Origin: Escherichia phage F2
Sequence record: NC_054913.1
Direction: 5' to 3' (one strand)
Length of the DNA stretch: 64,000 nucleotides
How positions within the stretch are numbered: the stretch's first letter is position 1; every line of letters begins with the position of its first letter. This document shows, piece after piece, positions 1 through 64,000 of the stretch. The notes below the pieces were generated by a model that had not been told where the DNA came from, did no database searches, and saw only the letters and a program-made list of their open reading frames with translations. A program made the translations under genes and the position numbers.

Positions 1-337
1 ATCATCTGCCGGTATTAATCTTAAAGATAAGAAAGGTCACCATGCGTATGGAATGTTCCAAAATTATCTACCAACAATGAGGGCAAGAATTAACCGGCTT
101 GGTTATAATATGTCTGATGCCCAAATTAAGAAAATGCTATCTAAGCGGTCTAATTCAGCCAGATGGGCTTATATCGAATTTTCTTATTGGTTAAATATAC
201 ATAACGGGGATATAAGAAAAGCTATATCCTCATATAATGCGGGATGGAAGACGAGTGCTGGAAGTAAATATGCTTCTGAAGTCCTAGAAAAGGCTAATTA
301 CCTTAAATCAAACAAACTACTGGAAATAAAAGAATGA
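1..337 (+). CDS. lytic transglycosylase-like protein, 5'-truncated at window edge
   Basis: Reading frame open from base 2; SLT-like motifs (AYGMFQ, SYNAG); track ORF 53..337 is its 3' part. Confidence 0.5.
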   Translation, partial: SSAGINLKDKKGHHAYGMFQNYLPTMRARINRLGYNMSDAQIKKMLSKRSNSARWAYIEFSYWLNIHNGDIRKAISSYNAGWKTSAGSKYASEVLEKANYLKSNKLLEIKE

Positions 338-681
338 CCAAAATGTTGGCTTTAATAGTTGGCTTGGTTTCATTTAACGCTCTTGCTAATACTACATATA
401 CTGATGTAACGGAGTATACAAACAGAACGGCATCTGATTATTGTGGTCAAAGTCAAGAGTGTAAAGTAGATTTTTCACAAAAATTGTTATATGCGTATAA
501 AGACGGAGAAAAAGATGGGGCGTCTAGTAGGTTCAAGGCGTCTACCTTAATTAAAAGATACTATAAAAAATGGCAAATATTAGAATGCTCGGTGGCGGAA
601 CCTAAAGATAAGGCAGCATGCAATTCTATGGTGGACCGTCTAGTTGACTCTTATACTAGAGGACTTGCAGCAAGTGATTAA
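334..681 (+). CDS. hypothetical secreted protein
   Basis: ATG overlapping upstream stop (ATGA); hydrophobic N-terminal signal-peptide-like segment MTKMLALIVGLVSFNALA. Confidence 0.55.
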   Translation: MTKMLALIVGLVSFNALANTTYTDVTEYTNRTASDYCGQSQECKVDFSQKLLYAYKDGEKDGASSRFKASTLIKRYYKKWQILECSVAEPKDKAACNSMVDRLVDSYTRGLAASD

Positions 682-1141
682 AAACTATATCAAGGGCGAT
701 ATTGTCGCCCTGTTTTCTAAAGGTAATAATATTGCTCATGGGTGTAATTGTTTTCATACAATGGGCGCTGGTGTGGCAGGACAATTAGCAAAGGCTTATC
801 CAAAAATTCTAGAAGCCGATAAACTTCAAACCGAATTCGGAGACGAGTCTAAACTCGGGACTTATTCGGTTTATGAAAAATATTTTAAGACCCATAAAGC
901 TTATTGCTTTAATCTTTATACGCAGTTTGAGCCGGGACCTAATTTTGAGTACTATGCTTTAATGAATTGTATAATAGAATTAAATGAATTCGGAAAGAAT
1001 AAGATAACAAAGCCTGTAATTTATATGCCAAGAATTGGTGCAGGTATCGGTGGTGGAAACTGGGATGTCATCGAAGAGATTTTAGATACGTATTCCACTA
1101 AACTAGAAATTGTGATTGTTGATTGGGAACCGTTATTATGA
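644..1141 (+). CDS. macro domain (ADP-ribose binding/processing) protein
   Basis: Motifs HGCNCFHTMGAGVAGQL and IGAGIGGG typical of macro domains; ORF begins at TTG 644, GTG 674 is an alternative start; no ATG in frame. Confidence 0.6.
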   Translation: MTLILEDLQQVIKNYIKGDIVALFSKGNNIAHGCNCFHTMGAGVAGQLAKAYPKILEADKLQTEFGDESKLGTYSVYEKYFKTHKAYCFNLYTQFEPGPNFEYYALMNCIIELNEFGKNKITKPVIYMPRIGAGIGGGNWDVIEEILDTYSTKLEIVIVDWEPLL

Positions 1142-1350
1142 ATATACATTATCCACATCCATATGACCCAAAGAATAAGGCAGTAATTATTCGTCAATGG
1201 GAACGCATTTGTCGTACCAAATGTCCAATTAATAGTCCACATGATGTAGATAAAGACTACATCGGAACATTCGTTGAATATACCTTTATTGATAAGAAAG
1301 GTCGTAAACAACATGTAGAAGAATATTGCTTAAAGGTGACATGGCTATGA
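1138..1350 (+). CDS. hypothetical protein
   Basis: ATG overlapping upstream stop; ORF track 1123..1350. Confidence 0.5.
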   Translation: MNIHYPHPYDPKNKAVIIRQWERICRTKCPINSPHDVDKDYIGTFVEYTFIDKKGRKQHVEEYCLKVTWL

Positions 1351-1553
1351 GTCAAACAAAAATTCTTACAGGTGCTAAATGCGAAAAATGCGAATGGCCT
1401 GTAGTTTTTGCTTTATGCAATGACGAAATGGCTTGTGATTTTGATTATTGGTGTTACTGTTCGAACAAAGGTTGTAGCAATCATAAAGGTGAAGGGTTTT
1501 ACTCAGGATTTTACCCTTACCCGGATTTCGTTAAAGAAGGTGAACCTAAATGA
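1341..1553 (+). CDS. hypothetical Cys-rich protein
   Basis: ORF track 1326..1553; first ATG at 1341; multiple Cys pairs (CEKCEW, CYCSNKGC). Confidence 0.5.
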   Translation: MAMSQTKILTGAKCEKCEWPVVFALCNDEMACDFDYWCYCSNKGCSNHKGEGFYSGFYPYPDFVKEGEPK

Positions 1554-1732
1554 AATTAACTAAAGAAGAGAAAGCTAAACTGTTCGAACTTATCCATGAC
1601 CTATTGGATGAGCAAGCAGCCACCAATGCGTACGATGAATATGCTCCTTTGACGGATGAAGAATATCAAACATTGTTGGAATCATTTGACAGGAAAGAAC
1701 AAGAACTCATTGACTACGTGAATTCACTATAA
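1550..1732 (+). CDS. hypothetical acidic protein
   Basis: ORF with ATG overlapping upstream stop. Confidence 0.5.
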   Translation: MKLTKEEKAKLFELIHDLLDEQAATNAYDEYAPLTDEEYQTLLESFDRKEQELIDYVNSL

Positions 1733-1741
1733 GGGACTCTT

Positions 1742-2323
1742 ATGGCTAGTTTAATTTTTACATATGCCGCTATGAACGCTGGTAAGTCTGCTTCATTACT
1801 TACTGCCGCACATAACTATAAAGAACGTGGCATGGGTGTATTAGTTCTTAAACCGGCTATTGATACTCGCGATTCAAAAGGTGAAATAGTCTCTCGTATT
1901 GGTATTCGTCAGGAAGCCAATATAATTACAAAAGACATGGATATCTTTGAATTCTATAAATGGGCTGCAGCACAAAAGGATATTCATTGTGTATTTGTTG
2001 ACGAAGCTCAGTTCTTAACTACTGAAAAGGTGTATCAACTTAGTCGTATTGTTGACGTATACAATGTGCCGGTAATGGCATATGGACTACGAACAGATTT
2101 TAAAGGTAATCTATTTGAAGGTTCTCAAGCATTAATGGCTATTGCCGATAAGCTTGTTGAACTTAAAGGTGTCTGTCATTGTGGTAAAAAGGCCACAATG
2201 GTAGCTAGAGTCACGGAAGACGGACTTCCAATTACAGATGGCAGTCAAATTGAAATTGGTGATACCGATAGATATGTGTCATTATGCCGGAAGCATTGGA
2301 ATGATTTGACAGGGTTGTTATAA
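1742..2323 (+). CDS. tk: thymidine kinase
   Basis: P-loop NAGKSASLL, C-terminal CxCG zinc motif, 193 aa; strong resemblance to T4 Tk. Confidence 0.95.
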   Translation: MASLIFTYAAMNAGKSASLLTAAHNYKERGMGVLVLKPAIDTRDSKGEIVSRIGIRQEANIITKDMDIFEFYKWAAAQKDIHCVFVDEAQFLTTEKVYQLSRIVDVYNVPVMAYGLRTDFKGNLFEGSQALMAIADKLVELKGVCHCGKKATMVARVTEDGLPITDGSQIEIGDTDRYVSLCRKHWNDLTGLL

Positions 2324-2350
2324 ATACTAATATCTAACCAAGAGGTATAT

Positions 2351-2563
2351 ATGCAGCAATTAAACGAAAGACAACTTCGTAATCTTACTGTAACCCAATT
2401 GGATGAAATCCGAAGAGAATTAGGACATTCTATTTCTCATTTAAACGAGGATATCCGTCAAACTGGTTCTAAAGCTGATTATACACGCAAGCGCAAGCTG
2501 GAAAAATACCTCACAGATGTTAAGGCCGTCCAAAGGCGAAAAATAAATACTGGCCAAAATTAA
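2351..2563 (+). CDS. hypothetical protein
   Basis: ORF with RBS (GAGG) upstream. Confidence 0.5.
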
Positions 2564-2575
2564 CAGGAGGCCTAT

Positions 2576-2878
2576 ATGGCCTTAAGAGCGATAGCTGTCA
2601 TGGCGATGCTGGGGTTTTTTGCAGCAACAACTCCTATCGTTGGTACTGCGTATACCGACCCATATTTTGATAACTTTATGGAATCAGGGATTAAAAACGT
2701 ATATACTTTGTTTGAAATTCAAAATGTCGAGAATTCTGAAAAATTCTATAAGTATATGGCAAAGCATTACAAAAATAGCCCCTGTGATGATGCATTTGAA
2801 TGTCATGAACAAGGCATAAAAACTGCCAGACAATTTGCCGAGTTCATGAAAATAAAATTAGAGCCTACATCTATCTAA
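2576..2878 (+). CDS. hypothetical secreted/membrane-anchored protein
   Basis: N-terminal hydrophobic segment; RBS AGGAGG upstream. Confidence 0.55.
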   Translation: MALRAIAVMAMLGFFAATTPIVGTAYTDPYFDNFMESGIKNVYTLFEIQNVENSEKFYKYMAKHYKNSPCDDAFECHEQGIKTARQFAEFMKIKLEPTSI

Positions 2879-2884
2879 TTTACT

Positions 2885-2913
2885 AGCCCCTTCCTTACGG
2901 TTGGGGCTTTTTG
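2885..2913 (+). terminator. rho-independent terminator hairpin
   Basis: agcccc...ggggct stem followed by T-run. Confidence 0.6.
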
Positions 2914-2923
2914 GCATCTATCA

Positions 2924-2952
2924 GTTTACTTCTCCTCAGGTTGTGTTATAGT
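2924..2952 (+). promoter_or_regulatory. T4-type early promoter (GTTTAC-N17-TATAGT)
   Basis: -35 gtttac 2924-2929, -10 tatagt 2947-2952. Confidence 0.55.
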
Positions 2953-2979
2953 AGTCCTTACTTACTAGAGGAGAACGTT

Positions 2980-3159
2980 ATGTCACGTAAAGAAAAAATT
3001 TCTAAGTTAATGTTTTTGATTGAAGAGTACGCTAATGCGGTATCTGATTGGGAAAATGCTCATGGTTGCGAAGATGGAGACATCGACATTAACAGAGCTA
3101 TGAAAAAGATGGCTGATACGCACACCGAATTGCAAATGTACGTTAACGAGATTATGTGA
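2980..3159 (+). CDS. hypothetical protein
   Basis: ATG preceded by GAGGAG RBS; ORF track 2911..3159. Confidence 0.5.
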   Translation: MSRKEKISKLMFLIEEYANAVSDWENAHGCEDGDIDINRAMKKMADTHTELQMYVNEIM

Positions 3160-3166
3160 GGACATT

Positions 3167-3373
3167 ATGCTTTACGATTATACTGGAAAATCTGAAGACG
3201 GTGTACTTGAACTTTTACCTGAAAGCGCTGAAGATGATGATATGGTGATGATGTTTTGTAAAAATGGTCCTGGGGATAAGGGATGGATTTATCTTCGCCA
3301 AGAAAATGACTTAATTGTTTTAGACCCTAAACAAGTTGAAGAACTTTATCAACATTTAAAACACAATCGGTAG
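3167..3373 (+). CDS. hypothetical protein
   Basis: ORF, RBS GAGGA upstream. Confidence 0.5.
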   Translation: MLYDYTGKSEDGVLELLPESAEDDDMVMMFCKNGPGDKGWIYLRQENDLIVLDPKQVEELYQHLKHNR

Positions 3374-3402
3374 TTTACGTCTTGGTAGGACTATGTTATA
3401 GT
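3373..3402 (+). promoter_or_regulatory. T4-type early promoter
   Basis: gtttac 3373-3378, tatagt 3397-3402; embedded in perfect 12-bp inverted repeat 3382-3413. Confidence 0.55.
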
Positions 3403-3430
3403 AGTCCTACCAAAACAAATGGAGAACAAA

Positions 3431-3541
3431 ATGAAACTTTTGCTTATCGCTTATGTTGTAGTACAATACAATTATCCGATGTTTACTTATAACATGGTAA
3501 ACGGCATAGTGAATCTTATTGAAACGAGTATGGTAAAATGA
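3431..3541 (+). CDS. small hypothetical protein (36 aa)
   Basis: ATG with GGAGAA RBS; below ORF-track size cutoff. Confidence 0.3.
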   Translation: MKLLLIAYVVVQYNYPMFTYNMVNGIVNLIETSMVK

Positions 3542-3717
3542 CCCGTGAACAAGCTAATAAATTGATGGACCTTATCCGTGACTTACGTGAAGCCGATTCA
3601 GATTTGAATGATGTAGCTTATCATGCTGTAAATGATAACGGAGACTTTTATGAAAATCAGGTTGATGCTTGCCAGAATGCTTTGGTGAATTTTGTCGAAA
3701 CTTTAATTGGTGAATAA
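3538..3717 (+). CDS. small hypothetical protein (59 aa)
   Basis: ATG overlapping upstream stop (ATGA); tightly packed between neighbours. Confidence 0.4.
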   Translation: MTREQANKLMDLIRDLREADSDLNDVAYHAVNDNGDFYENQVDACQNALVNFVETLIGE

Positions 3718-3718
3718 T

Positions 3719-4249
3719 ATGAAAACTGTAATTGAAACAACCGAGTTGTTTGGTGATTTATGTATCGAAAAACGTGGTTATGTGTATGTTCTGACACAAG
3801 AAGATGATGCTGCTACTATTCTTCCTATGGAACTAGACAAGATTTTGAAACTCAATCCACCAGGTCATGCATCTGTAATTAACATTAACGAAGACCTTCA
3901 AGTTCGTTTTTATCATGGACTTTATAGTGGGGTTAATATCGAAACCGAAGACGAATGTTTTTCTATTAATAATTGGAAAACATTCGTCACTAAGGTGAAA
4001 GAATTAATGGAATCTGAAACAGCCAAAAAGGCCAAACTTCAATGGGCTAAATGCCGTAATGCTTTTATTACAAATCAGGACCGCCCTGACTATACAACAG
4101 TCCTAGGCGTTAATCCTTCTTATGAAGATGGTGATGTCGTAGTTATTCGTCAAATTGATGACCTTCGTCAACATATCATTACATTGGACAAAGATGAAGC
4201 AGTTGCTCTTAAAGCTTATCTTGATTCTATTATCCCGACTTTGAAATAA
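3719..4249 (+). CDS. hypothetical protein
   Basis: ORF track 3707..4249; ATG at 3719. Confidence 0.55.
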   Translation: MKTVIETTELFGDLCIEKRGYVYVLTQEDDAATILPMELDKILKLNPPGHASVININEDLQVRFYHGLYSGVNIETEDECFSINNWKTFVTKVKELMESETAKKAKLQWAKCRNAFITNQDRPDYTTVLGVNPSYEDGDVVVIRQIDDLRQHIITLDKDEAVALKAYLDSIIPTLK

Positions 4250-4258
4250 GGAATTATT

Positions 4259-4732
4259 ATGATTATCAATGAAAACTCTTGGCACTTTAAAATTTATGCC
4301 GCGTTCAATAATACATGGAATCGCCCTAAAACGTTGTGTGCTTATTTTTGGAAAACGTTAATCCCGGTATTATCTGTTTCAATTATTGGATTTGCGATTT
4401 TAGCAGCAGTAACAATCATTGGCCAGGAAATTTTAACTAGATTCTTTGTTTTTAGCAGTCTATGGACATTAGTTCCAGCCTCAATTGGCGTAGGCATTTT
4501 AATGGTATCAGTCATGGCTTTTATTTCTGCCGGGTTGATAATTGGTCCGTCTTGGTTGTTAGACAAATATAACGACAGAAAATATTATAAAGAAATTGAG
4601 CTCATTGCGCAAAACCAAGAACGAATTAAAAATGGACTTGAACCTATTGAACGTAAGAAATCATTAATAGGTGAATACCTTAAAGCTCGTAAAGAAAAAA
4701 TCTGTCCTACTCTTGAATATAAGGCTAAATGA
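4259..4732 (+). CDS. hypothetical membrane protein
   Basis: Two long hydrophobic segments. Confidence 0.55.
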   Translation: MIINENSWHFKIYAAFNNTWNRPKTLCAYFWKTLIPVLSVSIIGFAILAAVTIIGQEILTRFFVFSSLWTLVPASIGVGILMVSVMAFISAGLIIGPSWLLDKYNDRKYYKEIELIAQNQERIKNGLEPIERKKSLIGEYLKARKEKICPTLEYKAK

Positions 4733-5742
4733 TGAAAACAATTATGAAAGGCTACTTTGGTAGCCACCTTTATGGAACTTCTACTCCAGAATCTGATGTA
4801 GATTTTAAAGAAATCTTTGTTCCTCCTGCTCGCGATATTCTTATCGGAAATGTTAAAGAGCATATGAGTAAAAACACTAACAACACATCATCTAAAAACA
4901 CCAAAGATGATATTGACCATGAACTGTACAGTCTTAAGTATTTCTTTAAATTAGCAGCAGATGGTGAAACTGTAGCATTGGATATGCTTCACACTCCGCC
5001 TGAACTAGTGGTTAAATCTGATTTGCCTGATGTATGGAAATTTATCCAAGACAATCGTTCACGGTTTTATACAACTAACATGAAATCCTATTTAGGATAT
5101 GTCCGCAAGCAAGCTTCTAAATACGGTGTCAAGGGTTCTCGTTTGGCCGCATTACGTGATGTATTGAAAGTAGTTAATCAAATCCCTGACCAGTGGGTCG
5201 ACTATCAAGAAGGAATCCCTGATAGACTTCGTCGTACTAAGGTAGAAGATATCAAACACAGACTCCCTGAAAACGAGTTCTGTGAATGGGTATTCCATAA
5301 CCATGAGAAAACAGGCCCGCAAACGTTCTATACCGTGTTGGGTCGTAAATATCAGACAACACTTTCTCTTATTGAGCTTAAGCAGTCTTTGAATAAACTT
5401 GATGCTGAATATGGCGAACGTGCTCGTAAGGCTGAAGCGAATGAGGGCATTGACTGGAAAGCTCTAAGTCATGCTTGTCGTGGTGGACTCCAACTATTGG
5501 AAATTTACAAAACTGGTGACTTGGTTTATCCACTTCAAGACGCTCCATTTATTCTCGACGTGAAGCTGGGTAAACACCCATTTAAAACTGTTCAAGAGTT
5601 TTTGGAAGGTGTGGTCGATCAAGTAGAAGCAGCATCCATTGAAGCTTCTAAGAACGGTATGCAGCAAAAAGTAGACATGGGTTTTTGGGATGACTTCCTT
5701 GAACAAGTCTATCTCGAAAATCATAATTCTTACTATAAATAA
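4729..5742 (+). CDS. nucleotidyltransferase (Pol-beta superfamily fold)
   Basis: GS-x9-DVDF motif (GSHLYGTSTPESDVDF) at N-terminus; 337 aa. Confidence 0.65.
   Translation: MMKTIMKGYFGSHLYGTSTPESDVDFKEIFVPPARDILIGNVKEHMSKNTNNTSSKNTKDDIDHELYSLKYFFKLAADGETVALDMLHTPPELVVKSDLPDVWKFIQDNRSRFYTTNMKSYLGYVRKQASKYGVKGSRLAALRDVLKVVNQIPDQWVDYQEGIPDRLRRTKVEDIKHRLPENEFCEWVFHNHEKTGPQTFYTVLGRKYQTTLSLIELKQSLNKLDAEYGERARKAEANEGIDWKALSHACRGGLQLLEIYKTGDLVYPLQDAPFILDVKLGKHPFKTVQEFLEGVVDQVEAASIEASKNGMQQKVDMGFWDDFLEQVYLENHNSYYK
5734..5741 (+). promoter_or_regulatory. T4-type late promoter TATAAATA
   Basis: Exact TATAAATA upstream of 5774 ORF. Confidence 0.4.
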
Positions 5743-5773
5743 GTAGATAAATAACCATTAACTTGAGGTAAAT

Positions 5774-6055
5774 ATGAAAAAATTAGTAATTGGTTTATTC
5801 ACAGTAATGATGGCATTCTCTGTTGGTGCTACCACGGGTGCTGCTGGCGGTAGTGCAGGAGCTGGTGGTAACCAGTCTTCTGGGCCTTCTAATGGTTCGG
5901 TAAATGCATCACATTCTCAGGGTATTGAGAACATTAAATCAAGCTATATTAATAGCACGGCCGGACAAGCAACTGAAGCATGGTCAAAGGGACGAGTAGT
6001 TACTCGCTCCGTATTCTGTGATATGCCTAATTATGTTGCTAAGTGCGATAAGTAA
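5774..6055 (+). CDS. hypothetical secreted Gly/Ser-rich protein
   Basis: Signal peptide MKKLVIGLFTVMMAFSVGA followed by Gly-rich low-complexity region. Confidence 0.55.
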   Translation: MKKLVIGLFTVMMAFSVGATTGAAGGSAGAGGNQSSGPSNGSVNASHSQGIENIKSSYINSTAGQATEAWSKGRVVTRSVFCDMPNYVAKCDK

Positions 6056-6058
6056 ATG

Positions 6059-6080
6059 TGGGGACCTTCGGGTCCCTTTA
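6059..6080 (+). terminator. terminator hairpin (UUCG tetraloop)
   Basis: gggaccttcgggtccc followed by T-rich tract. Confidence 0.5.
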
Positions 6081-6107
6081 GGGGGTTAAAATATTTTTAA
6101 AAAAGTA

Positions 6108-6136
6108 GTGTACATGCTTTTAGGATATGTTATTAT
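6108..6136 (+). promoter_or_regulatory. T4-type early promoter
   Basis: gtgtac 6108-6113, tattat 6131-6136. Confidence 0.5.
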
Positions 6137-6174
6137 AGACCTATCGAAACGAAATGAGTAAATTGGAGAATAAA

Positions 6175-7155
6175 ATGTTCAACGTTCAAATCAAAAAAGG
6201 TATCTATCGTAATAACGAAATCTCTGGTTCTTATGTTGCCACAAAGACCTGGTTCCCGGCAAAGCTTAATCCTGAATGTTCCCACTTAGGTGATGGTAAA
6301 ATCTTCGTTATGATTGACGGTTCTGAACGTGGAGTATGGGTCTTCAAATCAGACATCGTAATGGAAGGAGTTGAGACATCACCAGTTGCAGTCGTTGAAA
6401 GCACTGAAGATATGAAAACTCGTATCAACAAACGCTTTAAAGTAATGAACATGATGACGAATGGCATTATCGATGGTAAAATTCGTTCACTCATTATTTC
6501 AGGTGCAGCTGGTATTGGTAAGACGTATTCTCTGGATAAAGCACTTAATAACGCTAATGATAATGGTTTCATCAAATACAAAAGCATTAATGGTAAAATC
6601 TCTGGTATCGGCCTTTACGAACAACTTTGGCTCAACCGTGATGCAGACAGCGTTCTCTTAATCGACGACGTTGACGTATTCTCAGATATGGACATCTTGA
6701 ACCTTCTTAAAGCAGCATTAGATACTGGAGATAAACGCAAAGTTTGTTGGAGCACTGCGTCATCTTATCTCGATGATAAGGGTATTGATAAAGAATTTGA
6801 GTTTGAAGGTACTATCGTTTTCATTACAAACGTTGATATCGATAAAGAGTTAGAACGCGGTTCGAAACTTGCCCCACACCTTCAAGCTTTAGTATCTCGT
6901 TCAGTGTATCTCGACCTTGGAGTACACTCTAATGAAGAGATTATGGTTCGAGTTGAAGATGTAATATTATCTACTGACATGATGCAGAAACGTGGTCTGA
7001 CGGATGCAGAAACGTATAAAGCATTGTCCTGGATGAAGGCTAACGTATCTCGTCTTCGCAATGTATCATTACGTACGGCTCTTTACGTAGCAGATTTTAT
7101 TTCAACTGATAAAGATGGTTGGGAAGAAATCTCGGAAGTTACTTTATTGAAATAA
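6175..7155 (+). CDS. P-loop NTPase (AAA-like ATPase)
   Basis: Walker A GAAGIGKT, Walker B LLIDDVD; ORF track 6154..7155, ATG 6175 has GGAG RBS. Confidence 0.65.
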   Translation: MFNVQIKKGIYRNNEISGSYVATKTWFPAKLNPECSHLGDGKIFVMIDGSERGVWVFKSDIVMEGVETSPVAVVESTEDMKTRINKRFKVMNMMTNGIIDGKIRSLIISGAAGIGKTYSLDKALNNANDNGFIKYKSINGKISGIGLYEQLWLNRDADSVLLIDDVDVFSDMDILNLLKAALDTGDKRKVCWSTASSYLDDKGIDKEFEFEGTIVFITNVDIDKELERGSKLAPHLQALVSRSVYLDLGVHSNEEIMVRVEDVILSTDMMQKRGLTDAETYKALSWMKANVSRLRNVSLRTALYVADFISTDKDGWEEISEVTLLK

Positions 7156-7293
7156 GCTTATAGGAAGTTCTGAGGTAACAAAAGCCATAAAGATGAATAA
7201 TCATATGGCTTACCTCAAAGAAGGACACCAGGAACCTACTGAGGGCATAGAAATATTTAAAAATAATGATGTACAAATCAAAGAGGATATGTT

Positions 7294-7581
7294 ATGGATT
7301 TTATGCAAAAAATTAAAGCCGCAGTAGAACTCTATGCTCATCGTATGGTTAGTTCTACAATGCAATATAGCGAGGAGGTTCGCCAGGACTCTTCCTTGAA
7401 AGGAAAAACTAAAGCCTTAATTACCTTAGATCGTTTGCAAAAGAATGCCATAGAGATGCTCCAGTACGACAAGGCTGTATATAAGAAAGAACAGGAAGAG
7501 AAACTTAAATCTGAAAAATTACAGAAAGTCCCGAAGTCTGTTTGGTTCAGTGGAAAAAATACCGAAAAAAGTTTCTTTTAG
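7294..7581 (+). CDS. hypothetical protein
   Basis: ORF with AGAGGA RBS. Confidence 0.5.
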   Translation: MDFMQKIKAAVELYAHRMVSSTMQYSEEVRQDSSLKGKTKALITLDRLQKNAIEMLQYDKAVYKKEQEEKLKSEKLQKVPKSVWFSGKNTEKSFF

Positions 7582-7583
7582 TT

Positions 7584-7612
7584 GTTTACAAGGTCTATGG
7601 TTATGTTATTAT
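7584..7612 (+). promoter_or_regulatory. T4-type early promoter
   Basis: gtttac 7584-7589, tattat 7607-7612. Confidence 0.6.
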
Positions 7613-7639
7613 AGACCTATCAACTACTGGAGGTAAAAC

Positions 7640-8188
7640 ATGAACGCTAAAGATATTTTCAACCTGGTAAATTATAACGACGGTAAATTTAAATCTGAAG
7701 CACAAAGCAAGTTCTTTAATGACATTGCTTATGGTAACGAGATTACCGTGGACGGAGGTCAGATTTTCAAATCTCGCTGGAATTGGATTGCTATCATCGA
7801 TTCAGTTGGAATTGTGGAAGTCTACAAAAACACTAACAAAAAACGTACATTATTCTGGTCTCGTGAAACTAACGAGCAGTACAAAAAGGATAAAGCATCT
7901 CGTTTATCCAAAGTAACCCAGGAAGATATCGAGTTTATCAAGAAAGATATCGAGTTTATCAAGAAAGATATCGAGATGTACGAAAATTTAATCGCTGAAG
8001 ACCAGGCAGTACTCGATAAGTTTGATGAAATTAAAGCTTCTCGTGAAATCCCTGACTTCATGAAAGAAACAGTAAACGAACGATACGCTCTCACTTCAGA
8101 ACGTATTGCAAACTATACAAAACAGAAAGCAGAACGTATTAGTACTCTTCGGAAATTTGAAGAACGTTTAAAGACGGTTCACGCATAA
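7640..8188 (+). CDS. hypothetical protein with internal tandem repeat
   Basis: ORF with GGAGG RBS; contains in-frame 21-bp tandem repeat. Confidence 0.55.
   Translation: MNAKDIFNLVNYNDGKFKSEAQSKFFNDIAYGNEITVDGGQIFKSRWNWIAIIDSVGIVEVYKNTNKKRTLFWSRETNEQYKKDKASRLSKVTQEDIEFIKKDIEFIKKDIEMYENLIAEDQAVLDKFDEIKASREIPDFMKETVNERYALTSERIANYTKQKAERISTLRKFEERLKTVHA
7925..7975 (+). repeat. 21-bp direct tandem repeat (about 2.4 copies) inside CDS
   Basis: gatatcgagtttatcaagaaa repeated, encoding DIEFIKK. Confidence 0.9.
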
Positions 8189-8190
8189 AC

Positions 8191-8215
8191 GCTTTACCCA
8201 AGGACGGGTTATAAT
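8191..8215 (+). promoter_or_regulatory. T4-type middle promoter (MotA box + -10)
   Basis: cGCTTTA 12-13 bp upstream of TATAAT 8210-8215. Confidence 0.45.
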
Positions 8216-8250
8216 GGTTTTGAGTTCCAATTCAATCTGAGGAAATAGTT

Positions 8251-9246
8251 ATGAGCATTACATCTGATGCGGTAAAACATGAAATTAACGGTTTATGTGC
8301 TTCACAGATTAAAGTGTGGTTTAAAGACCATAATGATCGCAGAGCACTTAATTATGAGCAAATTGCTATCCAAGTTCATCAATTACTGACTAGTAAATTT
8401 GATTTTCATATGCCGTCTGAAATCTATACTAACCTACCACGAGCGCTTATTAAAGCGTGTAAAGGTTACGGAAAATCAATGGCCGATGGAATCTTCAGCG
8501 CGCTGAATAAACTTAACGTTCTGTCGATGATTAACTCTAACAACATCCTGCGTAATCTAGGACGTACTGATTTGTTCGGCCGTGAACAGTGTAAAATGCC
8601 TTTGAAATGGATTGTTGCTCATCTTAACGAGAATCAAACACGTTTTATGGCCGTATCAGCACGCTTACAAATGGGCCTAGATCGTCAGATGAACTTTAAA
8701 ACTCATCCACGTTATTCAGGTTCAACAGACTTTTATAAATGTGAGCTTCAAAAGGTCGCAGGTAAAACTGTCTTAGTAGTTCGTGTAACGTTTGAAGGAC
8801 GACGTCAAGGATATTTTGACGTAATCGGCTCTGGACTTAAACATTGTGGATTTATCGACGAAGTTGATATCAAGCGAGACAGCATTGGATACCGTATTGG
8901 ATATGTTTGTACTCTTAAAGAAGAGATTTCAGGACCAGCACCAGGACTAAAAGACGTTAGATATAAAGACGAGCTCGTTGAAGAAATAAAAGAAGTTGAA
9001 TATGATATCAACCAAGAAGATGCTCTTAAAGACCTTATTGATGAACTAAACCAAGACGTTATTCCAGTTCAGAAATTTGAATCAAAACATGCTGAGCAAA
9101 TCAAATACTTTGAAGCTTTGATTAACGAACTTAATGTAACTATTCAACAGACTGACGATGAAATCTCACGATTAGCAGGCTTAAACGGTAAAAATAAAAC
9201 AGAACGAGCTAATCTTATTCAGGTAGTAAAACTTCTTAAGGAATGA
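8251..9246 (+). CDS. hypothetical protein with C-terminal coiled coil
   Basis: 331-aa ORF, GAGGAA RBS. Confidence 0.55.
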   Translation: MSITSDAVKHEINGLCASQIKVWFKDHNDRRALNYEQIAIQVHQLLTSKFDFHMPSEIYTNLPRALIKACKGYGKSMADGIFSALNKLNVLSMINSNNILRNLGRTDLFGREQCKMPLKWIVAHLNENQTRFMAVSARLQMGLDRQMNFKTHPRYSGSTDFYKCELQKVAGKTVLVVRVTFEGRRQGYFDVIGSGLKHCGFIDEVDIKRDSIGYRIGYVCTLKEEISGPAPGLKDVRYKDELVEEIKEVEYDINQEDALKDLIDELNQDVIPVQKFESKHAEQIKYFEALINELNVTIQQTDDEISRLAGLNGKNKTERANLIQVVKLLKE

Positions 9247-9275
9247 TGTACAACCAAGGATGGTTGGAGTATAAT
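9247..9275 (+). promoter_or_regulatory. T4-type early promoter (repeated cassette)
   Basis: -35-like atgtac, TATAAT 9270-9275; near-identical copy at 53471-53512. Confidence 0.5.
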
Positions 9276-9303
9276 CTTTCTATCTTAACGAGAGGAAAAT
9301 ATT

Positions 9304-10254
9304 ATGACACGTTCACATTATGTTGATTATTTTGCAGGTCTTATCGCTAACGTTCATGCCCAACGTGCTTCTGGTTCATTAGGATTTGATGTTCCACACC
9401 GAGTTGTAGTAAGTGGTATTCTTCGCGATTTTGGTACATACACAGGCCAAGAAAATCATATCTGTAAAGATACTCAGAATGCGTATTCTCATTCATTAGG
9501 GACACTGCTTCAATGGTTCAAACGTTCTCGTTTATTATCTTCTACTGTAGCTCGCGATAACATTAAAAACTTTATGAAGCCGAGCTTTATTAAATCTGTG
9601 ACATCTAAAACTGATTTAGTTGAATTTACTATTATTAACGATGTTAAAAAGACTCATTTGGCTGATTGGTTATCTACCATTCCTGAAACTAAATTTGCTG
9701 ATAAATTTGCTTGTGAATTCAATAACCAAGTGAATATGCTTTTTAAACATTCTCGTAAATTATTCACGGGCGGTGACGCCCGTACAAATAAAGTTCATGT
9801 TAAAGATTGGGTTACTGCAGTATTCAAACCAACTGGTAATGGTAACGCATCATTATCAATTGATATCCAGGTTCCTTATTACTACTCACGTAATCTCGGT
9901 ACCATGAAAGCCGAAGAAATTAAGAAGCACAATAAAACCGTTCGTTCGCTGTCTTATAAACTTCGTATGATGTTACAGACTATGGATGTTGTTGAAATGT
10001 TCAGCGAAACCGAAGATAATGGTTCAATGTTATACAGTTCTCGCATTCAAATTAAGTTGAAGAACCCTAACGAGTATAAGCCTAAGCCTATTAAAGAGCC
10101 TAAAGCAGAAAAAGTTGATAACTTAAGAGAAGAACGCGAATATCTCAAATCTCGTCTGAAAGAAGTCGAAGCCCAGATTGCAGAACAAACTAAATCGTTA
10201 AAAGCTCTGAATGCGAAAGCGGATGGTTTACGAAATGCCATTGAGGTGTTATAA
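9304..10254 (+). CDS. hypothetical protein with C-terminal coiled coil
   Basis: 316-aa ORF, GAGAGGA RBS. Confidence 0.55.
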   Translation: MTRSHYVDYFAGLIANVHAQRASGSLGFDVPHRVVVSGILRDFGTYTGQENHICKDTQNAYSHSLGTLLQWFKRSRLLSSTVARDNIKNFMKPSFIKSVTSKTDLVEFTIINDVKKTHLADWLSTIPETKFADKFACEFNNQVNMLFKHSRKLFTGGDARTNKVHVKDWVTAVFKPTGNGNASLSIDIQVPYYYSRNLGTMKAEEIKKHNKTVRSLSYKLRMMLQTMDVVEMFSETEDNGSMLYSSRIQIKLKNPNEYKPKPIKEPKAEKVDNLREEREYLKSRLKEVEAQIAEQTKSLKALNAKADGLRNAIEVL

Positions 10255-10559
10255 TGAAACTACGTCTTTTAGAGGATATTGATATGAGCACTAATCATGG
10301 CTTGGTTAAGTTTATTGACGATAGTTCAAAGATTGAATTTGTTCAGCGAGATAAAATCCACGGTGAAGAAGAGTTCGTTCCTCCGGCATGGAACGAAATA
10401 ATGAAAATGGTTGAACGACGTGAAAATGCTGCCAAATCGGCAGCAAAACATCCATGCCCGGAATGTGGAACTATCCAAGTCCAACTGGTTAACTGGACCA
10501 GTGATAACTTGAAATTGAAATGCCGTAAATGCTTCCACAAATTTGAGAGAACATTATAA
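10254..10559 (+). CDS. hypothetical zinc-ribbon protein
   Basis: CPECG...CRKC motif pair. Confidence 0.5.
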   Translation: MKLRLLEDIDMSTNHGLVKFIDDSSKIEFVQRDKIHGEEEFVPPAWNEIMKMVERRENAAKSAAKHPCPECGTIQVQLVNWTSDNLKLKCRKCFHKFERTL

Positions 10560-10972
10560 TGAGATATAGCCTTCGTTGTTTTATCGCAGCTTTAGTTTTT
10601 GCTATTATTCCATTCATTTGGAACAGCCAGAATACTTACATGGAAACTAAAGTAATTCCTGTGGAGGTAGTGGAATTAATCTCAGGCCAATCTACAGGAA
10701 AATATTCTAATTTAGAATTTATTGCAGTTTATAAAGATGAACAAGGCCGTGTTTTTGACAGGCATGTATCACCGTCGTTTTATACGCTTCTGAATAAAGG
10801 TGATACGATAGCTATAGAAATTCGTGAGATGGATATCAAACAAACTACTAAAGATAACTTGATTTGGTTCTTTGGTACAGTGTTGTTGGTTTCTATCTGT
10901 ATCACAGGTTTTATTACATGTATTGTATTTGGCGTTGCATATTTAATCGATGAAAGGAAAAATAATGTTTAA
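10559..10972 (+). CDS. hypothetical membrane protein
   Basis: N- and C-terminal hydrophobic segments. Confidence 0.5.
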   Translation: MRYSLRCFIAALVFAIIPFIWNSQNTYMETKVIPVEVVELISGQSTGKYSNLEFIAVYKDEQGRVFDRHVSPSFYTLLNKGDTIAIEIREMDIKQTTKDNLIWFFGTVLLVSICITGFITCIVFGVAYLIDERKNNV

Positions 10973-11228
10973 AGTGTACGGGTATGACTCTACTATTCAT
11001 AAATGCATTTATTGTGATAATGCGAAACGATTGCTGACTGTTAAGAAACAGCCATTCGAATTCATTAATGTTATGCCAGAAAAAGGTGTGTTCGATGATG
11101 AGAAAATTGCTGAGCTTCTGGTTAAGCTTGGACGTGAATCACAAGTCGGATTGACTATGCCTCAAGTGTTTGCTCCTGATGGAACTTCGATCGGTGGCTT
11201 TGACCAACTACGAGAATATTTTAAATGA
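10965..11228 (+). CDS. nrdC: thioredoxin/glutaredoxin NrdC
   Basis: MFKVYGYDSTIHKCIYCDNAK closely matches T4 NrdC; CxxC active site. Confidence 0.9.
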   Translation: MFKVYGYDSTIHKCIYCDNAKRLLTVKKQPFEFINVMPEKGVFDDEKIAELLVKLGRESQVGLTMPQVFAPDGTSIGGFDQLREYFK

Positions 11229-11581
11229 CATATTCATTAAATCTTAAAGATTTCCAAGATGTATACGAAGTTTGTGCCAATGAACTTGGTCCTGATGCTC
11301 CAACTATTATTGAAGTTTTAAATGTGCTCCCTTCATCATTAACTTACGAAGCCAAATCATGGGGTTGGAACGACACTGTCGTTCGTGATGACCTTTACGT
11401 CCTGATGAATGACATGATGATTAAAAAGGCAGAACCGGTTGCACCAATGGTTACCATTACCGTTGAAGAATATAATCGCCTGCAAGCCATTGAAGAGCTT
11501 CTGTGGAACATTGAATGTGACCTGCCGTCAGGGCTAGAATCCTGGATTGATTATGAAGAGCTCAATAAACTCCGGGGTTAA
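11225..11581 (+). CDS. hypothetical protein
   Basis: ORF overlapping nrdC stop. Confidence 0.5.
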   Translation: MTYSLNLKDFQDVYEVCANELGPDAPTIIEVLNVLPSSLTYEAKSWGWNDTVVRDDLYVLMNDMMIKKAEPVAPMVTITVEEYNRLQAIEELLWNIECDLPSGLESWIDYEELNKLRG

Positions 11582-11709
11582 GCCATGGTATTCTGCTCGT
11601 TGGGAGACTGTCGAGCCAGACGTTGAAACAGTTTATAACGACGAAGAAACGTGTTATGATGAACCTACAGTAAACGATATGATTGATTTGGAAATGGGAA
11701 GAGATTATT

Positions 11710-11880
11710 ATGCAAGTTAAATTATTGTACCGTTTATTAAAAAATGGCAAGCATGATTGGTATTTGCTTATTAAAACAGATCCGAATTTTTTCTCTGGAC
11801 AACCATTTACAGTTCGTCCTACTAAACGTCAGCTTCGCAAAGCTAAACGTTCTCATCGTAACTTTTATAGAGAATATTGA
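11710..11880 (+). CDS. small basic hypothetical protein
   Basis: ATG 11710 in ORF track 11683..11880; C-terminal VRPTKRQLRK tail shared with 43143..43355. Confidence 0.4.
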   Translation: MQVKLLYRLLKNGKHDWYLLIKTDPNFFSGQPFTVRPTKRQLRKAKRSHRNFYREY

Positions 11881-11881
11881 T

Positions 11882-12307
11882 ATGAATATTTCTGAAACTC
11901 GCGGTAAATGGTTCAAGATTGTTAAAGAAGATGAAGAACTACAAGTCAAGTTTCCTGAATTAAAGAAAGGAACAATCATCAAGGTAATTGGTACTACTAC
12001 CGAAGATGGTTATGGTGCCCATGGCATTATCGAAGTGATGTTGAACACAGGTGAGAAACTTTGCATCTATGACCGTGATACTTCTCTTTGGTGCTTCTGG
12101 GAATCACATTCAATAGATGAACTCGAAGAAATTGATTCGGCTGATATTGCGGATGTGCTAGGTAGTAAACTTGGCGAATTCGAAGGTGAACGAATTTCTT
12201 ATGCATTAGCTAAATTAGCCGGACAAGAAAATAACGACGGCTATGAAGGTAACCTGATGCAAGCAGCCGCAGAATACATTGAATATTTAGAAAGACGTTT
12301 AAGTTAA
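11882..12307 (+). CDS. hypothetical protein
   Basis: ATG 11882 right after upstream stop; ORF track 11744..12307. Confidence 0.5.
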   Translation: MNISETRGKWFKIVKEDEELQVKFPELKKGTIIKVIGTTTEDGYGAHGIIEVMLNTGEKLCIYDRDTSLWCFWESHSIDELEEIDSADIADVLGSKLGEFEGERISYALAKLAGQENNDGYEGNLMQAAAEYIEYLERRLS

Positions 12308-12342
12308 TAAATACCCTTATCTATTTAAGGTAAGGGTTTATC

Positions 12343-12816
12343 ATGTTATTATCAGGCGCAAAATATAAAGAAGAAAAACAAAAATTTTATGATGCACAGA
12401 ACGGTAAGTGTCCTATTTGCCACCGTGAATTAGACCCTGATGTTCAAGGTAACCATCTTGACCACGACCACGAATTAAACGGGCCAAAAGCAGGTAGAGT
12501 TCGTGGGTTACTCTGTAATCTGTGCAACGCAGCAGAAGGCCAAATGAAGCATAAGTTCAACCGTTCTGGTCTTAAAGGCCGTGATGTCGACTACCTAGAA
12601 TGGCTTGAAGCTCTTCTCGCTTATTTGAAACAAGATTATTCTGATAATAATATCCATCCTAATTTTGTTCCAGACAAAACTAAAGAGTTCTCAAGACTAG
12701 GTAAAGAGGAAATGATGACCGAGATGCTTCAAAGAGGATTTGAATATAATGAATCAGATACTAAAACACAATTAATAGCTTCATTCAAAAAGCAGCTTAG
12801 AAAGAGTTTAAAATGA
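12343..12816 (+). CDS. 49: recombination endonuclease VII (Holliday junction resolvase)
   Basis: 157 aa, near-identical to remembered T4 gp49 (CPICHRELD...HLDHDHELNGPKAG). Confidence 0.95.
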   Translation: MLLSGAKYKEEKQKFYDAQNGKCPICHRELDPDVQGNHLDHDHELNGPKAGRVRGLLCNLCNAAEGQMKHKFNRSGLKGRDVDYLEWLEALLAYLKQDYSDNNIHPNFVPDKTKEFSRLGKEEMMTEMLQRGFEYNESDTKTQLIASFKKQLRKSLK

Positions 12817-13350
12817 AAATTGAAAAAGAAATTGAAGGATTAATTCATAAAACTAATAAAGATCTTTTGAACGAGAATGCTAATAAAGATTCTCGTGTTT
12901 TTCCAACTCAACGGGACCTTATGGCTGGTATTGTGTCTAAGCACATTGCCAAAAATATGGTCCCGTCTTTTATTATGAAAGCACACGAAAGTGGAATTAT
13001 CCACATGCATGATATTGATTATTCTCCTGCTCTTCCATTTACTAATTGCTGTTTAGTCGATTTAAAGGGGATGCTTGAGAATGGATTTAAATTAGGCAAT
13101 GCTCAAATTGAAACGCCTAAATCGATTGGTGTTGCTACTGCAATTATGGCACAAATTACTGCGCAGGTTGCTTCCCATCAATACGGTGGAACTACATTTG
13201 CGAATGTAGATAAAGTCCTTTCTCCTTATGTTAAACGCACCTACGCAAAACATATTGAAGATGCAGAAAAATGGCAAATCGCTGATGCGCTGAATTATGC
13301 CCAATCTAAAACAGAAAAAGACGTATATGATGCATTCCAGGCGTATGAGT
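12813..13350 (+). CDS. nrdD: anaerobic ribonucleoside-triphosphate reductase NrdD, exon 1
   Basis: Matches T4 NrdD N-terminal part; frame enters intron and terminates at 13358. Confidence 0.85.
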
Positions 13351-13561
13351 TAATTTAATTCAGGCTCATGTAAAACCGGTCTAAACGGGGAACCTCTCTA
13401 GTAGACAATCCCGTGCTAAATGTTCTTTTGAACTAAATGCCTAACGACTAACCGTGATGAATGTAGCGGTGTAGAATAGAAGCTAATGCTATTCGAAACG
13501 GCCGGCATCGAAAGATGAAGATATAGTCTAATCTGCATGGCGACATGCAGCAGTCATCTTG

Positions 13562-13569
13562 TATAAATA
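13562..13569 (+). promoter_or_regulatory. T4-type late promoter TATAAATA inside intron
   Basis: Exact TATAAATA about 30 nt upstream of intron ORF. Confidence 0.45.
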
Positions 13570-13598
13570 AGATTATCTTATGAATACGAGGTGAAACA

Positions 13599-14369
13599 AT
13601 GAAATGGATAAAAAGACGTTGTACTAAAATAAAAGATAAAGACGCATTTACATACTTAGTTAAGTTTTCTAATGGTGACATTTATATCGGTTATAAAAAA
13701 TTTAGAACAATTAAAAACAAGCCCACAAACTGGAAAACTTACACAACGTCATCTAAGTATATAAATGAACGCTTAAAAACTGATACACCTACTAAATGGA
13801 TAATTTTAAAAACATTTGATAGTTATAAAGATGCATTAAAACACGAAGAAGAGGTCATACGTAAATATTTTTATAGCAAAAAATGTTTAAATAAATCCAT
13901 AGGCGGTAAAAAGTTTTATAAGCATCCGGATACTGAAGAACATATTCAAAAATTAAGAGATGCTCATAAGGGTAAAGTGTTATCCGAATCTCATAAAAAC
14001 AATATAAAATCTTCTGTAGCTGAATATTATGCTAAAAACGGAAGATCTAAGGAACATGTGCAAAATAATATCAATAGTCGAAAAAGTAAAAAACAAGTAT
14101 CGATAAAGCTTAAAAATAAAACTTTTAGAAGTTTTAAAAAAGCAGCGGAATATTTAAATTGCACTGAAAGTGAAGTCGAAACTCATCCTCTTGTTTTGAG
14201 TATTAAGACTACTATTCATAAAGTTCCTGAATATGTGGTTGTTGACGGTATTAAGTATACGTCTTATATAGAAGCAGCTAAAGCGCTAAATTTTCATCCT
14301 AGCACTATAAAAGAACGTTGCATATCTATGGACTATCCAAATTTTGTTGTTTCATATAAACGGGCATGA
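13599..14369 (+). CDS. GIY-YIG homing endonuclease (I-TevII-like, intron-encoded)
   Basis: GIY-YIG-like motif DIYIGY near N-terminus; Lys-rich DNA-binding C-terminal half; located within nrdD intron as I-TevII is in T4. Confidence 0.75.
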   Translation: MKWIKRRCTKIKDKDAFTYLVKFSNGDIYIGYKKFRTIKNKPTNWKTYTTSSKYINERLKTDTPTKWIILKTFDSYKDALKHEEEVIRKYFYSKKCLNKSIGGKKFYKHPDTEEHIQKLRDAHKGKVLSESHKNNIKSSVAEYYAKNGRSKEHVQNNINSRKSKKQVSIKLKNKTFRSFKKAAEYLNCTESEVETHPLVLSIKTTIHKVPEYVVVDGIKYTSYIEAAKALNFHPSTIKERCISMDYPNFVVSYKRA

Positions 14370-14383
14370 ATTTGCGACTCATG

Positions 14384-15675
14384 CTGAATATAATGATGAA
14401 GTAAATACACTTTTCAGCTCTAATGGACAGACGCCTTTTGTAACAATTACATTTGGTACTGGAACTGACTGGACTGAACGAATGATTCAGAAGGCAATTC
14501 TTAAAAACCGCATTAAAGGTCTTGGTCGCGACGGAATAACTCCTATTTTCCCTAAACTTGTTATGTTCGTTGAAGAAGGTGTTAATCTTTATAAAGACGA
14601 TCCGAATTATGATATTAAGCAGCTTGCTCTAGAGTGTGCAAGCAAAAGAATGTATCCTGATATTATTTCAGTTAAGAATAATAAAGCTATCACTGGTTCA
14701 TCTGTTCCTGTTTCTCCAATGGGCTGTCGTAGTTTCTTGAGCGTATGGAAAGATTCGACTGGTAATGAAATTCTTGATGGACGTAATAATCTTGGTGTTG
14801 TAACACTGAATCTTCCTCGTATTGCGTTAGATTCTTATATTGGAACACAGTTCAATGAACAGAAATTTGTTGAATTATTCAATGAACGAATGGATTTATG
14901 TTTTGAAGCATTGATGTGCAGAATTAGTTCCTTAAAAGGAGTTAAAGCTACTGTTGCTCCTATTCTTTACCAAGAAGGTGCATTCGGGGTTCGTCTTAAA
15001 CCTGATGACGATATAATTGAGTTATTTAAAAACGGCAGAAGTTCAGTGTCCCTAGGATACATTGGTATTCACGAATTGAATATTCTTGTCGGACGTGATA
15101 TTGGACAGGAAATTTTAACTAAAATGAATGCTCGTCTTAAGCAGTGGACTGAAAGAACCGGTTTTGCTTTTAGCCTGTATTCTACTCCTGCTGAAAACCT
15201 GTGCTATCGCTTCTGTAAACTTGATACTGAGAAATATGGAAGTGTAAAAGATGTTACTGATAAAGGCTGGTACACTAATAGTTTCCATGTTTCAGTAGAA
15301 GAAAATATCACTCCGTTTGAAAAGATTTCTCGCGAAGCCACATATCATTTCATTGCGACTGGCGGACATATTTCTTATGTTGAACTTCCTGATATGAAAA
15401 ATAACCTAAAAGGTCTTGAGGCTGTATGGGATTATGCTGCACAACATTTAGATTATTTTGGTGTTAATATGCCAGTAGATAAATGTTTTACATGCGGAAG
15501 TACTCATGAAATGACTCCTACTGAAAACGGATTTGTTTGTTCTATTTGTGGAGAAACTGATCCTAAAAAGATGAACACAATAAGAAGAACATGCGGATAT
15601 CTTGGAACTCCTAGCGTTGTTCCATGGAATTTAGGTAAAATGAAAGAAATGGTAAAACGAGTAAAACATGCATAG
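14384..15675 (+). CDS. nrdD: anaerobic ribonucleoside-triphosphate reductase NrdD, exon 2
   Basis: Glycyl-radical C-terminal region with C-terminal Zn ribbon CFTCG...CSICG. Confidence 0.85.
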
Positions 15676-16498
15676 GTATTATATAATTTATAAAATAACA
15701 AATATAATTAATTCAAAGGAATATATCGGTGCGCATAGCACCGATAACATAAATGACGGTTATATGGGGTCAGGAACATTGATTCGTGCCGCTTTATTAA
15801 AATATGGTAGAAAAAATTTTAATAAAGAAATTTTACATGTTTTTGATAATGAAAAACAAATGTATGATAAAGAAGCTGAACTTGTAACCGAAGAGTATTG
15901 TCTAAAAGAAAATACATATAATATTAAACCTGGTGGAAAAGGTGGAACTGCCTATGAACAGACACTTGAACATCGCCGCAAAAATAGTTTAGCAAATAAA
16001 GGTAAAAAGAGAACAGAAGAAACTAAAATAGCTATTTCACGTGCTTTAAAGAAATATAAACGTACGCCAGAGCATCAAGCAAATTTAAATAAAGCCGTAA
16101 GCATAGCTATGAAGCGAAAAGATGTTAGAAGTAAATTAGCTGGAGAGCGGTCTGAGAAAGATAAATTATCTATATCAAACGGTGTTAAAAAATATTACAA
16201 TTCTTTGAGTGAAGAAGAACGCGAACTTCATCGCAAGCGAATTATTGAAGGTAAAAAGAATTCTCCCATGTCATTGGAATCTAGACAAAAGCTTTCAAAA
16301 GCTTTAAAAGGACTTCAAGTTGGTTCAAAAAATCCAATGTATGGAAAAATTTCTCCAACTAGCAAAACCGTTTCAGTTGACGGTATTAAATATGATTCAA
16401 TTAAAAAGTGCTCAAATGCCATAAAAGTTTCTAGACATCTTATACTAAAACGCTGTAATTCTACTGATGAAGCTTGGAAAAATTGGATATTATTATGA
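15668..16498 (+). CDS. free-standing GIY-YIG homing endonuclease (Seg-like)
   Basis: N-terminal GIY-YIG motif (YYIIYKITN...EYIGAH); basic C-terminal repeats; inserted between nrdD and nrdG. Confidence 0.75.
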   Translation: MHRYYIIYKITNIINSKEYIGAHSTDNINDGYMGSGTLIRAALLKYGRKNFNKEILHVFDNEKQMYDKEAELVTEEYCLKENTYNIKPGGKGGTAYEQTLEHRRKNSLANKGKKRTEETKIAISRALKKYKRTPEHQANLNKAVSIAMKRKDVRSKLAGERSEKDKLSISNGVKKYYNSLSEEERELHRKRIIEGKKNSPMSLESRQKLSKALKGLQVGSKNPMYGKISPTSKTVSVDGIKYDSIKKCSNAIKVSRHLILKRCNSTDEAWKNWILL

Positions 16499-16965
16499 AT
16501 TATGACAGAATATACCCGTGCTGCTTTGTTAATGGCCCTGGTTGCAGGGTCGTTCTTTTCGTTACGGGTTGTTTGCATAAATGCGAAGGGTGTTATAATA
16601 AATCAACATGGAATGCTAGAAATGGTATTCCATTCACTGGTGAAACACTAGAACAATTGATTGAATGTTTGAATAATGATTATATAGAAGGATTAACTAT
16701 AACCGGAGGAGACCCTCTCTATCCTGATAACCGAGATGTTATTCATCGCATTGCTCAAACAGTAAAAAATCTTTATCCCAATAAAAGCATTTGGTTGTGG
16801 ACAGGATATAAGTTTGAAGATATTAAACAACTAGAAATGCTTAAATATGTTGATGTTATTATTGATGGTAAGTATGAGAAAAATCTTCCGACCAAAAAGT
16901 TGTGGCGAGGATCAGATAATCAGCGACTTTGGTCAAATACCAATGGGGTGTGGAAACATGATTAA
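16495..16965 (+). CDS. nrdG: anaerobic ribonucleotide reductase activating protein (radical SAM)
   Basis: Cys cluster CLHKCEGC, TITGGDPL; position after nrdD. Confidence 0.9.
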   Translation: MNYDRIYPCCFVNGPGCRVVLFVTGCLHKCEGCYNKSTWNARNGIPFTGETLEQLIECLNNDYIEGLTITGGDPLYPDNRDVIHRIAQTVKNLYPNKSIWLWTGYKFEDIKQLEMLKYVDVIIDGKYEKNLPTKKLWRGSDNQRLWSNTNGVWKHD

Positions 16966-17079
16966 ATTGAATTATATTATGGATACTATAAATGATATGA
17001 TTTTTCATTTTGGTCCAGAATTTTATTCACAGTGTAGTTTAGTGCTTATCAATGCTTGGTTAACCAATTAAGGGTAAAT

Positions 17080-17295
17080 ATGTATAAATTTCGTAAAGGT
17101 TTAGCTGATTTTCTTACAACTGTAACGTTCTTTTTGTTTATGGCAGTTGGAGCTATTTTTCTTATTCCTTTTACTGGTGTATTTTTCGTGATTGGTTTAA
17201 TTTCTCCAGAAAAGGGTTTATCCTCCAGCGAATTCAATGAACGTTTGGACAAAATTACTAATAAACTGAATTCTGTTCTTGATAAAAAGGCTTAA
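17080..17295 (+). CDS. small hypothetical membrane protein
   Basis: ATG 17080 within track ORF 17056..17295; hydrophobic core. Confidence 0.45.
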   Translation: MYKFRKGLADFLTTVTFFLFMAVGAIFLIPFTGVFFVIGLISPEKGLSSSEFNERLDKITNKLNSVLDKKA

Positions 17296-17297
17296 TT

Positions 17298-17615
17298 ATG
17301 ATTAGTTTTGAGCGGTATGTAGTAGAGAGTTGGAATGGTTTTGATATGTTCGGTAATGACTATTATTTCTATGAATGTAGTCTGAACCCAAGCTTCTGGG
17401 CTGGACGTGAACAAGACCTCGAAGAAATCAACGCTCGTGCCGATTTGTTAGGTGAACTGCCTACGGTTTATTTTACCTTTGATGAATCCGGCTTCGTTAT
17501 CCAGGTTTATTTTCCTGAAGAAAACTCTGGTGAGGATCCTGTTAATCCTCCTTATTGGGCTTACCAAGGAATTATTTCTCGTGGAACAAAACTCGAACTT
17601 AAAGAACAAGATTGA
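17298..17615 (+). CDS. hypothetical protein
   Basis: 105-aa ORF. Confidence 0.5.
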   Translation: MISFERYVVESWNGFDMFGNDYYFYECSLNPSFWAGREQDLEEINARADLLGELPTVYFTFDESGFVIQVYFPEENSGEDPVNPPYWAYQGIISRGTKLELKEQD

Positions 17616-17904
17616 AATCTATGGCATCCCTGAAGAAGTAGGACGTTGTCCAGGATGTTATACTGTTACAAAACTTTTAAAGGAGCTCAATGCTCCTTAT
17701 ACATTTTATAAAGTCCTCACTAATAATGGTAAGATTGAATACGACCGTCCTTTAATCGTATCTCTTGCTAAACGTGCAGGATTCACTTCACTTAATATTC
17801 GTTATCCTGTCATATTTTTAAATGATAAGAAACAAAAGAATATTGCAGAGTTTAAAAAGTCCTTGATTTCATTAGGATACGACTCTGATATCATAGAAGA
17901 TTGA
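17581..17904 (+). CDS. NrdH-like glutaredoxin/thioredoxin-fold protein (start codon uncertain)
   Basis: IEIYGIPEEVGRCPGC redox motif; no in-frame ATG, candidate starts GTG 17581 or ATT 17611. Confidence 0.55.
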   Translation: MEQNSNLKNKIEIYGIPEEVGRCPGCYTVTKLLKELNAPYTFYKVLTNNGKIEYDRPLIVSLAKRAGFTSLNIRYPVIFLNDKKQKNIAEFKKSLISLGYDSDIIED

Positions 17905-17921
17905 CCAGGTGCCGCCTGGTC
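17903..17921 (+). terminator. terminator-like hairpin
   Basis: gaccaggtgccgcctggtc followed by T-rich tract. Confidence 0.45.
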
Positions 17922-18070
17922 TTCTTTATCTCATTTCTAATATAATCCATTGGAATCTTCACTTCACTATCTCCTTGTGCCCCTCTCAAATCAAAAATAT
18001 TTTTCATAAAACAGTTTACATCCTCGATAGATATGTTAAGATTAAACCATCTGCTATAGAGGAAAACAAA

Positions 18071-18253
18071 ATGACAATTGAAGATAAAGAAATTAAGGTT
18101 GACCAGTATTATTCTGTCAATGGTAATGCAGTACGGATAACCAGAATTTCAAGCCTGGATGTTTGGTACCGTTCAATCAAATATCCAGAAATTGGTGAAA
18201 TGCTTTGTGACCGTAGTATCTTCTGTTCAATTGCGAAGGAAATTAAGCCATGA
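18071..18253 (+). CDS. small hypothetical protein
   Basis: ATG 18071 with GAGGAAAA RBS; track ORF 17909..18253. Confidence 0.4.
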   Translation: MTIEDKEIKVDQYYSVNGNAVRITRISSLDVWYRSIKYPEIGEMLCDRSIFCSIAKEIKP

Positions 18254-18498
18254 TTAGTTTAGATTCAAAGAAGGTTGTTCTAACCCTTAAAGTTAATGAC
18301 GAGCATCCGGTATTCATTACCATTTCCGATTTGCATGTTGAAATTGCTAATGGCGTTCGTACTTATCAAGCAAATAAAACTCAATGGGATTATATCCCGA
18401 TGTTGACGCTTACTCAGCGTTTAGAATCAATCGGTCTTAAAGACCTTTCAGTAAGTGAAGTGAATTTTATCAAACGCGTTGTATCGATCAACCTCTGA
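18250..18498 (+). CDS. hypothetical protein
   Basis: ORF overlapping upstream stop. Confidence 0.5.
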   Translation: MISLDSKKVVLTLKVNDEHPVFITISDLHVEIANGVRTYQANKTQWDYIPMLTLTQRLESIGLKDLSVSEVNFIKRVVSINL

Positions 18499-18505
18499 GG
18501 TACTT

Positions 18506-18799
18506 ATGGGTAAAACATATCGTCGTAAAGATTTGAAAGTTCGTGATTATGACTATTTTGGTAAGCGTAAAGCTCCTGATGGTGTTAGCCACAAAGACAT
18601 GGTTGAAAACATCTTCCGCTCAGATAAATGGAAACGTATGAAAGGCGTTGATTCTGAAGTCAAGAATGAAATGAATCGACAACTCCGCAAAGAAGTTCGT
18701 AAGTTGAAAAAAGATGTTTACAGTAAAGAAGATTATGATTATAATACTTCTCATACTGAAGCCAAACGTAAAGCTAACGAATGTTATCGTTACAGTTGA
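18506..18799 (+). CDS. hypothetical basic protein
   Basis: ATG 18506 with GAGG RBS; track ORF 18479..18799. Confidence 0.5.
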   Translation: MGKTYRRKDLKVRDYDYFGKRKAPDGVSHKDMVENIFRSDKWKRMKGVDSEVKNEMNRQLRKEVRKLKKDVYSKEDYDYNTSHTEAKRKANECYRYS

Positions 18800-18806
18800 G
18801 GAAATT

Positions 18807-18941
18807 ATGAATATCAAACGAATGCTTTTTAAGCAGGGATTATATACTTTAAATGTTAATCCAAAGGGTGATACAACTAAATGGTCTGTAAATGACTGGA
18901 TTAAGTTCATCGATGAAAATGGGACGTGGAACACAAAATGA
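18807..18941 (+). CDS. small hypothetical protein (44 aa)
   Basis: ATG 18807 with GAGGAAA RBS. Confidence 0.35.
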   Translation: MNIKRMLFKQGLYTLNVNPKGDTTKWSVNDWIKFIDENGTWNTK

Positions 18942-19138
18942 ATCCTGAAAATATTGTGTCATGGCAACTTCGTGAAGAACGTGCCGAATTCTTTGCCAAT
19001 ATGAAACTCAACGGCGTTGAGGATGAAGACTTTTTACGTTGGTTCTGGATTTACAAATACAAAGAATGTCAACATGCTGTGCTATTGACTTGCGCAACTA
19101 TGTACGAAGGCTGGAAAGGCGCTAAAAAGTTCGGTTAA
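18938..19138 (+). CDS. hypothetical protein
   Basis: ATG 18938 overlapping upstream stop. Confidence 0.5.
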   Translation: MNPENIVSWQLREERAEFFANMKLNGVEDEDFLRWFWIYKYKECQHAVLLTCATMYEGWKGAKKFG

Positions 19139-19150
19139 TAATATACAACG

Positions 19151-19182
19151 ATAGGAAGATAATAACATTCGTCTTCCTATCG
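19151..19182 (+). terminator. terminator-like hairpin
   Basis: gataggaagat...tcttcctatc inverted repeat. Confidence 0.4.
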
Positions 19183-19203
19183 TCTTAAAATGAGGAAAAT
19201 ATC

Positions 19204-19443
19204 ATGGCCCAAGAATTAGATTTTATCAAATTCAAAAAACACCTCGACGTTAAAATTTGGGATTCAATTGTTAGGATTGAGTATGACATTTTAACAGATG
19301 CTATTACTGTTAGTTGTGATGGAAATAGTTTCAGCTTCGATACAACCGAAAACAAATACCCAATCTATAAAGGCATCTTTGATATGGGTGTTGATATTAC
19401 TCCACGTGATACAAATTACTTACTTTTCATGCTTAAAAAATAG
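19204..19443 (+). CDS. hypothetical protein
   Basis: ORF with GAGGAAAA RBS. Confidence 0.5.
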   Translation: MAQELDFIKFKKHLDVKIWDSIVRIEYDILTDAITVSCDGNSFSFDTTENKYPIYKGIFDMGVDITPRDTNYLLFMLKK

Positions 19444-19509
19444 TATACAAACTCTTGAGAGCAGAGTATAATGCTCTCGTTGGATAATAAAATAACCGAG
19501 GAAAATAAT

Positions 19510-19842
19510 ATGTCTACTAAAATCAAAAACGTAGTTAATTCTTTCGCTTTCGATAAAGTTGTTGCTCTTCTGGAATCCGGCAATATTGTTACTCCTCAAG
19601 TTCTTGACGCATGGGAATTCCGTCTTTATGAAATCATGCAAAAACACGACCAGAAAATTGGACGTAATTCTATTCGTGAAATTCTAGTACAATATATTCT
19701 TTCTGAATTTGACGTTGCTGCATTTGGTGTTGAATCTAAAGCTTATCAGAAACATGAAATCTCTGAAAAGACCATCCGTCGTATGAAAAATCAACGTAAG
19801 AAAAAATTCGTTGACCTGAAAATTGTTAAGGCGGTAAAATGA
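19510..19842 (+). CDS. hypothetical protein
   Basis: ATG 19510 with GAGGAAAA RBS; track ORF 19471..19842. Confidence 0.5.
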   Translation: MSTKIKNVVNSFAFDKVVALLESGNIVTPQVLDAWEFRLYEIMQKHDQKIGRNSIREILVQYILSEFDVAAFGVESKAYQKHEISEKTIRRMKNQRKKKFVDLKIVKAVK

Positions 19843-20066
19843 GCGTATTAACAGAAACTTTGATTAATGACCTGCGTCTAGCTGGTTACGAAGTTGGTAC
19901 AAATAGCCTAGGTCTTCCTCAGATTGAAGGTCCTGGATTTATTCTTGAATACGAATTCAAACAATGGTGGTTATATGCTACGGTTGACGATGCGTTGAAT
20001 ATTGATTTCGTTGACCAATTTGATTCGTTGGATGCTGCCTTATTTGCAGCAAAGGAAATAGAATGA
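19839..20066 (+). CDS. hypothetical protein
   Basis: ORF overlapping upstream stop. Confidence 0.5.
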   Translation: MSVLTETLINDLRLAGYEVGTNSLGLPQIEGPGFILEYEFKQWWLYATVDDALNIDFVDQFDSLDAALFAAKEIE

Positions 20067-20156
20067 AACTATCTTGAATCGCTATAACCGAAGAAAAGTT
20101 TGGTGAATTTTAAGTCGACAACTTTATGAAAGTTACGTATCTTTGATAGTATCTCG

Positions 20157-20192
20157 TGCTTTAAGATAGGTCTCTAAATATTATGATATAAT
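20157..20192 (+). promoter_or_regulatory. promoter region upstream of gene 55 (MotA-box-like TGCTTTA and TATAAT elements)
   Basis: tgcttta 20157-20163, tataat 20187-20192; spacing not canonical. Confidence 0.3.
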
Positions 20193-20221
20193 AGACCTAT
20201 GAATTGAGCTAAGAGGTACTT

Positions 20222-20779
20222 ATGACTGAACAAAAACCTAAAAATAACTATGTGAATAATAAAGAGCTTCTCGCCGCTATAATCGAGTGGAAAAAGGAGC
20301 TCTTAAATAATAAAGACCCAAACAAAATTATTCGTCAGAATGATACCATCGGTTTAGCAATTATGCTTATCGCCGAAGGCCTGTCCAAACGTTTCAACTT
20401 TTCAGGATATACCCAGTCTTGGAAGCAGGAGATGATTGCAGATGGGATTGAAGCCTCTATTAAGGGACTTCATAATTTCGACGAAACTAAGTACAATAAC
20501 CCACATGCATACATAACTCGAGCTTGTTTTAATGCTTTTGTCCAACGTATCAAAAAAGAACGTAAGGAAGTTGCAAAGAAATATAGTTACTTCGTTCATA
20601 ATGTCTACGACAGTCATGACGATGATATGGTAGCGTTGGTAGATGAAACGTTTATTCAAGACATCTACGATAAAATGACGCATTATGAAGAATCCGCTTA
20701 TAAAGCTCCTGGGGCTGAAAAGAAGGAAGTTGTTAGCGATTCGCCTAGTTTGGATTTTTTATATGAGGATGACAATTGA
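20222..20779 (+). CDS. 55: late-transcription sigma factor gp55
   Basis: 185 aa, near-identical to remembered T4 gp55 ([10 protein letters not shown]...[28 protein letters not shown]). Confidence 0.95.
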
Positions 20780-20978
20780 CATCTCTAACTACTTAGAAGA
20801 ACCTTTTGACGAAGCAATCCCTTATTTGGTAAAACTGTTGGGTCGTGAATTTAAAATTAATTTTGACATCGACCCTTTGAACCCACATGACGTGTCATTT
20901 TCGATAAATGGGACTCCGGTTGAGTATGAGTTCTGTATTGAAGAGGATGGACGTTTTTATTTTAATTTAATGAGATAA
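20763..20978 (+). CDS. hypothetical protein
   Basis: ATG 20763 overlapping gene 55 end; track ORF 20685..20978. Confidence 0.45.
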
Positions 20979-20979
20979 T

Positions 20980-21303
20980 ATGACTACCGAGATTATTGAA
21001 AATAAAGAAGCAGAAGATGCAGTAGCTAAAATGCTACAAGAAATCCAAAAGAAAAATGAAGCTGAAGCACGTAAAAAATCCGAAAAGATTCTTAAAAAGA
21101 ATCGTTTTGAACTAAACCGTCTTTATGCTCATGCTCAAGAAGCAGCAATTCAAAACAACTTCGAAGCTTACGAATATGCTATTAAGAAATCTCGGGATAT
21201 TCTACGACAACCATACAATGACAAGTTAATTAAAATCCAGTGGGTTACTACTCGTCAGGCTATTGAGGACATCATTAATGGCGCTAGTTCAAACAAAGTT
21301 TAA
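20980..21303 (+). CDS. hypothetical protein
   Basis: 107-aa ORF. Confidence 0.5.
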   Translation: MTTEIIENKEAEDAVAKMLQEIQKKNEAEARKKSEKILKKNRFELNRLYAHAQEAAIQNNFEAYEYAIKKSRDILRQPYNDKLIKIQWVTTRQAIEDIINGASSNKV

Positions 21304-21484
21304 ACGTCTGAAGCTGAACGCAGGGTTCACCCTTAAATTGGGAGGTCCTCTTTGTGTTAAAATCTCTGAAAAGGAATATCACGACGGTTCTATTACAGAA
21401 ATTTGTCCACCTATTGTAAAGGCAGACCCAAAACAACTCGTATGGGTTGATTCATTTCAAGTTAAGAAATGGTGGAAACGATGA
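21278..21484 (+). CDS. hypothetical protein
   Basis: ATG 21278; track ORF 21263..21484. Confidence 0.45.
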   Translation: MALVQTKFKRLKLNAGFTLKLGGPLCVKISEKEYHDGSITEICPPIVKADPKQLVWVDSFQVKKWWKR

Positions 21485-21523
21485 GAGAAATCGATTTAGG
21501 TATTTTCTGAGAGGTGATTATGC

Positions 21524-21697
21524 ATGACGAACATCCCGACTTCTGAAAATTTCGATAAAATCCGTAAAGGCAAAGCAGAAAGAATGAGACGTTTTAAAGA
21601 GTCTTATGATAAAGCTAAAGCCGAAGGAACTATTACGTACAAGCCCATTCGATTTAAAAGTTCAAATGAGCCTCTGTACGGTGTACTATGTGGATAG
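21524..21697 (+). CDS. small hypothetical protein (57 aa)
   Basis: ATG with GAGGTGA RBS; followed by terminator. Confidence 0.4.
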   Translation: MTNIPTSENFDKIRKGKAERMRRFKESYDKAKAEGTITYKPIRFKSSNEPLYGVLCG

Positions 21698-21720
21698 GAA
21701 CTCTTCGGAGTTCCTTTTTT
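21697..21720 (+). terminator. rho-independent terminator (UUCG tetraloop)
   Basis: ggaactcttcggagttcc + tttttt. Confidence 0.7.
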
Positions 21721-21743
21721 GCTTTATAAACGGATGATAGAAT
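21720..21743 (+). promoter_or_regulatory. T4-type middle promoter
   Basis: TGCTTTA 21720-21726, 11-bp spacer, tagaat 21738-21743. Confidence 0.55.
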
Positions 21744-21766
21744 GAATTAACTAATGAGGAAATAAT

Positions 21767-22786
21767 ATGAAAATTTTGCACTTAGGCGACTTCCATATCG
21801 GAGTCAAACAGGACGACCCATGGGTTCAAGATATTCAACGTGATGGTATTCGTCAAGCAATTGAATACTCTAAGAAACACGGTATTAAAACTTGGATTCA
21901 GTACGGTGATTGGTTTGACGTCCGTAAAGCAATAACACATCGTACAATGGAATTCAATCGTGAAATCGTTGATATGATTTCTAAAGCAGGCATTCACGTT
22001 CATGTCACGATAGGAAACCATGACATGGCGTTTAAGAATACAATAACACCTAACACTGTTTCTGAATTGTTAACTCAATTTGAAAACTTTACTATTTACG
22101 AGCATCCAACTACTGTAGATTTTGACGGATGTCTGATTGATATCGTTCCATGGATGTGTGAAGAAAATACAGGTGAAATCTTAGAGCACATCAAGACTTC
22201 TTCTGCTGCGTATTGTGTTGGTCACTGGGAACTGAACGGCTTTTATTTCTATAAAGGAATGAAGTCTCATGGGCTTGAACCTGATTTCTTAAAGACCTAT
22301 AAACAAGTCTGGTCTGGCCACTTCCACACAATCTCTGAAGCTGCTAACGTCAAATATATTGGGACACCGTGGACCCTTACTGCAGGCGATGAGAACGACC
22401 CTCGCGGATTCTGGGTATTTGACACTGATGTTGAACGTATGGAATTTATTCCTAATGAAACAACATGGCATCGACGAATCACTTATCCATTTAAAGGCAA
22501 AATCAATTATTCTGATTATACTAATCTAGCCGTACGTGTTATAGTATCAGAAATTGATTCAGAGTTGACTAAGTTTGAATCTGAACTTGAAAAAGTAGTT
22601 CACTCTCTTCGTATGGTTTCTAAAGTTGATAACAGTGTTGAATCTGATGACGACCAGGAAATCGAGATTAAATCACTTCAAGATATCATTAAAGAATATA
22701 TTGACGCGATTCCAGATATCTCAGACGAAGACAGAGAAGCGCTGGTCAAATATTCCAACGAACTTTATATTGAGGCAACACAATGA
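21767..22786 (+). CDS. 47: recombination nuclease subunit gp47 (Mre11/SbcD-like)
   Basis: Phosphoesterase motifs LGDFHIG, GNHD; 339 aa. Confidence 0.95.
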   Translation: MKILHLGDFHIGVKQDDPWVQDIQRDGIRQAIEYSKKHGIKTWIQYGDWFDVRKAITHRTMEFNREIVDMISKAGIHVHVTIGNHDMAFKNTITPNTVSELLTQFENFTIYEHPTTVDFDGCLIDIVPWMCEENTGEILEHIKTSSAAYCVGHWELNGFYFYKGMKSHGLEPDFLKTYKQVWSGHFHTISEAANVKYIGTPWTLTAGDENDPRGFWVFDTDVERMEFIPNETTWHRRITYPFKGKINYSDYTNLAVRVIVSEIDSELTKFESELEKVVHSLRMVSKVDNSVESDDDQEIEIKSLQDIIKEYIDAIPDISDEDREALVKYSNELYIEATQ

Positions 22787-23040
22787 CTTTAGATGAATTT
22801 AACAATGCTGGGCTTGGGCTTGAAGTTGAAATGGACGTTAAAGATGACGATGGATTCGAGAACACTATCAAGTATTGGATTGAGCCATTATGCGTTGAAG
22901 GTAATGAAGTTAAAGCAGTTCATGTCTGCACCGACTGGGCTATTGAATTTAGCTTTAATATAATGGACAACGATACTCCTGGCTCTATTCTTAAAATGGC
23001 TGAAGCGTGTATTGAGGACGCGTATAATGACGAAGACTGA
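22783..23040 (+). CDS. hypothetical acidic protein
   Basis: ORF overlapping upstream stop. Confidence 0.5.
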   Translation: MTLDEFNNAGLGLEVEMDVKDDDGFENTIKYWIEPLCVEGNEVKAVHVCTDWAIEFSFNIMDNDTPGSILKMAEACIEDAYNDED

Positions 23041-23887
23041 TTATGAAACTCAAATTTATAAAATTCTTAAAACCTCCTTCCCTTCGTGGGAAGGACTTGA
23101 TGAGTATTTAAACTTTATAAAAACTAATTCCACTAATAAAGTAAAAGGACTGACTCAGGTTCACCATATACTACCAAAATCTATTTTTCCAGATTTTAAA
23201 ACATGTAAATGGAACTTGTGTCATTTAAGTCATTATAACCATTTTATTGCACATAGCATTTTGGCAAAAACTGGCAACCACAAGATGATTAACGCGCTTC
23301 AAAGAATGTATACCGGGCGATTTAATTTAAATTGTACAACGCATGAACTAAATAATATAGCCGAGGCGTATTCTTTAGAATTCGAAAATGTTTGTAAAGT
23401 TAATTCTATAAAAATGACATTATACTATTCCAATCAGGATAATAGAATTAAGATTAGTCAAGCTTTAAAAGCATGGTTTAAAAATCCGGAAAATTTAAAG
23501 AAACACAGAATTATGACAAGTTCAAAGGAATTTAAAGAAACCGTCTCTATTATGACCCAAAAGTGGTTTAGTGACCCTATTAATAAACAAAAACATTTGG
23601 ATGCTTGTCGTAAAATATCTAAAACAGCCGAATATAGAGAATCATTATCGGCTGGAGTTTCACGCAGTTGGAAAAATCCTAAAGTTAGAGACACTCAATT
23701 GAAATCTAGAAGAAAAGGATATCATTGGGAAAATTTTGATATGCTTTACGTTGAATGGGTTAAAATGAACAAACCTAAATATGTGACTTTTTCTAAAAAT
23801 TTAGTCAATTTAGGATATCCTATACAAAGTTCTTTACAGGCTTTAGTTTCTGAATTCATGAGGAAAAATTTAAGTGAAAACATTTAA
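23027..23887 (+). CDS. free-standing HNH homing endonuclease (Mob-like)
   Basis: HNH-like motif VHHILPKS...WNLCHLSHYNHFIAH; inserted between genes 47 and 46. Confidence 0.7.
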   Translation: MTKTDYETQIYKILKTSFPSWEGLDEYLNFIKTNSTNKVKGLTQVHHILPKSIFPDFKTCKWNLCHLSHYNHFIAHSILAKTGNHKMINALQRMYTGRFNLNCTTHELNNIAEAYSLEFENVCKVNSIKMTLYYSNQDNRIKISQALKAWFKNPENLKKHRIMTSSKEFKETVSIMTQKWFSDPINKQKHLDACRKISKTAEYRESLSAGVSRSWKNPKVRDTQLKSRRKGYHWENFDMLYVEWVKMNKPKYVTFSKNLVNLGYPIQSSLQALVSEFMRKNLSENI

Positions 23888-25562
23888 ATTAAATCGTGTT
23901 CGTTATAAAAATATAATGTCTGTTGGGCAAAATTTTATCGATATCCAATTAGATAAAGTCCAAAAGACCTTAATCACAGGTAAAAATGGTGGTGGTAAAT
24001 CTACGATGTTAGAAGCCATTACTTTCGGACTTTTCGGTAAACCATTTCGTGATGTTAAGAAAGGGCAAATCATTAATAGCACGAACAAGAAAGAGCTCTT
24101 AGTTGAGCTTTGGATGGAATTCGATGGTAAAAAATACTTCATTAAACGTGGCCAAAAACCCAATATTTTCGAAATCTCCGTTGACGGTGTTCGTCTTGAT
24201 GAATCTGCCAGCAGTCGTGACTTCCAAGAAGAATTTGAACGTAGCATCGGAATGTCATACGCGTCTTTTAAACAGATCGTTGTGCTTGGGACGGCAGGGT
24301 ATACCCCTTTCATGGCTCTTAGCACCCCTGCTCGCAGAAAGCTTGTTGAAGACCTTTTAGAAGTCGGCACACTCGCTGAAATGGATAAAATCAATAAGTC
24401 TCAAGTTCGAGAACTTAATTCCCAGGGACAAGTTCTCGATGCCAAGAAAGATGGTGTTATCCAACAAATTAAGATTTATAACGAGAATATCGAACGTCAA
24501 AAGAAATTATCTGGTGATAATGTAGCGCGTCTACAGAATATGTATGACGACCTAGCCAAAGAAGCTCGTTCATTAAAAGCAGAAATCGAAGAAGCTAATG
24601 AGAGACTACTTAATATAGTTCTTGACGAAGACCCTACTGAGGCATTCAACAAGATCGGACAAGAAGCATTCTTGATTAAATCTAAAATCGACTCATATAA
24701 CAAAGTTATTAAGATGTATCATGACGGTGGTACATGTCCTACTTGTGCATCACAGTTGCACCAGGGTGATCCTATTGTCTCTAAGATTACCGATAAGCTT
24801 CATGAATGTAATCACTCATTCGAGCAACTTACATGTCACAGAGATAATCTGAGTGTCCTAGTGGACGAATATAGAGCTAATGTTAAGACTAAACAGGACC
24901 TTGCATCTGATATTCGTACCAAGAAACAAGCAATGATTGCCACTATTGATAAAGCTAAGAAAGTTAAAGCTGCAATAGAACAAGCCTCGGCGGAATTTAT
25001 CGACCATGCTGATGAGATAGCTTTGCTTCAAAAAGAACTTGATAAAATCATTAAAACAAAATCAGATATCGTTCTTGAAAAATACCATCGTGGTATTATC
25101 ACAGATATGTTAAAAGATTCTGGTATTAAAGGTGCTATCATTAAAAAATATGTGCCTCTGTTCAACAAGCAGATTAACTATTATCTTAAAATCATGGAAG
25201 CTGATTACGTGTTTTCTATTGACGAAGAATTCAATGAATCTATAAAATCACGTGGTCGTGAAGATTTTAGCTATGCTTCATTTAGTCAAGGTGAAAAGGC
25301 ACGTATCGATATCGCATTGTTGTTTACATGGCGAGATATTGCTGAAAAGGTTTCTGGTGTTAGAATCAATACATTAATTATGGACGAAGTCATGGATTCC
25401 GCGACTGATTCTGAAGGTATTAAAGCTATTTCAACAATTCTTAACTCTCTAACCGATGCAAACGTGTTTATAATTAGCCACAGAGACCATGACCCACAAG
25501 CTTATGGACAACATTTGCAAATGAGCAAAGTTGGACGATTTACTGTAATGAAAGCCTCTTAA
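23874..25562 (+). CDS. 46: recombination ATPase subunit gp46 (Rad50/SbcC-like)
   Basis: Walker A GKNGGGKST, coiled coil, signature/Walker B at C-terminus; GTG start as in T4. Confidence 0.95.
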   Translation: MKTFKLNRVRYKNIMSVGQNFIDIQLDKVQKTLITGKNGGGKSTMLEAITFGLFGKPFRDVKKGQIINSTNKKELLVELWMEFDGKKYFIKRGQKPNIFEISVDGVRLDESASSRDFQEEFERSIGMSYASFKQIVVLGTAGYTPFMALSTPARRKLVEDLLEVGTLAEMDKINKSQVRELNSQGQVLDAKKDGVIQQIKIYNENIERQKKLSGDNVARLQNMYDDLAKEARSLKAEIEEANERLLNIVLDEDPTEAFNKIGQEAFLIKSKIDSYNKVIKMYHDGGTCPTCASQLHQGDPIVSKITDKLHECNHSFEQLTCHRDNLSVLVDEYRANVKTKQDLASDIRTKKQAMIATIDKAKKVKAAIEQASAEFIDHADEIALLQKELDKIIKTKSDIVLEKYHRGIITDMLKDSGIKGAIIKKYVPLFNKQINYYLKIMEADYVFSIDEEFNESIKSRGREDFSYASFSQGEKARIDIALLFTWRDIAEKVSGVRINTLIMDEVMDSATDSEGIKAISTILNSLTDANVFIISHRDHDPQAYGQHLQMSKVGRFTVMKAS

Positions 25563-26275
25563 TGAGGCTTATGTTTACAGTTATCAAAATGCCAACGATG
25601 CATATTAGCAGGGATCCCTATTTTATCGCAATGAGGACATTTAATTTTCTTGTCCTCTTTTTTCTTTCTGTTAGGATTTGATTTACAGAATTTTATATGC
25701 GGCTTTAACGCCGATAACTTAGTAGTTAAGCCACAAAACGGGCAAGAATCTTCTTTCCAAATTTTCGTGGCCATGGTTTTAATTATTTTATCCTTTGTTT
25801 CTTGATCAAGTTTTACTATTTTAGGTGTTGGACCTTGTTTACAATTATCGAAATGCCAACGTCGCATGTTTCCTTCAGTTCCAGTTAAACCACAATGTGG
25901 ACAGGTAATCTTTGGTTTATTTTTTGCCGACTCGGACATTTTCTTACGAGTTTCAGCAGTGAATTCTTTGTTCTTTTGAACTTCTTGATTCTTACGTCGA
26001 AGCCATCCAAATAATTTGTTTTTGCTTCTATCTGCTTTAGGAGATGAGATAGTCATCATACGAGCAGCATATATTAAAGAGGCATTATCTGGATGGATTT
26101 TTACCAACAGTTGATGTGCCAAATAATGTTCTTCTGGTGTTAAGTCTACTAAGTTTAAAGCATCATCACTTCCACCTAAACATTGTGGTATAATGTGATG
26201 ACGTTCTGTATAACCATCTAAACTTCTTGATTTAGCATTGGCGATAAGCTTTTCGTATATTGAGTTATAATTCAT
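25559..26275 (-). CDS. HNH homing endonuclease with three C-terminal zinc-finger repeats
   Basis: ERHHIIPQCLGG...LVDLTPEEHYLAH HNH motif; three CPHCG...RRWHFDNCK repeats; only large minus-strand gene in the block. Confidence 0.75.
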   Translation of the reverse strand: MNYNSIYEKLIANAKSRSLDGYTERHHIIPQCLGGSDDALNLVDLTPEEHYLAHQLLVKIHPDNASLIYAARMMTISSPKADRSKNKLFGWLRRKNQEVQKNKEFTAETRKKMSESAKNKPKITCPHCGLTGTEGNMRRWHFDNCKQGPTPKIVKLDQETKDKIIKTMATKIWKEDSCPFCGLTTKLSALKPHIKFCKSNPNRKKKEDKKIKCPHCDKIGIPANMHRWHFDNCKHKPH

Positions 26276-26320
26276 TTACTAAATCCTTATTTGATACAGC
26301 AACAGATAAATTGATAAACC

Positions 26321-26328
26321 TATTTATA
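26321..26328 (-). promoter_or_regulatory. T4-type late promoter TATAAATA (minus strand)
   Basis: TATAAATA on minus strand about 45 nt upstream of HNH gene ATG. Confidence 0.35.
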
Positions 26329-26352
26329 TTGCTTTAAACACGGAGATTTATA

Positions 26353-26544
26353 ATGGCGGAGTATTCAACTGGCCAACATCTTCTCGTTGTCCCTGAAATT
26401 AAAAAATATGTTTTGACCAATACGTTTTCAGGTGAAGAACATATTGTTACTGAACAAATGCTCAAATCTGCTTTTAAAGACGAGTATAATAAAATAATGT
26501 CTAATCGCAATTCCGCATGGACAGTTACCGACTTCTACGAATAA
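26353..26544 (+). CDS. hypothetical protein
   Basis: ORF with GGAG RBS. Confidence 0.5.
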   Translation: MAEYSTGQHLLVVPEIKKYVLTNTFSGEEHIVTEQMLKSAFKDEYNKIMSNRNSAWTVTDFYE

Positions 26545-26556
26545 GAGAGAAATAAT

Positions 26557-26973
26557 ATGTTTACTACTGCTAAAGGTTTCACTGCTGCTGATCTGAAAGT
26601 TACTTCTATCCGTACTGACGCTAACCCACATAACCATAATCGTGTTCGTAAAGCATGGGTCCTGCATTGTGATGACGCAAGTGCTAAAAAACTCCAATCT
26701 TTGCCACAAGAAACTCGTTTTATGATTTATGGTTTTATTGATAACGATGTATCTGATATGTGGATTCATCTGATGCGTAAGCACTATAAAGATTCTATTG
26801 AAGCCGGCGGAAAGATCGTTCTTGATAAAGATGGTTCTGAGCGTCTGGAAGATCTCTACTGTGTTGATGCCGACGAACAACTAATTGCAGCTGGCGAAAT
26901 TGTTGCTTCTAAAATTCCAGAATATATTGAATCACTGCCTGAAGCTATTAAAAAGCAAATGGTTGCTGCATAA
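26557..26973 (+). CDS. hypothetical protein (RpbA position between 46 and 45)
   Basis: Gene order only. Confidence 0.45.
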   Translation: MFTTAKGFTAADLKVTSIRTDANPHNHNRVRKAWVLHCDDASAKKLQSLPQETRFMIYGFIDNDVSDMWIHLMRKHYKDSIEAGGKIVLDKDGSERLEDLYCVDADEQLIAAGEIVASKIPEYIESLPEAIKKQMVAA

Positions 26974-27015
26974 TAAATTTGTTATAAACTTTGAATTGTC
27001 TTGAAAGGAAATAAA

Positions 27016-27702
27016 ATGAAACTGTCTAAAGATACTATCGCTATTCTGAAAAACTTTGCCTCTATTAACTCCGGTATTCTGCTGAGTCAAGGTAAATTTA
27101 TTATGACTCGTGCAGTTAATGGCACCACTTATGCGGAAGCAAATATCTCTGATGAAATTGATTTTGACGTAGCACTTTATGATTTGAATAGCTTCTTAAG
27201 CATTTTGAGTCTAGTGTCTGATGATGCTGAAATTTCAATGCACACCGATGGCAATATTAAAATTGCAGATACACGTTCCACGGTTTATTGGCCTGCCGCT
27301 GACAAGAGCACCATTGTTTTTCCTAATAAGCCAATTCAATTCCCAGTGGCTTCTGTGATTACTGAAATTAAAGCTGAAGACCTTCAACAATTGCTTCGAG
27401 TTTCACGTGGTCTTCAGATTGATACAATTGCTATTACAAATAAAGATGGTAAAATTGTTATCAATGGTTATAATAAAGTTGAAGATTCTGGTCTAACTCG
27501 TCCTAAGTATTCTTTGACTCTTACCGATTATGATGGTTCTAACAACTTTAACTTCGTAATCAATATGGCTAATATGAAAATCCAGCCAGGTAACTATAAA
27601 GTAATGTTGTGGGGAGCTGGTGATAAAGTTGCAGCCAAGTTTGAAAGCTCTCAAGTAAGTTATGTTATTGCGATGGAAGCCGATTCTACTCACGACTTCT
27701 AA
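27016..27702 (+). CDS. 45: sliding clamp gp45
   Basis: 228 aa, matches T4 gp45; ATG 27016 with AAGGAAA RBS. Confidence 0.9.
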   Translation: MKLSKDTIAILKNFASINSGILLSQGKFIMTRAVNGTTYAEANISDEIDFDVALYDLNSFLSILSLVSDDAEISMHTDGNIKIADTRSTVYWPAADKSTIVFPNKPIQFPVASVITEIKAEDLQQLLRVSRGLQIDTIAITNKDGKIVINGYNKVEDSGLTRPKYSLTLTDYDGSNNFNFVINMANMKIQPGNYKVMLWGAGDKVAAKFESSQVSYVIAMEADSTHDF

Positions 27703-27777
27703 GTCAAAGCTTTACGTTTATTGTGATACGATTATGGAGGAGAAATCCTCCAGTTTAATGATAATGAGGAAAATTAC

Positions 27778-28740
27778 ATGATTACTATCAATTCTAAAGA
27801 ACACATTCTAGAACAGAAATATCGTCCTTCTTCCATTGACGAATGTATTCTGCCTGCGTATGACCATGAAACATTCAAGTCTTTAGTATCTAAAGGAAAA
27901 CTTCCTCATATTATTTTGCACTCTCCTTCTCCTGGTACAGGTAAAACAACCGTAGCAAAAGCATTATGTAATGATATCAATGCCGAAATGATGTTCGTCA
28001 ACGGTTCTGATTGTAAGATTGATTTTGTGCGGGGTCCGTTAACCGCATTCGCTCGTTCAGTCTCAATGGAAGGAAAGCCTAAAGTTATTGTTATTGATGA
28101 ATTTGACCGTAGTGGCCTCGCCGAATCACAACGACACCTTCGTACGTTTATGGAAGAATTCTCTAGTAACTGCTCTATTGTTATTACTGCTAACAACATC
28201 GATGGAATTATTGAACCGTTACGTAGTCGTTGTCGAGTTATCGAATTCGGACGTCCAACCGAAGAAGATAAAATCTCTATGATGAAGAAAATGATTCATC
28301 GTATGGTTGAAATCTGTAAGAACGAAAATATCGAAATCGCTGATATGAAAGTTGTTGCAGCTCTGGTTAAAAAGAACTTCCCGGACTTTCGTCGCACAAT
28401 TGGTCAATTAGACCAGTACTCGTCTAAAGGTGTTCTTGATGCGGGTATTTTGTCTATCGTAACTAATGACCGTGGCACAGTCTCTGATGTTATCGAAGCA
28501 ATGAAGAACAAAGATATTAAACAGCTTCGTGCATTAGCTCCAAAATATGCCGCAGATTATTCATGGTTCATCGATAAATTAGTTTCAGAATGTTATGACC
28601 AAGTTGCACCTGGTAAAAGTATTATTTCGCTTTATGAAATTGCAGGCGAAAATAATAAGTTTCATGGATTAGCAAGTAATATTGAATTACATGTTATGTA
28701 TATGCTTCTTCAACTGACCTGCGAACTGACTTGGAAATAA
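27778..28740 (+). CDS. 44: clamp loader large subunit gp44
   Basis: Walker [13 protein letters not shown] box, SRC motif. Confidence 0.95.
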
Positions 28741-28741
28741 T

Positions 28742-29305
28742 ATGAACTTATTCGATGATGACGTCCAGCTTAACGAGCACCAAATTGCATGGAAGTCTAA
28801 TGACGCTGATGCGATTCAAAAATGTGCTGATATGTTTAAAGAAAAACCTGAGAATGAATTCTTTAAAATCATTAATGCTATTAATGAAAAGAAATCTATG
28901 TCAATTGCTCAGGTCGACTACTCAAAATTTATGGTTGAGAACTCATTATCCCAGTTCCCGGAATGTATGCCAGCTGTTTACATGATGAACTTAGTCGGTT
29001 CTGAATTAAGTGATGAAGCGCACTTCAACTATATGATGGCGGCAATTCCGCGTGGTCGTCGATTCTCTAAATGGGCTAAACTAGTCGAAGACACTTCAGA
29101 GTTACTAGTTATCAAACTGTTGATGAAACATTACACAATCAACATGAATGACGCTACCGAGTATAAGCGGCTCCTTGAAAAAAATAACAAGTTGCCAATA
29201 GTCCTTAAAGAACTGAAGGCCATGGTCACTGATGAATTTCTCAAAGAAGTTACCAAAAACGTGAAAGAACAAAAACAATTTAAAAAATTAGCATTGGAAT
29301 GGTAA
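28742..29305 (+). CDS. 62: clamp loader small subunit gp62
   Basis: 187 aa, position after gene 44. Confidence 0.8.
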
Positions 29306-29307
29306 AA

Positions 29308-29676
29308 ATGATTGAAATTAAATTGAAGAACCCTGAAGATTTTCTGAAAGTCAAAGAGACTTTGACCCGTATGGGCATCGCTAATAACAAGGATAAAGTC
29401 CTTTACCAGTCTTGTCATATCCTCCAAAAGCAAGGTAAGTACTATATTGTCCACTTTAAAGAAATGTTGCGTATGGATGGACGTCAGGTTGATATTGATG
29501 GTGAAGACTATCAGCGTCGTGATTCGATTGCTCAGTTGCTTGAAGACTGGGGCTTGATTGTTATTGAAGACTCTGCTCGTGAAGATCTGTTTGGCCTGAC
29601 TAATAACTTCCGTGTTATCTCTTTTAAACAGAAAGATGACTGGACTTTGAAAGCAAAATATACAATTGGTAATTAA
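29308..29676 (+). CDS. regA: translational repressor RegA
   Basis: 122 aa, matches T4 RegA; position before gene 43. Confidence 0.9.
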   Translation: MIEIKLKNPEDFLKVKETLTRMGIANNKDKVLYQSCHILQKQGKYYIVHFKEMLRMDGRQVDIDGEDYQRRDSIAQLLEDWGLIVIEDSAREDLFGLTNNFRVISFKQKDDWTLKAKYTIGN

Positions 29677-29679
29677 AGC

Positions 29680-29703
29680 AATGGGACTTCGGTCCCATTT
29701 GGA
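29680..29703 (+). terminator. terminator hairpin (UUCG tetraloop)
   Basis: atgggacttcggtcccat. Confidence 0.55.
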
Positions 29704-29758
29704 GTATAATAAGTTCCATCAACAAACAAAAGACAATAACTCGTCTAAAGGAAATTAA

Positions 29759-32470
29759 ATGAAAGAATTTTACTTAACGGTTGAACAGATTGGTGATTCA
29801 ATTTTTGAACGTTACATCGATTCTAACGGCCGTGAACGTACTCGTGAAGTAGAATATAAACCATCACTGTTTGCTCATTGTCCGGAAAGTCAGGCTACGA
29901 AATATTTCGATATCTACGGTAAGCCGTGTACTCGTAAGTTGTTCGCTAATATGCGTGATGCCTCACAATGGATTAAACGCATGGAAGATATCGGTCTTGA
30001 AGCACTTGGCATGGACGATTTCAAATTGGCGTATTTGTCTGACACTTATAACTATGAAATCAAATACGACCATACAAAAATTCGTGTGGCTAACTTCGAC
30101 ATCGAAGTAACATCTCCGGATGGGTTCCCTGAGCCATCACAAGCAAAACATCCGATTGATGCTATCACCCATTATGACTCAATTGACGACAGGTTCTACG
30201 TATTTGATCTATTGAATTCTCCATATGGTAATGTAGAAGAATGGTCTATCGAAATTGCGGCTAAGCTTCAAGAACAAGGTGGAGATGAAGTTCCATCTGA
30301 AATTATCGATAAAATCATTTATATGCCGTTCGATAACGAAAAAGAATTGTTGATGGAATATCTCAACTTCTGGCAACAGAAAACTCCTGTCATTTTGACT
30401 GGATGGAACGTTGAGTCATTTGATATTCCATATGTGTATAACCGAATCAAGAATATTTTTGGTGAATCTACTGCGAAACGTTTATCACCACATCGTAAAA
30501 CTCGTGTTAAAGTTATCGAAAACATGTATGGTTCTCGTGAAATCATTACATTGTTCGGTATCTCTGTTCTTGATTACATTGACCTTTACAAAAAATTCTC
30601 TTTTACCAATCAACCGTCATATTCTCTTGATTACATTTCAGAATTTGAATTGAACGTTGGTAAACTGAAATATGACGGCCCTATTTCTAAGCTTCGTGAA
30701 AGCAATCACCAACGATATATTTCTTATAACATTATCGACGTGTATCGTGTATTGCAAATTGATGCTAAGCGTCAGTTCATCAACTTGAGTTTGGACATGG
30801 GTTATTATGCTAAGATACAGATTCAATCTGTTTTTAGCCCAATTAAAACATGGGATGCTATTATTTTTAATAGCCTTAAAGAGCAGAACAAGGTGATTCC
30901 ACAAGGTCGTTCTCACCCGGTTCAACCTTATCCTGGCGCTTTTGTTAAGGAACCTATTCCAAATCGATACAAATATGTAATGAGTTTCGACCTTACATCT
31001 CTGTATCCAAGTATTATTCGCCAAGTGAATATTAGCCCAGAAACAATAGCAGGAACGTTTAAAGTAGCTCCATTGCATGATTATATTAACGCTGTTGCTG
31101 AACGTCCTTCTGATGTGTACAGTTGTTCTCCTAACGGCATGATGTATTATAAAGACCGTGATGGTGTTGTTCCAACTGAAATCACTAAGGTCTTTAATCA
31201 ACGTAAAGAACATAAAGGTTACATGCTTGCAGCTCAACGTAATGGTGAAATAATTAAAGAGGCATTGCATAATCCTAATCTTTCTGTTGACGAACCATTA
31301 GATGTTGATTATCGTTTCGACTTCAGTGATGAGATTAAAGAAAAGATTAAAAAGTTGTCTGCTAAATCTCTTAATGAAATGTTGTTTAGAGCTCAACGTA
31401 CTGAAGTTGCAGGTATGACTGCCCAAATTAACCGTAAATTGCTTATCAACTCACTTTATGGTGCACTTGGCAACGTTTGGTTCCGTTATTATGATTTGCG
31501 TAATGCTACTGCAATCACAACATTTGGTCAAATGGCTTTACAGTGGATTGAACGTAAAGTTAATGAATATCTGAATGAAGTTTGTGGCACAGAAGGTGAA
31601 GCTTTCGTTCTTTATGGTGATACAGACTCTATTTACGTATCTGCTGATAAAATTATCGATAAGGTTGGTGAATCTAAATTCCGTGATACCAACCATTGGG
31701 TAGACTTCTTAGATAAGTTTGCACGTGAACGTATGGAACCAGCTATTGATAGAGGTTTCCGTGAAATGTGTGAATACATGAACAATAAACAACACTTAAT
31801 GTTCATGGACCGAGAAGCTATCGCTGGGCCTCCACTCGGTTCTAAAGGTATTGGTGGATTCTGGACTGGTAAGAAACGTTATGCATTAAACGTGTGGGAT
31901 ATGGAAGGTACTCGTTACGCTGAGCCTAAACTCAAAATCATGGGTCTAGAGACTCAGAAATCTTCGACTCCTAAAGCAGTACAGAAAGCTCTTAAAGAAT
32001 GTATTCGTCGTATGCTTCAAGAAGGTGAAGAATCATTACAAGAATATTTTAAAGAGTTTGAAAAAGAATTCCGTCAATTGAATTATATTAGCATCGCGTC
32101 GGTATCTTCTGCGAATAACATTGCTAAATATGATGTAGGTGGATTCCCTGGTCCCAAATGTCCATTCCATATTCGTGGAATTCTGACGTATAACCGGGCT
32201 ATCAAAGGTAATATCGATGCACCGCAAGTTGTAGAAGGTGAAAAAGTATATGTTCTGCCTTTACGTGAAGGAAACCCATTCGGTGATAAATGTATCGCAT
32301 GGCCTTCTGGTACTGAAATCACAGATTTAATTAAAGACGACGTACTTCATTGGATGGACTACACTGTTCTCCTTGAGAAGACATTTATTAAACCACTTGA
32401 AGGATTCACATCAGCAGCGAAACTCGATTATGAGAAGAAAGCATCTCTGTTCGATATGTTCGATTTTTGA
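29759..32470 (+). CDS. 43: DNA polymerase gp43 (family B)
   Basis: 903 aa; N-terminus MKEFYLTVEQIGDSIFERY and exo/pol motifs (DIE, YGDTDS) match the RB69 polymerase as remembered. Confidence 0.98.
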   Translation: MKEFYLTVEQIGDSIFERYIDSNGRERTREVEYKPSLFAHCPESQATKYFDIYGKPCTRKLFANMRDASQWIKRMEDIGLEALGMDDFKLAYLSDTYNYEIKYDHTKIRVANFDIEVTSPDGFPEPSQAKHPIDAITHYDSIDDRFYVFDLLNSPYGNVEEWSIEIAAKLQEQGGDEVPSEIIDKIIYMPFDNEKELLMEYLNFWQQKTPVILTGWNVESFDIPYVYNRIKNIFGESTAKRLSPHRKTRVKVIENMYGSREIITLFGISVLDYIDLYKKFSFTNQPSYSLDYISEFELNVGKLKYDGPISKLRESNHQRYISYNIIDVYRVLQIDAKRQFINLSLDMGYYAKIQIQSVFSPIKTWDAIIFNSLKEQNKVIPQGRSHPVQPYPGAFVKEPIPNRYKYVMSFDLTSLYPSIIRQVNISPETIAGTFKVAPLHDYINAVAERPSDVYSCSPNGMMYYKDRDGVVPTEITKVFNQRKEHKGYMLAAQRNGEIIKEALHNPNLSVDEPLDVDYRFDFSDEIKEKIKKLSAKSLNEMLFRAQRTEVAGMTAQINRKLLINSLYGALGNVWFRYYDLRNATAITTFGQMALQWIERKVNEYLNEVCGTEGEAFVLYGDTDSIYVSADKIIDKVGESKFRDTNHWVDFLDKFARERMEPAIDRGFREMCEYMNNKQHLMFMDREAIAGPPLGSKGIGGFWTGKKRYALNVWDMEGTRYAEPKLKIMGLETQKSSTPKAVQKALKECIRRMLQEGEESLQEYFKEFEKEFRQLNYISIASVSSANNIAKYDVGGFPGPKCPFHIRGILTYNRAIKGNIDAPQVVEGEKVYVLPLREGNPFGDKCIAWPSGTEITDLIKDDVLHWMDYTVLLEKTFIKPLEGFTSAAKLDYEKKASLFDMFDF

Positions 32471-32510
32471 TATAATGTCATGGACGGTAAACTAATTAAA
32501 TGAGAGAAAT

Positions 32511-33146
32511 ATGAAAACTACTCCTATTACTATCGCTATTGACGCAATCATAAAACAAGCTTCTTCTTTGGCCGCTATGGCCAAAGTAATTAGTCAAAAC
32601 CCTGCTCGTTATAATGCTATTCTAGAAACTCTTCGACGCCCAGGACTTAGTAATTATGAAAGCCGAGTAATTATTACAGGTGTTGGTAAGAATGCTAATA
32701 TTGCAACTAAAGCTTCTGAGACATTTGCTTCACTCGGTATCCCGAGTATGTACTTGAACACTGGACATTATTCTCACGGTGATGCAGGATTCATTGCGCC
32801 TAATGATGTGTTGATTCATATTAGTCGTTCTGGTAAAACTGAAGAAATGATAGGCGTGGCTAAGCATCTTAAAATGATTCGTCCGAACGTCAAACAGATT
32901 CTGTTGCATTGTAACCCGGACATTCCACAAGAATACGAAGCTCTTTTTGATTATACGTTCTGTACAGGCATCGCAGTAGAGGTTGATGAGAATTCTCTGG
33001 CTCCGACCATGTCCACTACATTGTTGTTAGCGCTTATCGATACGTTTGCTATCAACCTTTCGTCTGAACGTGGATTTACCTCTAATGACTTCCTTAAGTT
33101 CCACCCTGGCGGTGCACTAGGTGCCATGTTACGAGGCGAACAATGA
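32511..33146 (+). CDS. SIS-domain sugar-phosphate isomerase (arabinose-5-phosphate isomerase-like)
   Basis: SIS motifs VIITGVGKNANIATKA and HISRSGKTEE. Confidence 0.75.
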   Translation: MKTTPITIAIDAIIKQASSLAAMAKVISQNPARYNAILETLRRPGLSNYESRVIITGVGKNANIATKASETFASLGIPSMYLNTGHYSHGDAGFIAPNDVLIHISRSGKTEEMIGVAKHLKMIRPNVKQILLHCNPDIPQEYEALFDYTFCTGIAVEVDENSLAPTMSTTLLLALIDTFAINLSSERGFTSNDFLKFHPGGALGAMLRGEQ

Positions 33147-33286
33147 AAGCAATAACAATAGGACTTTTACTATTGATGCTTGTCATGACTATCTACTGGA
33201 GCTTAACGGCTCCAGTAATGATTCCGACTCTTATAATCGGATGGATTATGATTGGACTACAAGCAAAGTATGAATGCTTTAACTAG
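33143..33286 (+). CDS. small hydrophobic protein (47 aa)
   Basis: ATG overlapping upstream stop; two predicted TM segments. Confidence 0.35.
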   Translation: MKAITIGLLLLMLVMTIYWSLTAPVMIPTLIIGWIMIGLQAKYECFN

Positions 33287-33299
33287 AATAGTGTACAAT
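33275..33299 (+). promoter_or_regulatory. T4-type middle promoter
   Basis: TGCTTTA 33275-33281, 12-bp spacer, tacaat 33294-33299. Confidence 0.55.
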
Positions 33300-33327
33300 A
33301 CTCCTACTTACCAATGAGGACCACAAC

Positions 33328-35013
33328 ATGAAAAAAGCTGTTATTCTTGGTGCTGGACTGGCAACTCGTTTGTATCCAATAACGCATCATATTCCTAAGG
33401 TGCTTGTTAACTATAAACAAGACACTATTCTGAGCAATTTGTATACAATTTATTCTGACCTTGGCGCAGATGAAATTATTGTAGTAGTTCATTCAAAATT
33501 TGCTGAAACTGTTCGAGCTTATTGTGAGCAAGAAGGGTTCAATGTGACTATTCGTACAGTTGATGAAGCGTATGGTTCTGCTTATGCTCTTGCTAAATTG
33601 CACAAAGATTTAGACGGCCATAATGTAATTGTTAACTGGTGTGATATTATTCCTGATTTTGGTTCATGGTCTTGGAATGTTAACGCAATCTATGTTAAGG
33701 GTGACGAATGTCGATATAATTTCGACGGTGAAAATATCACTAATGTAGGTTCAACAGGTGGTAATGTTGTAGGAATTTATCAGTTCAAAGACTGGGAATT
33801 CTATATGGGTTCTACTGATGAGGAAATTCATGAATACTGCAAAGGACGTGATTTCGTAGAATTCCTTTACGGCAGCGCATTCAATAAATCAGAGCTTATG
33901 AATCTAATTGATTTAGGTGATATGCCTAAACTTGAAAAAGCTCATGAAGTTCGTGAACTTAATCGTAGTTTTAATGCAGTTGAAATTGGTGAAGAAACTG
34001 TAACTAAATTCGCATTAACCGAACAGGGCCGAGCTCTTCAGAAAGATGAGATTTCATGGTATCTTAAAGTGAAATCAGATTCAGTTCCTCAGTTAGTTTC
34101 TGTTAATGAAAATAACTTTGAAATGGAACGCATTAAAGGTAAGCCGGCATTTGAATATATTAAATCCAAATCAAGTCTTGCTCGTCCACAAATTGTTGAT
34201 GCAATTTTAGATGCACTGAAATTCAGCACAGACACTTATTTTGTAAGTCCTGAAACTGTTCGTCGTGATTTCACTAAAGAATTCTATACTAAAGTTATTG
34301 ATCGTTGTGAAAGTATTCAACCATTGATTGATTCATTTGGTAAAATCACACATGTGAACTACACTAAGATCGGACGTCTGAAGCCAATGTTGAAACAAGC
34401 TTTAGAACACCTTATTCGTTATCATAACCGTTCTCAGGGACAGTACTCTGTTATTCATGGTGACCCGAACTTCAGTAATACTATGATTACTGATAACGGC
34501 GAAGTCAAGTTTATCGACCCTCGTGGATATTTTGGTGAAACCAAGATTTACGGGCCAAAATTGTATGATGAAGCTAAAGTGCTTTACGCTGTTTCAGGTT
34601 ATGATGAATTCAACGCTAATCCGACTTGGGGACAGTTTACTATTGATGAAACAACTTGTAATGTGACTATTAACATCAATCCATTAGTTTACAAATATGG
34701 AAAGATGAGTTCGTTTAACGAGTATCATCATTTGGCAGTGGCAATTATCTGGATTGCATTAGGTGGTTATTTCAAGAATAATCCACTTAAAGCGGTAGCC
34801 GCATATTATAAAGGTATGGAACTTCTGACTAAGCAATTACGTAATATGGGCCGTGTACTTCAAGACGGCTCTATTAGTTATGACGTAGCAGAACCTGTAA
34901 CGGCTACTCTGATTACAAAAAATCCTGGTAAATGGGTACTAACTGATAAAGAAACTGGTGTTTCCTATCGTCCAATCGGTGGCGATATCACTCATCAATG
35001 GGAACGAATCTAA
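33328..35013 (+). CDS. bifunctional sugar-1-phosphate nucleotidyltransferase / sugar kinase
   Basis: N-terminal GAGLATRLYPIT (RmlA-type NTP-transferase signature); C-terminal kinase-like HGDPNFSNTMI...KFIDPRG (APH/choline-kinase-like). Confidence 0.8.
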   Translation: MKKAVILGAGLATRLYPITHHIPKVLVNYKQDTILSNLYTIYSDLGADEIIVVVHSKFAETVRAYCEQEGFNVTIRTVDEAYGSAYALAKLHKDLDGHNVIVNWCDIIPDFGSWSWNVNAIYVKGDECRYNFDGENITNVGSTGGNVVGIYQFKDWEFYMGSTDEEIHEYCKGRDFVEFLYGSAFNKSELMNLIDLGDMPKLEKAHEVRELNRSFNAVEIGEETVTKFALTEQGRALQKDEISWYLKVKSDSVPQLVSVNENNFEMERIKGKPAFEYIKSKSSLARPQIVDAILDALKFSTDTYFVSPETVRRDFTKEFYTKVIDRCESIQPLIDSFGKITHVNYTKIGRLKPMLKQALEHLIRYHNRSQGQYSVIHGDPNFSNTMITDNGEVKFIDPRGYFGETKIYGPKLYDEAKVLYAVSGYDEFNANPTWGQFTIDETTCNVTININPLVYKYGKMSSFNEYHHLAVAIIWIALGGYFKNNPLKAVAAYYKGMELLTKQLRNMGRVLQDGSISYDVAEPVTATLITKNPGKWVLTDKETGVSYRPIGGDITHQWERI

Positions 35014-35399
35014 TGCACCGTGTAGAAAACATGCTTAATCTTTGTTTTGATGTCGACGATTGTATAACAGAGTGGAATAACAATCGTGATTACGTGAACT
35101 TCAAGCCAGACGTCGAAATGGTGACTGCCATTAATGCCCTGTATGATGCAGGGCATACCATAACGCTTTACACTGCTCGCGGTATGAAGTCAGTCGGTCC
35201 TGGTCGTATAGCAATTGACATTCTCCCAAGTCTGATTCAGAACTTGGCAAACATTGGATTGAAGTACCATAATTTGCTAACACATAAACCAGTATATGAT
35301 TGGATTATCGACGACAAAGCTATGCGTCCTGACGAATTCAAAGCTCTTATGAATAAAGGCGAATTCGAAACATTTAAATCATATAAACCGAATCTATAA
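35013..35399 (+). CDS. HAD-superfamily phosphatase
   Basis: Motif I FDVDDCIT; motif II TLYTARG; ATG 35013 overlaps upstream stop. Confidence 0.65.
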   Translation: MHRVENMLNLCFDVDDCITEWNNNRDYVNFKPDVEMVTAINALYDAGHTITLYTARGMKSVGPGRIAIDILPSLIQNLANIGLKYHNLLTHKPVYDWIIDDKAMRPDEFKALMNKGEFETFKSYKPNL

Positions 35400-35446
35400 T
35401 AATTTAAGTAAGACCTGCAAAAACCATCGCATCAATTAACGGCGAG

Positions 35447-36616
35447 ATGCAAAAAATGAATACCTTTAAAATCGGAACGAATTTTGATTTAGCTCTTCTT
35501 GATAAAATCGTAGAGCTCAATAAAACTTATCCTAATAGCTTGATAAACGAAGTATACGGCTCTACAAGAGAAATGGCTTTTGTAGCAGCCAGACCTGATT
35601 TTAGGCTTCCTGACGTTGACAAAAAGATGTTAGAAGATTACGTTAAACGTTGTAACGAATTAGGTATTTGCTTTAACTATACACTCAACACGATAAATCC
35701 TGGTTCAAAAAGAGAACTAGTTGAGTGGAAGAAGAAAGCTATTCAGGACTATGTTCAGTATCTTTGGTCAATAGGCGTATGGCGTATTACTATCGCTAAC
35801 CCTGTTGTTATGGAAATTGTTCGTGAAGTCAATAAAGACATTGAGATTGAAGTTTCAACAATTCTACATGTCGATGCTGTAACTCAAATCAAATACTTGC
35901 ATGACCAATATAATATCAAAAAGGTCTGCTGTGGAATTCATAAGAACCGTTCAGTTTCTTTCCTGAAGCGTGCAGCAGAGTTTTGTAATAAGAACAATAT
36001 AATATTTGAAGTTCTTGTAAATGAGTTCTGTTCTAATGCTGGTAAAGGGTATACAACACATTGTAGCTATCGTGACTCTTGCTATATTTTCCATAGCACC
36101 GATGTTACAGTAGATGATGCCAAATCCTTAAATGGATATCCAATGCAGCACTGTATTAAAGCTCGTGATACAGACCCATTTAACTGGTTGAGAACTCGTT
36201 TTGTTCGTCCTCAAGATTTGAAACTTTATAATGATATTGGTATCACTCAATTCAAAGTTTCAGGACGTACAGGTAGCACCGACTACATTTTGAAAGTTCT
36301 TGAAGCTTACGCTTCTGAAAAGTTTGAAGGTAATTTGTTGGAATTGTGGAAGCCTTTAGAGACCATTTTCACTCTTGAAAATGAGACTGAGTTTTCACAT
36401 ACGGTAAATATTGAAACCTCTTTGTTAGATGGCTTTTTAGAAAAAAGGTGGTTCAAACATCCAGATTTCGATTGTGCTAATGAAATCTGCGGGACGACGT
36501 GTACATATTGTGAAAGATATTATAAACGTCAGTTATCTAAAAATGGGTTATCAGAAAACTCTATATCTATTATTGATATAACTAACTCTGATGACGCTTT
36601 GAGGTACCCAGAATGA
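35447..36616 (+). CDS. hypothetical enzyme, Cys-rich (function unassigned)
   Basis: 389-aa ORF with GGCGAG RBS; C-terminal Cys cluster CANEICGTTCTYCERYY. Confidence 0.55.
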   Translation: MQKMNTFKIGTNFDLALLDKIVELNKTYPNSLINEVYGSTREMAFVAARPDFRLPDVDKKMLEDYVKRCNELGICFNYTLNTINPGSKRELVEWKKKAIQDYVQYLWSIGVWRITIANPVVMEIVREVNKDIEIEVSTILHVDAVTQIKYLHDQYNIKKVCCGIHKNRSVSFLKRAAEFCNKNNIIFEVLVNEFCSNAGKGYTTHCSYRDSCYIFHSTDVTVDDAKSLNGYPMQHCIKARDTDPFNWLRTRFVRPQDLKLYNDIGITQFKVSGRTGSTDYILKVLEAYASEKFEGNLLELWKPLETIFTLENETEFSHTVNIETSLLDGFLEKRWFKHPDFDCANEICGTTCTYCERYYKRQLSKNGLSENSISIIDITNSDDALRYPE

Positions 36617-36762
36617 TTTCTAGAAAAACTTTTAACCACCAACTTAACGAAGAGATTTTGACTATTAAAATTAACAGCAACGAACAAATTCTTAAAAAGG
36701 CCCTTATGGGCCTGTTTGAAACTAAAGCGGCTAAAGTGATTAAAGAACCTGTTCAATTGTAA
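36613..36762 (+). CDS. small hypothetical protein (49 aa)
   Basis: ATG overlapping upstream stop. Confidence 0.3.
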   Translation: MISRKTFNHQLNEEILTIKINSNEQILKKALMGLFETKAAKVIKEPVQL

Positions 36763-36850
36763 TACTACGCTGATGCATTTCTTCATAGTGTTCTTGGAAG
36801 TATCGATGCTGAAGCTTTACGTTATATCAACATCGCTAAGAAATTCAAAT

Positions 36851-36875
36851 AAGCTTTATGAATTGAGTATATAAT
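36851..36875 (+). promoter_or_regulatory. T4-type middle promoter
   Basis: aGCTTTA 36851-36857, 12-bp spacer, tataat 36870-36875. Confidence 0.5.
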
Positions 36876-36894
36876 AAATTGTATTGAGGTAAAC

Positions 36895-37611
36895 ATGGGA
36901 AAACATAACACAATGAAATATATTAAAGCCGCAGATTTTCAATCCGCATTTAAAGCTGTCAATCGTGAAATTTTAGAAAACCCGGAATTCGTTACTGATT
37001 CTCGTATTGGACGTTGTAATGAAATTGGGTCTATGACAGTAGTTGTTGATACCCCTTCATCATTCAAAATGACAGACCCACGTATTAATCGCATCTCTTA
37101 TGAATATGCTGAAGATTTCTGGAAATTTATGATTTCTGGTGGTACTGATGCAGAAGAAGCATTTAAGGCATATCCTAACGTTGCTAAATTTATTTCTAAA
37201 CCTAAATCAGATGCTTTGCCTGCAAACTTCAACACTTTCTACGGTCCACGAATTGCGGCCCAGTTACCAACTCTTCTAAAAGAACTTAAAGAAAAACCTA
37301 ACTCTCGAAGAGTTGTGTTCCAAATTCTAGAAAGTTCTGATCAGGCTTTGCTTGATTCAGACGAAACACTTGAATATCCATGTACTGACTCAGTGACTTA
37401 TTATATTCGTGATGGTAAGCTTTATACCCACTGTCATATGCGTTCTCAGAACTGTGCTGTTGTTATGCAGTTGGATTTTTATCTCCAAGGAAAATTACTT
37501 CATTATATCGCTAACGAATGTGGTGTAGAAGTTGGTGATTATACTCATACCATGGTAAGTGCCCATGTGTTTGAACGTGATTTTGATTATGTTAAAGGAT
37601 TCCTTGTCTAA
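36895..37611 (+). CDS. 42: dCMP hydroxymethylase (thymidylate-synthase fold)
   Basis: Position and conserved pattern NSRR...CTDSVTYYIRD...MRSQN...SAHVFERDF resembling T4 gp42. Confidence 0.7.
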   Translation: MGKHNTMKYIKAADFQSAFKAVNREILENPEFVTDSRIGRCNEIGSMTVVVDTPSSFKMTDPRINRISYEYAEDFWKFMISGGTDAEEAFKAYPNVAKFISKPKSDALPANFNTFYGPRIAAQLPTLLKELKEKPNSRRVVFQILESSDQALLDSDETLEYPCTDSVTYYIRDGKLYTHCHMRSQNCAVVMQLDFYLQGKLLHYIANECGVEVGDYTHTMVSAHVFERDFDYVKGFLV

Positions 37612-38510
37612 TGGCTATTTTCCGCGTACCTATCTTGAGTATGCGGTCTTATGAAACTGGACAGTATGCTATCCTTAAGGATGGCAACTTCCAACTTCAT
37701 TTGCACCGTGCTAATCCGGGTGATGTGATTACATATCCACGTAATGCATCTGATATTAAAGAATGCGAACGTCTTTTCCCAGAATTTAAGTTTGTTCCAT
37801 TATGGTATAAAGATAACGCATATAACACTCGTAAATATTTCTGGTCTGAAAATGAATTTGTGGTTGATTCATTAATTGATTATTATGATTGTGATTTTCT
37901 AATCACAGATATCACTGGATATGACGGCAATTTTGACGTAGAATTCAATTTCAATATCACTGCAGACCCTAATAAACCACGTTTTTATATTGACGAATTC
38001 TTAAAAACCGACATGTTGTCTGTTAATCGTTCACTTCAAACTACTGTGTTGAATGAACGTCAAAAAGAAGTGCTGGTTAACGCAGGTGCAGATGGTAATA
38101 AGATTATCGTAACGCAGAAAGTTATACGTCCTTCCATCATGCAGCGTCTTGTAGGTGATTTGGCTCCTATTCATCTAGATGGTATTTTTCATCCATTTCG
38201 AATTAGTGACCCGTGCTATCGTTTTGAACAAGTGGTTGAATGTGCAATTCAATTAGGTCAACCGCTTTATATAACCGATCCAAATAATAGCTTCGACAGA
38301 AATAAGTATCCTGAAGAAGCGCTGATTCGAATTTTTAAACCAACTAAAACTGAGTACTATCAAATTCTTAAAGGACGTCCGAAGATTCAATACTTCGAAA
38401 ATCCTGAAGAAGTATTCCATCCAGGTCTTGGCGAGTTCATCTACTTTAATGCTTTAATTTCTTCGCCGTATAATATACCTAAATATGAAGATGTCGTAAT
38501 CGAGGAATAA
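37611..38510 (+). CDS. hypothetical protein in beta-gt position (candidate DNA sugar transferase)
   Basis: 299-aa ORF replacing T4 beta-gt between 42 and uvsX; no recognisable beta-gt similarity. Confidence 0.5.
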   Translation: MAIFRVPILSMRSYETGQYAILKDGNFQLHLHRANPGDVITYPRNASDIKECERLFPEFKFVPLWYKDNAYNTRKYFWSENEFVVDSLIDYYDCDFLITDITGYDGNFDVEFNFNITADPNKPRFYIDEFLKTDMLSVNRSLQTTVLNERQKEVLVNAGADGNKIIVTQKVIRPSIMQRLVGDLAPIHLDGIFHPFRISDPCYRFEQVVECAIQLGQPLYITDPNNSFDRNKYPEEALIRIFKPTKTEYYQILKGRPKIQYFENPEEVFHPGLGEFIYFNALISSPYNIPKYEDVVIEE

Positions 38511-38511
38511 A

Positions 38512-39060
38512 ATGGCTAAAATTATTTTAGTAGATGGCCCGGATAATGCTGGTAAAACAACTTTCATTAATGACATAATGGAAATTAGTGAAAGATATGT
38601 AAAGATTGATTTCCCTAAACGAACAGTTGATGGACGTTTCGATGTTAAGTCTCGAAATGAAGTTGGCTGTTTCGAAACGATGTTGAATTATTTAGACCCT
38701 ACTAAGATTTATCTGTTAGACCGTGGATATATTAGTAACTGGGTTTATGGACGTATTCGACAAGATGCGGACTCGGTTCTTGACGTTTATGAACAGGATT
38801 ATGTTCGTCTTTGCCAAAACCATGATGTGTTCACAATTATTTTAACACGTAACGAAATGACTGAAAGTTTTGAAGACGACCTTATTACTTTGTCTTCATT
38901 CAGGTTTAATACAGTCATTTCGTATTTTGAAGAGTTTGCAATTCATAACGAAATCCAAACGTATCAATTACTTAATCATGATGGTGCTAACAAAGTTATA
39001 GGATTTAATGCAAGCGAACGTAATAATTTGATTACAGAAATTATCAAATGGGCTCGTTAA
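38512..39060 (+). CDS. P-loop nucleoside/nucleotide kinase-like protein
   Basis: Walker A VDGPDNAGKTT at N-terminus; 182 aa. Confidence 0.6.
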   Translation: MAKIILVDGPDNAGKTTFINDIMEISERYVKIDFPKRTVDGRFDVKSRNEVGCFETMLNYLDPTKIYLLDRGYISNWVYGRIRQDADSVLDVYEQDYVRLCQNHDVFTIILTRNEMTESFEDDLITLSSFRFNTVISYFEEFAIHNEIQTYQLLNHDGANKVIGFNASERNNLITEIIKWAR

Positions 39061-39159
39061 GAGCCTGTTTAAAGTTTTAAATGCTGTATAACCCTTAGTA
39101 TATAATCGTCTTATCTTTTAAACATGAGTAAAATATAATGATGCCTATGGAAAAATACA

Positions 39160-40332
39160 ATGTCTGATTTAAAATCTCGTCTGATTAAAGCTTCTACTTC
39201 TAAAATGACTGCAGACTTGACTAAGTCTAAGCTGTTTAATAATCGTGATGAAGTCCCTACTCGTATTCCGATGTTGAATATTGCATTAGGTGGTGCACTG
39301 AATGCTGGGTTGCAATCAGGCTTAACTATTTTTGCTGCTCCTTCTAAACACTTTAAAACGTTGTTTGGACTGACCATGGTTGCAGCATATATGAAGAAAT
39401 ATAAAGATGCAATTTGTTTGTTCTATGATTCGGAATTTGGTGCTTCAGAATCTTATTTTCGTTCAATGGGTGTTGATTTAGACCGTGTAGTTCATACTCC
39501 GATTCAATCTGTCGAACAACTTAAAGTTGATATGACTAATCAGCTTGACGCGATTGAACGCGGTGATAAAGTTATTATCTTTATCGATTCAATCGGTAAT
39601 ACTGCATCTAAGAAAGAAACTGAAGATGCATTGAACGAGAAAGTTGTAGGTGATATGTCTCGTGCTAAGGCACTTAAATCTCTGTTCCGCATTGTGACTC
39701 CTTATCTGACTATTAAAGATATTCCATGTGTTGCAATCAACCATACAGCAATGGAAATCGGTGGATTGTATCCTAAAGAGATTATGGGTGGTGGTACAGG
39801 TATTCTTTACTCTGCTAACACTGTATTCTTTATCTCTAAACGTCAGGTTAAAGAAGGTACAGAATTGACCGGTTATGACTTCACGTTGAAAGCAGAAAAA
39901 TCTCGCACCGTTAAAGAAAAATCTACTTTCCCAATCACGGTTAATTTCGATGGTGGTATTGACCCATTCAGTGGCTTGTTAGAAATGGCAACTGAAATCG
40001 GTTTTGTAGTTAAGCCTAAAGCCGGGTGGTATGCTCGAGAATTCCTTGACGAAGAAACAGGCGAAATGATTCGTGAAGAGAAATCATGGCGTGCTAAAGC
40101 TACTGATTGTGTAGAATTCTGGGGACCGTTGTTTAAACACAAACCTTTCCGAGATGCAATTGAAACTAAATATAAACTAGGTGCTATCTCTTCTATTAAA
40201 GAAGTTGATGATGCTGTTAACGACCTTATTAATTGCAAAGCAACAACTAAAGTTCCGGTTAAAACTTCTGATGCTCCTTCTGCAGCAGATATAGAAAACG
40301 ACCTTGACGAAATGGAAGATTTCGATGAATAA
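39160..40332 (+). CDS. uvsX: recombinase UvsX (RecA-like)
   Basis: 390 aa; Walker A GAPSKHFKT; matches T4 UvsX. Confidence 0.95.
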   Translation: MSDLKSRLIKASTSKMTADLTKSKLFNNRDEVPTRIPMLNIALGGALNAGLQSGLTIFAAPSKHFKTLFGLTMVAAYMKKYKDAICLFYDSEFGASESYFRSMGVDLDRVVHTPIQSVEQLKVDMTNQLDAIERGDKVIIFIDSIGNTASKKETEDALNEKVVGDMSRAKALKSLFRIVTPYLTIKDIPCVAINHTAMEIGGLYPKEIMGGGTGILYSANTVFFISKRQVKEGTELTGYDFTLKAEKSRTVKEKSTFPITVNFDGGIDPFSGLLEMATEIGFVVKPKAGWYAREFLDEETGEMIREEKSWRAKATDCVEFWGPLFKHKPFRDAIETKYKLGAISSIKEVDDAVNDLINCKATTKVPVKTSDAPSAADIENDLDEMEDFDE

Positions 40333-40666
40333 TCTCGATGATTTAAATCTAGAAATCGTTGATGAATCCCCTTCTTCGGAAGGGGAAGACATTCGCAAAG
40401 AACGAGTGTTTAATGAATCTCTTAAAATTATCCGTTCAGCAATGGAAAATGTCATTCAAGAGATTCTGATTACACTTGAAGATGGTTCTCATCATATAGT
40501 CTATATTACAAAACTAGACTGGGTTGATGGTAAAATCGTAATGGACTTTGCAGTTCTTGACCAAGACAGAAAAGCAGAACTTGCACCACATGTTGAAAAA
40601 TGTGTTACAATGCAAGTACAACAAGCTTTTAATGAACGGACCAAGAAAAAATTTAAATTCTTTTAA
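40325..40666 (+). CDS. 40: gp40-like protein (positional)
   Basis: ATG 40325 overlapping uvsX end; between uvsX and 41 as in T4. Confidence 0.45.
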   Translation: MNNLDDLNLEIVDESPSSEGEDIRKERVFNESLKIIRSAMENVIQEILITLEDGSHHIVYITKLDWVDGKIVMDFAVLDQDRKAELAPHVEKCVTMQVQQAFNERTKKKFKFF

Positions 40667-40675
40667 GGAGTTATC

Positions 40676-42118
40676 GTGGTAGAAATTATTTTGTCTCATC
40701 TAGTATACGACCAGGCTTATTTTTCTAAGGTCTGGCCTTATATGGATTCTGAGTATTTTGAGCGTGGACCGGCAAAAAATGTCTTTAAAATTATAAAGAG
40801 CCACGTTAACGAATATAATGCAATGCCGTCTATCAATGCATTAAAGGTGGCTTTAGATAACAGTTCTTTAACTGAAGCCGAATATAAAGGAACTTCAGAC
40901 CTAATTGAAAAATTGGCTGATACTCCTGAAGACCACGAATGGTTGGTTAAAGAAACTGAGAAATATGTCCAGCAAAAAGCGATGTATAATGCTACATCCA
41001 AAATCATTGAGATTCAGTCTAATGCTGAACTACCTCCAGAACAACGTAACAAGAAAATGCCTGACGTAGGAGCTATTCCTGATATTATGCGTCAAGCACT
41101 TTCAATTTCGTTTGATAGTTATGTTGGACATGACTGGATGGAAGACTATGAAACCCGCTGGCTTTCTTATCTGAACAAAGCACGTAAGGTCCCGTTCAAA
41201 TTAAACATTTTGAATAAAATCACTAAAGGTGGTGCAGAAACAGGTACACTGAATGTTTTAATGGCCGGTGTTAACGTTGGTAAATCTTTAGGCCTTTGTT
41301 CACTTGCTGCAGATTATCTTCAAACAGGTCATAATGTTCTTTATATTTCTATGGAAATGGCTGAAGAAGTTTGTGCTAAGCGTATAGATGCAAACATGCT
41401 TGACGTATCGCTCGATGATATCGATGATGGTAACGTATCTTATGCTGAATATAAAGCCAAGATGGAAAAATGGCGTTCAAAAACAACATTAGGACGTTTA
41501 GTAGTTAAACAGTATCCTACTGGTGGAGCTAATGCTAATACATTCCGTGCATTGCTTAATGAATTGAAACTCAAGAAGAACTTTGTGCCATCTGTAATCA
41601 TGGTTGATTACTTAGGTATTTGTGGGTCTTGTCGTATCAGAGTTTACACTGAAAATAGTTACACATTAGTTAAAGCTATCGCAGAAGAACTTCGTGCATT
41701 AGCAGTAGAATCTGAAACAGTTCTATGGACTGCAGCTCAAGTAGGACGTGCAGCATGGGATGCGTCGGATATGAACATGAGTGATATTGCAGAATCAGCA
41801 GGTTTACCAGCAACGGCAGATTTCATGTTGGCTGTAATTGAAACCGAAGAACTTGCACAAGCTGAACAACAACTTATCAAACAAATCAAATCACGATATG
41901 GTGATAAGAATAAGTGGAATAAATTCCTGATGGGTGTACGTAAAGGCAACCAGAAATGGATTGAGATTGAGCAAGAAGGCATGAACACACCTAACACAGT
42001 AAATGAAAACGCAGGTGCTCAGATGCGTCAGGCAGAGGTGAATCGTACGGAACGCGTAGGTAAAGCCAAAGCAACACGTGCTGACCTAGATAGCTTAGCC
42101 AATGAGTTAAAATTTTAA
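40676..42118 (+). CDS. 41: replicative DNA helicase gp41 (DnaB-like)
   Basis: Walker A GVNVGKS; GTG start with MVEIILSHL N-terminus as in T4. Confidence 0.95.
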   Translation: MVEIILSHLVYDQAYFSKVWPYMDSEYFERGPAKNVFKIIKSHVNEYNAMPSINALKVALDNSSLTEAEYKGTSDLIEKLADTPEDHEWLVKETEKYVQQKAMYNATSKIIEIQSNAELPPEQRNKKMPDVGAIPDIMRQALSISFDSYVGHDWMEDYETRWLSYLNKARKVPFKLNILNKITKGGAETGTLNVLMAGVNVGKSLGLCSLAADYLQTGHNVLYISMEMAEEVCAKRIDANMLDVSLDDIDDGNVSYAEYKAKMEKWRSKTTLGRLVVKQYPTGGANANTFRALLNELKLKKNFVPSVIMVDYLGICGSCRIRVYTENSYTLVKAIAEELRALAVESETVLWTAAQVGRAAWDASDMNMSDIAESAGLPATADFMLAVIETEELAQAEQQLIKQIKSRYGDKNKWNKFLMGVRKGNQKWIEIEQEGMNTPNTVNENAGAQMRQAEVNRTERVGKAKATRADLDSLANELKF

Positions 42119-42123
42119 TAAAA

Positions 42124-42150
42124 GGAGACTTCGGTCTCCTTTCGGGGTTT
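42124..42150 (+). terminator. terminator hairpin (UUCG tetraloop)
   Basis: ggagacttcggtctcc + T-rich. Confidence 0.6.
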
Positions 42151-42205
42151 ACATCTTCCTCTAGGCATGATATGATGTACTTACACAAACCAAGAGGAAA
42201 ACACT

Positions 42206-42580
42206 ATGAATATGTCTCAAGCAATTTTTACTGCAATCACCGAAAACACAACTGTTGAAGTAGCTTCTCCGCTGGCAACCTACGTTATTCTTGCTCCTAA
42301 AACCATTGTATCTCGTATGGAAAACATGGGCAAACGTATCGTACAAATTGTTGGAGCCGGAAATCAAAAACTTGATTATCTGCGAACCATCAAAGCTTAT
42401 GAACATTTCCAACTCGAAAAAGGTTCTCCTATCCAGGTAGAACTCGTAAATGGTGATATCGTTCGAGCAATGTTCCATCATTTCTATGCATTGAATGACC
42501 CATCTAAAGCGGTTCGTTTAATTGCATACGACGCAAACCAAAACGAAATCAACGCAGATGTATCTAAATTACGTTTTTAA
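42206..42580 (+). CDS. hypothetical protein
   Basis: ORF with AGAGGAAAA RBS. Confidence 0.5.
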   Translation: MNMSQAIFTAITENTTVEVASPLATYVILAPKTIVSRMENMGKRIVQIVGAGNQKLDYLRTIKAYEHFQLEKGSPIQVELVNGDIVRAMFHHFYALNDPSKAVRLIAYDANQNEINADVSKLRF

Positions 42581-42609
42581 GTTTACTTCTCCAGCAGTTG
42601 TGTTATTAT
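42581..42609 (+). promoter_or_regulatory. T4-type early promoter
   Basis: gtttac 42581-42586, tattat 42604-42609. Confidence 0.6.
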
Positions 42610-42635
42610 AGACCTATCAACTACTGGAGAACAAA

Positions 42636-42953
42636 ATGAAAACCATTGATTGTAAAGCAGAATTTAAGATTTTTTATCACGGTTCAAGCAGTTCAGCTAA
42701 CATTGAAAACATGCTTTGTCCTCCTGAGGAAACAGGAGTTCTGTCTGAAACTGGACGTAAGAAAAACTTGGACCGTGTATTCTTTACCGAAGATATCGGT
42801 TTAGCAAAGATTTATGCAGGACGAGCAGCACGCTCTTATGGAGGTGAACCACGTCTCTATCGAGTAATTTCTCCGGTAGACGTAGTTCAAATGAATAATA
42901 CTAAAGGTGCTACAGTTTATCACGCTGAATGGGCATTTTGCGAGGAAATATGA
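42636..42953 (+). CDS. hypothetical protein
   Basis: ORF with GGAGAA RBS. Confidence 0.5.
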   Translation: MKTIDCKAEFKIFYHGSSSSANIENMLCPPEETGVLSETGRKKNLDRVFFTEDIGLAKIYAGRAARSYGGEPRLYRVISPVDVVQMNNTKGATVYHAEWAFCEEI

Positions 42954-43141
42954 GCAAATTAACTAAAGTTACTTTTATTGGTTGGTTTAAAAGCGGTGAG
43001 ATGTTCACTAAAGATATCATGTTATCAGGTGATCGCGAAGAAATCGAGTGGGTTGCTGTACAACTTGCTGAAGTGAACAACGCATTAGTTAAAGCATTTG
43101 TTAATGACGAGAAAGTTTTTGAAGCTGATTTCAGAGGATAA
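42950..43141 (+). CDS. hypothetical protein
   Basis: ATG 42950 overlapping upstream stop. Confidence 0.45.
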   Translation: MSKLTKVTFIGWFKSGEMFTKDIMLSGDREEIEWVAVQLAEVNNALVKAFVNDEKVFEADFRG

Positions 43142-43142
43142 T

Positions 43143-43355
43143 ATGTATTCAACTGTGTTTAAACCATCAACATACGAATTTGCATCAACTACACAATGGA
43201 AAGCTCTTATTCTGGAAGGATGGGAACTAATGATGGACTGTGAAGCATCTGAAAAGTTTCCACACGGCAAAGTGGACTTCGTTAAATTTGCTGTACGTCC
43301 GACTAAACGACAGATTCGTCAAGAAAAACGCAAATTTCGCAAAAGTTTAAAATAA
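43143..43355 (+). CDS. small basic hypothetical protein
   Basis: ATG 43143; C-terminal VRPTKRQIRQ tail shared with 11710..11880. Confidence 0.45.
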   Translation: MYSTVFKPSTYEFASTTQWKALILEGWELMMDCEASEKFPHGKVDFVKFAVRPTKRQIRQEKRKFRKSLK

Positions 43356-43415
43356 CTGTTTACAAGCACCACATACTGTGTTACTATCTTTTTATCAACT
43401 ACAGAGGAAATTGAA

Positions 43416-43784
43416 ATGAAAAAATTAATCGCTTTAGCAATGGTATTTGGATTAACCGGATGTGGTGCCCATGGCTTTATCCCTAATAACGTTGGCCAAC
43501 TGATTTACAATCCTAATGTTAAACAGTATGACCAACCTAAAGTTGAAGTGGAAGACCCGGTTACTGTAGGTAATCGAATGATTCAAGCTGATGCCCATGC
43601 TCAACGTTATCGTGACTCTGATACTGTAGCATTGTCAAAAGAACAACGCGTTAAAGAACATTGTCTACAGGCTACTGAAATCGCATTCATTCGCTATGTT
43701 GAAACAACTGGTAAAGAGCCTTCCAAGAAACAAATCGCGAATAACTACGTCCAGTGTATTGAACGTTTAAACAAATTTAATTAA
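43416..43784 (+). CDS. hypothetical lipoprotein
   Basis: Signal peptide with lipobox LTGC. Confidence 0.6.
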   Translation: MKKLIALAMVFGLTGCGAHGFIPNNVGQLIYNPNVKQYDQPKVEVEDPVTVGNRMIQADAHAQRYRDSDTVALSKEQRVKEHCLQATEIAFIRYVETTGKEPSKKQIANNYVQCIERLNKFN

Positions 43785-43844
43785 TTGGTTACACCAAAGT
43801 TAAAATAAGATACTATAAACATAACAAATCAAGAGGAAATTAAC

Positions 43845-44093
43845 ATGGAATTATTCGTAGCTAGTTCAGTAGCAGTTTTAATCGCAGGTATTGGTTCAAT
43901 CATCATTTACATGTTGCCTTGGGTAATCGCACTTATTCGTGGCACAAAAAGCACAACAGCAATCTTCTTTGTATCTTTACTCTTTAACTGGACGATGATT
44001 GGTTGGATTGGAACTTTAATTTGGTCTATCGTTGCCGAAAAGAAATCTGCTCAGCAGCCTCAACAAGTAATTATTATTCGCGAAAAAGAATAA
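43845..44093 (+). CDS. superinfection-immunity-like membrane protein (Imm-family motif)
   Basis: YMLPWVIALIRG...NWTMIGWIGTLIW resembles the Imm superinfection-immunity domain. Confidence 0.55.
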   Translation: MELFVASSVAVLIAGIGSIIIYMLPWVIALIRGTKSTTAIFFVSLLFNWTMIGWIGTLIWSIVAEKKSAQQPQQVIIIREKE

Positions 44094-44097
44094 AGTT

Positions 44098-44127
44098 GTT
44101 TACATTATAGATGGACTATGGTATAGT
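44098..44127 (+). promoter_or_regulatory. T4-type early promoter
   Basis: gtttac 44098-44103, tatagt 44122-44127. Confidence 0.55.
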
Positions 44128-44156
44128 AGTCCTATCAAATCAACTAAGGAGTTAAA

Positions 44157-44450
44157 ATGAAAAAGTTATCATTGGCAGCAATCTTACTTGCGGTATCATG
44201 TGCACCAGCTCCAGTTACAGCAGGTTATGATAAAGACCTCTGTGAGTGGTCAATGACTGCAAATCAAGAAGATGTTGAACAACAAATCTTCTCTGATATC
44301 ATGAACATCACTAAACGAGACCGTCCTAATATGGTTAATAAAGTTGTTGAACAACTTAAGTCTGGTGGTATTATGCAGTACAATTATGTTTTGTATTGTG
44401 ACCCTAATTTCGATAACAAAGATATCGTAACCGAAATCACAGGTGAATAA
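44157..44450 (+). CDS. sp: spackle-like periplasmic protein
   Basis: 97 aa, signal peptide, GYDKDLCEWSMTA...MQYNYVLYCD matches remembered T4 Sp. Confidence 0.7.
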   Translation: MKKLSLAAILLAVSCAPAPVTAGYDKDLCEWSMTANQEDVEQQIFSDIMNITKRDRPNMVNKVVEQLKSGGIMQYNYVLYCDPNFDNKDIVTEITGE

Positions 44451-44451
44451 T

Positions 44452-45102
44452 ATGATTTATTACATGCACAAAAACGCACCATTTAAATATGGTAAATTTC
44501 CTAATGCACAATGTTATAATATAACGCCGAATGAAAATAATAACGGATACCGTATTGGTGTAATTTTTGTAATTGTTAAAGATAACGAAATCGTTGCCTG
44601 GGCAGATTTTAAAGGTACAACATATGATGTTAATCCTGTGCCTTTCACATATTACAATATAATGGATTTGGCATATGATTATAATTGGTTTACTCATGAC
44701 ACGTTGGCTCATATTGAAGGTGTAGGATTTGACATCTCTTATTCTAGCTATTCATTATGTCCTATGAGCCGAGCTCACGGTAAAGATGTATCATATCTTT
44801 CAATTCGGAAACGTGTAAACTTCAAACGTAGTACAGAGTATGTTGGTGGACTCTTTGTTAAAGATAATAAAATAACCCGTATTAGTTATCCTTTAAGTGT
44901 AGGTCAAAAAGATGTTGATGTTGATTTAGACTTAACTGAAAGTAACATTAATCGTATTGCTTCTGTATATTTTGATATCGATGAAAAAATTGTAGTGTGT
45001 GGATACGAATTACCACCTGAAGAAAAGGCTGAAACAATTGAAGTCGAATTAGAAATTTCTGTTGATGACCAAATATTTAACGCATTTATGAATCGAGGTT
45101 AA
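44452..45102 (+). CDS. hypothetical protein
   Basis: ATG 44452; track ORF 44443..45102. Confidence 0.5.
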   Translation: MIYYMHKNAPFKYGKFPNAQCYNITPNENNNGYRIGVIFVIVKDNEIVAWADFKGTTYDVNPVPFTYYNIMDLAYDYNWFTHDTLAHIEGVGFDISYSSYSLCPMSRAHGKDVSYLSIRKRVNFKRSTEYVGGLFVKDNKITRISYPLSVGQKDVDVDLDLTESNINRIASVYFDIDEKIVVCGYELPPEEKAETIEVELEISVDDQIFNAFMNRG

Positions 45103-45103
45103 A

Positions 45104-45301
45104 ATGACTACTGCAATTTGCACTGGTTCTAAAATTAGTGTTTTTACAAGTTTTGAAGATTATGGAGTTGTTTCAAAACACCAATGCCATATTAGCGTAA
45201 AAGCTAATGGTGGTGTAATTTGGAATATTCCGCACTATGAAGACACTACATATGAAGTCACAGATGCGAACGGTGATAAAGCGATCTTTGTGATTGATTA
45301 A
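45104..45301 (+). CDS. hypothetical protein
   Basis: 65-aa ORF. Confidence 0.45.
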   Translation: MTTAICTGSKISVFTSFEDYGVVSKHQCHISVKANGGVIWNIPHYEDTTYEVTDANGDKAIFVID

Positions 45302-45320
45302 ATATACTCAGGAGGTACCT

Positions 45321-45788
45321 ATGGGTATTATTAACACTGCAATAGATTCTGTTTACGCATATAAGTTTATTCGACTAATGCAAAAACCTTTTACCGAATG
45401 GAAAGCATACGAAGCCAAAATCATCGATGAACGTGGAAGTGTTCTTAAACGTCCTTCTACTCCCGAAGAAAAAGCGGCTTATACACCTTTTCATGCTTCA
45501 GTTCGTTCAATGAAGCGAATGATGAGCACTGTTCCAGGTCTTAATGGAATGGCCTCAATGATGTCTGCCTGGAGTGCTGTAGCTTCACGCTATAACATTA
45601 CGGAAGAACAACAGAAAGAAATATTTAAAGAACTCCCTTTATTTGAGGATATGGTTGCTGGTGATTCAGGCGGTAGTCCTCAAGCTATTGCATCAGGAAC
45701 AACTACAGGTGCAGTCGTAAATAAAGGTCCAGAACAAATTCCTTCCAAGAAAAGAAAGCGAATTAAAGTAAATATTAATAAGTTGTGA
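45321..45788 (+). CDS. hypothetical protein
   Basis: ATG 45321 with AGGAGG RBS. Confidence 0.55.
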   Translation: MGIINTAIDSVYAYKFIRLMQKPFTEWKAYEAKIIDERGSVLKRPSTPEEKAAYTPFHASVRSMKRMMSTVPGLNGMASMMSAWSAVASRYNITEEQQKEIFKELPLFEDMVAGDSGGSPQAIASGTTTGAVVNKGPEQIPSKKRKRIKVNINKL

Positions 45789-45827
45789 TATGATGGCCTT
45801 ATTAATTTAAGGCCTCTGGAGAATACT

Positions 45828-46850
45828 ATGGCTGAATGGATAGATAATGAATTTGCTTATCGTGCGTTTTCTCACCTACCTCGTTTTAGACAAATCAATA
45901 ATTCAAGTACATTTAAATTAACATTTCGATGTCCAGTTTGTGGCGACTCCCAGACAGATGCAATGAAAGCTCGTGGATGGTATTATGGCGGTACTCCTGG
46001 TAATGTACATTGCTATAATTGTCAATACCACAATACAATTTCCGGATACTTAAAAGAGTATGATGAAGAGCTTTACCGCGAATATCTAATGGAAGTTCGT
46101 AAAGAAAAAGCTAGAATGGAACCAAAGATTGAAAAGGTTCCTGAACATAAACCAGAACCGGAGAAAAAGACTATAAATTCTTTGCCGTCTTGTTCTCGTC
46201 TGGACAAGCTGCCTGAAGAGCATCCTATTGTGAAATATGTTAAGTCTCGATGCATTCCTAAAGAATCATGGAACAGATTATGGTTCACATTAGAATGGCC
46301 TAAATTGGTCAACAAGATTCAACCAGGCACATATAAGAAAGAGATTCCAGAACCACGTTTAGTGATTCCTATTTTTAATAAAGACGGGAAGGCTGAGTCA
46401 TTCCAAGGACGTGCACTTCGTAAAGATGCTCCTCAGAAATATATCACTATTAAAGCGTTTGAGTCCGCAACAAAAATTTATGGTGTTGAACGTGTTAAGG
46501 AAGGGGACGTCTGGGTAATGGAAGGCCCTATTGATAGTTTATTCATACCCAATGCAATCGCTATTACAGGCGGCTCAATAGATTTAGATGTGGTACCATT
46601 TAAAGAACGTCGGGTATGGGTAATGGATAATGAACCTAGGCATCCAGATACTATAGCTCGCATGAAGCGATTAGTTGATGCAGGCGAACGTGTCATGTTC
46701 TGGGACCGAGCTCCGTGGAGATCAAAGGATGTGAATGATATGGTAATGAAAGAAAATGCAACACCACAAGAAATTTTAGAATATATGAAACAGAATATTT
46801 CAAGTGGGTTGCATGCTAAAATGAGATTATCTCGTTATTCGAAGATTTAA
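45828..46850 (+). CDS. 61: DNA primase gp61
   Basis: N-terminal zinc ribbon CPVCGDS...CYNC, TOPRIM-like C-terminal region; 340 aa. Confidence 0.9.
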   Translation: MAEWIDNEFAYRAFSHLPRFRQINNSSTFKLTFRCPVCGDSQTDAMKARGWYYGGTPGNVHCYNCQYHNTISGYLKEYDEELYREYLMEVRKEKARMEPKIEKVPEHKPEPEKKTINSLPSCSRLDKLPEEHPIVKYVKSRCIPKESWNRLWFTLEWPKLVNKIQPGTYKKEIPEPRLVIPIFNKDGKAESFQGRALRKDAPQKYITIKAFESATKIYGVERVKEGDVWVMEGPIDSLFIPNAIAITGGSIDLDVVPFKERRVWVMDNEPRHPDTIARMKRLVDAGERVMFWDRAPWRSKDVNDMVMKENATPQEILEYMKQNISSGLHAKMRLSRYSKI

Positions 46851-47044
46851 ACAAGCCCTATAATAGCAAAGGCCAAATCAACTACAGTATCCAATGGAAC
46901 AGAAGGAACTATAATACCATGGGCAACTAACAATGGTGCAATCCAGAAGTTCCATGAAATAATGCCACCTACAACTATTGCAGCGATAGCAGTTTTCTTT
47001 TTATTGCCTTTAATAGCGTTGATTAACGATGGAAGTTTAAACAT
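46847..47044 (-). CDS. small hypothetical membrane protein (minus strand)
   Basis: Strong RBS AAGGAG 5 nt upstream on minus strand; hydrophobic. Confidence 0.5.
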   Translation of the reverse strand: MFKLPSLINAIKGNKKKTAIAAIVVGGIISWNFWIAPLLVAHGIIVPSVPLDTVVDLAFAIIGLV

Positions 47045-47075
47045 AATATCTCCTTAGTTACCTTATTATTTATTA

Positions 47076-47100
47076 TGCTTTATAAAATTAATGTTAGAAT
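47076..47100 (+). promoter_or_regulatory. T4-type middle promoter
   Basis: TGCTTTA 47076-47082, 12-bp spacer, tagaat 47095-47100. Confidence 0.55.
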
Positions 47101-47133
47101 TAACTCTCTTATACTGAATTGAAAGGAAAAATA

Positions 47134-47655
47134 ATGGCACACTTTAACGAATGTTCACAACTTATTTCTGGTGTTGATAAAGCAGAAGAAGCTTATTTTA
47201 ATGCCCTGATTCACGAAGATAAAGACCCGCTGCAGGTAATGCTTGATATGCAGAAATCTTTACAGGTTCGTCTGGCAAATGACAAGCCTGAACATAACAA
47301 ACATCCTGATGAATTGGCTACTGCTGGTGATGTTGTTGATTGGCTGCGTAATCAGAAAGATTATATTGATGATGAATTCCGTGAACTGCTGACTTCACTT
47401 GGTGGTATGAGCAATGGTGAAAAGGCCGCTAGCTCTGTATGGAAGCCGTGGAAGGCCCAGCATGCTGAATATCGAAATCGTCGTATCGATGAACTGTCTC
47501 CTGAAGACCAGCTTGAAATTAAATTCGAGATGATTGATATTCTGCATTTCGTTCTAAATATGTTCCAAGGTCTAGGACTTTCTGCTGAAGAAATCTTCAA
47601 ACTGTATTACCTGAAAAACCAACACAACTTTGAACGCCAGGATAATGGTTACTAA
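47134..47655 (+). CDS. 56: dCTP pyrophosphatase gp56
   Basis: MAHFNEC...DPLQVMLDMQ...LEIKFEMIDILHFVLNMF matches T4 gp56. Confidence 0.95.
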   Translation: MAHFNECSQLISGVDKAEEAYFNALIHEDKDPLQVMLDMQKSLQVRLANDKPEHNKHPDELATAGDVVDWLRNQKDYIDDEFRELLTSLGGMSNGEKAASSVWKPWKAQHAEYRNRRIDELSPEDQLEIKFEMIDILHFVLNMFQGLGLSAEEIFKLYYLKNQHNFERQDNGY

Positions 47656-47661
47656 TTAAGT

Positions 47662-47669
47662 TATAAATA
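47662..47669 (+). promoter_or_regulatory. T4-type late promoter TATAAATA
   Basis: Exact TATAAATA upstream of 47701. Confidence 0.3.
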
Positions 47670-47700
47670 CACCTGTAATTAAACAACAAAGGAGTTAATT

Positions 47701-47937
47701 ATGGGTGGTTATGTAAACATCAAAACCTTTACGCATCCTGCAGGTGAAGGCAAAGAAGTTAAAGGTATGGAAGTTTCTGTACCGTTTGAGATTTATTCAA
47801 ACGAACATCGGATTGCAGATTCTCATTATCAGACTTTCCCGTCTGAAAAAGCTGCTTATACAACGGTAGTAACTGATGCTGCTGACTGGAAGACCAAGAA
47901 CGCAGCAATGTTCACGCCTACACCAGTAAGCGGTTAA
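47701..47937 (+). CDS. hypothetical protein
   Basis: ORF with AGGAG RBS. Confidence 0.5.
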   Translation: MGGYVNIKTFTHPAGEGKEVKGMEVSVPFEIYSNEHRIADSHYQTFPSEKAAYTTVVTDAADWKTKNAAMFTPTPVSG

Positions 47938-47946
47938 ATAATTTAA

Positions 47947-47970
47947 GGAATCCTTCGGGATTCCTTTTTT
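47947..47970 (+). terminator. rho-independent terminator (UUCG tetraloop)
   Basis: ggaatccttcgggattcc + tttttt. Confidence 0.7.
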
Positions 47971-48037
47971 GTTTCTACAGTTTACAACCACTAAAAACTG
48001 TGTTAAGATATTCTTACTTACTCAAGAGGAGAACAAT

Positions 48038-48265
48038 ATGTTAAATCGTTGGATTAAACCTAATAACACATTAGGTGCTTTGATTGCTCAAGAAGTTTCG
48101 TTGAAATACGGCCTTGGATATTATGATGATGTAGTCGTACACTCGTTCATGATGGATGGTGAAGACGTCAAATTTAATGCCGAAATCCGTTGGGATGACG
48201 GTGGTGTTCGTTTTGTTCGAGGAACAATTAATGCTTACGATGCTGAAGAAGTTGTTTGCTGTTAA
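48038..48265 (+). CDS. hypothetical protein
   Basis: ATG 48038 with AGAGGAGAA RBS. Confidence 0.5.
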   Translation: MLNRWIKPNNTLGALIAQEVSLKYGLGYYDDVVVHSFMMDGEDVKFNAEIRWDDGGVRFVRGTINAYDAEEVVCC

Positions 48266-48278
48266 ACCAGGCGAAGGT

Positions 48279-48479
48279 ATGATGCCGATTCCTGATACAC
48301 ACGAAAAAAGTTGGGAATATATCGGCGACGGAATGATGGAAGAAGTTGTTCGTCCAAAAACAAAACAGGTTAATGCTTCAAGCTCTTCCGATTATAATCA
48401 TTCATACGTATCGTCTTGGCCTGGTGATTCCGGGTCAAGTTATTCTGATTGTGGTTCAAGCTCAGGGAGCTGCGAATGA
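48279..48479 (+). CDS. hypothetical Ser-rich protein
   Basis: ATG 48279 in track ORF 48156..48479. Confidence 0.4.
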   Translation: MMPIPDTHEKSWEYIGDGMMEEVVRPKTKQVNASSSSDYNHSYVSSWPGDSGSSYSDCGSSSGSCE

Positions 48480-48655
48480 ACAAGATAGTTAAATGGTTTA
48501 AAAGCTGGGACGATGGTGTCGGTCCAGAAGATTGGCTGGATGTTCTTGAAGAGAATATGGCTAAAGAATTCCAGAAACATGAAGAGAAGCTCGTCGAAGA
48601 TGAAGGCGAACGTATTGTAAAACTTTATATGGGTGAACCATCGAGGAAATTATAA
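48476..48655 (+). CDS. hypothetical protein
   Basis: ATG overlapping upstream stop. Confidence 0.45.
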   Translation: MNKIVKWFKSWDDGVGPEDWLDVLEENMAKEFQKHEEKLVEDEGERIVKLYMGEPSRKL

Positions 48656-49119
48656 TGGATGCTATGCTATTTAAAATGTATTTGCTTGAAGCCAAGTCAT
48701 TTAAACATATACCAGTGGAAGATAAGACTCCACTAGAAATAGCTATTCTCATTAACAAAAGTCTAAATAATCCGCAATATATCGTAGAAGAATTCTGCAA
48801 ATTGCAGATTCCTAAAGGTTACAAAATTCGTGTAGAGCGAGTTGGAGCTATTACTCGTTCTAAAAATTCTCCGTTTAGTCTTGAAGAAGGCATAAAGGAC
48901 TTAGGTTATGAATCTACGGAAAATGCCGTTTATGTGAATCCTGAAAAGCGTTTAGACTTGTTTGAAAAGCGAGATCACAAGTATTTTGCCAAAAAATACT
49001 TTATTACATCATTAGCAGATTTAATCCACTTGCAACGGGCTATTTGGAAATTTTTTAAGACAAAAGGCGTAGCACTAGAAACATTCTCTGAACCTGCTAG
49101 TTTTTATCTCGGTGAATAA
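48655..49119 (+). CDS. hypothetical protein
   Basis: 154-aa ORF. Confidence 0.5.
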   Translation: MDAMLFKMYLLEAKSFKHIPVEDKTPLEIAILINKSLNNPQYIVEEFCKLQIPKGYKIRVERVGAITRSKNSPFSLEEGIKDLGYESTENAVYVNPEKRLDLFEKRDHKYFAKKYFITSLADLIHLQRAIWKFFKTKGVALETFSEPASFYLGE

Positions 49120-49120
49120 T

Positions 49121-49300
49121 ATGGACCTGATGAGTATGTTTGATGAGCCCGAAGTTGAGGCTCCTAAAGTGCATCGTAGTGAACTTGTTGATGAACTAGA
49201 TAGTATTATACAACGTCACGGCTTTAGTTTACCTGTCGAAGCCCTGAAAGACCTTGCATCTTATTATGACGACCCTCCACCATGGAGTCCTTGGAAATGA
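49121..49300 (+). CDS. hypothetical protein
   Basis: ATG 49121. Confidence 0.45.
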   Translation: MDLMSMFDEPEVEAPKVHRSELVDELDSIIQRHGFSLPVEALKDLASYYDDPPPWSPWK

Positions 49301-49461
49301 AAGAGAAATTTAAAGAGAAATTCTTACTAGAAATCAAGGAAAAAGACTTTGAGATATGGTATCGAATGGTGAAAGGGTTGACATTGCTTTTTAAAGCATC
49401 CTTATTCATGTTAGAACAACCTGGCCCTGATGGGCCTTTAGTAGGAAAGCTTAAAAAGTAG
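49297..49461 (+). CDS. small hypothetical protein (54 aa)
   Basis: ATG overlapping upstream stop; below track cutoff. Confidence 0.3.
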   Translation: MKEKFKEKFLLEIKEKDFEIWYRMVKGLTLLFKASLFMLEQPGPDGPLVGKLKK

Positions 49462-49647
49462 TTTACATTCCCTCCTCTCGTGTTATGATAGGCTTATCTT
49501 TAAATGGAGGTCTATCATGACATGTCAATCTGAACTTCAAGAACGCGAATACCTAACAAAATCATTCATTTAAAAATGTTGAATTTTTAGTGTACAAACT
49601 CTTCCGATGATGATACTATACCTTTATCAACCACAGGAGAAACCTAA

Positions 49648-50256
49648 ATGTTTATGCCGTATAACGAGTGTGAAATTGAAGAAATGGTTCGTCGTGCTCA
49701 AAACCCAGAATATCAAGATGTATTGCAGTATGAAATTGATAGTCAATTCAGCGACATTGAACAAAGTGTACTGTGGCAGTGTATGGAAAACAAGCCAGAC
49801 TGTATTCAACAGGAGTTAAGTTCAATCGTTCGTAGAAATTGGACGTCTTCTGTTCCTGAGACAATGTATCGTGGAATCTCTAAGAAAACTATGGCCACAC
49901 TCGATGATAAAGGCATTGGTAGTATTATTAAATTTGACAGAGTAATGAGCTTCAGTCCGGTGTTTGGTGTAGCACGTAACTTCGCTTCATATAATTTTTA
50001 TGGAACATTTAATATGTTCTGCATCAAAGATGCACCATTTGCTTTCAACTTCCGTGAACATATGCTTAATATGATTCTGGCTGCACCATCTTGTGAGTTC
50101 AATGGAGCTTTCCCTGAAGCGACAAGACGGTCTAATGCTAGACTTATATCTGACGAATGTGAATTTATGCTCCCTATAGGGACTACACTGCGTGTAGATT
50201 CTATTATTCAAGATGGACGTTATACAATCTGGAATCTGTCTATTGTTGGTTACTGA
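49648..50256 (+). CDS. ADP-ribosyltransferase (ModA/ModB-like)
   Basis: R-S-ExE triad candidates: MYRGIS, SFSPVFGVA, DECEF; about 200 aa as T4 Mod proteins; GGAGAA RBS. Confidence 0.65.
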   Translation: MFMPYNECEIEEMVRRAQNPEYQDVLQYEIDSQFSDIEQSVLWQCMENKPDCIQQELSSIVRRNWTSSVPETMYRGISKKTMATLDDKGIGSIIKFDRVMSFSPVFGVARNFASYNFYGTFNMFCIKDAPFAFNFREHMLNMILAAPSCEFNGAFPEATRRSNARLISDECEFMLPIGTTLRVDSIIQDGRYTIWNLSIVGY

Positions 50257-50407
50257 CTGGATTGGAATAACCGGATGGAACTCAGAACCATTATAACACA
50301 TAAAAAATTAAAGCATTTTATGAAAAAGAGTGTACACTACCTGAGGGCATGATATTATAGACCTATCAGCTAAATGACCTAACGTCCGTAAGACAGAGGA
50401 AAATATT

Positions 50408-51154
50408 ATGTTATCAAATAATAAAATTAACAAAATCAATCGTCGTCTTGACCACACCAGAGCTTCTGCGAAGAGACGCTCTAAGGATTTTAACTTAGAC
50501 TTTAATTACCTTAAAAACATTCTTGATCAAAAGGTCTGCGCTTACTCAGGTGAATCTTTCAATAACTCTGTTGAAGGTGAGAAATTATCCTTAGAACGTT
50601 TTAATAACGATATAGGCTACATTAAAGGTAATGTTATCCCAGTTAAGAAAAAATATAACACGGCTCGTTCTGATTTAACATTAGAAGAACTTATTGAAAA
50701 ACGTGATGCCATTGCAAGACGTATCGCTAATCCTTCTGCCCGTAAAGTAGAGAAACTTAATCTCGACGAGAAGAAATGGGCCCAAATTAAAAAGGTTTAT
50801 GGTACTATTTTAAAAATCCGAGCAAAACGTGAAAATCGTGTTAAGCATATGGCGAACATGATGAAAAATCAACCTTTATCTAACGAATCTAAACTTAGAA
50901 TTGTTGCTTTGAAAGCACGCATTAATGGCTCACATCAAGCAGAAGGCCATGAACTTACTAAACTCAACGTTCTTCTTAAAGGCTCTGACTGGAAAACTAA
51001 AACTAAATTAACTGACGCTGAATCGCTTTTCGATACATATGATAAAGTTATCCAAGGTCTGCAACGTTTTGAAAAGATTGGTTTCATTGGTAAATTAAAA
51101 TTGAAACGTGGCTTACCACTTAGCGCATCATTATTCCAACTGATTAAAGGTTAA
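50408..51154 (+). CDS. hypothetical basic protein (Srd position)
   Basis: Gene order (between mod and dda) only. Confidence 0.5.
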   Translation: MLSNNKINKINRRLDHTRASAKRRSKDFNLDFNYLKNILDQKVCAYSGESFNNSVEGEKLSLERFNNDIGYIKGNVIPVKKKYNTARSDLTLEELIEKRDAIARRIANPSARKVEKLNLDEKKWAQIKKVYGTILKIRAKRENRVKHMANMMKNQPLSNESKLRIVALKARINGSHQAEGHELTKLNVLLKGSDWKTKTKLTDAESLFDTYDKVIQGLQRFEKIGFIGKLKLKRGLPLSASLFQLIKG

Positions 51155-51156
51155 TT

Positions 51157-51468
51157 ATGGTTTATGTATATGCAATAGTTTATCGAGATATGGAAGGATT
51201 TACTGTCCCGGTTCCACTTGATGAGCATCGTCCTGCAGTATTTTTTAGAAAGGATATTGCAGATAAAGTTTTTGATACTTTGAAAACACAGTATAAAACA
51301 GATTTAAAAATGGGAGTTCTAAGAATGGTCGAAACTCCGCGTAAGTTCTGGTTTAATAAGCTTGAAATGAAACACGTTAAACTAGATGCGGAGACGCAAA
51401 AATTGTATCAACGAATCCTGGACACAGGCCGTATTGTTAGTATTCCAATTGCAGGGACTTTACGATGA
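51157..51468 (+). CDS. hypothetical protein (dda.1 position)
   Basis: Gene order only. Confidence 0.45.
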   Translation: MVYVYAIVYRDMEGFTVPVPLDEHRPAVFFRKDIADKVFDTLKTQYKTDLKMGVLRMVETPRKFWFNKLEMKHVKLDAETQKLYQRILDTGRIVSIPIAGTLR

Positions 51469-52778
51469 CATTTGATGATTTGACTGAAGGTCAGAAAAAC
51501 GCCTTCAACGTTGTTATGAACGCTATTAAAGAAAAGAAACATCACGTAACTATTAATGGGCCTGCCGGTACAGGTAAAACAACCCTTACTAGATTCATCG
51601 TTGAAGCCCTTATTTCTTCTGGAGAATCAGGTATTATTTTAGCAGCCCCTACACATGCTGCTAAAAAGGTTCTAAGCAAACTCGCTGGTCAAGAAGCATC
51701 GACTATTCATAGCATTCTTAAAATCAACCCAACTACATACGAAGAAAACGTATTGTTTGAACAGAAAAAGGTCCCAGACTTAGCCTTGTGTCGTGTACTG
51801 TTATTTGATGAAGCGTCAATGTGCGACCGTTCTCTGTTTAAAATAATGTTAGCTAGTATCCCTAAATGGTGTACAGTAATTGGAATCGGCGACCGTTGCC
51901 AGATTCGTCCGGTAGACCCAGGCGAATCAACTGCGTATCTAAGTCCTTTCTTCACTCACAAAGACTTCGTGCAATGCAACCTTACAGAAGTTAAACGTAG
52001 CAATGCACCAATTATTGATGTTGCGACTGATATTCGTAATGGGAAATGGATTTACGATAAAGTAGTTGATGGACATGGTGTTCACGGATATACCGACCTT
52101 AAATCGTATATGATGAACTATTTTAACGTCGTTAAAACTCCTGAAGACCTTTTCGAAAATCGAATGATGGCATTCACAAATAAGTCGGTGGACAAGTTAA
52201 ATTCAATTATTCGCCGAAAACTTCTTGAAACAGAAAAACCATTTATTAAAGACGAAGTCATTGTTCTACAAGAGCCGTTTACTAAGACATATAAGCTAGA
52301 TGGTAAAAATATGACCGAAATGCTTTTCAATAACGGCCAATTCGTTCGTATTCGAGATGCTGTAGAAACGTCTACATTCGTTAAAGCACGTGGTGTTTCA
52401 GGCGAATATATGATACGATACTGGAATCTTACAGTAGAAACATACGGGGATGATGAAGAATACATCCGCGAAGATATAAAGGTTATTTCTTCTGAAGAAG
52501 AGCTTTATAAATTCAATTTGTTTTTGGCTAAGACCGCAGAAACATACAAATTTTGGAATAAAGGTGGTAAAGCTCCATGGAGCGAATTCTGGGATGCTAA
52601 ACGTATGTTCACTAAGGTGAAGGCACTACCAGTATCGACCTTCCATAAGGCCCAGGGTATGTCTGTTGACACGGCCTTTGTTTATACACCGTGTATCCAT
52701 TATGCTGATTCAGAATTAGCTAAACAGTTATTGTATGTTGGCACAACTCGTGGTCGGTTTGACGTCCATTTTATTTGA
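51465..52778 (+). CDS. dda: SF1 DNA helicase Dda
   Basis: Walker A GPAGTGKTT, Walker B LLFDEASM; 437 aa. Confidence 0.9.
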   Translation: MTFDDLTEGQKNAFNVVMNAIKEKKHHVTINGPAGTGKTTLTRFIVEALISSGESGIILAAPTHAAKKVLSKLAGQEASTIHSILKINPTTYEENVLFEQKKVPDLALCRVLLFDEASMCDRSLFKIMLASIPKWCTVIGIGDRCQIRPVDPGESTAYLSPFFTHKDFVQCNLTEVKRSNAPIIDVATDIRNGKWIYDKVVDGHGVHGYTDLKSYMMNYFNVVKTPEDLFENRMMAFTNKSVDKLNSIIRRKLLETEKPFIKDEVIVLQEPFTKTYKLDGKNMTEMLFNNGQFVRIRDAVETSTFVKARGVSGEYMIRYWNLTVETYGDDEEYIREDIKVISSEEELYKFNLFLAKTAETYKFWNKGGKAPWSEFWDAKRMFTKVKALPVSTFHKAQGMSVDTAFVYTPCIHYADSELAKQLLYVGTTRGRFDVHFI

Positions 52779-52787
52779 GAGAAAATT

Positions 52788-53465
52788 ATGAGCACTGATG
52801 TTATTATAGATTTTGAAACATTCGGCAATACATCAAAAGCGGCTGTTATTGACCTTGCGGTTATTGCATATGATTCCGACCCTGAAGTTGTTGAATCATT
52901 TGAAGAACTTGTTCAACGAGGTAAGCGAATTAAATTTAATTTAGCTTCTCAGAAAGGGAAGCGAGTTTTCGCTAAATCCACTATGAAATGGTGGAAAGAA
53001 CAATCGGCCGAAGCACGTAAAAACTTGGCTCCGTCTGAAGACGATGTCACTACGCTTGAAGGCATTAAAATCTTTTTAGATTATTGCCGAGCTAATAAAG
53101 TTGACCAATGGAAATCACAGATGTGGTGCCGTGGTATGAGCTTTGACTTCCCGATCTTGGTCGATTTGATTCGTGACCTCTATCGTGATGAAGGTGTTCT
53201 TGAACCAGATATTGATACTGATAAATTAGAACCGGTTAAATTCTGGGCTCAACGCGATATTCGTACTGCAATCGAAGCTTACTCGTTGACACGAGGATTA
53301 AGTATGTGTCCATTACCGATGGGTACGCTAAAAGGATTCGTTGCCCATGATAGTATTCATGATTGTGCTAAAGATATTTTGATGTTAAAATATGCTCAGC
53401 GTTATGCGCTTGGTCTTGAAGATGTCCCTGAGAATCCTGACCCGTTAAGTGTAAAACAGCGATAA
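52788..53465 (+). CDS. dexA: exonuclease A (DEDD 3'-5' exonuclease)
   Basis: N-terminal IIDFETFG exo motif, 225 aa, position after dda. Confidence 0.85.
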   Translation: MSTDVIIDFETFGNTSKAAVIDLAVIAYDSDPEVVESFEELVQRGKRIKFNLASQKGKRVFAKSTMKWWKEQSAEARKNLAPSEDDVTTLEGIKIFLDYCRANKVDQWKSQMWCRGMSFDFPILVDLIRDLYRDEGVLEPDIDTDKLEPVKFWAQRDIRTAIEAYSLTRGLSMCPLPMGTLKGFVAHDSIHDCAKDILMLKYAQRYALGLEDVPENPDPLSVKQR

Positions 53466-53470
53466 AACCA

Positions 53471-53500
53471 GTTTACAACCAAGGACGGTTGGAGTATAAT
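53471..53500 (+). promoter_or_regulatory. T4-type early promoter (repeated cassette)
   Basis: gtttac 53471-53476, tataat 53495-53500. Confidence 0.55.
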
Positions 53501-53531
53501 CTTTCTATCTTAACCAAACAGGAAAAACATT

Positions 53532-54026
53532 ATGAATATCAATACTACGGCTACTTACATCCTGAAAGACGAAAAACAAATCAACTGGTACGGTGCTTCA
53601 GTGCGAGCTTACGAAAAGTTTTGTGAAATTTTAGGTGCCACTCAAGGTAATAGTTTCACTATTGTTAACTTTATCAAACAAGCTGAAGGCCCTTGGTTAT
53701 TCTTAGAAATTAAAAATTCATACGGTACAATTTCTACTACCGCCATTCCAAGCACCGACTTTGAACTGTTGATTGAAGAAGCACCTGTTAAAGATGGTCT
53801 CCACTTTGATATGGATATCGCTTGTATGTACGGTACTCTGATTAAGCCTATTGAGCCTACTGATTTGTTGTGTAAAGCTGTTTCAATTCGACGACCATTC
53901 GCTGGACCGGTAAGTGGCTGGGTAACTGACCAGTGGATTGAAGATGGGGTTGAACTTCTGAACGTTGTTCATGCCGGTGATTTTAGTGTGGTTCCACGTA
54001 GTGCTGTGGTTAATATCCTTAATTAA
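53532..54026 (+). CDS. hypothetical protein, tandem paralog A
   Basis: C-terminal GWVTDQWIEDGVELLNVVHAGDFSVV shared with two downstream ORFs. Confidence 0.55.
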   Translation: MNINTTATYILKDEKQINWYGASVRAYEKFCEILGATQGNSFTIVNFIKQAEGPWLFLEIKNSYGTISTTAIPSTDFELLIEEAPVKDGLHFDMDIACMYGTLIKPIEPTDLLCKAVSIRRPFAGPVSGWVTDQWIEDGVELLNVVHAGDFSVVPRSAVVNILN

Positions 54027-54028
54027 TG

Positions 54029-54058
54029 TTGTACATCCAAGGATGGATGGAGTATAAT
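54029..54058 (+). promoter_or_regulatory. T4-type early promoter
   Basis: ttgtac -35-like, tataat 54053-54058. Confidence 0.45.
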
Positions 54059-54088
54059 GAATTCAACTTAAACAAAGAGAGAAAAAAT

Positions 54089-54586
54089 ATGATTACTATT
54101 GGTGAAATCCTTCGTGTATCTCCTGCTTCTCGTTCTAAAGCTGCAGGTCGTCTGGTTGAAGTAGCAGGGCTTCGTACTAACGGCATGGGACGTGTTAAAG
54201 AAGTTAAAGTTCGAATCATGCCCAGTTTTGGCGGACAAGATGCCCAGTATGCTTACGTAAGTCCTAAATTCCTGGAAAAACATATACGAGTCCAATTTGC
54301 TTCAAGCGAAGAAGTTGCACCTGCACACTTTGCTTCAAGCGATATCGTTGAGCCTAATGTACAGTTCAAATGGGCCTTGTGTAAAGGCGTTGAATTTATA
54401 ACCGATAAAGAATTCGATTACATCGACGAATACGGTTATCCAAGCACAACCGATACCATGTGTGGCTTCATTAGTGACCAATGGGTAGAAGATGGCGAAA
54501 AGTTATACAATATCGTATTCTTAGGTGACTTCCGAGTTGTTAAAGAATCTGAAATCACTCGCTATGTGTCTCCTCGTAAAGCTTAA
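54089..54586 (+). CDS. hypothetical protein, tandem paralog B
   Basis: ASRSKAAGRLVEV...GFISDQWVEDGEKLYNIVFLGDF shared with paralog C. Confidence 0.55.
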   Translation: MITIGEILRVSPASRSKAAGRLVEVAGLRTNGMGRVKEVKVRIMPSFGGQDAQYAYVSPKFLEKHIRVQFASSEEVAPAHFASSDIVEPNVQFKWALCKGVEFITDKEFDYIDEYGYPSTTDTMCGFISDQWVEDGEKLYNIVFLGDFRVVKESEITRYVSPRKA

Positions 54587-54595
54587 GGAATTATT

Positions 54596-55015
54596 ATGAA
54601 TATTGTAAATCTCTCTACAGGTGATTACGTATATGTATCTGTTGCTTCTCGCTCTAAAGTTGCCGGGAAGTTGGTTGAAGTTCTTTCTGTGAGTGATCCG
54701 GTTTTTGGACGTAACGAAGTTAAAGTTCGTGACGCTGATGGTAACATTGGTTATGTTAAAAGCCAATTCATTGAGCCAGAAGAACGTGTGTTCAAATGGA
54801 AACTGTGCAGGTCTGTTTTAGTTGTAAAAGACCGTGAATTCACTATTGCTGCGGCAACCGATGGAACGCCGTGGAAAACTAAGCAAATCGCCGGATTTAT
54901 TAGCGACCGTTGGGTAGAAGATGGTGTTAAGCTTTATAACATCGTTTTCGCCGGACAGTTCATGGTAGTTCCTGAGTTCCAAATCAAAAAATATTGTCCA
55001 GCATCTTTTGCATAA
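54596..55015 (+). CDS. hypothetical protein, tandem paralog C
   Basis: ASRSKVAGKLVEV...GFISDRWVEDGVKLYNIVFAGQF. Confidence 0.55.
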   Translation: MNIVNLSTGDYVYVSVASRSKVAGKLVEVLSVSDPVFGRNEVKVRDADGNIGYVKSQFIEPEERVFKWKLCRSVLVVKDREFTIAAATDGTPWKTKQIAGFISDRWVEDGVKLYNIVFAGQFMVVPEFQIKKYCPASFA

Positions 55016-55019
55016 AGTA

Positions 55020-55048
55020 GTTTACTTCTCCTCTAGATGTGTTACTAT
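55020..55048 (+). promoter_or_regulatory. T4-type early promoter
   Basis: gtttac 55020-55025, tactat 55043-55048. Confidence 0.55.
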
Positions 55049-55076
55049 AGACCTATCAAAACAAGAGGAGAATATT

Positions 55077-55304
55077 ATGAAACGTCAAATCATTAAAAAC
55101 GTAACTACTGATTCAAACATCGATGAGTTTGAAGATGTTCTGTTTAATCCTGATTTAGTTGTTGTACAGAAAAACTGGACCGAATTTTTATGCTACACCG
55201 AAGTGGTTTACGTTTACGAAAAACTCGGTGATGAAATGCCTATCTATGGCATCTTCCGTGAAATCACTGAAAACGGTACAACTTATTGGAAGGAAACTTA
55301 CTAA
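55077..55304 (+). CDS. hypothetical protein
   Basis: ATG 55077 with AGAGGAGAA RBS. Confidence 0.5.
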
Positions 55305-55714
55305 TGGCTAATAAATTCCGCGTTAACTCATGGTACCAATTTATAGATAAACGTGCCCAAGAAGAGTTTATTAAAGACCACACTGATAATGGGATTTATG
55401 CACGACGTCTTGGCATGGAACCATTTAAAGTATTAGATGTTGACCATCTTGGTCGTCCTACTAAAATTTTAACATCTACTGGCACGGTTGGATACGCAAC
55501 AGGCGGTGATATCCTTGATGAAAACTTTATCTGGCTCTCCACGAATGAAGCAGAGTTCTTTGACGAAGTTGAAAATCCATATCAAGCGTCTGAAGAGCAA
55601 GATTCTGGTGAACTTGGTGAATTGTCTGAATTTCCTGTGATGACGATTACTATCGAAAATAATGACCAGGCATGGTCTTTGTATCAAATGTTGAAAGCAC
55701 ATTTTAAGGAATAA
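55304..55714 (+). CDS. hypothetical protein
   Basis: ATG 55304 overlapping upstream stop. Confidence 0.5.
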
Positions 55715-55716
55715 TA

Positions 55717-55896
55717 ATGCCATTATACGACTATAAATGTCAATCTGAAGATTGTGGCCATGAATATGAAAAAATTAAAAGAATTTCTGAACGAGAAAAC
55801 GATGTTTGCCCTGAATGTCATCGTCTGTCTACTCGTCGGGTTTCTGCTCCTAAACATGTGAACGGTGGTTTTTACGACTTACTTAAGAAGGGTTAA
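55717..55896 (+). CDS. small zinc-ribbon protein (59 aa)
   Basis: CQSEDCG...CPECH two CxxC pairs; below track cutoff. Confidence 0.45.
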   Translation: MPLYDYKCQSEDCGHEYEKIKRISERENDVCPECHRLSTRRVSAPKHVNGGFYDLLKKG

Positions 55897-55898
55897 TT

Positions 55899-56324
55899 AT
55901 GGCTTTTAAAGGTTTTGAAGTTGGTAAGAAATATCGTATTATCAAAGGACAGGAAGATAATTTCTTGAGAATTCTTAATACGACTGGTAAACGTCTTAAT
56001 ACTAATCTGCATACTACTTTATTGTCCAAAGATTTTATTGTAGAAGAGATGATTGGTTACGGTGTTTCGGTTATTGCCGTAGAAGCCGTAGGCGATTATG
56101 GCCGAACTATTCATAGTATGCAAGGTGATATTCTGCTTTATGGTGCAGAATTTAAATTCTTTGAAGAAGTTCCGGAACCAGATACAGCTGTCGATTTCAA
56201 AAAAGGCTCTGTAGAATTTGTTGATGGTTCGGTGATCGTATCAGGTGATGTGGTCATTACAGTTAAAAGTGAACAAGGGCGTTTGGCTGCAATTGATGCA
56301 CTTCAGAAAATTAAATTTAAATAA
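55899..56324 (+). CDS. hypothetical protein
   Basis: 141-aa ORF, followed by terminator. Confidence 0.5.
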   Translation: MAFKGFEVGKKYRIIKGQEDNFLRILNTTGKRLNTNLHTTLLSKDFIVEEMIGYGVSVIAVEAVGDYGRTIHSMQGDILLYGAEFKFFEEVPEPDTAVDFKKGSVEFVDGSVIVSGDVVITVKSEQGRLAAIDALQKIKFK

Positions 56325-56341
56325 GGGCTTCGGCCCTTTTT
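56325..56341 (+). terminator. terminator hairpin (UUCG tetraloop)
   Basis: gggcttcggccc + ttttt. Confidence 0.6.
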
Positions 56342-56365
56342 GCTTTAGATTTCGGATGATAGAAT
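56341..56365 (+). promoter_or_regulatory. T4-type middle promoter
   Basis: TGCTTTA 56341-56347, 12-bp spacer, tagaat 56360-56365. Confidence 0.55.
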
Positions 56366-56387
56366 ACCTTCATAACGAGGAGACAAC

Positions 56388-58205
56388 ATGATTAAAAATG
56401 AAATTAAGGTATTGTCAGATGTAGAACATATTAAGAAACGAAGTGGCATGTATATTGGTTCTTCGGCCAAAGAAGCCCACGAGCGTTTTTTGTTTGGTAA
56501 ATATCAACAAGTTGAATATGTTCCTGGTCTGGTTAAATTAATCGATGAGATTATTGACAACTCGGTTGATGAAGCTATTCGTACATCATTTAAGTTTGCA
56601 AATAAAATTGATGTGCAAATTAAAAATAATCAAGTCTCAGTAGAAGATAACGGACGTGGTATTCCTCAAGGTTTAGTTACCGACCAAACAGGTGAACAAA
56701 TTCCTGGGCCTGTAGCAGCCTGGACTATTCCAAAGGCCGGCGGTAACTTTGGTGATGACTCTGAACGTAAGACCGGTGGTATGAACGGCGTCGGGAGTAG
56801 TTTAACTAATATCTTCTCTACGTTGTTTACAGGCATCACGTCAGATGGCGAAAATGAAATCACTGTTAACTGTTCAAACGGAATGGAAAACAAATCATGG
56901 TCTTCTAAGAAATCTAAAGGTAAAGGCACTAAAGTAATCTTCACTCCCGATTTCTCTTCATTTGAAGAGCATAATTTATCTCAAATTTATTTAGATATTA
57001 CTTTAGACCGACTTCAAACATTGGCAGTCGTTTATCCTGATATCAAGTTCACATTTAATGGTAAAAAGGTTGATGGTAATTTTAAACGATTTGCTAAACA
57101 ATTTGGTGAAGATAACATCATTCAAGAAAATGATAAAGTCTCTATAGCATTCACAACATCACCAGACGGCTTCCGTCATTTAACTTATGTGAATAACATT
57201 CATACTAAAAATGGTGGTCATCATGTTGAATGTGTAATGGATGATATCTGCGAACATCTTTTGCCCGGCATTAAAAAGAAATATAAGGGTATTGAAGTCA
57301 CTAAAGCTCGTGTTAAAGAATGTCTCACAATGTTGATGTTTATTAGAGACATGAGCAACATGCGTTTTGATTCTCAGACTAAAGAACGTTTAACGTCAAC
57401 GTATGGTGATATTCGTAATCATATCCAATTAGATGCTAAGAAAATTGCTCAGGCACTTCTTAAAAATGAAGCTTTGATTATGCCTATTGTTGAAGCAGCA
57501 TTAGCTCGTAAATTGGCAGCAGAAAAGGCTGCAGAAACTAAAGCAGCTAAAAAGGCAACTAAAGCTAAGGTTCATAAGCATATTAAAGCTAACCAATGTG
57601 GTAAAGATGCGGATACGACATTGTTTTTAACAGAAGGTGATTCGGCAATTGGTTATCTCATTGATGTTCGTGACCGTGAACTACACGGCGGATTCCCATT
57701 ACGTGGTAAGGTGATGAATAGCTGGGGTATGTCATATGCTGATATGATGAAGAACAAAGAGCTCTTTGATATCTGTGCTATCACAGGTCTTATTCTTGGT
57801 GAAAAGGCAGAGAATACAAACTATCGTAATATTGCAATTATGACTGATGCCGATCATGATGGTCTTGGAAGTATTTATCCGGCTTTGCTTGCTTTCTTTA
57901 GTAATTGGCCTGAATTGTTTGAACAAGGACGTATTCGCTTTGTTAAAACGCCTGTAATTATTGCACAAATTGGCAAAACACAAAAATGGTTTTATACTGT
58001 AGCTGAGTATGAAGAAGCTAAAGATACACTTCCTAAGCATAGTATTCGATACATCAAGGGATTGGGCTCCCTTGAAAAGTCAGAATATCGTGAAATGATT
58101 CAGAACCCTGTGTACGACGTAGTTAAACTTCCTGAAAATTGGAAAGAACTCTTTGAAATGTTGTTGGGTGATGATTCAGAACTTCGTAAAGAATGGATGT
58201 CCTAA
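56388..58205 (+). CDS. 39: DNA topoisomerase II large subunit (GyrB-like; gp39 and gp60 equivalents in one ORF)
   Basis: GHKL ATPase motifs, TOPRIM region; 605 aa uninterrupted. Confidence 0.9.
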   Translation: MIKNEIKVLSDVEHIKKRSGMYIGSSAKEAHERFLFGKYQQVEYVPGLVKLIDEIIDNSVDEAIRTSFKFANKIDVQIKNNQVSVEDNGRGIPQGLVTDQTGEQIPGPVAAWTIPKAGGNFGDDSERKTGGMNGVGSSLTNIFSTLFTGITSDGENEITVNCSNGMENKSWSSKKSKGKGTKVIFTPDFSSFEEHNLSQIYLDITLDRLQTLAVVYPDIKFTFNGKKVDGNFKRFAKQFGEDNIIQENDKVSIAFTTSPDGFRHLTYVNNIHTKNGGHHVECVMDDICEHLLPGIKKKYKGIEVTKARVKECLTMLMFIRDMSNMRFDSQTKERLTSTYGDIRNHIQLDAKKIAQALLKNEALIMPIVEAALARKLAAEKAAETKAAKKATKAKVHKHIKANQCGKDADTTLFLTEGDSAIGYLIDVRDRELHGGFPLRGKVMNSWGMSYADMMKNKELFDICAITGLILGEKAENTNYRNIAIMTDADHDGLGSIYPALLAFFSNWPELFEQGRIRFVKTPVIIAQIGKTQKWFYTVAEYEEAKDTLPKHSIRYIKGLGSLEKSEYREMIQNPVYDVVKLPENWKELFEMLLGDDSELRKEWMS

Positions 58206-58226
58206 GCTCCTTCGGGAGCTTCATTT
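58206..58226 (+). terminator. terminator hairpin (UUCG tetraloop)
   Basis: agctccttcgggagct + T-rich. Confidence 0.55.
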
Positions 58227-58247
58227 TAATTTTAATAAGGCTTAATT

Positions 58248-59348
58248 ATGAAAGTTATGTTTATCCCATCTCGTGCAGTCCCGTTTAATCCTGACCGTGT
58301 ACAAGGTGGCCTTGAAGCAGTACATTTAAATGTGTTGAAATATCTTGTGTCCATCGGCGCTGATATTGATTATATCGGCTTTGATAATGACACGTTTGGT
58401 GATTGGAAAGTTACACACCATCCTGTTGGTCATCTGACTAAATTCAGTCTAGGTATGAGTTATACTATGGCTCGTAAGATTGTTGAACTAGCCGGCATCC
58501 ATGAATACGATTTTGTTGTTACTATGGAACCGACTAAACTAACCGTTCAGGCAATTAAAGACGCAGGTCTCTCTAAAGTTCATAAGAATTTTATGGCAAC
58601 ACCATTTGAACCGGTATCTCGTGGCATTGTTCAAATTTGGGACCAGACTATTCAAATTCATAAGAATGGTGGTAAGAGTTATGCTCCTACTAAAGCCTTC
58701 CGTGAATTTGAACGCAAATATTGTTATATGACTTCAGGTCTGACTGACAAAATTGATTATGATTATTGGCGAGCAAATCCGTTGTTTGAAGCCGAAGATT
58801 ATCCGGTTATTTGTTTGAATGAGAAACCTGAAGTTCTTCCGGCGACTGATCTGATTATTAGTGCACAACGTTATGACACTAAAATGCGTCGCACTGATGT
58901 TGCTCTTGAAGCAATTAAAGCACTAGGCGAAAATGGTGTAGGATACTGTCCAAGCAAATGGGCACCACCAGCTAAATATCCTGTTATTATTGATGCTCCA
59001 CACAGTGAAATCATGGAACGTCTTAAAACAGCTAAAGCACTTATTAATACTTGTCCTGACACAGGTACAGTAGAGAATAGTTCTATTGAAGCCATCTCTA
59101 AAGGTGTCCCTGTAATCCAGTTAGTTTTTAAGGATTATCCTCATGCGACATTTGAATACGACCCAGATACTGTGCGTGTAGAAATTGATTCCTCTACTCC
59201 TAAGAAAGAAGTAGTTGCGCTTTACACAAAAGCTGTATTAGAATTCACTGATACATACGAAGCTCGAGTTAAACGTGCTGAAGCAGTATGGAAGAAGTAT
59301 AACCGAGATGCAGTTGTTGCGATGTGGGATAAAATCTTCACAGCGTAA
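58248..59348 (+). CDS. putative GT-B-fold glycosyltransferase (candidate hmC sugar transferase)
   Basis: N-terminal GT4-like pattern PDRVQGGLEAVHLNVLKYL; 366 aa; located between 39 and rIIA. Confidence 0.55.
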   Translation: MKVMFIPSRAVPFNPDRVQGGLEAVHLNVLKYLVSIGADIDYIGFDNDTFGDWKVTHHPVGHLTKFSLGMSYTMARKIVELAGIHEYDFVVTMEPTKLTVQAIKDAGLSKVHKNFMATPFEPVSRGIVQIWDQTIQIHKNGGKSYAPTKAFREFERKYCYMTSGLTDKIDYDYWRANPLFEAEDYPVICLNEKPEVLPATDLIISAQRYDTKMRRTDVALEAIKALGENGVGYCPSKWAPPAKYPVIIDAPHSEIMERLKTAKALINTCPDTGTVENSSIEAISKGVPVIQLVFKDYPHATFEYDPDTVRVEIDSSTPKKEVVALYTKAVLEFTDTYEARVKRAEAVWKKYNRDAVVAMWDKIFTA

Positions 59349-59440
59349 ATCCTGAATAGCCTGAGGCACTATTACACATAAGATGATAGATTATATGGTC
59401 TTTAGTAATAGTGCCCTAGGAATCTACTGAAGAGAATATT

Positions 59441-59641
59441 ATGAGAACATATAACGTGGACTTGGAACTTTTTGATAAAGCTGTGCTCCGGGAATTCCGG
59501 CTTATCCAAAGATTTTTTGATATCGAATCAGCTGAAGCCTTTAAAGAACGCTTTAAGGAAATTCGATATAAAATACAAACCGATACAGCTACTAAAGAAG
59601 AACTTCTTGAAGTAGCAGAAATTTTTAAACGTAACTTGTGA
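59441..59641 (+). CDS. hypothetical protein
   Basis: 66-aa ORF with GAAGAGAA RBS. Confidence 0.45.
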   Translation: MRTYNVDLELFDKAVLREFRLIQRFFDIESAEAFKERFKEIRYKIQTDTATKEELLEVAEIFKRNL

Positions 59642-59653
59642 TGAGAGAAAAAT

Positions 59654-61867
59654 ATGATTATTGAAACGGCTAAAGAAACGATTATTGGTTCAGGTGGTAA
59701 GAGCACAGCATTTACTATTCAAGGCAATAGCAAAGTTTATAAGATTTTGTCTAATGACCTTTATACAAACAAAGAATTGGCTTGTGTACGTGAATTAATC
59801 ACAAACTGTATCGATGGTCAAATTCTTAATGGTTGCACTGATAAGTTTATTGTTCAGGCTCCAGGTCGTTTAGACCCACGTTTTGTAGTTCGAGACTTTG
59901 GTCCTGGTATGAGTGATTTCACCATTCGAGGTAATGACGAAGAGCCAGGAATCTATAACTCATATTTCGCTTCAACTAAAACATCGAGTAACGATTTCAT
60001 TGGTGGATTCGGACTCGGCTCTAAAGCTCCACTAGCGTATACCGATACGTTTAACCTTACGTCTTATCACAACGGTGAAGTTCGTGGTTATGTAATTTAT
60101 CAAGATGACAGTGGTCCACAGATTAAGCCGACCTTCGTAGATAAGATGGGCCCTGATGACCGGACCGGCGTTGAAGTAGTTGTGCCTGTTAACCCAGAAG
60201 ATTTTGAAAAGTTCGCATCCGAAATTGCTTATGTTATGCGTCCTCTCGGCGATATTGCAGAAGTTCGTGGTGTTAAAGATATCAAATACTTCCCGGAATT
60301 CGATGATGTATATTTGGCCAAGGAAGCTCCATGGGGTGAACGTGGTAATATCATGGCTGTTTATGGTGGTATTGTATATCCAATCGGAAGTGTTATTAAA
60401 GAACAAACATGGATGATGACGCGATGCACTACAGCTTATATTAAATTCCCTATGGGTGAACTAGATGTAGCCCCGTCTCGTGAAGCATTGTCATTTGATA
60501 AACGTACAGTAGCAAATATCCATAAACGTGTTGCAGAAATCGATGCAAAATTATTTGCTGAAGACTCTAAGAAATGGATTGATTGTGAATATCCACGTCA
60601 TGTATTCCGTGAAATCGATTCTCTTGGTTACTCTGCTCGTAGATACATGGAAAAAGCCGGTTCTAATATTGAATCACTGAAATATTCTAAAGAACAGCTA
60701 ACTTATTCTGAGTTGTACAAACGTTTTAAAATGGGTCCTGAATGGTGCAACCTTGGTGTTGTATACGATATCGTTTCAGATCCACGACTTCGTCGTATTC
60801 GTGAAAGCGGAAGCTCGTCTTCAACTATTTCAATTAATAGCCTGCTAGGTATTAGTCGTAAGCATATTGATATTGTTATTGACGATGTGAAAGGCCGCGT
60901 ACCAATGATGCGTGCTCTGAACGATGCTTTGACTTCCACCGATGCATCAACACTCGTTGATAAGGTTCCTTCCGGATGGGGTAGTAGCGTATTATTCGTT
61001 AATCCGGAAGATGAAGTTGCAATGAAACTTCTAGAACGATTAAAGGTTATTTTCGCTGGTGATAGCCTTAAATTTTATAAGACCTCTGAAATTCTTGCAT
61101 TAGTTAAACCGTGGATTGAAGTTAAAGAACGTTCATCACAGCCTCGTCCTAAATCACCGAGTGCTCATCGGTTCTTTAAGAATGAAAACGATGTTTGGGT
61201 ATCAGAAGATCTCTTTATTCCGGCCGGTAAAGCTGATGAGATTCAAGGTTATGTTGTAATTCGTAATCGTTCTAACGCTGAATGTCTTGACGCAGATAAA
61301 GGTTGGTTGAACTATGATTCTAGTTTCTTGACTCGTATTGCCGATTTATCAGGTATTAAAGAGTTCACTGTAGTCCGTCCACAGATTGCTAAGAAAGTTC
61401 GTAAACTTGGTGAAGTAGAATGCTTGTTCGAAAAATCAATTAATGACTATATTACGCTAATTGATAAAGTGGATTATGATGAGTATGTATCGCCAAGTCG
61501 TAGAGCACAGCCTTATTTGAATCATATTACTCGTAATGAAGAGCTTAACTTCCTTAGTAAGTATTTTAGCTCTAAGAACAAAGAAATCAGTAAAGATTTT
61601 GCAAAACTTTCAACAGTAAATAATCGTTGGGGATGGAATCGATTCGCAGGTGCTGATAATAGAGACCTGAACAGGAAGTTAGAATTGTGTGCTAAAATTT
61701 TCGATAAGCTTAAAGATAATGCTTACGATAATGATGATAAAATGGTTATTGAATTTGAAACCAATTATCATATTGTGTCAGAATACATGGGACGACGTGG
61801 TACTCTTTCTAAAGAACAGGTCGCTCAAATCGTTAAATTCATGAAGGCCGTGGAAGCGGCCAAATAA
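59654..61867 (+). CDS. rIIA: rIIA protein
   Basis: 737 aa; N-terminal region RELITNCID resembles T4 rIIA; gene order 39-rIIA-rIIB. Confidence 0.8.
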   Translation: MIIETAKETIIGSGGKSTAFTIQGNSKVYKILSNDLYTNKELACVRELITNCIDGQILNGCTDKFIVQAPGRLDPRFVVRDFGPGMSDFTIRGNDEEPGIYNSYFASTKTSSNDFIGGFGLGSKAPLAYTDTFNLTSYHNGEVRGYVIYQDDSGPQIKPTFVDKMGPDDRTGVEVVVPVNPEDFEKFASEIAYVMRPLGDIAEVRGVKDIKYFPEFDDVYLAKEAPWGERGNIMAVYGGIVYPIGSVIKEQTWMMTRCTTAYIKFPMGELDVAPSREALSFDKRTVANIHKRVAEIDAKLFAEDSKKWIDCEYPRHVFREIDSLGYSARRYMEKAGSNIESLKYSKEQLTYSELYKRFKMGPEWCNLGVVYDIVSDPRLRRIRESGSSSSTISINSLLGISRKHIDIVIDDVKGRVPMMRALNDALTSTDASTLVDKVPSGWGSSVLFVNPEDEVAMKLLERLKVIFAGDSLKFYKTSEILALVKPWIEVKERSSQPRPKSPSAHRFFKNENDVWVSEDLFIPAGKADEIQGYVVIRNRSNAECLDADKGWLNYDSSFLTRIADLSGIKEFTVVRPQIAKKVRKLGEVECLFEKSINDYITLIDKVDYDEYVSPSRRAQPYLNHITRNEELNFLSKYFSSKNKEISKDFAKLSTVNNRWGWNRFAGADNRDLNRKLELCAKIFDKLKDNAYDNDDKMVIEFETNYHIVSEYMGRRGTLSKEQVAQIVKFMKAVEAAK

Positions 61868-61876
61868 GGAAACATT

Positions 61877-62812
61877 ATGTACAATATCAAATGCTTGTCC
61901 CAAGAAGAACAGTTAGAAGCTTACGACCTGGTCAAATCAGGCAAATGGACCCGTAAAGAAATTGCCGATTACTTTGACATTTCAACAGATACTCTTCGTA
62001 AGATTGTTAAGAATTTTAAAGCTGAAGAGAAAGCAGCTGAATTTGAAGACGAAGAACAGGTCCCAGAAAATAATGAACCTATTATTACAGGTCATCGTCC
62101 AGAAATCGTATGGAACGCGTCATCTAAATTTATTTCAATCATTGAAGGACGCGTAGCATACAATGCGACCCCATCAAGTCATGCAAATTTTGAAGAAATT
62201 AAAGCCAATTTGGTCGCAGGAAACCTTAGTAAAGCTGTCGAACTTATTAACATCAAGAAAGCTATTACTAAGTTTGTTGACGGTAATGTTACTATTGAAG
62301 GTGGTAGTTTATTTTATCAAGGTATAGAGATTCGTTCAGGGCTGGTTAACCGTATTATTGATTCCATGGAAAAAGGCGAAGACTTTAAATTCTATCTGCC
62401 GTTCCTTGAAAACCTGTTAGAAAACCCAAGCGAAAAAGCTGTACAACGTTTATTCGACTTCTTGGTTGCAAACGATATTGAAATCACTGAAGACGGACAT
62501 TTCTATGCGTGGAAAGTAGTTCGTAAAGACTATTTAGATTGCTATAGCGGCACATTTGATAACTCGCCTGGTAAAGTTGTTTCAATGCCTCGTACTCGTG
62601 TTAACGATGATGATACTCAAACCTGCTCTCGTGGTCTACATGTTTGTGCTAAATCATATATTCGTTACTTTGGTTCTAGCTCAGATAAAGTTGTTAAGGT
62701 TAAAGTTCATCCACGTGATGTTGTGTCCATCCCAGTTGACTATGGCGATGCTAAGATGCGTACTTGTCGTTATGAAGTAATTTCAGACGTTACTGAATTA
62801 TTTGCAGAATAA
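61877..62812 (+). CDS. rIIB: rIIB protein
   Basis: 311 aa, MYNIKCL N-terminus, follows rIIA. Confidence 0.8.
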   Translation: MYNIKCLSQEEQLEAYDLVKSGKWTRKEIADYFDISTDTLRKIVKNFKAEEKAAEFEDEEQVPENNEPIITGHRPEIVWNASSKFISIIEGRVAYNATPSSHANFEEIKANLVAGNLSKAVELINIKKAITKFVDGNVTIEGGSLFYQGIEIRSGLVNRIIDSMEKGEDFKFYLPFLENLLENPSEKAVQRLFDFLVANDIEITEDGHFYAWKVVRKDYLDCYSGTFDNSPGKVVSMPRTRVNDDDTQTCSRGLHVCAKSYIRYFGSSSDKVVKVKVHPRDVVSIPVDYGDAKMRTCRYEVISDVTELFAE

Positions 62813-62816
62813 TAAT

Positions 62817-62838
62817 TGGGGACTTCGGTCCCCTTTTT
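62817..62838 (+). terminator. rho-independent terminator (UUCG tetraloop)
   Basis: ggggacttcggtcccc + tttttt. Confidence 0.7.
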
Positions 62839-62853
62839 TCTTTAGGGGTAATT

Positions 62854-63141
62854 ATGATTCATCCATTTGACGTATCAGAATCCAAAATTGCTAATCTTCG
62901 TGGTCATCATAAGTGTAAATCAGTTTATTGTGCTAAATTGGTAAAACATCCTGGCGATGCACACTATGGTTGGTTAGAATGCGACGAAGTTGTTATTGAA
63001 ATCCCACCGGTAGATGCAGAATATCTTGAAGAAGGTGACCGCATTTATTTTGGCGAACTACACATCAGAGGTATCTATGGTAAAGACGAACTTGGGACTG
63101 TTGAGACTGAAGAATCTTCCGACATTTATCCTGTCGAATGA
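62854..63141 (+). CDS. hypothetical protein
   Basis: 95-aa ORF. Confidence 0.5.
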   Translation: MIHPFDVSESKIANLRGHHKCKSVYCAKLVKHPGDAHYGWLECDEVVIEIPPVDAEYLEEGDRIYFGELHIRGIYGKDELGTVETEESSDIYPVE

Positions 63142-63157
63142 GTTTTTGACTAGTGAA

Positions 63158-63634
63158 ATGAAGGTGAAGATTGCTGACACTGCTCGGTACTCGTTGAAAC
63201 AAGATCCAGGCCAAAACAAAGAAGATGTAGTTCGACGTTGTAAGGTTGCGGTCTTTGCAGAGTATGTAGTAGCAAATTGGTTAGACGGATATGTTAATAA
63301 AGGTATTGAAGACGTAGAAGACCCGTACACGTATGCATGGGACGTGTTAGCCCATCCCAAGTATTGTGGAATTCGTGTAGAAGTCAAGACACACCAGATA
63401 GATTCTAAATGGATTTCGGTTACCACAGGATACAGTGGTGATTATCCGGGTGGTAATGGAATCAATATAGGGCCCTTCTTGAACCATCGAGTCGCAGATT
63501 GCATTATTATATTAGATGTCAAAGAAACCTCACCTGACGTCTTCTCCTATTCTATAAAGTTCGTGGGAGACCATGAAGACCTAAAGAAAATCGTCCGCAA
63601 GAGCAACTACAACGGGTGGTATCTTCATCTTTAA
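63158..63634 (+). CDS. hypothetical protein (possible PD-(D/E)xK-like nuclease; start uncertain)
   Basis: D...VEVK pattern; track ORF 63014..63634 begins at an alternative codon and overlaps the upstream gene. Confidence 0.4.
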   Translation: MKVKIADTARYSLKQDPGQNKEDVVRRCKVAVFAEYVVANWLDGYVNKGIEDVEDPYTYAWDVLAHPKYCGIRVEVKTHQIDSKWISVTTGYSGDYPGGNGINIGPFLNHRVADCIIILDVKETSPDVFSYSIKFVGDHEDLKKIVRKSNYNGWYLHL

Positions 63635-63646
63635 TTTCATAAAAGT

Positions 63647-63676
63647 GTTTACAACTAAGTAGGACTATGATATAGT
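63647..63676 (+). promoter_or_regulatory. T4-type early promoter
   Basis: gtttac 63647-63652, tatagt 63671-63676. Confidence 0.55.
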
Positions 63677-63702
63677 AGTCTTATCTAAAAGAGGATAACA
63701 TC

Positions 63703-63966
63703 ATGAAATTTAAATTTTTCTACGCAAAACATAAAGTAACAGGCGAATTTGTTTCAATGTACAACACTGCAGATGACGAAGGGATGATTTATACCCATTT
63801 AGGACTATCTCATTGGGACTCAGACGTGCCTTATATGTCATCTGAAGCAGAAATAACTCGTTTAGTTAATGGACATATGAATGACCATTTTAGTGTTATT
63901 CTTTCTAAAGACCTTAAAGATGTTATCAACAAAGGATATATGGAACTCGCGGAAGTTGAGATATGA
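63703..63966 (+). CDS. hypothetical protein
   Basis: ORF with AGAGGA RBS. Confidence 0.5.
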   Translation: MKFKFFYAKHKVTGEFVSMYNTADDEGMIYTHLGLSHWDSDVPYMSSEAEITRLVNGHMNDHFSVILSKDLKDVINKGYMELAEVEI

Positions 63967-64000
63967 GCTCTAAAATGTGGATCGGAATATGGTTGCTTAG

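What the first reader, a model, noticed from the sequence alone, without database searches (positions are those of the whole stretch)
42588..42630. Inverted repeats bracketing early promoters pair an upstream anti-SD with the downstream Shine-Dalgarno
At several early promoters the sequence just after the -35 (e.g. tctccagcagttg 42588-42600) is complementary to the RBS region of the next gene (caactactggaga 42618-42630); the same is seen at 2930-2937 / 2968-2975 and 55027-55034 / 55065-55072. Read-through transcripts from upstream would fold to hide the RBS, whereas transcripts started at the embedded promoter would lack the left arm. This mirrors the known T4 mechanism at genes e, 49 and I-TevI.
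Basis: partly seen in the sequence, partly recalled or inferred. Interest (0 to 1): 0.5.

Follow-up and report, generated by a model that had tools for sequence, protein, structure and literature searches.

The report
Early promoters that hide the next ribosome site

Summary
The window is an RB69/JS09-like Mosigvirus early region. Each left arm starts directly after the -35 of a GTTTAC-N17-TAnnnT early promoter, and each right arm covers the Shine-Dalgarno (SD). Three more window promoters do the same (18015, 42148, modB remnant 49462). In modelled read-through RNA these SD cores rank 1st, 2nd and 4th most occluded of 103 gene starts; promoter-initiated RNAs are open. Across 78 non-redundant promoters from about 49 T4-type phages only a subset has such arms (perfect complement of 7 nt or more: 7 observed, 0.95 expected). 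Covariation is strong at modB (95.5% paired, 0/500 shuffles, sense strand favoured 16/16) and motB.2 (three lineages, different arms). Caveats: the cef site is a recombinant formed by deletion of motB.2, and the 42588 extension carries uncompensated mismatches in relatives. Best reading: translational masking of read-through transcripts, the early-promoter analogue of e/soc/49/I-TevI, set in PeSL-like cassettes. A RegB-shielding role is a serious rival. No experiment was possible.

The parts
42581..42586 (+). -35 element GTTTAC of the early promoter for the ORF040c homologue/dmd unit. The upstream ORF's stop codon TAA lies at 42578-42580.
42587..42600 (+). Left (anti-SD) arm ttctccagcagttg, in the promoter spacer directly after the -35. 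C42595 is the single mismatch.
   Evidence: The arm is a perfect 13/13 complement in relatives L011, L012 and L199.
42604..42609 (+). -10 element TATTAT, preceded by gtgt. It lies in the hairpin loop. The predicted start site is about 42616.
   Evidence: The start site is inferred from spacing and has not been mapped.
42618..42631 (+). Right arm caactactggagaa, containing the SD GGAG (42626-42629). GGAGAACAAAA (42626-42636) matches the strong RegB site consensus GGAGRAYARAA exactly.
42636..42953 (+). Gene whose ribosome site is masked: a 105-aa homologue of RB69 ORF040c with no Pfam family, followed by dmd.
2885..2912 (+). Intrinsic-terminator-like hairpin (agcccc...ggggct followed by ttttt) just upstream of the 2924 promoter. 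This is the T4/PST-type PeSL layout.
   Evidence: literature
2924..2952 (+). Early promoter: GTTTAC 2924-2929, left arm ttctcctcag 2930-2939, -10 TATAGT 2947-2952.
2965..2975 (+). Right arm ct-a-gaggagaa containing the SD. The ATG at 2980 starts a 59-aa DUF7438 protein (2980-3159).
   Evidence: The arms are invariant in three Mosigvirus orthologues while the loop and flanks vary.
55020..55048 (+). Chimeric early promoter: GTTTAC 55020-55025 plus left arm ttctcctct 55026-55034, both derived from the motB.2 promoter, and -10 TACTAT 55043-55048 derived from the cef promoter.
55064..55072 (+). Right arm agaggagaa containing the SD of cef (ATG 55077; cef 55077-55304).
18014..18063 (+). A further promoter of the same kind, upstream of the gp55.6-like gene (ATG 18071): GTTTAC 18014-18019, left arm tcctcgatag 18021-18030, -10 TAAGAT 18037-18042, right arm ctatagagga 18054-18063 (9 of 10 pairs).
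42147..42199 (+). A further promoter of the same kind, upstream of the ORF041c homologue (ATG 42206): GTTTAC 42147-42152, left arm ttcctct 42156-42162, -10 TATGAT 42171-42176, right arm agaggaa 42193-42199. A terminator-like hairpin at 42121-42147 precedes it.
49461..49519 (+). modB-type promoter hairpin: GTTTAC 49461-49466, spacer anti-SD ccctcc 49470-49475, -10 TATGAT 49484-49489, left arm atgataggctt 49485-49495 (the -10 plus the start-site region), right arm aggtctatcat 49508-49518 (SD through the AU of the ATG at 49517). In this phage modB itself is an 18-codon remnant (49517-49573).

Best explanation
These are promoter-embedded translational masks on sense-strand RNA. A subset of the phage's sigma-70-type early promoters carries an anti-SD tract, either in the spacer directly after the -35 or, at modB, in the -10/start-site region. 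That tract is complementary to the SD (and at modB to the AUG) of the gene 25-45 nt downstream. RNA polymerase arriving from an upstream promoter transcribes both arms, so the long (delayed-early or middle read-through) RNA folds into a hairpin that hides the ribosome-binding site. Polymerase starting at the embedded promoter begins downstream of the left arm, so that short immediate-early RNA has an open site. The gene is therefore translated mainly from its own promoter's transcript and falls silent once early promoters are shut off, even though read-through RNA continues across it.

Shown here: the arms, their position relative to the promoter elements, predicted folding, enrichment over chance, and covariation in related phages. 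Inferred: start sites, actual folding in vivo, and the effect on translation.
For: Anatomy at six window promoters.

MFE structures of read-through RNA contain the anti-SD/SD helix at 2925, 18015, 42148, 42582 and 55021, and a -10/AUG helix at 49462. Promoter-initiated RNAs are essentially unstructured.

SD-core P(unpaired) in a -120..+40 context is 0.00-0.16 for these genes against a mean of 0.42 for 90 other + strand genes. They rank 1, 2, 4, 15, 16 and 23 of 103 (Mann-Whitney p=2.7e-5).

Long perfect complements are enriched over shuffles in 78 non-redundant promoters: 7 observed against 0.95 expected at 7 nt or more, and 3 against about 0 at 9 nt or more. Independent long cases with different arm sequences include L214 (13/13), L215 (10/10) and RB69 motB.2 (12/12).

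modB family: 13-pair helix, 95.5% of cells paired, 4 pairs and 18 cells with compensatory change, 0/500 shuffles reach the covariation score, slid registers 58% paired or less.

Arm-swap chimeras: motB.2 native -19 to -24 kcal/mol against -7 to -16 swapped; modB native -15.2 against -8.8 swapped. motB.2 SD is 0-2% unpaired in read-through RNA and 87-93% unpaired in promoter-initiated RNA.

The sense strand folds better than the antisense strand in 16/16 modB lineages and in T4-type motB.2, because of G-U pairs. This argues for RNA rather than a DNA cruciform.

The TCTCC core after the -35 is conserved across genera at the ORF040c promoter while the adjacent spacer varies, and L224 changes both sides together.

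The established late-promoter versions at soc and gene 49 occur in the same window with the same geometry (literature).
Against: No start site is mapped for this phage and no translation data exist.

With dinucleotide shuffles of the promoter segment, SD occlusion is clearly significant only at 49462. It is marginal at 2925, 18015 and 42582, and absent at 55021.

Most early promoters lack specific pairing: the mean own-versus-cross percentile is 0.49.

At 42588 the window, RB69 and ST0 each carry a different uncompensated mismatch. That is about what neutral drift would give at this shallow divergence.

The 55021 pairing arose by recombination and is not conserved for cef.

Loops are large (17-30 nt) and stems short (8-14 bp).

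At 2925 and 42148 a terminator-like hairpin lies just upstream, so little read-through may reach the mask.

At 42582 and 55021 the upstream stop codon is only 6-10 nt from the left arm, so terminating ribosomes could open the helix.

The perfect repeats at the three named sites are strand-symmetric and give no evidence of their own for RNA over DNA.
Confidence: 0.5

Rival explanations
1. RegB shield. The helix exists mainly to protect the internal GGAG of long polycistronic transcripts from the phage RegB/S1 endoribonuclease, which cuts exposed GGAG in early ribosome sites. Short promoter-proximal RNAs are cut and inactivated, while read-through RNAs stay intact to serve downstream genes. Translational masking would then be a side effect or a co-function.
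For: [quoted passage not shown] It gives the strong-site consensus GG*AGRAYARAA. The site-1 SD, GGAGAACAAAA (42626-42636), matches it exactly. The same string follows the ORF040c and Dhakavirus motB.2 promoters. The SDs at 2970 and 55067 contain GGAGAA.
Against: T4 motB.2 has the most stable helix but its SD is GAGGAT, with no GGAG. The window's 18015 and 42148 sites have GAGGAA. The modB helix extends over the AUG, which a RegB shield would not need. The presence and specificity of RegB in this phage were not examined here.
Confidence: 0.2
2. Translational coupling device. On read-through RNA the mask is opened by ribosomes terminating at the upstream gene's stop codon a few nucleotides before the left arm. 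The downstream gene is then translated only when, and as much as, the upstream gene is.
For: The upstream stop codon lies 6 nt before the left arm at 42582 (TAA 42578-42580, arm from 42587) and 10 nt before it at 55021 (TAA 55013-55015, arm from 55026). It abuts the -35 at 49462. The stop is similarly close in the T4 and RB69 motB.2 promoters. These distances fall within a terminating ribosome's footprint (established knowledge).
Against: At 2925, 18015 and 42148 the upstream stop is 35-115 nt away, often with a terminator in between. Closeness of stop and promoter is expected anyway in about 57-nt intergenic regions. The modB left arm starts 24 nt after the stop.
Confidence: 0.1
3. No RNA function. 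The C/T-rich tract after the -35 is a promoter-context or cassette feature spread by duplication and recombination of early promoter cassettes (PeSL-type shuffling). It is complementary to the purine-rich SD only incidentally.
For: Spacer positions 2-5 are about 40% C across 188 unique promoters, whether or not long pairing exists. The three named sites share one cassette, GTTTACTTCTCC. The cef site is demonstrably a recombinant that keeps its pairing only because SD flanks are generic. The right-arm string atcaactactggag recurs without any left arm in L019, L023 and at window 7585. The same cassette precedes two different genes in one contig. Mismatches at 42588 are uncompensated.
Against: It cannot explain lineage-specific complementary extensions outside the SD: ctggtt/aaccag, catg/catg, tagatt/aatcta, cagtagttg/caactactg. 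It cannot explain the modB covariation, the own-arm preference in swaps, or the sense-strand G-U bias.
Confidence: 0.15
4. Transcription terminator or attenuator, as proposed for the stem-loops of PeSL cassettes. The hairpin would stop read-through transcription at each cassette.
For: PeSL stem-loops of RB49 reduced lacZ expression as much as a strong terminator did, and they lie between or over the -35 and -10.
Against: These helices have 17-30-nt loops, are not G+C-rich and are followed by A-rich sequence rather than a T run. The terminator scan calls none of them, while it does call separate hairpins upstream of some promoters.
Confidence: 0.03

Closest known systems
Late-promoter-embedded RBS-masking hairpins of T4 genes e, soc, 49 and I-TevI (reviewed in PMC3014915)
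   Same: A helix sequesters the SD and/or AUG in transcripts that start upstream. A promoter sits in or just before the 5' arm, so its own transcript lacks that arm and is translatable. Both soc and gene 49 show this in the window itself.
   Different: The embedded promoter here is an early sigma-70-type promoter (GTTTAC-N17-TAnnnT) and not a gp55 late promoter (TATAAATA). The predicted logic is therefore reversed in time: translation is restricted to the immediate-early transcript rather than to the late one. In the spacer-arm type the loop is large, because it holds the -10 and the start site. None of this has been tested experimentally.
PeSL (promoter-early stem-loop) cassettes of T4-type phages (Arbiol et al. 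2010, PMC2839356; Comeau et al. 2014, PMC4122927)
   Same: Short intergenic cassettes made of a strong early promoter, an inverted repeat, an SD and an ATG. They are repeated through the hyperplastic early regions and associated with indels. The window's cef promoter is a recombinant between two such cassettes, with motB.2 deleted.
   Different: Published PeSL stem-loops are compact. They lie between or over the -35 and -10 (RB49/phi1) or just upstream of the promoter (PST/T4), and they are interpreted as terminators and recombination sites. No pairing with the SD is described. Here the 3' arm is the SD itself, and the helices do not look like terminators.
RegB/S1 target sites in T4 early mRNAs (GG*AGRAYARAA; PMC3014915)
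   Same: The right arm at site 1 is an exact match to the strong-site consensus, and secondary structure is known to protect such sites.
   Different: RegB sites are defined on single-stranded RNA with no partner arm. Several helices here, such as T4 motB.2 and window 18015 and 42148, contain no GGAG.

Membership tests
Promoter-embedded RBS-masking hairpin (T4 e/soc/49/I-TevI type) | A helix sequesters the SD and/or the start codon in the longer, upstream-initiated transcript | tested here: met
   MFE and partition-function folding. SD-core P(unpaired) is 0.00 at 2980, 42636 and 55077, against a mean of 0.42 for other genes. This is prediction only.
Promoter-embedded RBS-masking hairpin (T4 e/soc/49/I-TevI type) | An internal promoter is placed so that its transcript starts within or downstream of the 5' arm | tested here: met
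   [quoted passage not shown] The start sites predicted from spacing fall 2-10 nt before the right arm. Start sites are not mapped.
Promoter-embedded RBS-masking hairpin (T4 e/soc/49/I-TevI type) | The internal promoter is a late (gp55, TATAAATA) promoter, giving late-only translation | tested here: not met
   The promoters are GTTTAC-N17-TAnnnT early type. TATAAATA motifs occur only at the soc and gene 49 controls.
Promoter-embedded RBS-masking hairpin (T4 e/soc/49/I-TevI type) | Demonstrated difference in translation between the long and short transcripts | not testable with these tools
   This needs reporter fusions, toeprinting or ribosome profiling.
PeSL cassette | A strong sigma-70-like early promoter in a short intergenic space, ending in an SD and the start codon of the next gene | tested here: met
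PeSL cassette | A stem-loop within or next to the promoter that acts as a transcription terminator or attenuator | tested here: not met
   An inverted repeat is present, but it has a 17-30-nt loop and no T run, and the terminator scan does not call it. Separate terminator-like hairpins lie upstream at 2885-2912 and 42121-42147.
PeSL cassette | Association with insertions, deletions or replacements produced by recombination between cassettes | tested here: met
   The cef promoter is a motB.2/cef cassette chimera with motB.2 deleted, and the modB cassette is retained beside a truncated gene. One cassette precedes two different genes in a single contig.
Strong RegB/S1 cleavage site | GGAGRAYARAA in an intergenic ribosome site of an early mRNA | tested here: met
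   GGAGAACAAAA at 42626-42636 is an exact match. The match is only partial at 2970 (GGAGAACGTTA) and 55067 (GGAGAATATTA). Cleavage itself was not tested.
Rfam RNA families | A match at the curated gathering score | tested here: not met
   0 matches in the whole window

The most novel reading that the evidence does not exclude
T4-type phages use a general 'own-promoter licence' for a set of immediate-early genes. An anti-SD or anti-AUG arm built into the early promoter makes every transcript that enters from upstream both untranslatable at that gene and resistant to RegB. The promoter's own transcript, by contrast, is translated and then cut by RegB. This would give a mechanistic basis for the long-standing observation that RegB cuts early mRNAs but spares most middle and all late ones carrying the same GGAG. 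It would also mean that PeSL-type cassettes carry their own translational insulation when they shuffle.
Probability: 0.25. Interest if true: 0.65.

Novelty: new variant of a known kind. Interest (0 to 1): 0.5.

Why it matters
If it is real, this extends a textbook T4 control device (RBS masking relieved by an internal promoter) from late genes to immediate-early genes. It gives a simple cis-encoded reason why some early proteins (ModB, MotB.2, the ORF040c/Dmd unit) would be made only in the first minutes, even though transcription keeps crossing their genes. It offers a testable explanation for RegB's preference for early over middle transcripts. It also adds a post-transcriptional function to the promoter/stem-loop cassettes (PeSLs), which have so far been discussed only as terminators and recombination modules. 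The modB and motB.2 hairpins occur in T4 itself, so the idea can be tested directly in the best-studied phage.

Tried and rejected
1. Pattern scans of IMG/VR. GTTTACTTCTCC-N8-GTGTTA gave a single locus. The looser GTTTACNTCTCC-N10-13-TANNNT gave 120 or more stretches, mostly in contigs whose sizes do not look T4-like. I did not use these for statistics.

2. RNAalifold on a MAFFT alignment of motB.2 promoters. The arms were aligned out of register, so the consensus structure is meaningless. I replaced it with per-lineage folds and arm-swap chimeras.

3. Mean P(unpaired) over the SD through the AUG, with promoter shuffles. This measure is diluted by the A-rich spacer, and the shuffles often regenerate CT tracts. 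I report it as evidence against, and complemented it with the all-genes comparison.

4. Reversed-spacer control. It is invalid for mirror-symmetric CT tracts such as tctcctct, so I relied on shuffles and an upstream-segment control.

5. Terminator reading of these helices. Rejected.

6. DNA cruciform or antisense reading. Disfavoured for modB and T4 motB.2 by the strand asymmetry, and undecidable for the three named sites.

7. Functional theme among the regulated genes. None found with Pfam: DUF7438, Cef and otherwise no families.

8. The MMBR 2003 T4 genome review is not in the held library. An older description of these hairpins therefore cannot be excluded.

9. One literature query failed on a term that was too short.

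Full report
**Identity of the window.** A 4-kb stretch around the finding is 98-98.5% identical to Escherichia phages PNJ-9, pEK20, ST0 and HX01. ST0 is classified as Mosigvirus JS09 in the family Straboviridae. Gene order follows the T4/RB69 early region, from sigma factor gp55 to rIIA/rIIB, and the annotated genes there are almost all on the + strand. The finding therefore lies in the prereplicative region of an RB69-like T4-type phage.

**The observation.** All three inverted repeats are present (verified).
- Site 1: ttctccagcagttg (42587-42600) pairs with caactactggagaa (42618-42631). This gives 13 of 14 pairs, with a C42595/A42623 mismatch.
- Site 2: ttctcctc (2930-2937) pairs with gaggagaa (2968-2975), 8/8. 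Two further pairs follow across a bulged base.
- Site 3: ttctcctct (55026-55034) pairs with agaggagaa (55064-55072), 9/9.

At each site the left arm begins directly after GTTTAC. A TAnnnT -10 preceded by GTGT lies 17 nt after the GTTTAC, inside the loop. The right arm contains the GGAG of the SD, 6-8 nt before the ATG. The 12-mer GTTTACTTCTCC occurs three times in the window against 0.26 expected. An independent consensus scanner calls the same promoters within the stretch it covered.

**More of the same in the window.** A relaxed scan for T4-type early promoters followed by an SD and a real ORF finds about 15 units on the + strand. These fall into three kinds of inverted repeat.
- Class A, the finding's kind: the spacer just after the -35 pairs with the SD. 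It occurs at 2925, 18015 (tcctcgatag/ctatagagga, 9/10), 42148 (ttcctct/agaggaa), 42582 and 55021.
- Class B: arms hug the -10 and the right arm lies over the start site. Examples are 3384-3392/3403-3411 and 7591-7598/7611-7618, with further cases at 44099 and 63648.
- Class C: the -10 and start-site region pairs with the SD through the AUG. This occurs at the modB promoter (49485-49495/49508-49518).

Promoters at 43359, 47981 and 53472 have none of these.

**Folding.**
- In read-through RNA (40 nt upstream of the -35 to ATG+18) the MFE structure contains the anti-SD/SD helix at all five class A sites and the -10/AUG helix at 49462. The promoter-initiated RNAs fold at 0 to -3 kcal/mol.
- A stringent control shuffles only the promoter segment while preserving dinucleotides. 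It leaves 49462 clearly significant (0/200), 2925, 18015 and 42582 marginal (0.035-0.06), and 55021 not significant. This control often regenerates CT-rich anti-SD strings, and the measure averaged over the A-rich spacer.
- A second control asks whether these ribosome sites are unusual among all genes. In a -120..+40 context, the SD cores of 42636, 2980 and 55077 are the 1st, 2nd and 4th most occluded of 103 + strand gene starts (P unpaired 0.00). The six class A/C sites differ from 90 unlabelled genes (mean 0.42) at p=2.7e-5. The sites were chosen because they show complementarity, so this test shows that such occlusion is rare, not that it is selected.
- Positive controls work. At soc (47701) and gene 49 (12343) a late-promoter motif is followed at once by a left arm that pairs with the AUG or SD region, as is known for T4 (literature).

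**Comparative evidence, breadth.** I collected 215 promoter/5'UTR units (188 unique, 78 clusters) from the window, T4, RB69 and 46 stretches of about 21 kb around gene 41 from diverse T4-type contigs.
- Spacer positions 2-5 are about 40% C, in genomes of about 18% C.
- On the 78 representatives, most spacers pair no better with their own 5'UTR than with others'. The mean percentile is 0.49, although 9 of 78 fall in the best 5%.
- Long perfect complements are strongly enriched: 7 nt or more, 7 observed against 0.95 from shuffles; 9 nt or more, 3 against about 0.
- The long cases sit in different phages and use different non-SD sequences: L214 ttcctcctagatt/aatctaggaggaa (13/13), L215 ctcctagaat/attctaggag (10/10), and RB69 motB.2 tctcctctggtt/aaccagaggaga (12/12).

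The feature is therefore real but limited to a subset of early promoters.

**Comparative evidence, covariation.**
- modB promoters. In 16 distinct sequences from at least six lineages, the -10 hexamer plus the next 7-8 nt pairs with the SD through the AU of the AUG. In T4 this is AUGAUAGCUUCUG with CGGAGGCUAUCAU, closing a 7-nt loop. On the MAFFT alignment, 95.5% of 198 cells are paired, 4 of 13 pairs show compensatory change (18 cells), no shuffle of 500 reaches the covariation score, and slid registers give 58% or less. Native left/right combinations fold at -15.2 kcal/mol on average, against -8.8 for swapped ones. The sense strand is more stable than its complement in 16/16 sequences (p=3e-5), because about 12% of cells are G-U pairs. 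This points to a sense-RNA structure and not to a DNA cruciform.
- motB.2 promoters (class A). T4-like, RB69-like and Dhakavirus-like lineages each keep an 11-17-bp helix from the spacer to the SD, but with different non-SD parts (cggt/actg, ctggtt/aaccag, catg/catg). Native combinations fold at -19 to -24 kcal/mol against -7 to -16 for chimeras. The SD is 0-2% unpaired in the long form and 87-93% unpaired in the promoter-initiated form. The T4-type helix is strongly sense-biased. Two further lineages carry a modB-like class C hairpin before the motB.2 homologue.
- ORF040c promoter (site 1). The 5-bp core TCTCC/GGAGA is invariant across several genera while the adjacent spacer columns vary. 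L224 changes both sides together (TCCTCT with GGAGGA). The 8-bp extension is specific to Mosigvirus. It is perfect in L011, L012 and L199, but the window, RB69 and ST0 each carry a different uncompensated mismatch. That is about what neutral drift would produce at this depth.
- Site 2 has orthologues only in Mosigvirus. The arms are invariant there, while the loop and flanks vary.
- Site 3 is a recombinant. Its 5' part equals the motB.2 promoter of RB69/ST0, its 3' part equals their cef promoter/5'UTR, and motB.2 is absent from the window. The native cef promoter has a class B repeat and no anti-SD arm. The pairing survives because the SD flanks of the two cassettes are alike.

**Mechanism.** Transcripts entering from upstream contain both arms and fold so that the ribosome site is hidden. 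Transcripts started at the embedded promoter lack the left arm. The result would be translation restricted to the gene's own immediate-early transcript. The steps shown here are the arms, their register relative to the promoter elements, the predicted folds, enrichment, covariation and strand bias in related promoters. The steps inferred are the start sites (from spacing), folding in vivo and the effect on translation.

**Rivals.**
- RegB shielding. The review states that structure protects GGAG from RegB and that the strong-site consensus is GG*AGRAYARAA. The site-1 SD, GGAGAACAAAA, matches it exactly. However, T4 motB.2 (GAGGAT) and the window's 18015 and 42148 sites (GAGGAA) lack GGAG, and the modB helix also covers the AUG. 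Shielding therefore cannot be the general explanation, though it may be a co-function.
- Translational coupling. This is plausible where the upstream stop lies 6-10 nt before the left arm (42582, 55021), but not at 2925, 18015 or 42148.
- Terminator role. This is not supported.
- No RNA function. A purely incidental origin (a promoter-context C/T tract plus cassette shuffling) explains part of the pattern, site 3 in particular. It does not explain the lineage-specific extensions, the modB covariation or the G-U strand bias.

**Comparison with what is known.** The closest mechanism is the late-promoter-embedded masking of e, soc, 49 and I-TevI. It differs in promoter class, and therefore in the predicted timing. 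The closest described sequence elements are the PeSL cassettes. These share the promoter/stem-loop/SD/ATG layout and the link to indels, but their stem-loops are described as compact terminators that do not involve the SD. The T4 transcription review, the post-transcriptional review and the RB69 genome paper do not mention anti-SD arms in early promoters, and two full-text searches found nothing. The 2003 T4 genome review and the older promoter papers are not in the held library, so an earlier description cannot be ruled out. Rfam has no family here.

**Verdict.** It is best filed as a new variant of a known kind, of moderate interest. The modB and motB.2 hairpins, which are present in T4 itself, are the cleanest test cases.

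Noticed in passing
window 55020-55076 (compare L007 38567-38630 and 39153-39212; L001 34560-34625 and 35148-35207): The window lacks motB.2 (525 bp in RB69 and ST0). Its cef promoter is a chimera of the motB.2 promoter (5' half) and the cef promoter (3' half). This is a deletion by recombination between two early promoter cassettes, as the PeSL model predicts.
   Followed up: yes
window 49517-49573 and 49580-49650: modB is reduced to an 18-codon remnant (MTCQSELQEREYLTKSFI*), with about 510 bp missing relative to RB69/ST0. It still has its complete promoter and hairpin. modA (49648-50256) follows with its own GTGTACA-type promoter.
   Followed up: partly
window 3384-3392/3403-3411, 7591-7598/7611-7618, about 44110-44140, about 63660-63690; T4 dmd promoter L003 20590-20620: There is a second class of inverted repeat that hugs the -10, with the right arm over the predicted start site (for example ggtaggact/agtcctacc, aggtctat/atagacct, and T4 dmd gacaagact/agtcttgtc). 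It does not touch the SD, and its function is unexplained. It is probably the stem-loop 'overlapping the -10' described in the PeSL papers.
   Followed up: partly
window 47660-47715 (soc) and 12300-12345 (gene 49): The classical late-promoter-embedded masking hairpins are present: TATAAATA then cacctgtaattaa pairing with ttaattATGggtg at soc, and TAATAAATA then acccttatc pairing with ggtaagggt at gene 49.
   Followed up: yes
window 42626-42636, 3421-3431, 48026-48036: Early-gene SDs match the strong RegB site consensus GGAGRAYARAA. GGAGAACAAAA is exact at 42626 and 3421, and GGAGAACAATA is close at 48026.
   Followed up: partly
window 2885-2912, 42121-42147, 47945-47966, about 49423-49436: G+C-rich terminator-like hairpins sit immediately upstream of early promoters. 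This is the terminator-then-promoter arrangement described for PST/T4 PeSLs.
   Followed up: partly
window 7619-7632 and 42616-42629; T4 L005 about 18950-18965; loci L019 and L023: The 5'UTR string ATCAACTACTGGAG recurs downstream of several unrelated early promoters, including ones with no complementary left arm. Early 5'UTRs therefore appear to be shared cassette sequence.
   Followed up: no
window 42636-42953; loci L011-L060: The 105-aa ORF040c homologue just upstream of dmd is conserved at 55-99% identity in 50 viral contigs, including large T4-type genomes of about 160-235 kb. It has no Pfam family and no known function.
   Followed up: partly
L217 position 19776 and L235 position 340-400 (same contig, IMGVR_UViG_3300045988_081160): Nearly the same promoter/5'UTR cassette (TATGATgacc...ggaggtcatcATGctt) precedes two different genes in one genome. 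This is evidence that whole promoter-hairpin cassettes are duplicated or moved.
   Followed up: no

What the first reader, a model, noticed from the sequence alone, without database searches (positions are those of the whole stretch)
53532..55015. Three tandem paralogous genes
Three consecutive ORFs of 139-165 aa share a conserved C-terminal module (G-F/W-I/V-S/T-D-Q/R-W-V/I-EDG...L-Y/L-N-I/V-V-F/H-x-G-x-F-x-VV), and B and C also share an N-terminal ASRSK-AG-LVEV segment. The first two have their own early promoters. Tandem diversification suggests a family under selection.
Basis: seen in the sequence. Interest (0 to 1): 0.45.

Follow-up and report, generated by a model that had tools for sequence, protein, structure and literature searches.

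The report
MotB.1, MotB and MotB-like genes
The three neighbouring genes are real relatives of each other, but they are the already-described MotB/MotB.1 family of early DNA-binding "host-takeover" proteins of T4-like phages, so the finding is correct and ordinary.

Summary
ORFs A (53532-54026), B (54089-54586) and C (54596-55015) share a C-terminal domain of about 50-75 aa (BLASTP 4e-10, 6e-11, 1e-30; profile comparison E = 6e-13). B and C also share a KOW-like N-terminal domain. The window comes from a Mosigvirus (RB69-group T4-like coliphage). A is the full-length orthologue of T4 MotB.1, B the orthologue of T4 MotB, and C a second, linker-less MotB paralogue co-transcribed with B. This layout (two motB plus one motB.1 in RB69, shared C-terminal domain, different N-terminal domains) was published in 2021 (PMC7827196), so the finding is already known. 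All three genes evolve under purifying selection (dN/dS 0.01-0.25), not detectable diversifying selection. The locus does change by recombination: domain shuffling, B/C fusions, variable linkers and gain or loss of gene cassettes. Predicted structures show two small SH3/Tudor/KOW-like beta-barrels joined by a disordered linker. Two by-products are worth recording. The "119-aa" T4 MotB.1 and the RB69 "132 aa + 29-aa peptide" come from single-base insertions found only in those two old reference sequences; the real protein carries a complete MotB-type C-terminal domain. A short motif, DxD[IVLF]xx[ML]Y, accompanies MotB.1-type C-terminal domains.

The parts
53471..53500 (+). T4-early-type promoter-like site upstream of A (GTTTACA, 17-nt spacer, TATAAT)
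   Evidence: Consensus scan scores it 11/12. It is one of 16 GTTTAC-N16-18-TAnnnT sites on the + strand of the window, against 1 on the - strand. Not shown experimentally.
53532..54026 (+). Gene A: full-length MotB.1 orthologue (164 aa)
   Evidence: phrog_2333 6e-82; PF17613 4.5e-9 on residues 88-159 only. BLASTP to T4 MotB.1 gives 39% identity, E = 1.8e-28 (45% in the MAFFT alignment). Relatives at 93-99% identity occur in Mosigvirus genomes.
53532..53783 (+). A N-terminal domain (residues 1-84), beta-rich with one helix; the MotB.1-type 'LSm-like' domain of the literature
   Evidence: AF2 pLDDT about 85-89. Weak Foldseek match to a GoF model, E = 7.6e-3, TM 0.51. The LSm-like assignment comes from PMC12152347. 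Sequence profiles do not link it significantly to the GoF-like neighbours.
53784..53864 (+). A linker (residues 85-111), predicted disordered; contains the motif DMDIACMY (residues 93-100, nt 53808-53831)
   Evidence: pLDDT < 50 for residues 85-113. The motif DxD[IVLF]xx[ML]Y is in 8 of 26 family representatives, against 0.01 expected from shuffles, and only with MotB.1-type C-terminal domains.
53865..54023 (+). A C-terminal domain (residues 112-164): the module shared by A, B and C (MotB.1 subtype, ...GWVTDQWIEDGVELLNVVHAGDFSVVPRS...)
   Evidence: hhalign E = 6e-13 against the B/C family. The model has five beta strands with a helical turn before the last strand.
54030..54058 (+). Promoter-like site upstream of B (TGTACA, 17-nt spacer, TATAAT), at the position equivalent to the GTTTAC...TATAAT site upstream of T4 motB
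   Evidence: It lies downstream of the ATG at 54026, which argues for the 54089 start.
54089..54586 (+). Gene B: MotB orthologue (165 aa) with a KOW-like N-terminal domain (1-63), a disordered linker (64-90, nt 54278-54358) and a C-terminal domain (91-165, nt 54359-54583)
   Evidence: PF17613 5.4e-37 over the full length; phrog_1671 7e-63. 45% identity to T4 MotB, E = 1e-42. AF2 model.
54596..55015 (+). Gene C: second MotB paralogue (139 aa) with the same two domains as B but no linker. It has no promoter of its own, starts 9 nt after B's stop codon, and has an AGGA ribosome-binding site
   Evidence: PF17613 7e-22; phrog_1671 3e-51. B-C BLASTP 1e-30. A copy at 80% identity or more is present in 206 of 776 MotB-bearing phage records.
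55016..55076 (+). Junction and promoter-like region upstream of cef (GTTTAC...TACTAT at 55020-55048). Most relatives carry a 174-aa MotB.2-like gene cassette here
   Evidence: Alignment with AV111 and TH58 and annotated regions. The cassette protein matches T4 MotB.2 at E = 6e-16.

Best explanation
The three genes are the MotB/MotB.1 gene cluster of a Mosigvirus (RB69-like T4-type coliphage), in the early, non-essential dda-dexA-...-cef-goF-39 region. Each encodes a small protein built from two small beta-barrel domains joined by a flexible linker. B is the orthologue of T4 MotB. In T4, MotB is an abundant early protein that binds double-stranded DNA tightly and without sequence specificity, changes how the host nucleoid protein H-NS sits on DNA, is toxic when overproduced, and doubles burst size. 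C is a compact second copy of the same two-domain design, without the linker, transcribed together with B. A is the intact form of MotB.1: the family's C-terminal barrel fused to a different, acidic N-terminal barrel. Shown here: homology, domain layout, predicted folds, promoter-like sites, copy-number distribution and purifying selection. Inferred by homology: B, and probably C, bind DNA early in infection and remodel host nucleoid/H-NS complexes. Open: what A does, and whether the shared C-terminal barrel is the DNA-binding surface or a protein-interaction or oligomerisation surface. Because its net charge ranges from -5 to +4 among the three copies while its core motif stays constant, I lean towards a partner-binding or structural role for the conserved core. 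On that reading, DNA affinity would come from the basic surfaces: B's N-terminal domain and C's C-terminal domain. The cluster arose by old duplication plus domain shuffling and is still being rearranged by recombination.
Against: No experiment has been done on these Mosigvirus proteins. B is only 45% identical to T4 MotB and has pI 5.8, against 9.2 for T4 MotB, so its DNA affinity could differ. Which MotB domain binds DNA is not known in the literature read. T4 MotB.1 deletion or amber mutants have no phenotype under laboratory conditions. The whole-model fold searches cannot say which of the two domains produced each match. The AF2 models are of moderate confidence (mean pLDDT 73-76), and A's C-terminal domain scores 58-83.
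Confidence: 0.9

Rival explanations
1. The similarity is chance or low-complexity, and the ORFs are unrelated.
For: A shares only about 30-50 residues with B and C.
Against: BLASTP E-values of 4e-10 to 1e-30; profile-profile E = 6e-13; all three pass Pfam's curated cut-off for PF17613; the window contains only these three hits.
Confidence: 0.01
2. The cluster is an arms-race locus: paralogues diversify under positive selection to counter variable host factors such as H-NS/StpA variants or defence systems.
For: The locus lies in a hyperplastic early region. Copy number, linker length and domain combinations vary between phages. B and C have higher dN/dS than dexA or cef. The paralogues differ strongly in charge.
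Against: Gene-wide dN/dS is 0.01-0.25 for all three. The core motif is nearly invariant across the family. No defence or anti-defence function is known for MotB in the papers read.
Confidence: 0.15
3. The proteins act mainly on RNA, not DNA: KOW, LSm-like and Tudor-like barrels are common RNA or RNP binders. A/MotB.1 in particular would be an RNA chaperone-like factor.
For: Fold matches to KOW (Spt5, NusG) and Tudor (SMN) domains. An LSm-like N-terminal domain is proposed for MotB.1, GoF and Frd.2. A is acidic and unlike a non-specific DNA binder.
Against: T4 MotB binds DNA tightly and co-purifies with DNA and H-NS. MotB.1 had no effect in the RNA reporter assay, although the construct was the truncated 119-aa form. 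An acidic protein is also a poor RNA binder.
Confidence: 0.15
4. The shared C-terminal barrel is an oligomerisation or partner-docking module, so that A, B and C form mixed complexes or compete for one partner, and the paralogues tune one another.
For: The core motif is conserved across paralogues whose C-terminal domain charge ranges from -5 to +4. B (N-terminal +, C-terminal -) and C (N-terminal -, C-terminal +) have complementary charge patterns. T4 MotB.1 and GoF run as monomer and dimer. A conserved linear motif, DxDxxMY, accompanies MotB.1-type C-terminal domains. Tudor/chromo-like folds are typical peptide readers.
Against: No interaction data exist. AF3 gave no confident homomultimers for MotB.1 or GoF. 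Nothing here tests binding.
Confidence: 0.3

Closest known systems
T4 MotB (modifier of transcription; Pfam PF17613; PHROG 1671)
   Same: B aligns end to end with it (45% identity, E = 1e-42) and C does so without the linker (E = 1.5e-27). They share the KOW-like N-terminal domain with the SRSKAAG motif, the C-terminal domain, the early-region position before cef, and a promoter-like site at the same place.
   Different: The window carries two copies (B and C) where T4 has one. B is near-neutral overall (pI 5.8, against 9.2 for T4 MotB) with an acidic C-terminal domain. C lacks the linker and carries its basic charge on the C-terminal domain. The linker sequence and length differ.
T4 MotB.1 (UniProt P39415, '13.8 kDa protein'; PHROG 2333) and the GoF/MotB.1/Frd.2 'LSm-like fold' family
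   Same: A matches T4 MotB.1 over both the N-terminal domain and the start of the C-terminal domain (E = 1.8e-28). It is located next to motB and has the same MotB.1-type C-terminal domain motif.
   Different: A is full length (164 aa) with a complete C-terminal domain and a 22-residue linker insertion carrying DMDIACMY. The reference T4 entry is cut at 119 aa by a one-base insertion found only in AF158101/NC_000866; 11 other T4 genome records encode 143 aa. In T4 the gene order is motB.2-motB.1-motB. In the window it is A(motB.1)-B-C, with the motB.2-like gene absent.
RB69 locus (motB.1, 29-aa ORF RB69p012, motB, second motB-like, motB.2), described in Patterson-West et al. 2021
   Same: Same genus and same order of the three paralogues. 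RB69 was explicitly reported to have two motB copies, one motB.1 and a 29-aa peptide.
   Different: In the window, gene A is one intact ORF. In the RB69 reference it is split into 132 aa plus 29 aa by two extra bases found in no other Mosigvirus record. The window lacks the motB.2-like gene.
Small SH3-like beta-barrels (Tudor, chromo, PWWP, KOW of NusG/Spt5, EF-P domain I)
   Different: Sequence identity is 6-21% and there is no evidence of common descent. No aromatic-cage or ligand data exist. The literature assigned the MotB C-terminal domain to an OB-fold by HHpred, which my fold searches do not reproduce.

Membership tests
MotB family (Pfam PF17613) | Significant match to the family profile above the curated cut-off (25 bits) | tested here: met
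   A 36.8 bits (profile positions 82-153 only), B 127.6 bits (positions 2-157), C 78.4 bits.
MotB family (Pfam PF17613) | Two-domain design: KOW-like N-terminal domain with the SRSK-AG-LVEV motif plus the MotB C-terminal domain | tested here: met
   Met for B and C. Not met for A, which has a different N-terminal domain, so A belongs to the MotB.1 subgroup.
MotB family (Pfam PF17613) | Position in the early dexA-cef-goF-39 region of a Tevenvirinae genome | tested here: met
   The window order dda-dexA-A-B-C-cef-goF-39.2-x-39 matches T4, RB69 and RB27.
MotB family (Pfam PF17613) | Tight non-specific dsDNA binding, co-purification with H-NS/StpA on DNA, toxicity, burst-size effect | not testable with these tools
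   Known only for T4 MotB (PMC6070864, PMC7827196).
MotB.1 subgroup (PHROG 2333; 'category 2' of Patterson-West 2021) | MotB.1-type N-terminal domain plus MotB.1-type C-terminal domain (PTDLLCKAV...GWVTDQWIEDGVELLNVVH) | tested here: met
   A matches phrog_2333 at 6e-82 over residues 1-164. It aligns with T4-type MotB.1 proteins along its whole length.
GoF/MotB.1/Frd.2 LSm-like fold family (Kim et al. 2025) | N-terminal bent five-stranded antiparallel barrel structurally similar to GoF and Frd.2 | tested here: inconclusive
OB-fold, cold-shock DNA-binding-like (published assignment of the MotB C-terminal domain) | Five-stranded OB barrel with its helix between strands 3 and 4; structural neighbours such as CspA, S1 or the eIF5A C-terminal domain | tested here: inconclusive

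The most novel reading that the evidence does not exclude
The shared C-terminal barrel is a Tudor/SH3-like partner-binding module and not an OB-fold DNA binder. The conserved linker motif DxD[IVLF]xx[ML]Y, found only with MotB.1-type C-terminal domains, is its intramolecular or intermolecular ligand. MotB.1's true activity has been missed because published T4 experiments used the frameshift-truncated 119-aa protein lacking the last three strands of that barrel. The intact protein (A in the window, 143 aa in real T4) would then modulate MotB/H-NS/DNA complexes.
Probability: 0.2. Interest if true: 0.45.

Novelty: already known. Interest (0 to 1): 0.15.

Why it matters
The finding itself adds little. 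The genes are 92-100% identical to genes in deposited Mosigvirus genomes, and the family, its shared C-terminal domain and its multi-copy state in RB69 are published. The practical value is in the corrections. The T4 and RB69 reference annotations of motB.1 are truncated or split by reference-specific single-base insertions, and at least one functional study built its MotB.1 constructs from the truncated T4 reference. The family's C-terminal domain looks SH3/Tudor-like and not OB-like. The locus also gives a clean small example of how early phage genes are rebuilt by domain shuffling, unequal crossover and exchange of promoter-bounded cassettes.

Tried and rejected
- Chance similarity is rejected by the BLASTP, Pfam and hhalign statistics.
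- A six-frame HMM search found no further copies of the module elsewhere in the 64-kb window.
- Gene-wide positive selection is rejected: NG86 dN/dS is 0.25 or less for A, B and C in every comparison. Site-level tests were not done.
- A sequence search of the PDB with B found nothing useful (best E = 0.87).
- A sequence-level link between A's N-terminal domain and the neighbouring GoF-like genes was not significant by hhalign. There is only a weak PHROG cross-hit and a weak Foldseek hit.
- Tandem Repeats Finder saw no repeat in B's linker. By eye, the 14-nt TTTGCTTCAAGCGA recurs 33 nt apart, and orthologues differ by FAS[SV]EEV-type units.
- Programmed frameshifting in T4 motB.1 was considered and rejected, because 11 other T4 genome records simply lack the extra G.
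- The NAR 2021 MotB paper could not be fetched.
- My first coordinates for B were off by one base and were corrected to 54089.

Full report
**What is there.** The stretch 53532-55015 holds three consecutive + strand ORFs:
- A: 53532-54026, 164 aa.
- B: 54089-54586, 165 aa, counted from the ATG that aligns with the start of T4 MotB. A longer ORF begins at 54026.
- C: 54596-55015, 139 aa.

Upstream lie a Dda-type helicase (51465-52778) and the exonuclease DexA (52788-53465). Downstream lie cef (55077-55304), a goF homologue (55304-55714), a 39.2-like zinc-ribbon ORF (55717-55896), a second goF-family ORF (55899-56324) and the topoisomerase subunit gene 39 (from 56388). The 3.7-kb region is 95-98% identical to many coliphages of the genus Mosigvirus (RB69 group), the best being DCP548 at 97.9%.

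- BLASTP gives A-B E = 4e-10 (36 residues, 44% identity), A-C 6e-11 (29 residues, 55%) and B-C 1e-30 (full length, 40%, one 24-residue gap).
- All three pass the curated cut-off of Pfam PF17613 (motB). A matches only the C-terminal half of the profile.
- A profile-profile comparison of the A family with the B/C family gives 97.9% probability and E = 6e-13, aligning A 112-160 with B 96-157. B has a 13-residue hairpin insertion. The shared unit is therefore the whole C-terminal domain.
- A six-frame HMM scan finds exactly three copies in the 64-kb window.
- The N-terminal ASRSK-AG-LVEV segment common to B and C is the conserved KOW-like motif of MotB proteins.

**Promoters.** A sigma-70-type scan finds TTTACA-17-TATAAT (11/12) at 53472-53500 and TGTACA-17-TATAAT (10/12) at 54030-54058. 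The T4-early-style pattern GTTTAC-N16-18-TAnnnT occurs 16 times on the + strand of the window and once on the - strand. Two of these sites are at 53471 (before A) and 55020 (before cef). The site before B corresponds in position to the GTTTAC...TATAAT site before T4 motB. C has no such site; it begins 9 nt after B's stop codon behind an AGGA ribosome-binding site, so B and C are probably co-transcribed. The B promoter lies downstream of the ATG at 54026, so the 186-aa forms annotated in several database records look over-extended. All of this rests on consensus matches.

**Identity of the genes.** T4 has dexA-motB.2-motB.1-motB-cef.
- B is the MotB orthologue (45% identity, E = 1e-42).
- C is a second MotB-type protein (E = 1.5e-27 to T4 MotB).
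- A is the MotB.1 orthologue (E = 1.8e-28).

PHROG assigns B and C to phrog_1671 ('MotB-like transcriptional regulator') and A to phrog_2333. This is published. Patterson-West et al. 2021 (PMC7827196) report that MotB and MotB.1 share a conserved C-terminal domain with different N-terminal domains. [quoted passage not shown] Kim et al. 2025 (PMC12152347) place the N-terminal domain of MotB.1 with those of GoF and Frd.2 in an 'LSm-like fold' family.

**Structure.** AF2 models built on family alignments give two beta-rich domains and a disordered linker for each protein.
- A: mean pLDDT 72.6; N-terminal domain 1-84 at about 88; linker 85-113 below 50; C-terminal domain 114-164 at 58-83.
- B: mean pLDDT 75.6; N-terminal domain 1-63; linker 65-89; C-terminal domain 90-165 at 82-93.

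**Likely function.** By homology, B should behave like T4 MotB:
- It is an abundant early protein that binds DNA tightly and non-specifically and co-purifies with H-NS and StpA only in the presence of DNA.
- It alters the H-NS footprint and up-regulates part of the H-NS regulon when overproduced.
- It is toxic when overproduced and doubles burst size.

C has the same two domains and probably a related activity. A's function is unknown.

Domain charges differ strikingly:

| Protein | N-terminal domain | C-terminal domain | Overall |
|---|---|---|---|
| A | -4 | -1 | net -8 |
| B | +5 | -5 | pI 5.8 |
| C | -1 | +4 | pI 8.9 |
| T4 MotB | +5 | +1 | pI 9.2 |

The C-terminal core motif is nearly invariant while its electrostatics change sign. 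From this I infer that the conserved core serves folding or partner binding, and that DNA affinity comes from whichever domain is basic. This is inference only.

**Evolution and 'selection'.** Nei-Gojobori dN/dS against AV111, TH58, 348Ecol098PP and RB69 is 0.01-0.19 for A, 0.17-0.25 for B and 0.13-0.15 for C. The neighbours dexA (0.03-0.13) and cef (0-0.05) are lower. That is purifying selection, slightly relaxed for B and C. What does vary is the architecture:
- **Family size.** An exhaustive profile search of 1.84 billion cluster representatives with the three window C-terminal domains finds only 28 hits, 26 of them credible. These are 43-251 aa long with the module always at the C-terminus.
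- **Domain combinations.** KOW-type N-terminal domains occur with both MotB-type and MotB.1-type C-terminal domains. At least two other N-terminal domain classes carry the MotB.1-type C-terminal domain.
- **Distribution of C.** Copies at 80% identity or more are in 206 of 776 MotB-bearing phage records and none lie at 60-80%. They include Tequatrovirus RB27, where a Mosigvirus-like motB plus C pair sits in a T4-type gene order.
- **Fusions.** P0155 is a natural fusion of B's N-terminal half with C's C-terminal half, in a contig with dexA-motB.2-[181-aa family member]-fusion-cef. P0195 is a 43-aa fusion of the MotB.2 start with the MotB.1 tail.
- **Linker.** B's linker differs between orthologues by FAS[SV]EEV-type units (151-176 aa from the true start).
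- **Missing cassette.** The window and TH58 lack a 174-aa MotB.2-like gene that most Mosigviruses carry between C and cef. The cassette is bounded by similar promoter and ribosome-binding-site sequences.

**By-products.**
1. In the T4 reference (NC_000866 = AF158101), motB.1 ends '...GWVTDQWIGRWR*' because of one extra G. The +1 frame continues with an intact '...EDGVELLNVVHAGEYSVVPRSAVVAILN'. Eleven other T4 genome records, plus RB55 and RB59, lack that G. The resulting 143-aa protein (P0011) is on 256 contigs.
2. The RB69 reference has two extra bases found in no other Mosigvirus record. They split the gene into 132 aa plus the 29-aa RB69p012, which is the 'category 3 peptide' of the 2021 paper.
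3. Kim et al. 2025 cloned motB.1 according to NC_000866.4 (13.8 kDa) and do not mention a frameshift. Their negative results therefore concern a protein lacking roughly the last three strands of its C-terminal domain.
4. A short motif, DxD[IVLF]xx[ML]Y (DMDIACMY in A, residues 93-100), occurs in 8 of 26 family representatives, against 0.01 expected from shuffles. It always accompanies a MotB.1-type C-terminal domain, and lies either at the N-terminus or in the disordered linker. Its role is unexplained.

**Verdict.** The feature is the known MotB/MotB.1 cluster in its known RB69-type layout, so interest is low. The corrections to the reference annotations and the linker motif are the only points that go beyond what I found in the literature, and I cannot exclude that they have been noted elsewhere.

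Noticed in passing
L004 (T4 NC_000866) - strand about 4143-4340; equivalent window position about 53937: The T4 reference motB.1 (119 aa) is truncated by one extra G (ATTGGAAGATGG in T4, ATTGAAGATGG in the window). The +1 frame still encodes the rest of the C-terminal domain. Eleven other T4 genome records, plus RB55 and RB59, lack the G and encode 143 aa (P0011, seen on 256 contigs). A 2025 functional study built its constructs from the truncated reference.
   Followed up: yes
L006 (RB69 NC_004928) - strand 3870-4010: The RB69 reference has two extra bases (CCGTTTCGC, GACGGTTGTT) that split motB.1 into 132 aa plus the 29-aa ORF RB69p012. All other Mosigvirus records span 139 nt here where RB69 spans 141. 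The published 'category 3' 29-aa peptide is therefore the severed tail of MotB.1.
   Followed up: yes
window 55016-55076; L001 2617-3212: A 174-aa MotB.2-like gene (PF26820 Y00F family in a related contig) sits between C and cef in most Mosigviruses. It is absent from this window and from TH58. The cassette is bounded by similar promoter and ribosome-binding-site sequences, which suggests gain or loss by recombination between them.
   Followed up: partly
window 53808-53831 (A residues 93-100): The short linear motif DxD[IVLF]xx[ML]Y (DMDIACMY in A) is in 8 of 26 family representatives, against 0.01 expected from shuffles. It occurs only with MotB.1-type C-terminal domains, at the N-terminus or in the disordered linker, and is often preceded by DG[YF]V. 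Its function is unknown.
   Followed up: partly
window 54278-54358 (B linker): The B linker is hypervariable in length among orthologues (151-176 aa proteins). It is built from FAS[SV]EEV-like units, and a 14-nt direct repeat (TTTGCTTCAAGCGA) recurs 33 nt apart in the window. The window's B lacks the DGYVCES segment present in many orthologues.
   Followed up: partly
L008 1373-1894 (P0155); P0195: Two natural recombinants were found: a fusion of B's N-terminal half with C's C-terminal half, replacing the two genes, and a 43-aa fusion of the MotB.2 start with the MotB.1 tail. Both are evidence of unequal crossover or deletion within the cluster.
   Followed up: partly
L007 (RB27, Tequatrovirus) 1377-2279: A Mosigvirus-like motB plus a C-type gene (90.6% aa and 86% nt identity to the window's C) sit inside a T4-type gene order. 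This suggests that the B+C pair moves between genera as a unit.
   Followed up: partly
window 54026-54088: Many database records annotate B from the ATG at 54026 (186-197 aa). That ATG lies upstream of the promoter-like -10 box at 54053-58, and the T4 MotB alignment starts at 54089, so these annotations are probably over-extended.
   Followed up: partly
window 55304-55714 and 55899-56324: Two ORFs flanking the 39.2-like zinc-ribbon gene both match phrog_622 (8.8e-39 and 7e-22) and goF PHROGs. They form a second, more diverged paralogue pair (GoF-like) in the same early region. The second ORF also has a weak hit to A's PHROG (E = 0.0013).
   Followed up: partly
window, whole 64 kb: The T4-early-type promoter pattern GTTTAC-N16-18-TAnnnT is strongly strand-biased: 16 on the + strand and 1 on the - strand.
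   Followed up: partly
window 56323-56338: A GC-rich hairpin followed by a T-run (AAGGGCTTCGGCCCTT TTTGC), terminator-like on both strands, lies between the last small ORF and gene 39.
   Followed up: no

What the first reader, a model, noticed from the sequence alone, without database searches (positions are those of the whole stretch)
58248..59348. GT-B-like glycosyltransferase between gene 39 and rIIA; nothing resembling T4 alpha-gt or beta-gt recognised in the window
The 366-aa ORF has a GT4-like N-terminal pattern and sits at a locus where T4 has no glycosyltransferase, while nothing resembling T4 alpha-gt was recognised between genes 47 and 55 and the beta-gt slot holds an unrelated 299-aa ORF. 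It is the best candidate for the hmC sugar transferase that uses the NDP-sugar made by the cassette at 32.5-36.6 kb. This corresponds, as far as I recall, to the RB69 locus previously proposed as an arabinosyltransferase.
Basis: partly seen in the sequence, partly recalled or inferred. Interest (0 to 1): 0.65.

Follow-up and report, generated by a model that had tools for sequence, protein, structure and literature searches.

The report
Second DNA arabinosyltransferase of RB69-like phage

Summary
The ORF is real (58248..59348, +, 366 aa, between topoisomerase gene 39 and rIIA.1/rIIA) and under strong purifying selection (dN/dS 0.01-0.04). The window is an RB69-like Mosigvirus and the ORF is the ortholog of RB69 ORF003c/gp3. 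It is 99% identical to the "phage HY126 glycosyltransferase" solved with and without UDP (PDB 9IQZ/9IR0), so the GT-B fold and UDP binding rest on experiment. No sequence homolog of T4 alpha-gt or beta-gt exists in the window.

Two parts of the interpretation fail.
- The acceptor base is 5-hydroxycytosine, not hmC. The window's ThyA homolog carries the published D169N signature.

The 366-aa family occurs only where DNA carries more than one arabinose: one copy in Mosigvirus (two sugars), two copies in Acinetobacter phages (three sugars), none in Thanatos or LC53 (one sugar). The best explanation is a UDP-arabinofuranose-dependent transferase that adds the second, beta-1,3-linked arabinose on DNA. 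This is already published (2018, 2025, 2026), so novelty is low.

The parts
58248..59348 (+). 366-aa GT-B glycosyltransferase. It is the ortholog of RB69 ORF003c/gp3 and of the HY126 glycosyltransferase (PDB 9IQZ/9IR0), and probably of the Bas46 'Aat'. Proposed beta-arabinofuranosyltransferase 2.
   Evidence: ORF. PHROG 8302, E 1e-222. 99% identity to 9iqz/9ir0. 100% identity to the HX01 and PNJ-9 proteins. dN/dS 0.01-0.04. Single copy in the window.
58237..58240 (+). AAGG Shine-Dalgarno-like element 7 nt upstream of the ATG
   Evidence: Read directly from the sequence.
58204..58221 (+). G+C-rich hairpin with a UUCG loop (AAGCTCCTTCGGGAGCTT) beginning at the last base of the gene 39 stop codon and lying 26 nt upstream of the ORF. 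It may be an mRNA-stabilising or terminator-like element.
   Evidence: Terminator-like scan and sequence. Function not tested.
37611..38510 (+). 299-aa compact GT-B glycosyltransferase (RB69 gp46:47, DLP3 gp79 and Thanatos TH1_063 family). Proposed first, base-proximal alpha-arabinosyltransferase and pathway partner of the finding.
36895..37611 (+). ThyA-family 5-hydroxy-dCMP synthase (RB69 gp48 ortholog). It makes the acceptor base.
   Evidence: Pfam Thymidylat_synt. D169N signature 'MRSQN', shared with the DLP1 and Thanatos homologs but not with T4 gp42 or E. coli ThyA. Enzymology: PMC13326640.
32511..33146 (+). SIS-domain arabinose-5-phosphate isomerase (donor sugar synthesis)
   Evidence: Pfam SIS. 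The syntenic gene is annotated as API in DLP1 and KLB31. PMC13326640.
33328..35013 (+). Bifunctional nucleotidyltransferase and sugar kinase that makes UDP-arabinofuranose (AfhE analog)
   Evidence: Pfam NTP_transferase above its cutoff (39.1 bits; cutoff 21.2), plus sub-threshold matches to kinase families (Fructosamin_kin, EcKL, APH, all below their cutoffs). PMC13326640.
34998..35399 (+). Small HAD-like phosphatase (AfhF analog) in the donor pathway
   Evidence: No Pfam hit. Assigned by synteny with the DLP1 'HAD-like protein' and the RB69 gp51 assignment in PMC13326640.
38512..39060 (+). Nucleotide (thymidylate-kinase-like) kinase adjacent to the 299-aa GT
   Evidence: Weak P-loop matches. 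The syntenic gene is annotated as thymidylate kinase in DLP1 and KLB31. RB69 gp45 in PMC13326640.

Best explanation
The ORF encodes a soluble, UDP-sugar-dependent GT-B glycosyltransferase that acts after replication on phage DNA. Its proposed substrate is cytosine already converted to 5-O-(alpha-D-arabinofuranosyl)-5-hydroxycytosine. The ThyA-like 5hodCMP synthase would make the base, and the 299-aa GT-B enzyme would add the first sugar. Using UDP-arabinofuranose from the 32.5-35.4 kb cassette, the 366-aa enzyme adds a second D-arabinofuranose in beta-1,3 linkage. This gives the di-arabinosyl-5-hydroxycytosine that dominates Mosigvirus DNA and broadens protection against host nucleases and other defences. 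Shown by experiment on a 99%-identical protein: the fold and UDP binding (PDB entry titles). Shown for 40-43%-identical paralogs (DLP3 gp76 plus gp77): transfer from UDP-Araf onto arabinose already on DNA. Shown for Mosigvirus DNA: the mono- and di-arabinosyl-5hoC chemistry. Inferred here: that this particular protein performs the second addition; that Asp88/Glu94 and Arg208/Arg214/Glu281 are catalytic or donor-binding residues; and that the two GTs differ in stereochemical course, because one makes an alpha and the other a beta linkage, presumably from the same donor.
For: (1) Identity: 97-98% nucleotide identity to RB69-like phages, 100% protein identity to HX01 and PNJ-9, and 99% to PDB 9iqz/9ir0, 'phage HY126 glycosyltransferase (with UDP)'. 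(2) Copy number tracks the number of sugars. The 366-aa family is found in 210 phage records with 266 places: one copy in Mosigvirus and two in Acinetobacter phages, with no Serratia, Shewanella or Klebsiella record. The 299-aa family is found in 347 records across all these groups, with one place per record in all but three (350 places in all). The published chemistry is one pentose in Thanatos, one arabinose in LC53 and two in Bas46, two in Bas46/47, up to two in RB69 and the Mosigvirus NP, and three in DLP3. LC53 is in the database but is absent from the 366-family hits. In Thanatos the only other candidate, TH1_065, is a U32 peptidase-like protein, not a GT. (3) In Acinetobacter phage DLP1 the two family members lie inside the arabinosylation operon, directly after the 299-aa GT and the kinase. 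The window ORF is 43% and 40% identical to them. (4) Purified DLP3 gp76 plus gp77 with UDP-Araf convert RB69 DNA (mono- and di-Ara) to tri-Ara (PMC13326640). (5) PMC13326640 and PMC13390438 both propose this gene as the second arabinosyltransferase. Deleting the arabinosyltransferase Aat in Bas46 gives viable but defence-sensitive phage (PMC13216743). (6) dN/dS of 0.01-0.04 indicates a functional gene. Conserved G20, R208, R214 and E281 fit GT-B donor binding.
Against: I could not reach any direct assay of this protein or of RB69 gp3; He et al. 2026 and Mahler et al. 2025 are not held. In the DLP3 experiments no single GT was active alone, and gp77 alone was not reported to convert the mono-Ara fraction of RB69 DNA to di-Ara, so the one-enzyme-one-sugar picture may be too simple. 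I infer that the Bas46 'Aat' is this gene; the texts I could read do not say so. The family matches no curated GT model, and its EX7E motif is non-canonical (G273-x7-E281). My own AF2 model of it is poor (pLDDT 58.7).
Confidence: 0.8

Rival explanations
1. It is the base-proximal transferase that puts the first arabinose on the modified cytosine.
For: It was the only GT recognisable by HMM methods in 2018 (PMC6024577). It has a GT-B fold and binds UDP. It is annotated 'putative hmC-arabinosyltransferase' in Bas47.
Against: The family is absent from phages that still glycosylate cytosine with one pentose (Thanatos, LC53). A second GT-B gene, found wherever the cassette is found, sits next to the ThyA homolog. 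The paralogs DLP3 gp76/77 act on already arabinosylated DNA, and no GT acting alone modified 5hoC-only DNA. The Aat deletion in Bas46 is viable.
Confidence: 0.07
2. It does not work as an independent second-step enzyme. It works only as part of a complex, either a homo-oligomer or together with the 299-aa GT, and may be needed for efficient or processive arabinosylation overall.
For: DLP3 gp76 and gp77 are each inactive alone and work only together. The 9iqz entry contains chains A to H. RB69-type DNA keeps a mono-Ara fraction of about 1:4.
Against: Mosigvirus has a single family member. It is encoded 20 kb away from the 299-aa GT and so is not co-translated with it. There is no evidence of an interaction.
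Confidence: 0.08
3. It glycosylates something other than DNA, such as a host envelope glycan, a protein or a small molecule, and only resembles the DNA-modifying enzymes.
For: Its closest non-phage structural neighbours act on lipids and small molecules (PimA, BshA, MshA). Its pI of 6.3 is not that of a typical DNA binder.
Against: T4 alpha-GT also has a pI of 6.1. The family lies inside the DNA-arabinosylation operon in Acinetobacter phages. Its paralogs modify DNA in vitro. Its distribution is strictly nested within phages that carry the arabinosylation cassette.
Confidence: 0.03

Closest known systems
RB69 ORF003c / gp3 (RB69p003, NP_861693.1), proposed 'beta-arabinosyltransferase 2'
   Same: Ortholog: 99.2% protein identity, same locus between gene 39 and rIIA.1, same length.
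   Different: Nothing of substance. RB69 gp3 itself has not been assayed in the literature I could read.
Phage HY126 glycosyltransferase, PDB 9IQZ (apo) and 9IR0 (UDP complex), released 2025-07-16
   Same: 99% identical over the full length. This provides the experimental fold and the nucleotide ligand.
   Different: A few substitutions (visible). The associated paper (probably He et al., Nat Chem Biol 2026) could not be read.
Acinetobacter phage DLP3 gp77 and gp76 (counterparts DLP1_075 and DLP1_074)
   Same: Same family: 43% and 40% identity over the full length. They use UDP-Araf and act on arabinose already attached to DNA.
   Different: They are a lineage-specific duplicate pair, 58% identical to each other, located inside the operon. 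Together they add the third, beta-1,5-linked arabinose. The window has one copy, 20 kb from the cassette, and the DNA stops at two sugars.
T2/T6 beta-1,6-glucosyl-alpha-glucose transferase (ba-gt), which makes gentiobiosyl-hmC
   Same: Functional analogy: a second phage GT that extends a sugar already on DNA rather than modifying the base (PMC6024577; PMC13390438).
   Different: Hexose from UDP-glucose on hmC, rather than pentofuranose on 5hoC. Sequence relatedness was not tested here.
T4 alpha-glucosyltransferase (GT72) and beta-glucosyltransferase (GT63)
   Different: No detectable sequence or profile similarity. They act on the base's hydroxymethyl group rather than on a sugar, and sit at different genomic slots.
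Bacterial GT4 retaining glycosyltransferases (PimA 2gej, BshA 3mbo, MshA 3c4q)
   Same: Best non-phage structural neighbours. Shared features are the Gly-rich N-terminal loop, an Arg pair at the start of the C-terminal domain, and the 'E-A-x-x-x-G-x-P-V' helix.
   Different: No Pfam Glycos_transf_1 or Glyco_transf_4 match. The first Glu of EX7E is replaced by Gly273. The acceptor is a glycosylated nucleobase in DNA. The product is a beta-furanoside, so the mechanism may differ.

Membership tests
Phage RB69 gp3 / HY126 GT / PHROG 8302 family (arabinose-extending DNA glycosyltransferases) | Full-length sequence homology to RB69 ORF003c and the HY126 GT | tested here: met
   PHROG 8302, E 1.2e-222, positions 1-366 of 366. 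99% identity to 9iqz. 99.2% identity to RB69.
Phage RB69 gp3 / HY126 GT / PHROG 8302 family | Occurs only in phages that also carry the 5hodCMP synthase, the UDP-Ara cassette and the 299-aa GT | tested here: met
   All of these are present in the window. The 210 records of the family are a subset by genus of the 347 records holding the 299-aa GT.
Phage RB69 gp3 / HY126 GT / PHROG 8302 family | Transfers arabinofuranose from UDP-Araf onto arabinosyl-5hoC in DNA | not testable with these tools
   Shown only for DLP3 gp76 plus gp77 (PMC13326640). Inferred for this protein.
GT-B fold glycosyltransferase superfamily | Two Rossmann-like domains with the nucleotide-sugar bound in the C-terminal domain | tested here: met
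   A 99%-identical protein is solved, also with UDP (9iqz/9ir0). The model-to-structure TM-score is 0.72, and further hits are all GT-B.
CAZy GT4 / Pfam Glycos_transf_1 (PF00534) and Glyco_transf_4 (PF13439) | Match to the curated family HMMs above the gathering score | tested here: not met
   No Pfam family at E<=10 and no NCBIfam match. Only sub-threshold hints in distant members: P0015 Glyco_trans_1_4 at E 0.013 and P0010 GT4-conflict at E 0.0028.
CAZy GT4 / Pfam Glycos_transf_1 | Canonical E-x7-E motif in the C-terminal domain | tested here: not met
   The family has G273-x7-E281 with a conserved E276. Only the most distant member, P0015, keeps E-x7-E.
T4 alpha-glucosyltransferase family (GT72) | Sequence or profile homology to T4 a-gt | tested here: not met
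   BLASTP E 13. hhalign probability 0.3%. Thomas et al. reported a remote HHpred link using deeper profiles.
T4 beta-glucosyltransferase family (GT63) | Sequence homology to T4 b-gt | tested here: not met
   BLASTP E 5.5 for the 366-aa ORF. tblastn over the whole window gives a best E of 4.6.

The most novel reading that the evidence does not exclude
The enzyme may be an inverting beta-arabinofuranosyltransferase built on a GT4-like scaffold, which is normally retaining. The two arabinoses on Mosigvirus DNA have opposite anomeric configurations (alpha on the base, beta-1,3 on the sugar). They presumably come from one UDP-Araf donor, so one of the two GT-B enzymes must invert. The 366-aa family has replaced the first Glu of the GT4 EX7E motif with an almost invariant Gly (G273) and gained a conserved Glu three residues later (E276). 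That pattern is consistent with a change of mechanism or of donor-sugar recognition for a pentofuranose. The family may also work only as an oligomer, as the co-dependence of gp76 and gp77 hints. The unread structure paper may already settle this.
Probability: 0.35. Interest if true: 0.35.

Novelty: already known. Interest (0 to 1): 0.15.

Why it matters
The gene itself is not news. It was proposed as the RB69 arabinosyltransferase in 2018. A near-identical protein was crystallised with UDP (released 2025). Papers from 2025-2026 place it as the second of two sequential DNA arabinosyltransferases.

What matters for the scan is the correction:
- RB69-type phages do not make hmC at all. They make 5-hydroxycytosine and build an arabinofuranose chain on it.
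- The window holds two GT-B enzymes, not one.
- The number of GT-B genes per genome predicts the number of sugars on the DNA. That rule can be used to predict the modification state, and so the restriction, CRISPR and sequencing behaviour, of the many therapeutic-candidate Mosigvirus and Acinetobacter phages whose records still call this gene 'hypothetical' or 'DNA alpha-glucosyltransferase'.

Tried and rejected
- Pfam (E<=10) and NCBIfam (E<=1) scans of the 366-aa protein gave nothing.
- The word-indexed search found 5 clusters. The exhaustive search of 1.84 billion representatives found 11 hits. The alignment was therefore too shallow, and the AF2 model of the 366-aa protein is poor (pLDDT 58.7). 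It was used only to retrieve 9iqz/9ir0 and the GT-B neighbours.
- hhalign of the 366-aa family against the 299-aa family and against T4 a-gt, and of the 299-aa family against T4 b-gt, all gave probabilities below 1%. The relatedness is visible only in structure.
- BLASTP of the 366-aa against the 299-aa protein showed no similarity.
- He et al. 2026 (Nat Chem Biol) and Mahler et al. 2025 (Cell Host Microbe) are not held. Searches for 9IQZ/9IR0, HY126 and '5ara-hC' found no further text. The exact published assay results for this protein, and the identity of 'Aat', are therefore taken second-hand.
- I considered Thanatos TH1_065 as a hidden third-family GT. Rejected: it is a peptidase-U32-like protein.
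- I considered the JK45 ortholog as a natural knockout. Rejected: the gene is intact and is followed by a tandem duplication of about 500 bp.
- pI did not discriminate DNA-acting from other GTs.
- GC and GC3 show no sign of recent foreign origin.
- The promoter scan found fewer sigma-70-like sites than shuffled sequence gives.

Full report
**Observation.** The ORF listing shows a 366-aa ATG ORF at exactly 58248..59348 (+). It is flanked upstream by a 605-aa topoisomerase II large subunit (56388..58205) and downstream by a 66-aa rIIA.1-like ORF (59441..59641) and rIIA (59654..61867). An AAGG lies 7 nt before the ATG, and a UUCG hairpin begins at the last base of the gene 39 stop codon. Base composition and GC3 match the neighbours. 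Against the orthologs in Bas47 and JK45, dN/dS is 0.01-0.04, so this is a functional gene.

**Source.** Megablast of 56388..61867 gives 97-98% identity over the full length to RB69-like Mosigvirus phages such as PHB12, PNJ-9 and RB69. The ORF corresponds to RB69ORF003c, and the Bas47 record already calls it 'putative hmC-arabinosyltransferase'. At protein level it is 100% identical to the HX01 and PNJ-9 proteins.

**Fold.**
- Pfam and NCBIfam give no match. PHROGs gives the function-unknown family 8302.
- The family is tiny in sequence space: 5 clusters in the 5.8-billion-protein index and 11 representatives among 1.84 billion.
- A family profile hits one PDB sequence at E 9e-197. Foldseek identifies it as 9iqz 'phage HY126 glycosyltransferase' and 9ir0 'with UDP' (released 2025-07-16, 99% identity). 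BshA, PimA, MshA and other GT-B enzymes follow.
- My own AF2 model is poor (pLDDT 58.7). The conclusion rests on the solved near-identical structure.
- The GT-B fold and UDP binding are therefore experimental facts for this protein in all but a few residues.

**The rest of the observation.**
- T4 a-gt and b-gt, taken from NC_000866, have no tblastn match in the window better than E 2.7.
- T4 has no GT between gene 39 and rIIA.

**The '299-aa unrelated ORF'.**
- The ORF at 37611..38510 follows the ThyA homolog directly. Its family is broad, with at least 138 clusters.
- With a 51-sequence alignment, AF2 gives pLDDT 95 and pTM 0.89.
- Foldseek finds UDP-GlcNAc 2-epimerases and MshA.
- It is therefore a second GT-B glycosyltransferase, unrelated to T4 b-gt and to the 366-aa protein only at sequence and profile level.
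- Each family occurs once in the window.

**Chemistry.**
- PMC13326640 (NAR 2026) shows by MS/MS and NMR that RB69 DNA carries beta-D-Araf-(1-3)-alpha-D-Araf linked by an ether to C5 of 5-hydroxy-deoxycytidine, not to hmC. It also shows that the ThyA homolog gp48 makes 5hodCMP with O2 and a flavin.
- PMC13390438 states that the earlier ara-hmC assignment was erroneous, and finds mono- and di-Ara at 1:4 in the Mosigvirus NP.
- In my alignment the window's ThyA homolog reads MRSQN, with Asn at the E. coli D169 position. This is the published signature, shared with the DLP1 and Thanatos homologs.

**Which transferase does what.** tblastn against 50,697 phage records gives the following.
- The 366-aa family is in 210 records with 266 places. 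That is 154 Mosigvirus-type records with one copy each, plus 56 records with two copies each (55 Acinetobacter phages and one record named Tegunavirus). The same result came from two different queries.
- The 299-aa family is in 347 records covering Mosigvirus and Acinetobacter, plus Klebsiella, Serratia, Enterobacter, Proteus, Yersinia, Edwardsiella, JS98-like, Pseudomonas and Shewanella phages, with one place per record in all but three (350 places in all).
- Published chemistry: Thanatos has one pentose. LC53 has one arabinose and Bas46 has two. Bas46 and Bas47 are doubly arabinosylated. RB69 and NP have up to two. DLP3 has three.
- LC53 is in the database and lacks the 366-aa family. In Thanatos the gene after the kinase is U32-peptidase-like, not a GT.
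- The number of GT-B genes thus equals the maximum number of sugars. The 299-aa family is the constant member and the 366-aa family the variable one.

**Linkage and biochemistry of relatives.**
- In Acinetobacter phage DLP1 the gene order is API, NTP-transferase/kinase, HAD, ThyA homolog, 299-family GT, kinase, 366-family GT, 366-family GT. The family is therefore physically part of the arabinosylation operon there.
- The window protein is 43% and 40% identical to the two copies, which are 58% identical to each other. The duplication is lineage-specific, and the window protein is co-orthologous to both.
- PMC13326640 reports that purified DLP3 gp76 plus gp77 with UDP-Araf convert RB69 virion DNA to the tri-arabinosyl form. 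Neither enzyme works alone, and no single GT modified 5hoC-only DNA.
- That paper and PMC13390438 propose RB69 gp46:47 as the first transferase and gp3 as the second.
- PMC13216743 reports, citing Mahler et al., that deleting the arabinosyltransferase Aat in Bas46 sensitises the phage to a plasmid-borne defence.

**Sequence features.** Across 13 family members, invariant or nearly invariant residues include G20, D88, E94, R125, G141/G142, Q207, R208, D210, R214, N267, T268, G273, T274, E276, E281, A282, G286 and P288.
- The C-terminal block TGTVENxSxEAISKGVPV resembles the GT4 EX7E helix, but Gly273 stands where the first Glu would be. Only the most distant member keeps E-x7-E.
- The two sugars have opposite anomeric configurations. 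If the donor is shared, one of the two enzymes must invert. Which one inverts is not established by anything I could read.

**Conclusion.** The finding is a correct re-identification of a known gene with an outdated functional reading. I assign 0.8 to 'second, sugar-extending UDP-Araf transferase acting on DNA'. The rivals are the first-step transferase (0.07), an obligate complex or helper (0.08) and a non-DNA target (0.03). Novelty: already known.

**Side observation.**
- The cassette's 389-aa peptidase-U32-like ORF (35447..36616) is at least 80% identical in 220 phage records. No Acinetobacter record appears among the genera listed, and the DLP1 operon lacks it. All 13 of its cysteines are conserved.
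- In 48 phages, including LC53, Thanatos and Klebsiella, Yersinia and Enterobacter phages, a type II chorismate mutase (Pfam CM_2, above its cutoff) lies between the U32-like gene and the ThyA homolog. This window has none.
- The bacterial hydroxylation factors RlhA (ho5C in rRNA) and TrhP (ho5U in tRNA) use prephenate, the product of chorismate mutase, as hydroxyl donor. TrhP is the prephenate-dependent counterpart of the O2-dependent TrhO (PMC13602947). That RlhA and TrhP belong to the U32 family is from my own knowledge.
- PMC13326640 does not mention U32, chorismate or prephenate.
- This points to an untested, oxygen-independent route to 5-hydroxycytosine. It is more interesting than the finding itself.

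Noticed in passing
window 35447..36616 (+). Compare L004:6462-7598 and 7595-7852 (Thanatos) and L006:4483-5658 and 5655-5894 (Klebsiella phage KLB31).: The arabinosylation cassette holds a peptidase-U32-like protein that is at least 80% identical in 220 phage records, far more conserved than the neighbouring GT, with all 13 Cys conserved. No Acinetobacter phage appears among its hits. In 48 phages a type II chorismate mutase (Pfam CM_2, above its cutoff) sits between it and the ThyA-like 5hodCMP synthase; this window has none. The bacterial factors RlhA and TrhP use prephenate for C5 hydroxylation of C and U in RNA. This suggests an oxygen-independent, prephenate-dependent route to 5-hydroxycytosine. 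It is not discussed in PMC13326640, which guesses 'sugar or heterocycle reductase'.
   Followed up: partly
[not shown]
   Followed up: yes
window 36895..37611 (+): The ThyA homolog has Asn at the E. coli D169 position ('MRSQN') and Asp at the N177 position. This is the published signature of 5-hydroxy-dCMP synthases rather than dCMP hydroxymethylases, so this phage should contain no hmC.
   Followed up: yes
L004:4995-5897 (Thanatos TH1_063): The Thanatos homolog of the 299-aa GT-B protein was reported to act as a UDP-xylose pyrophosphorylase in vitro (PMC12838424). That activity is hard to reconcile with a GT-B glycosyltransferase fold and with the separate nucleotidyltransferase TH1_060 in the same cluster.
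   Followed up: no
L005:1702-2300 (Shigella phage JK45, downstream of the ortholog): A tandem duplication of about 500 bp fuses the first five codons of rIIA.1 to residues 237-366 of the glycosyltransferase (annotated JK45_00003, 136 aa). It could be a real duplication or an assembly artefact.
   Followed up: partly
Records NC_018855 (HX01), MN723850, NC_049493, OP946501 and others: Orthologs and paralogs of this protein are annotated 'DNA alpha-glucosyltransferase' in several RefSeq and GenBank records, and 'hypothetical protein' in most others. Both the sugar and the anomer in the former annotation are probably wrong.
   Followed up: no
window 56388..61867 compared with phi25-307, a20 and AV111: Some close relatives carry an insertion of about 800 bp, annotated as a homing endonuclease, somewhere in the gene 39 to rIIA interval. 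This window lacks it.
   Followed up: no
window 58204..58221 (+) and 59365..59416 (+): A UUCG-loop hairpin begins at the last base of the gene 39 stop codon. A longer inverted repeat (GGCACTATTA ... TAATAGTGCC) lies between the glycosyltransferase stop and rIIA.1. The PhAPEC2 record annotates a terminator somewhere under the gene 39-rIIA match.
   Followed up: no
and one search hit lists: One record named 'Tegunavirus' carries the 366-aa family at below 60% identity, apparently in two copies. Yersinia Tegunavirus phages such as TG1 show only the 299-aa GT. It may be a misnamed Acinetobacter-type phage, or an independent acquisition.
   Followed up: no
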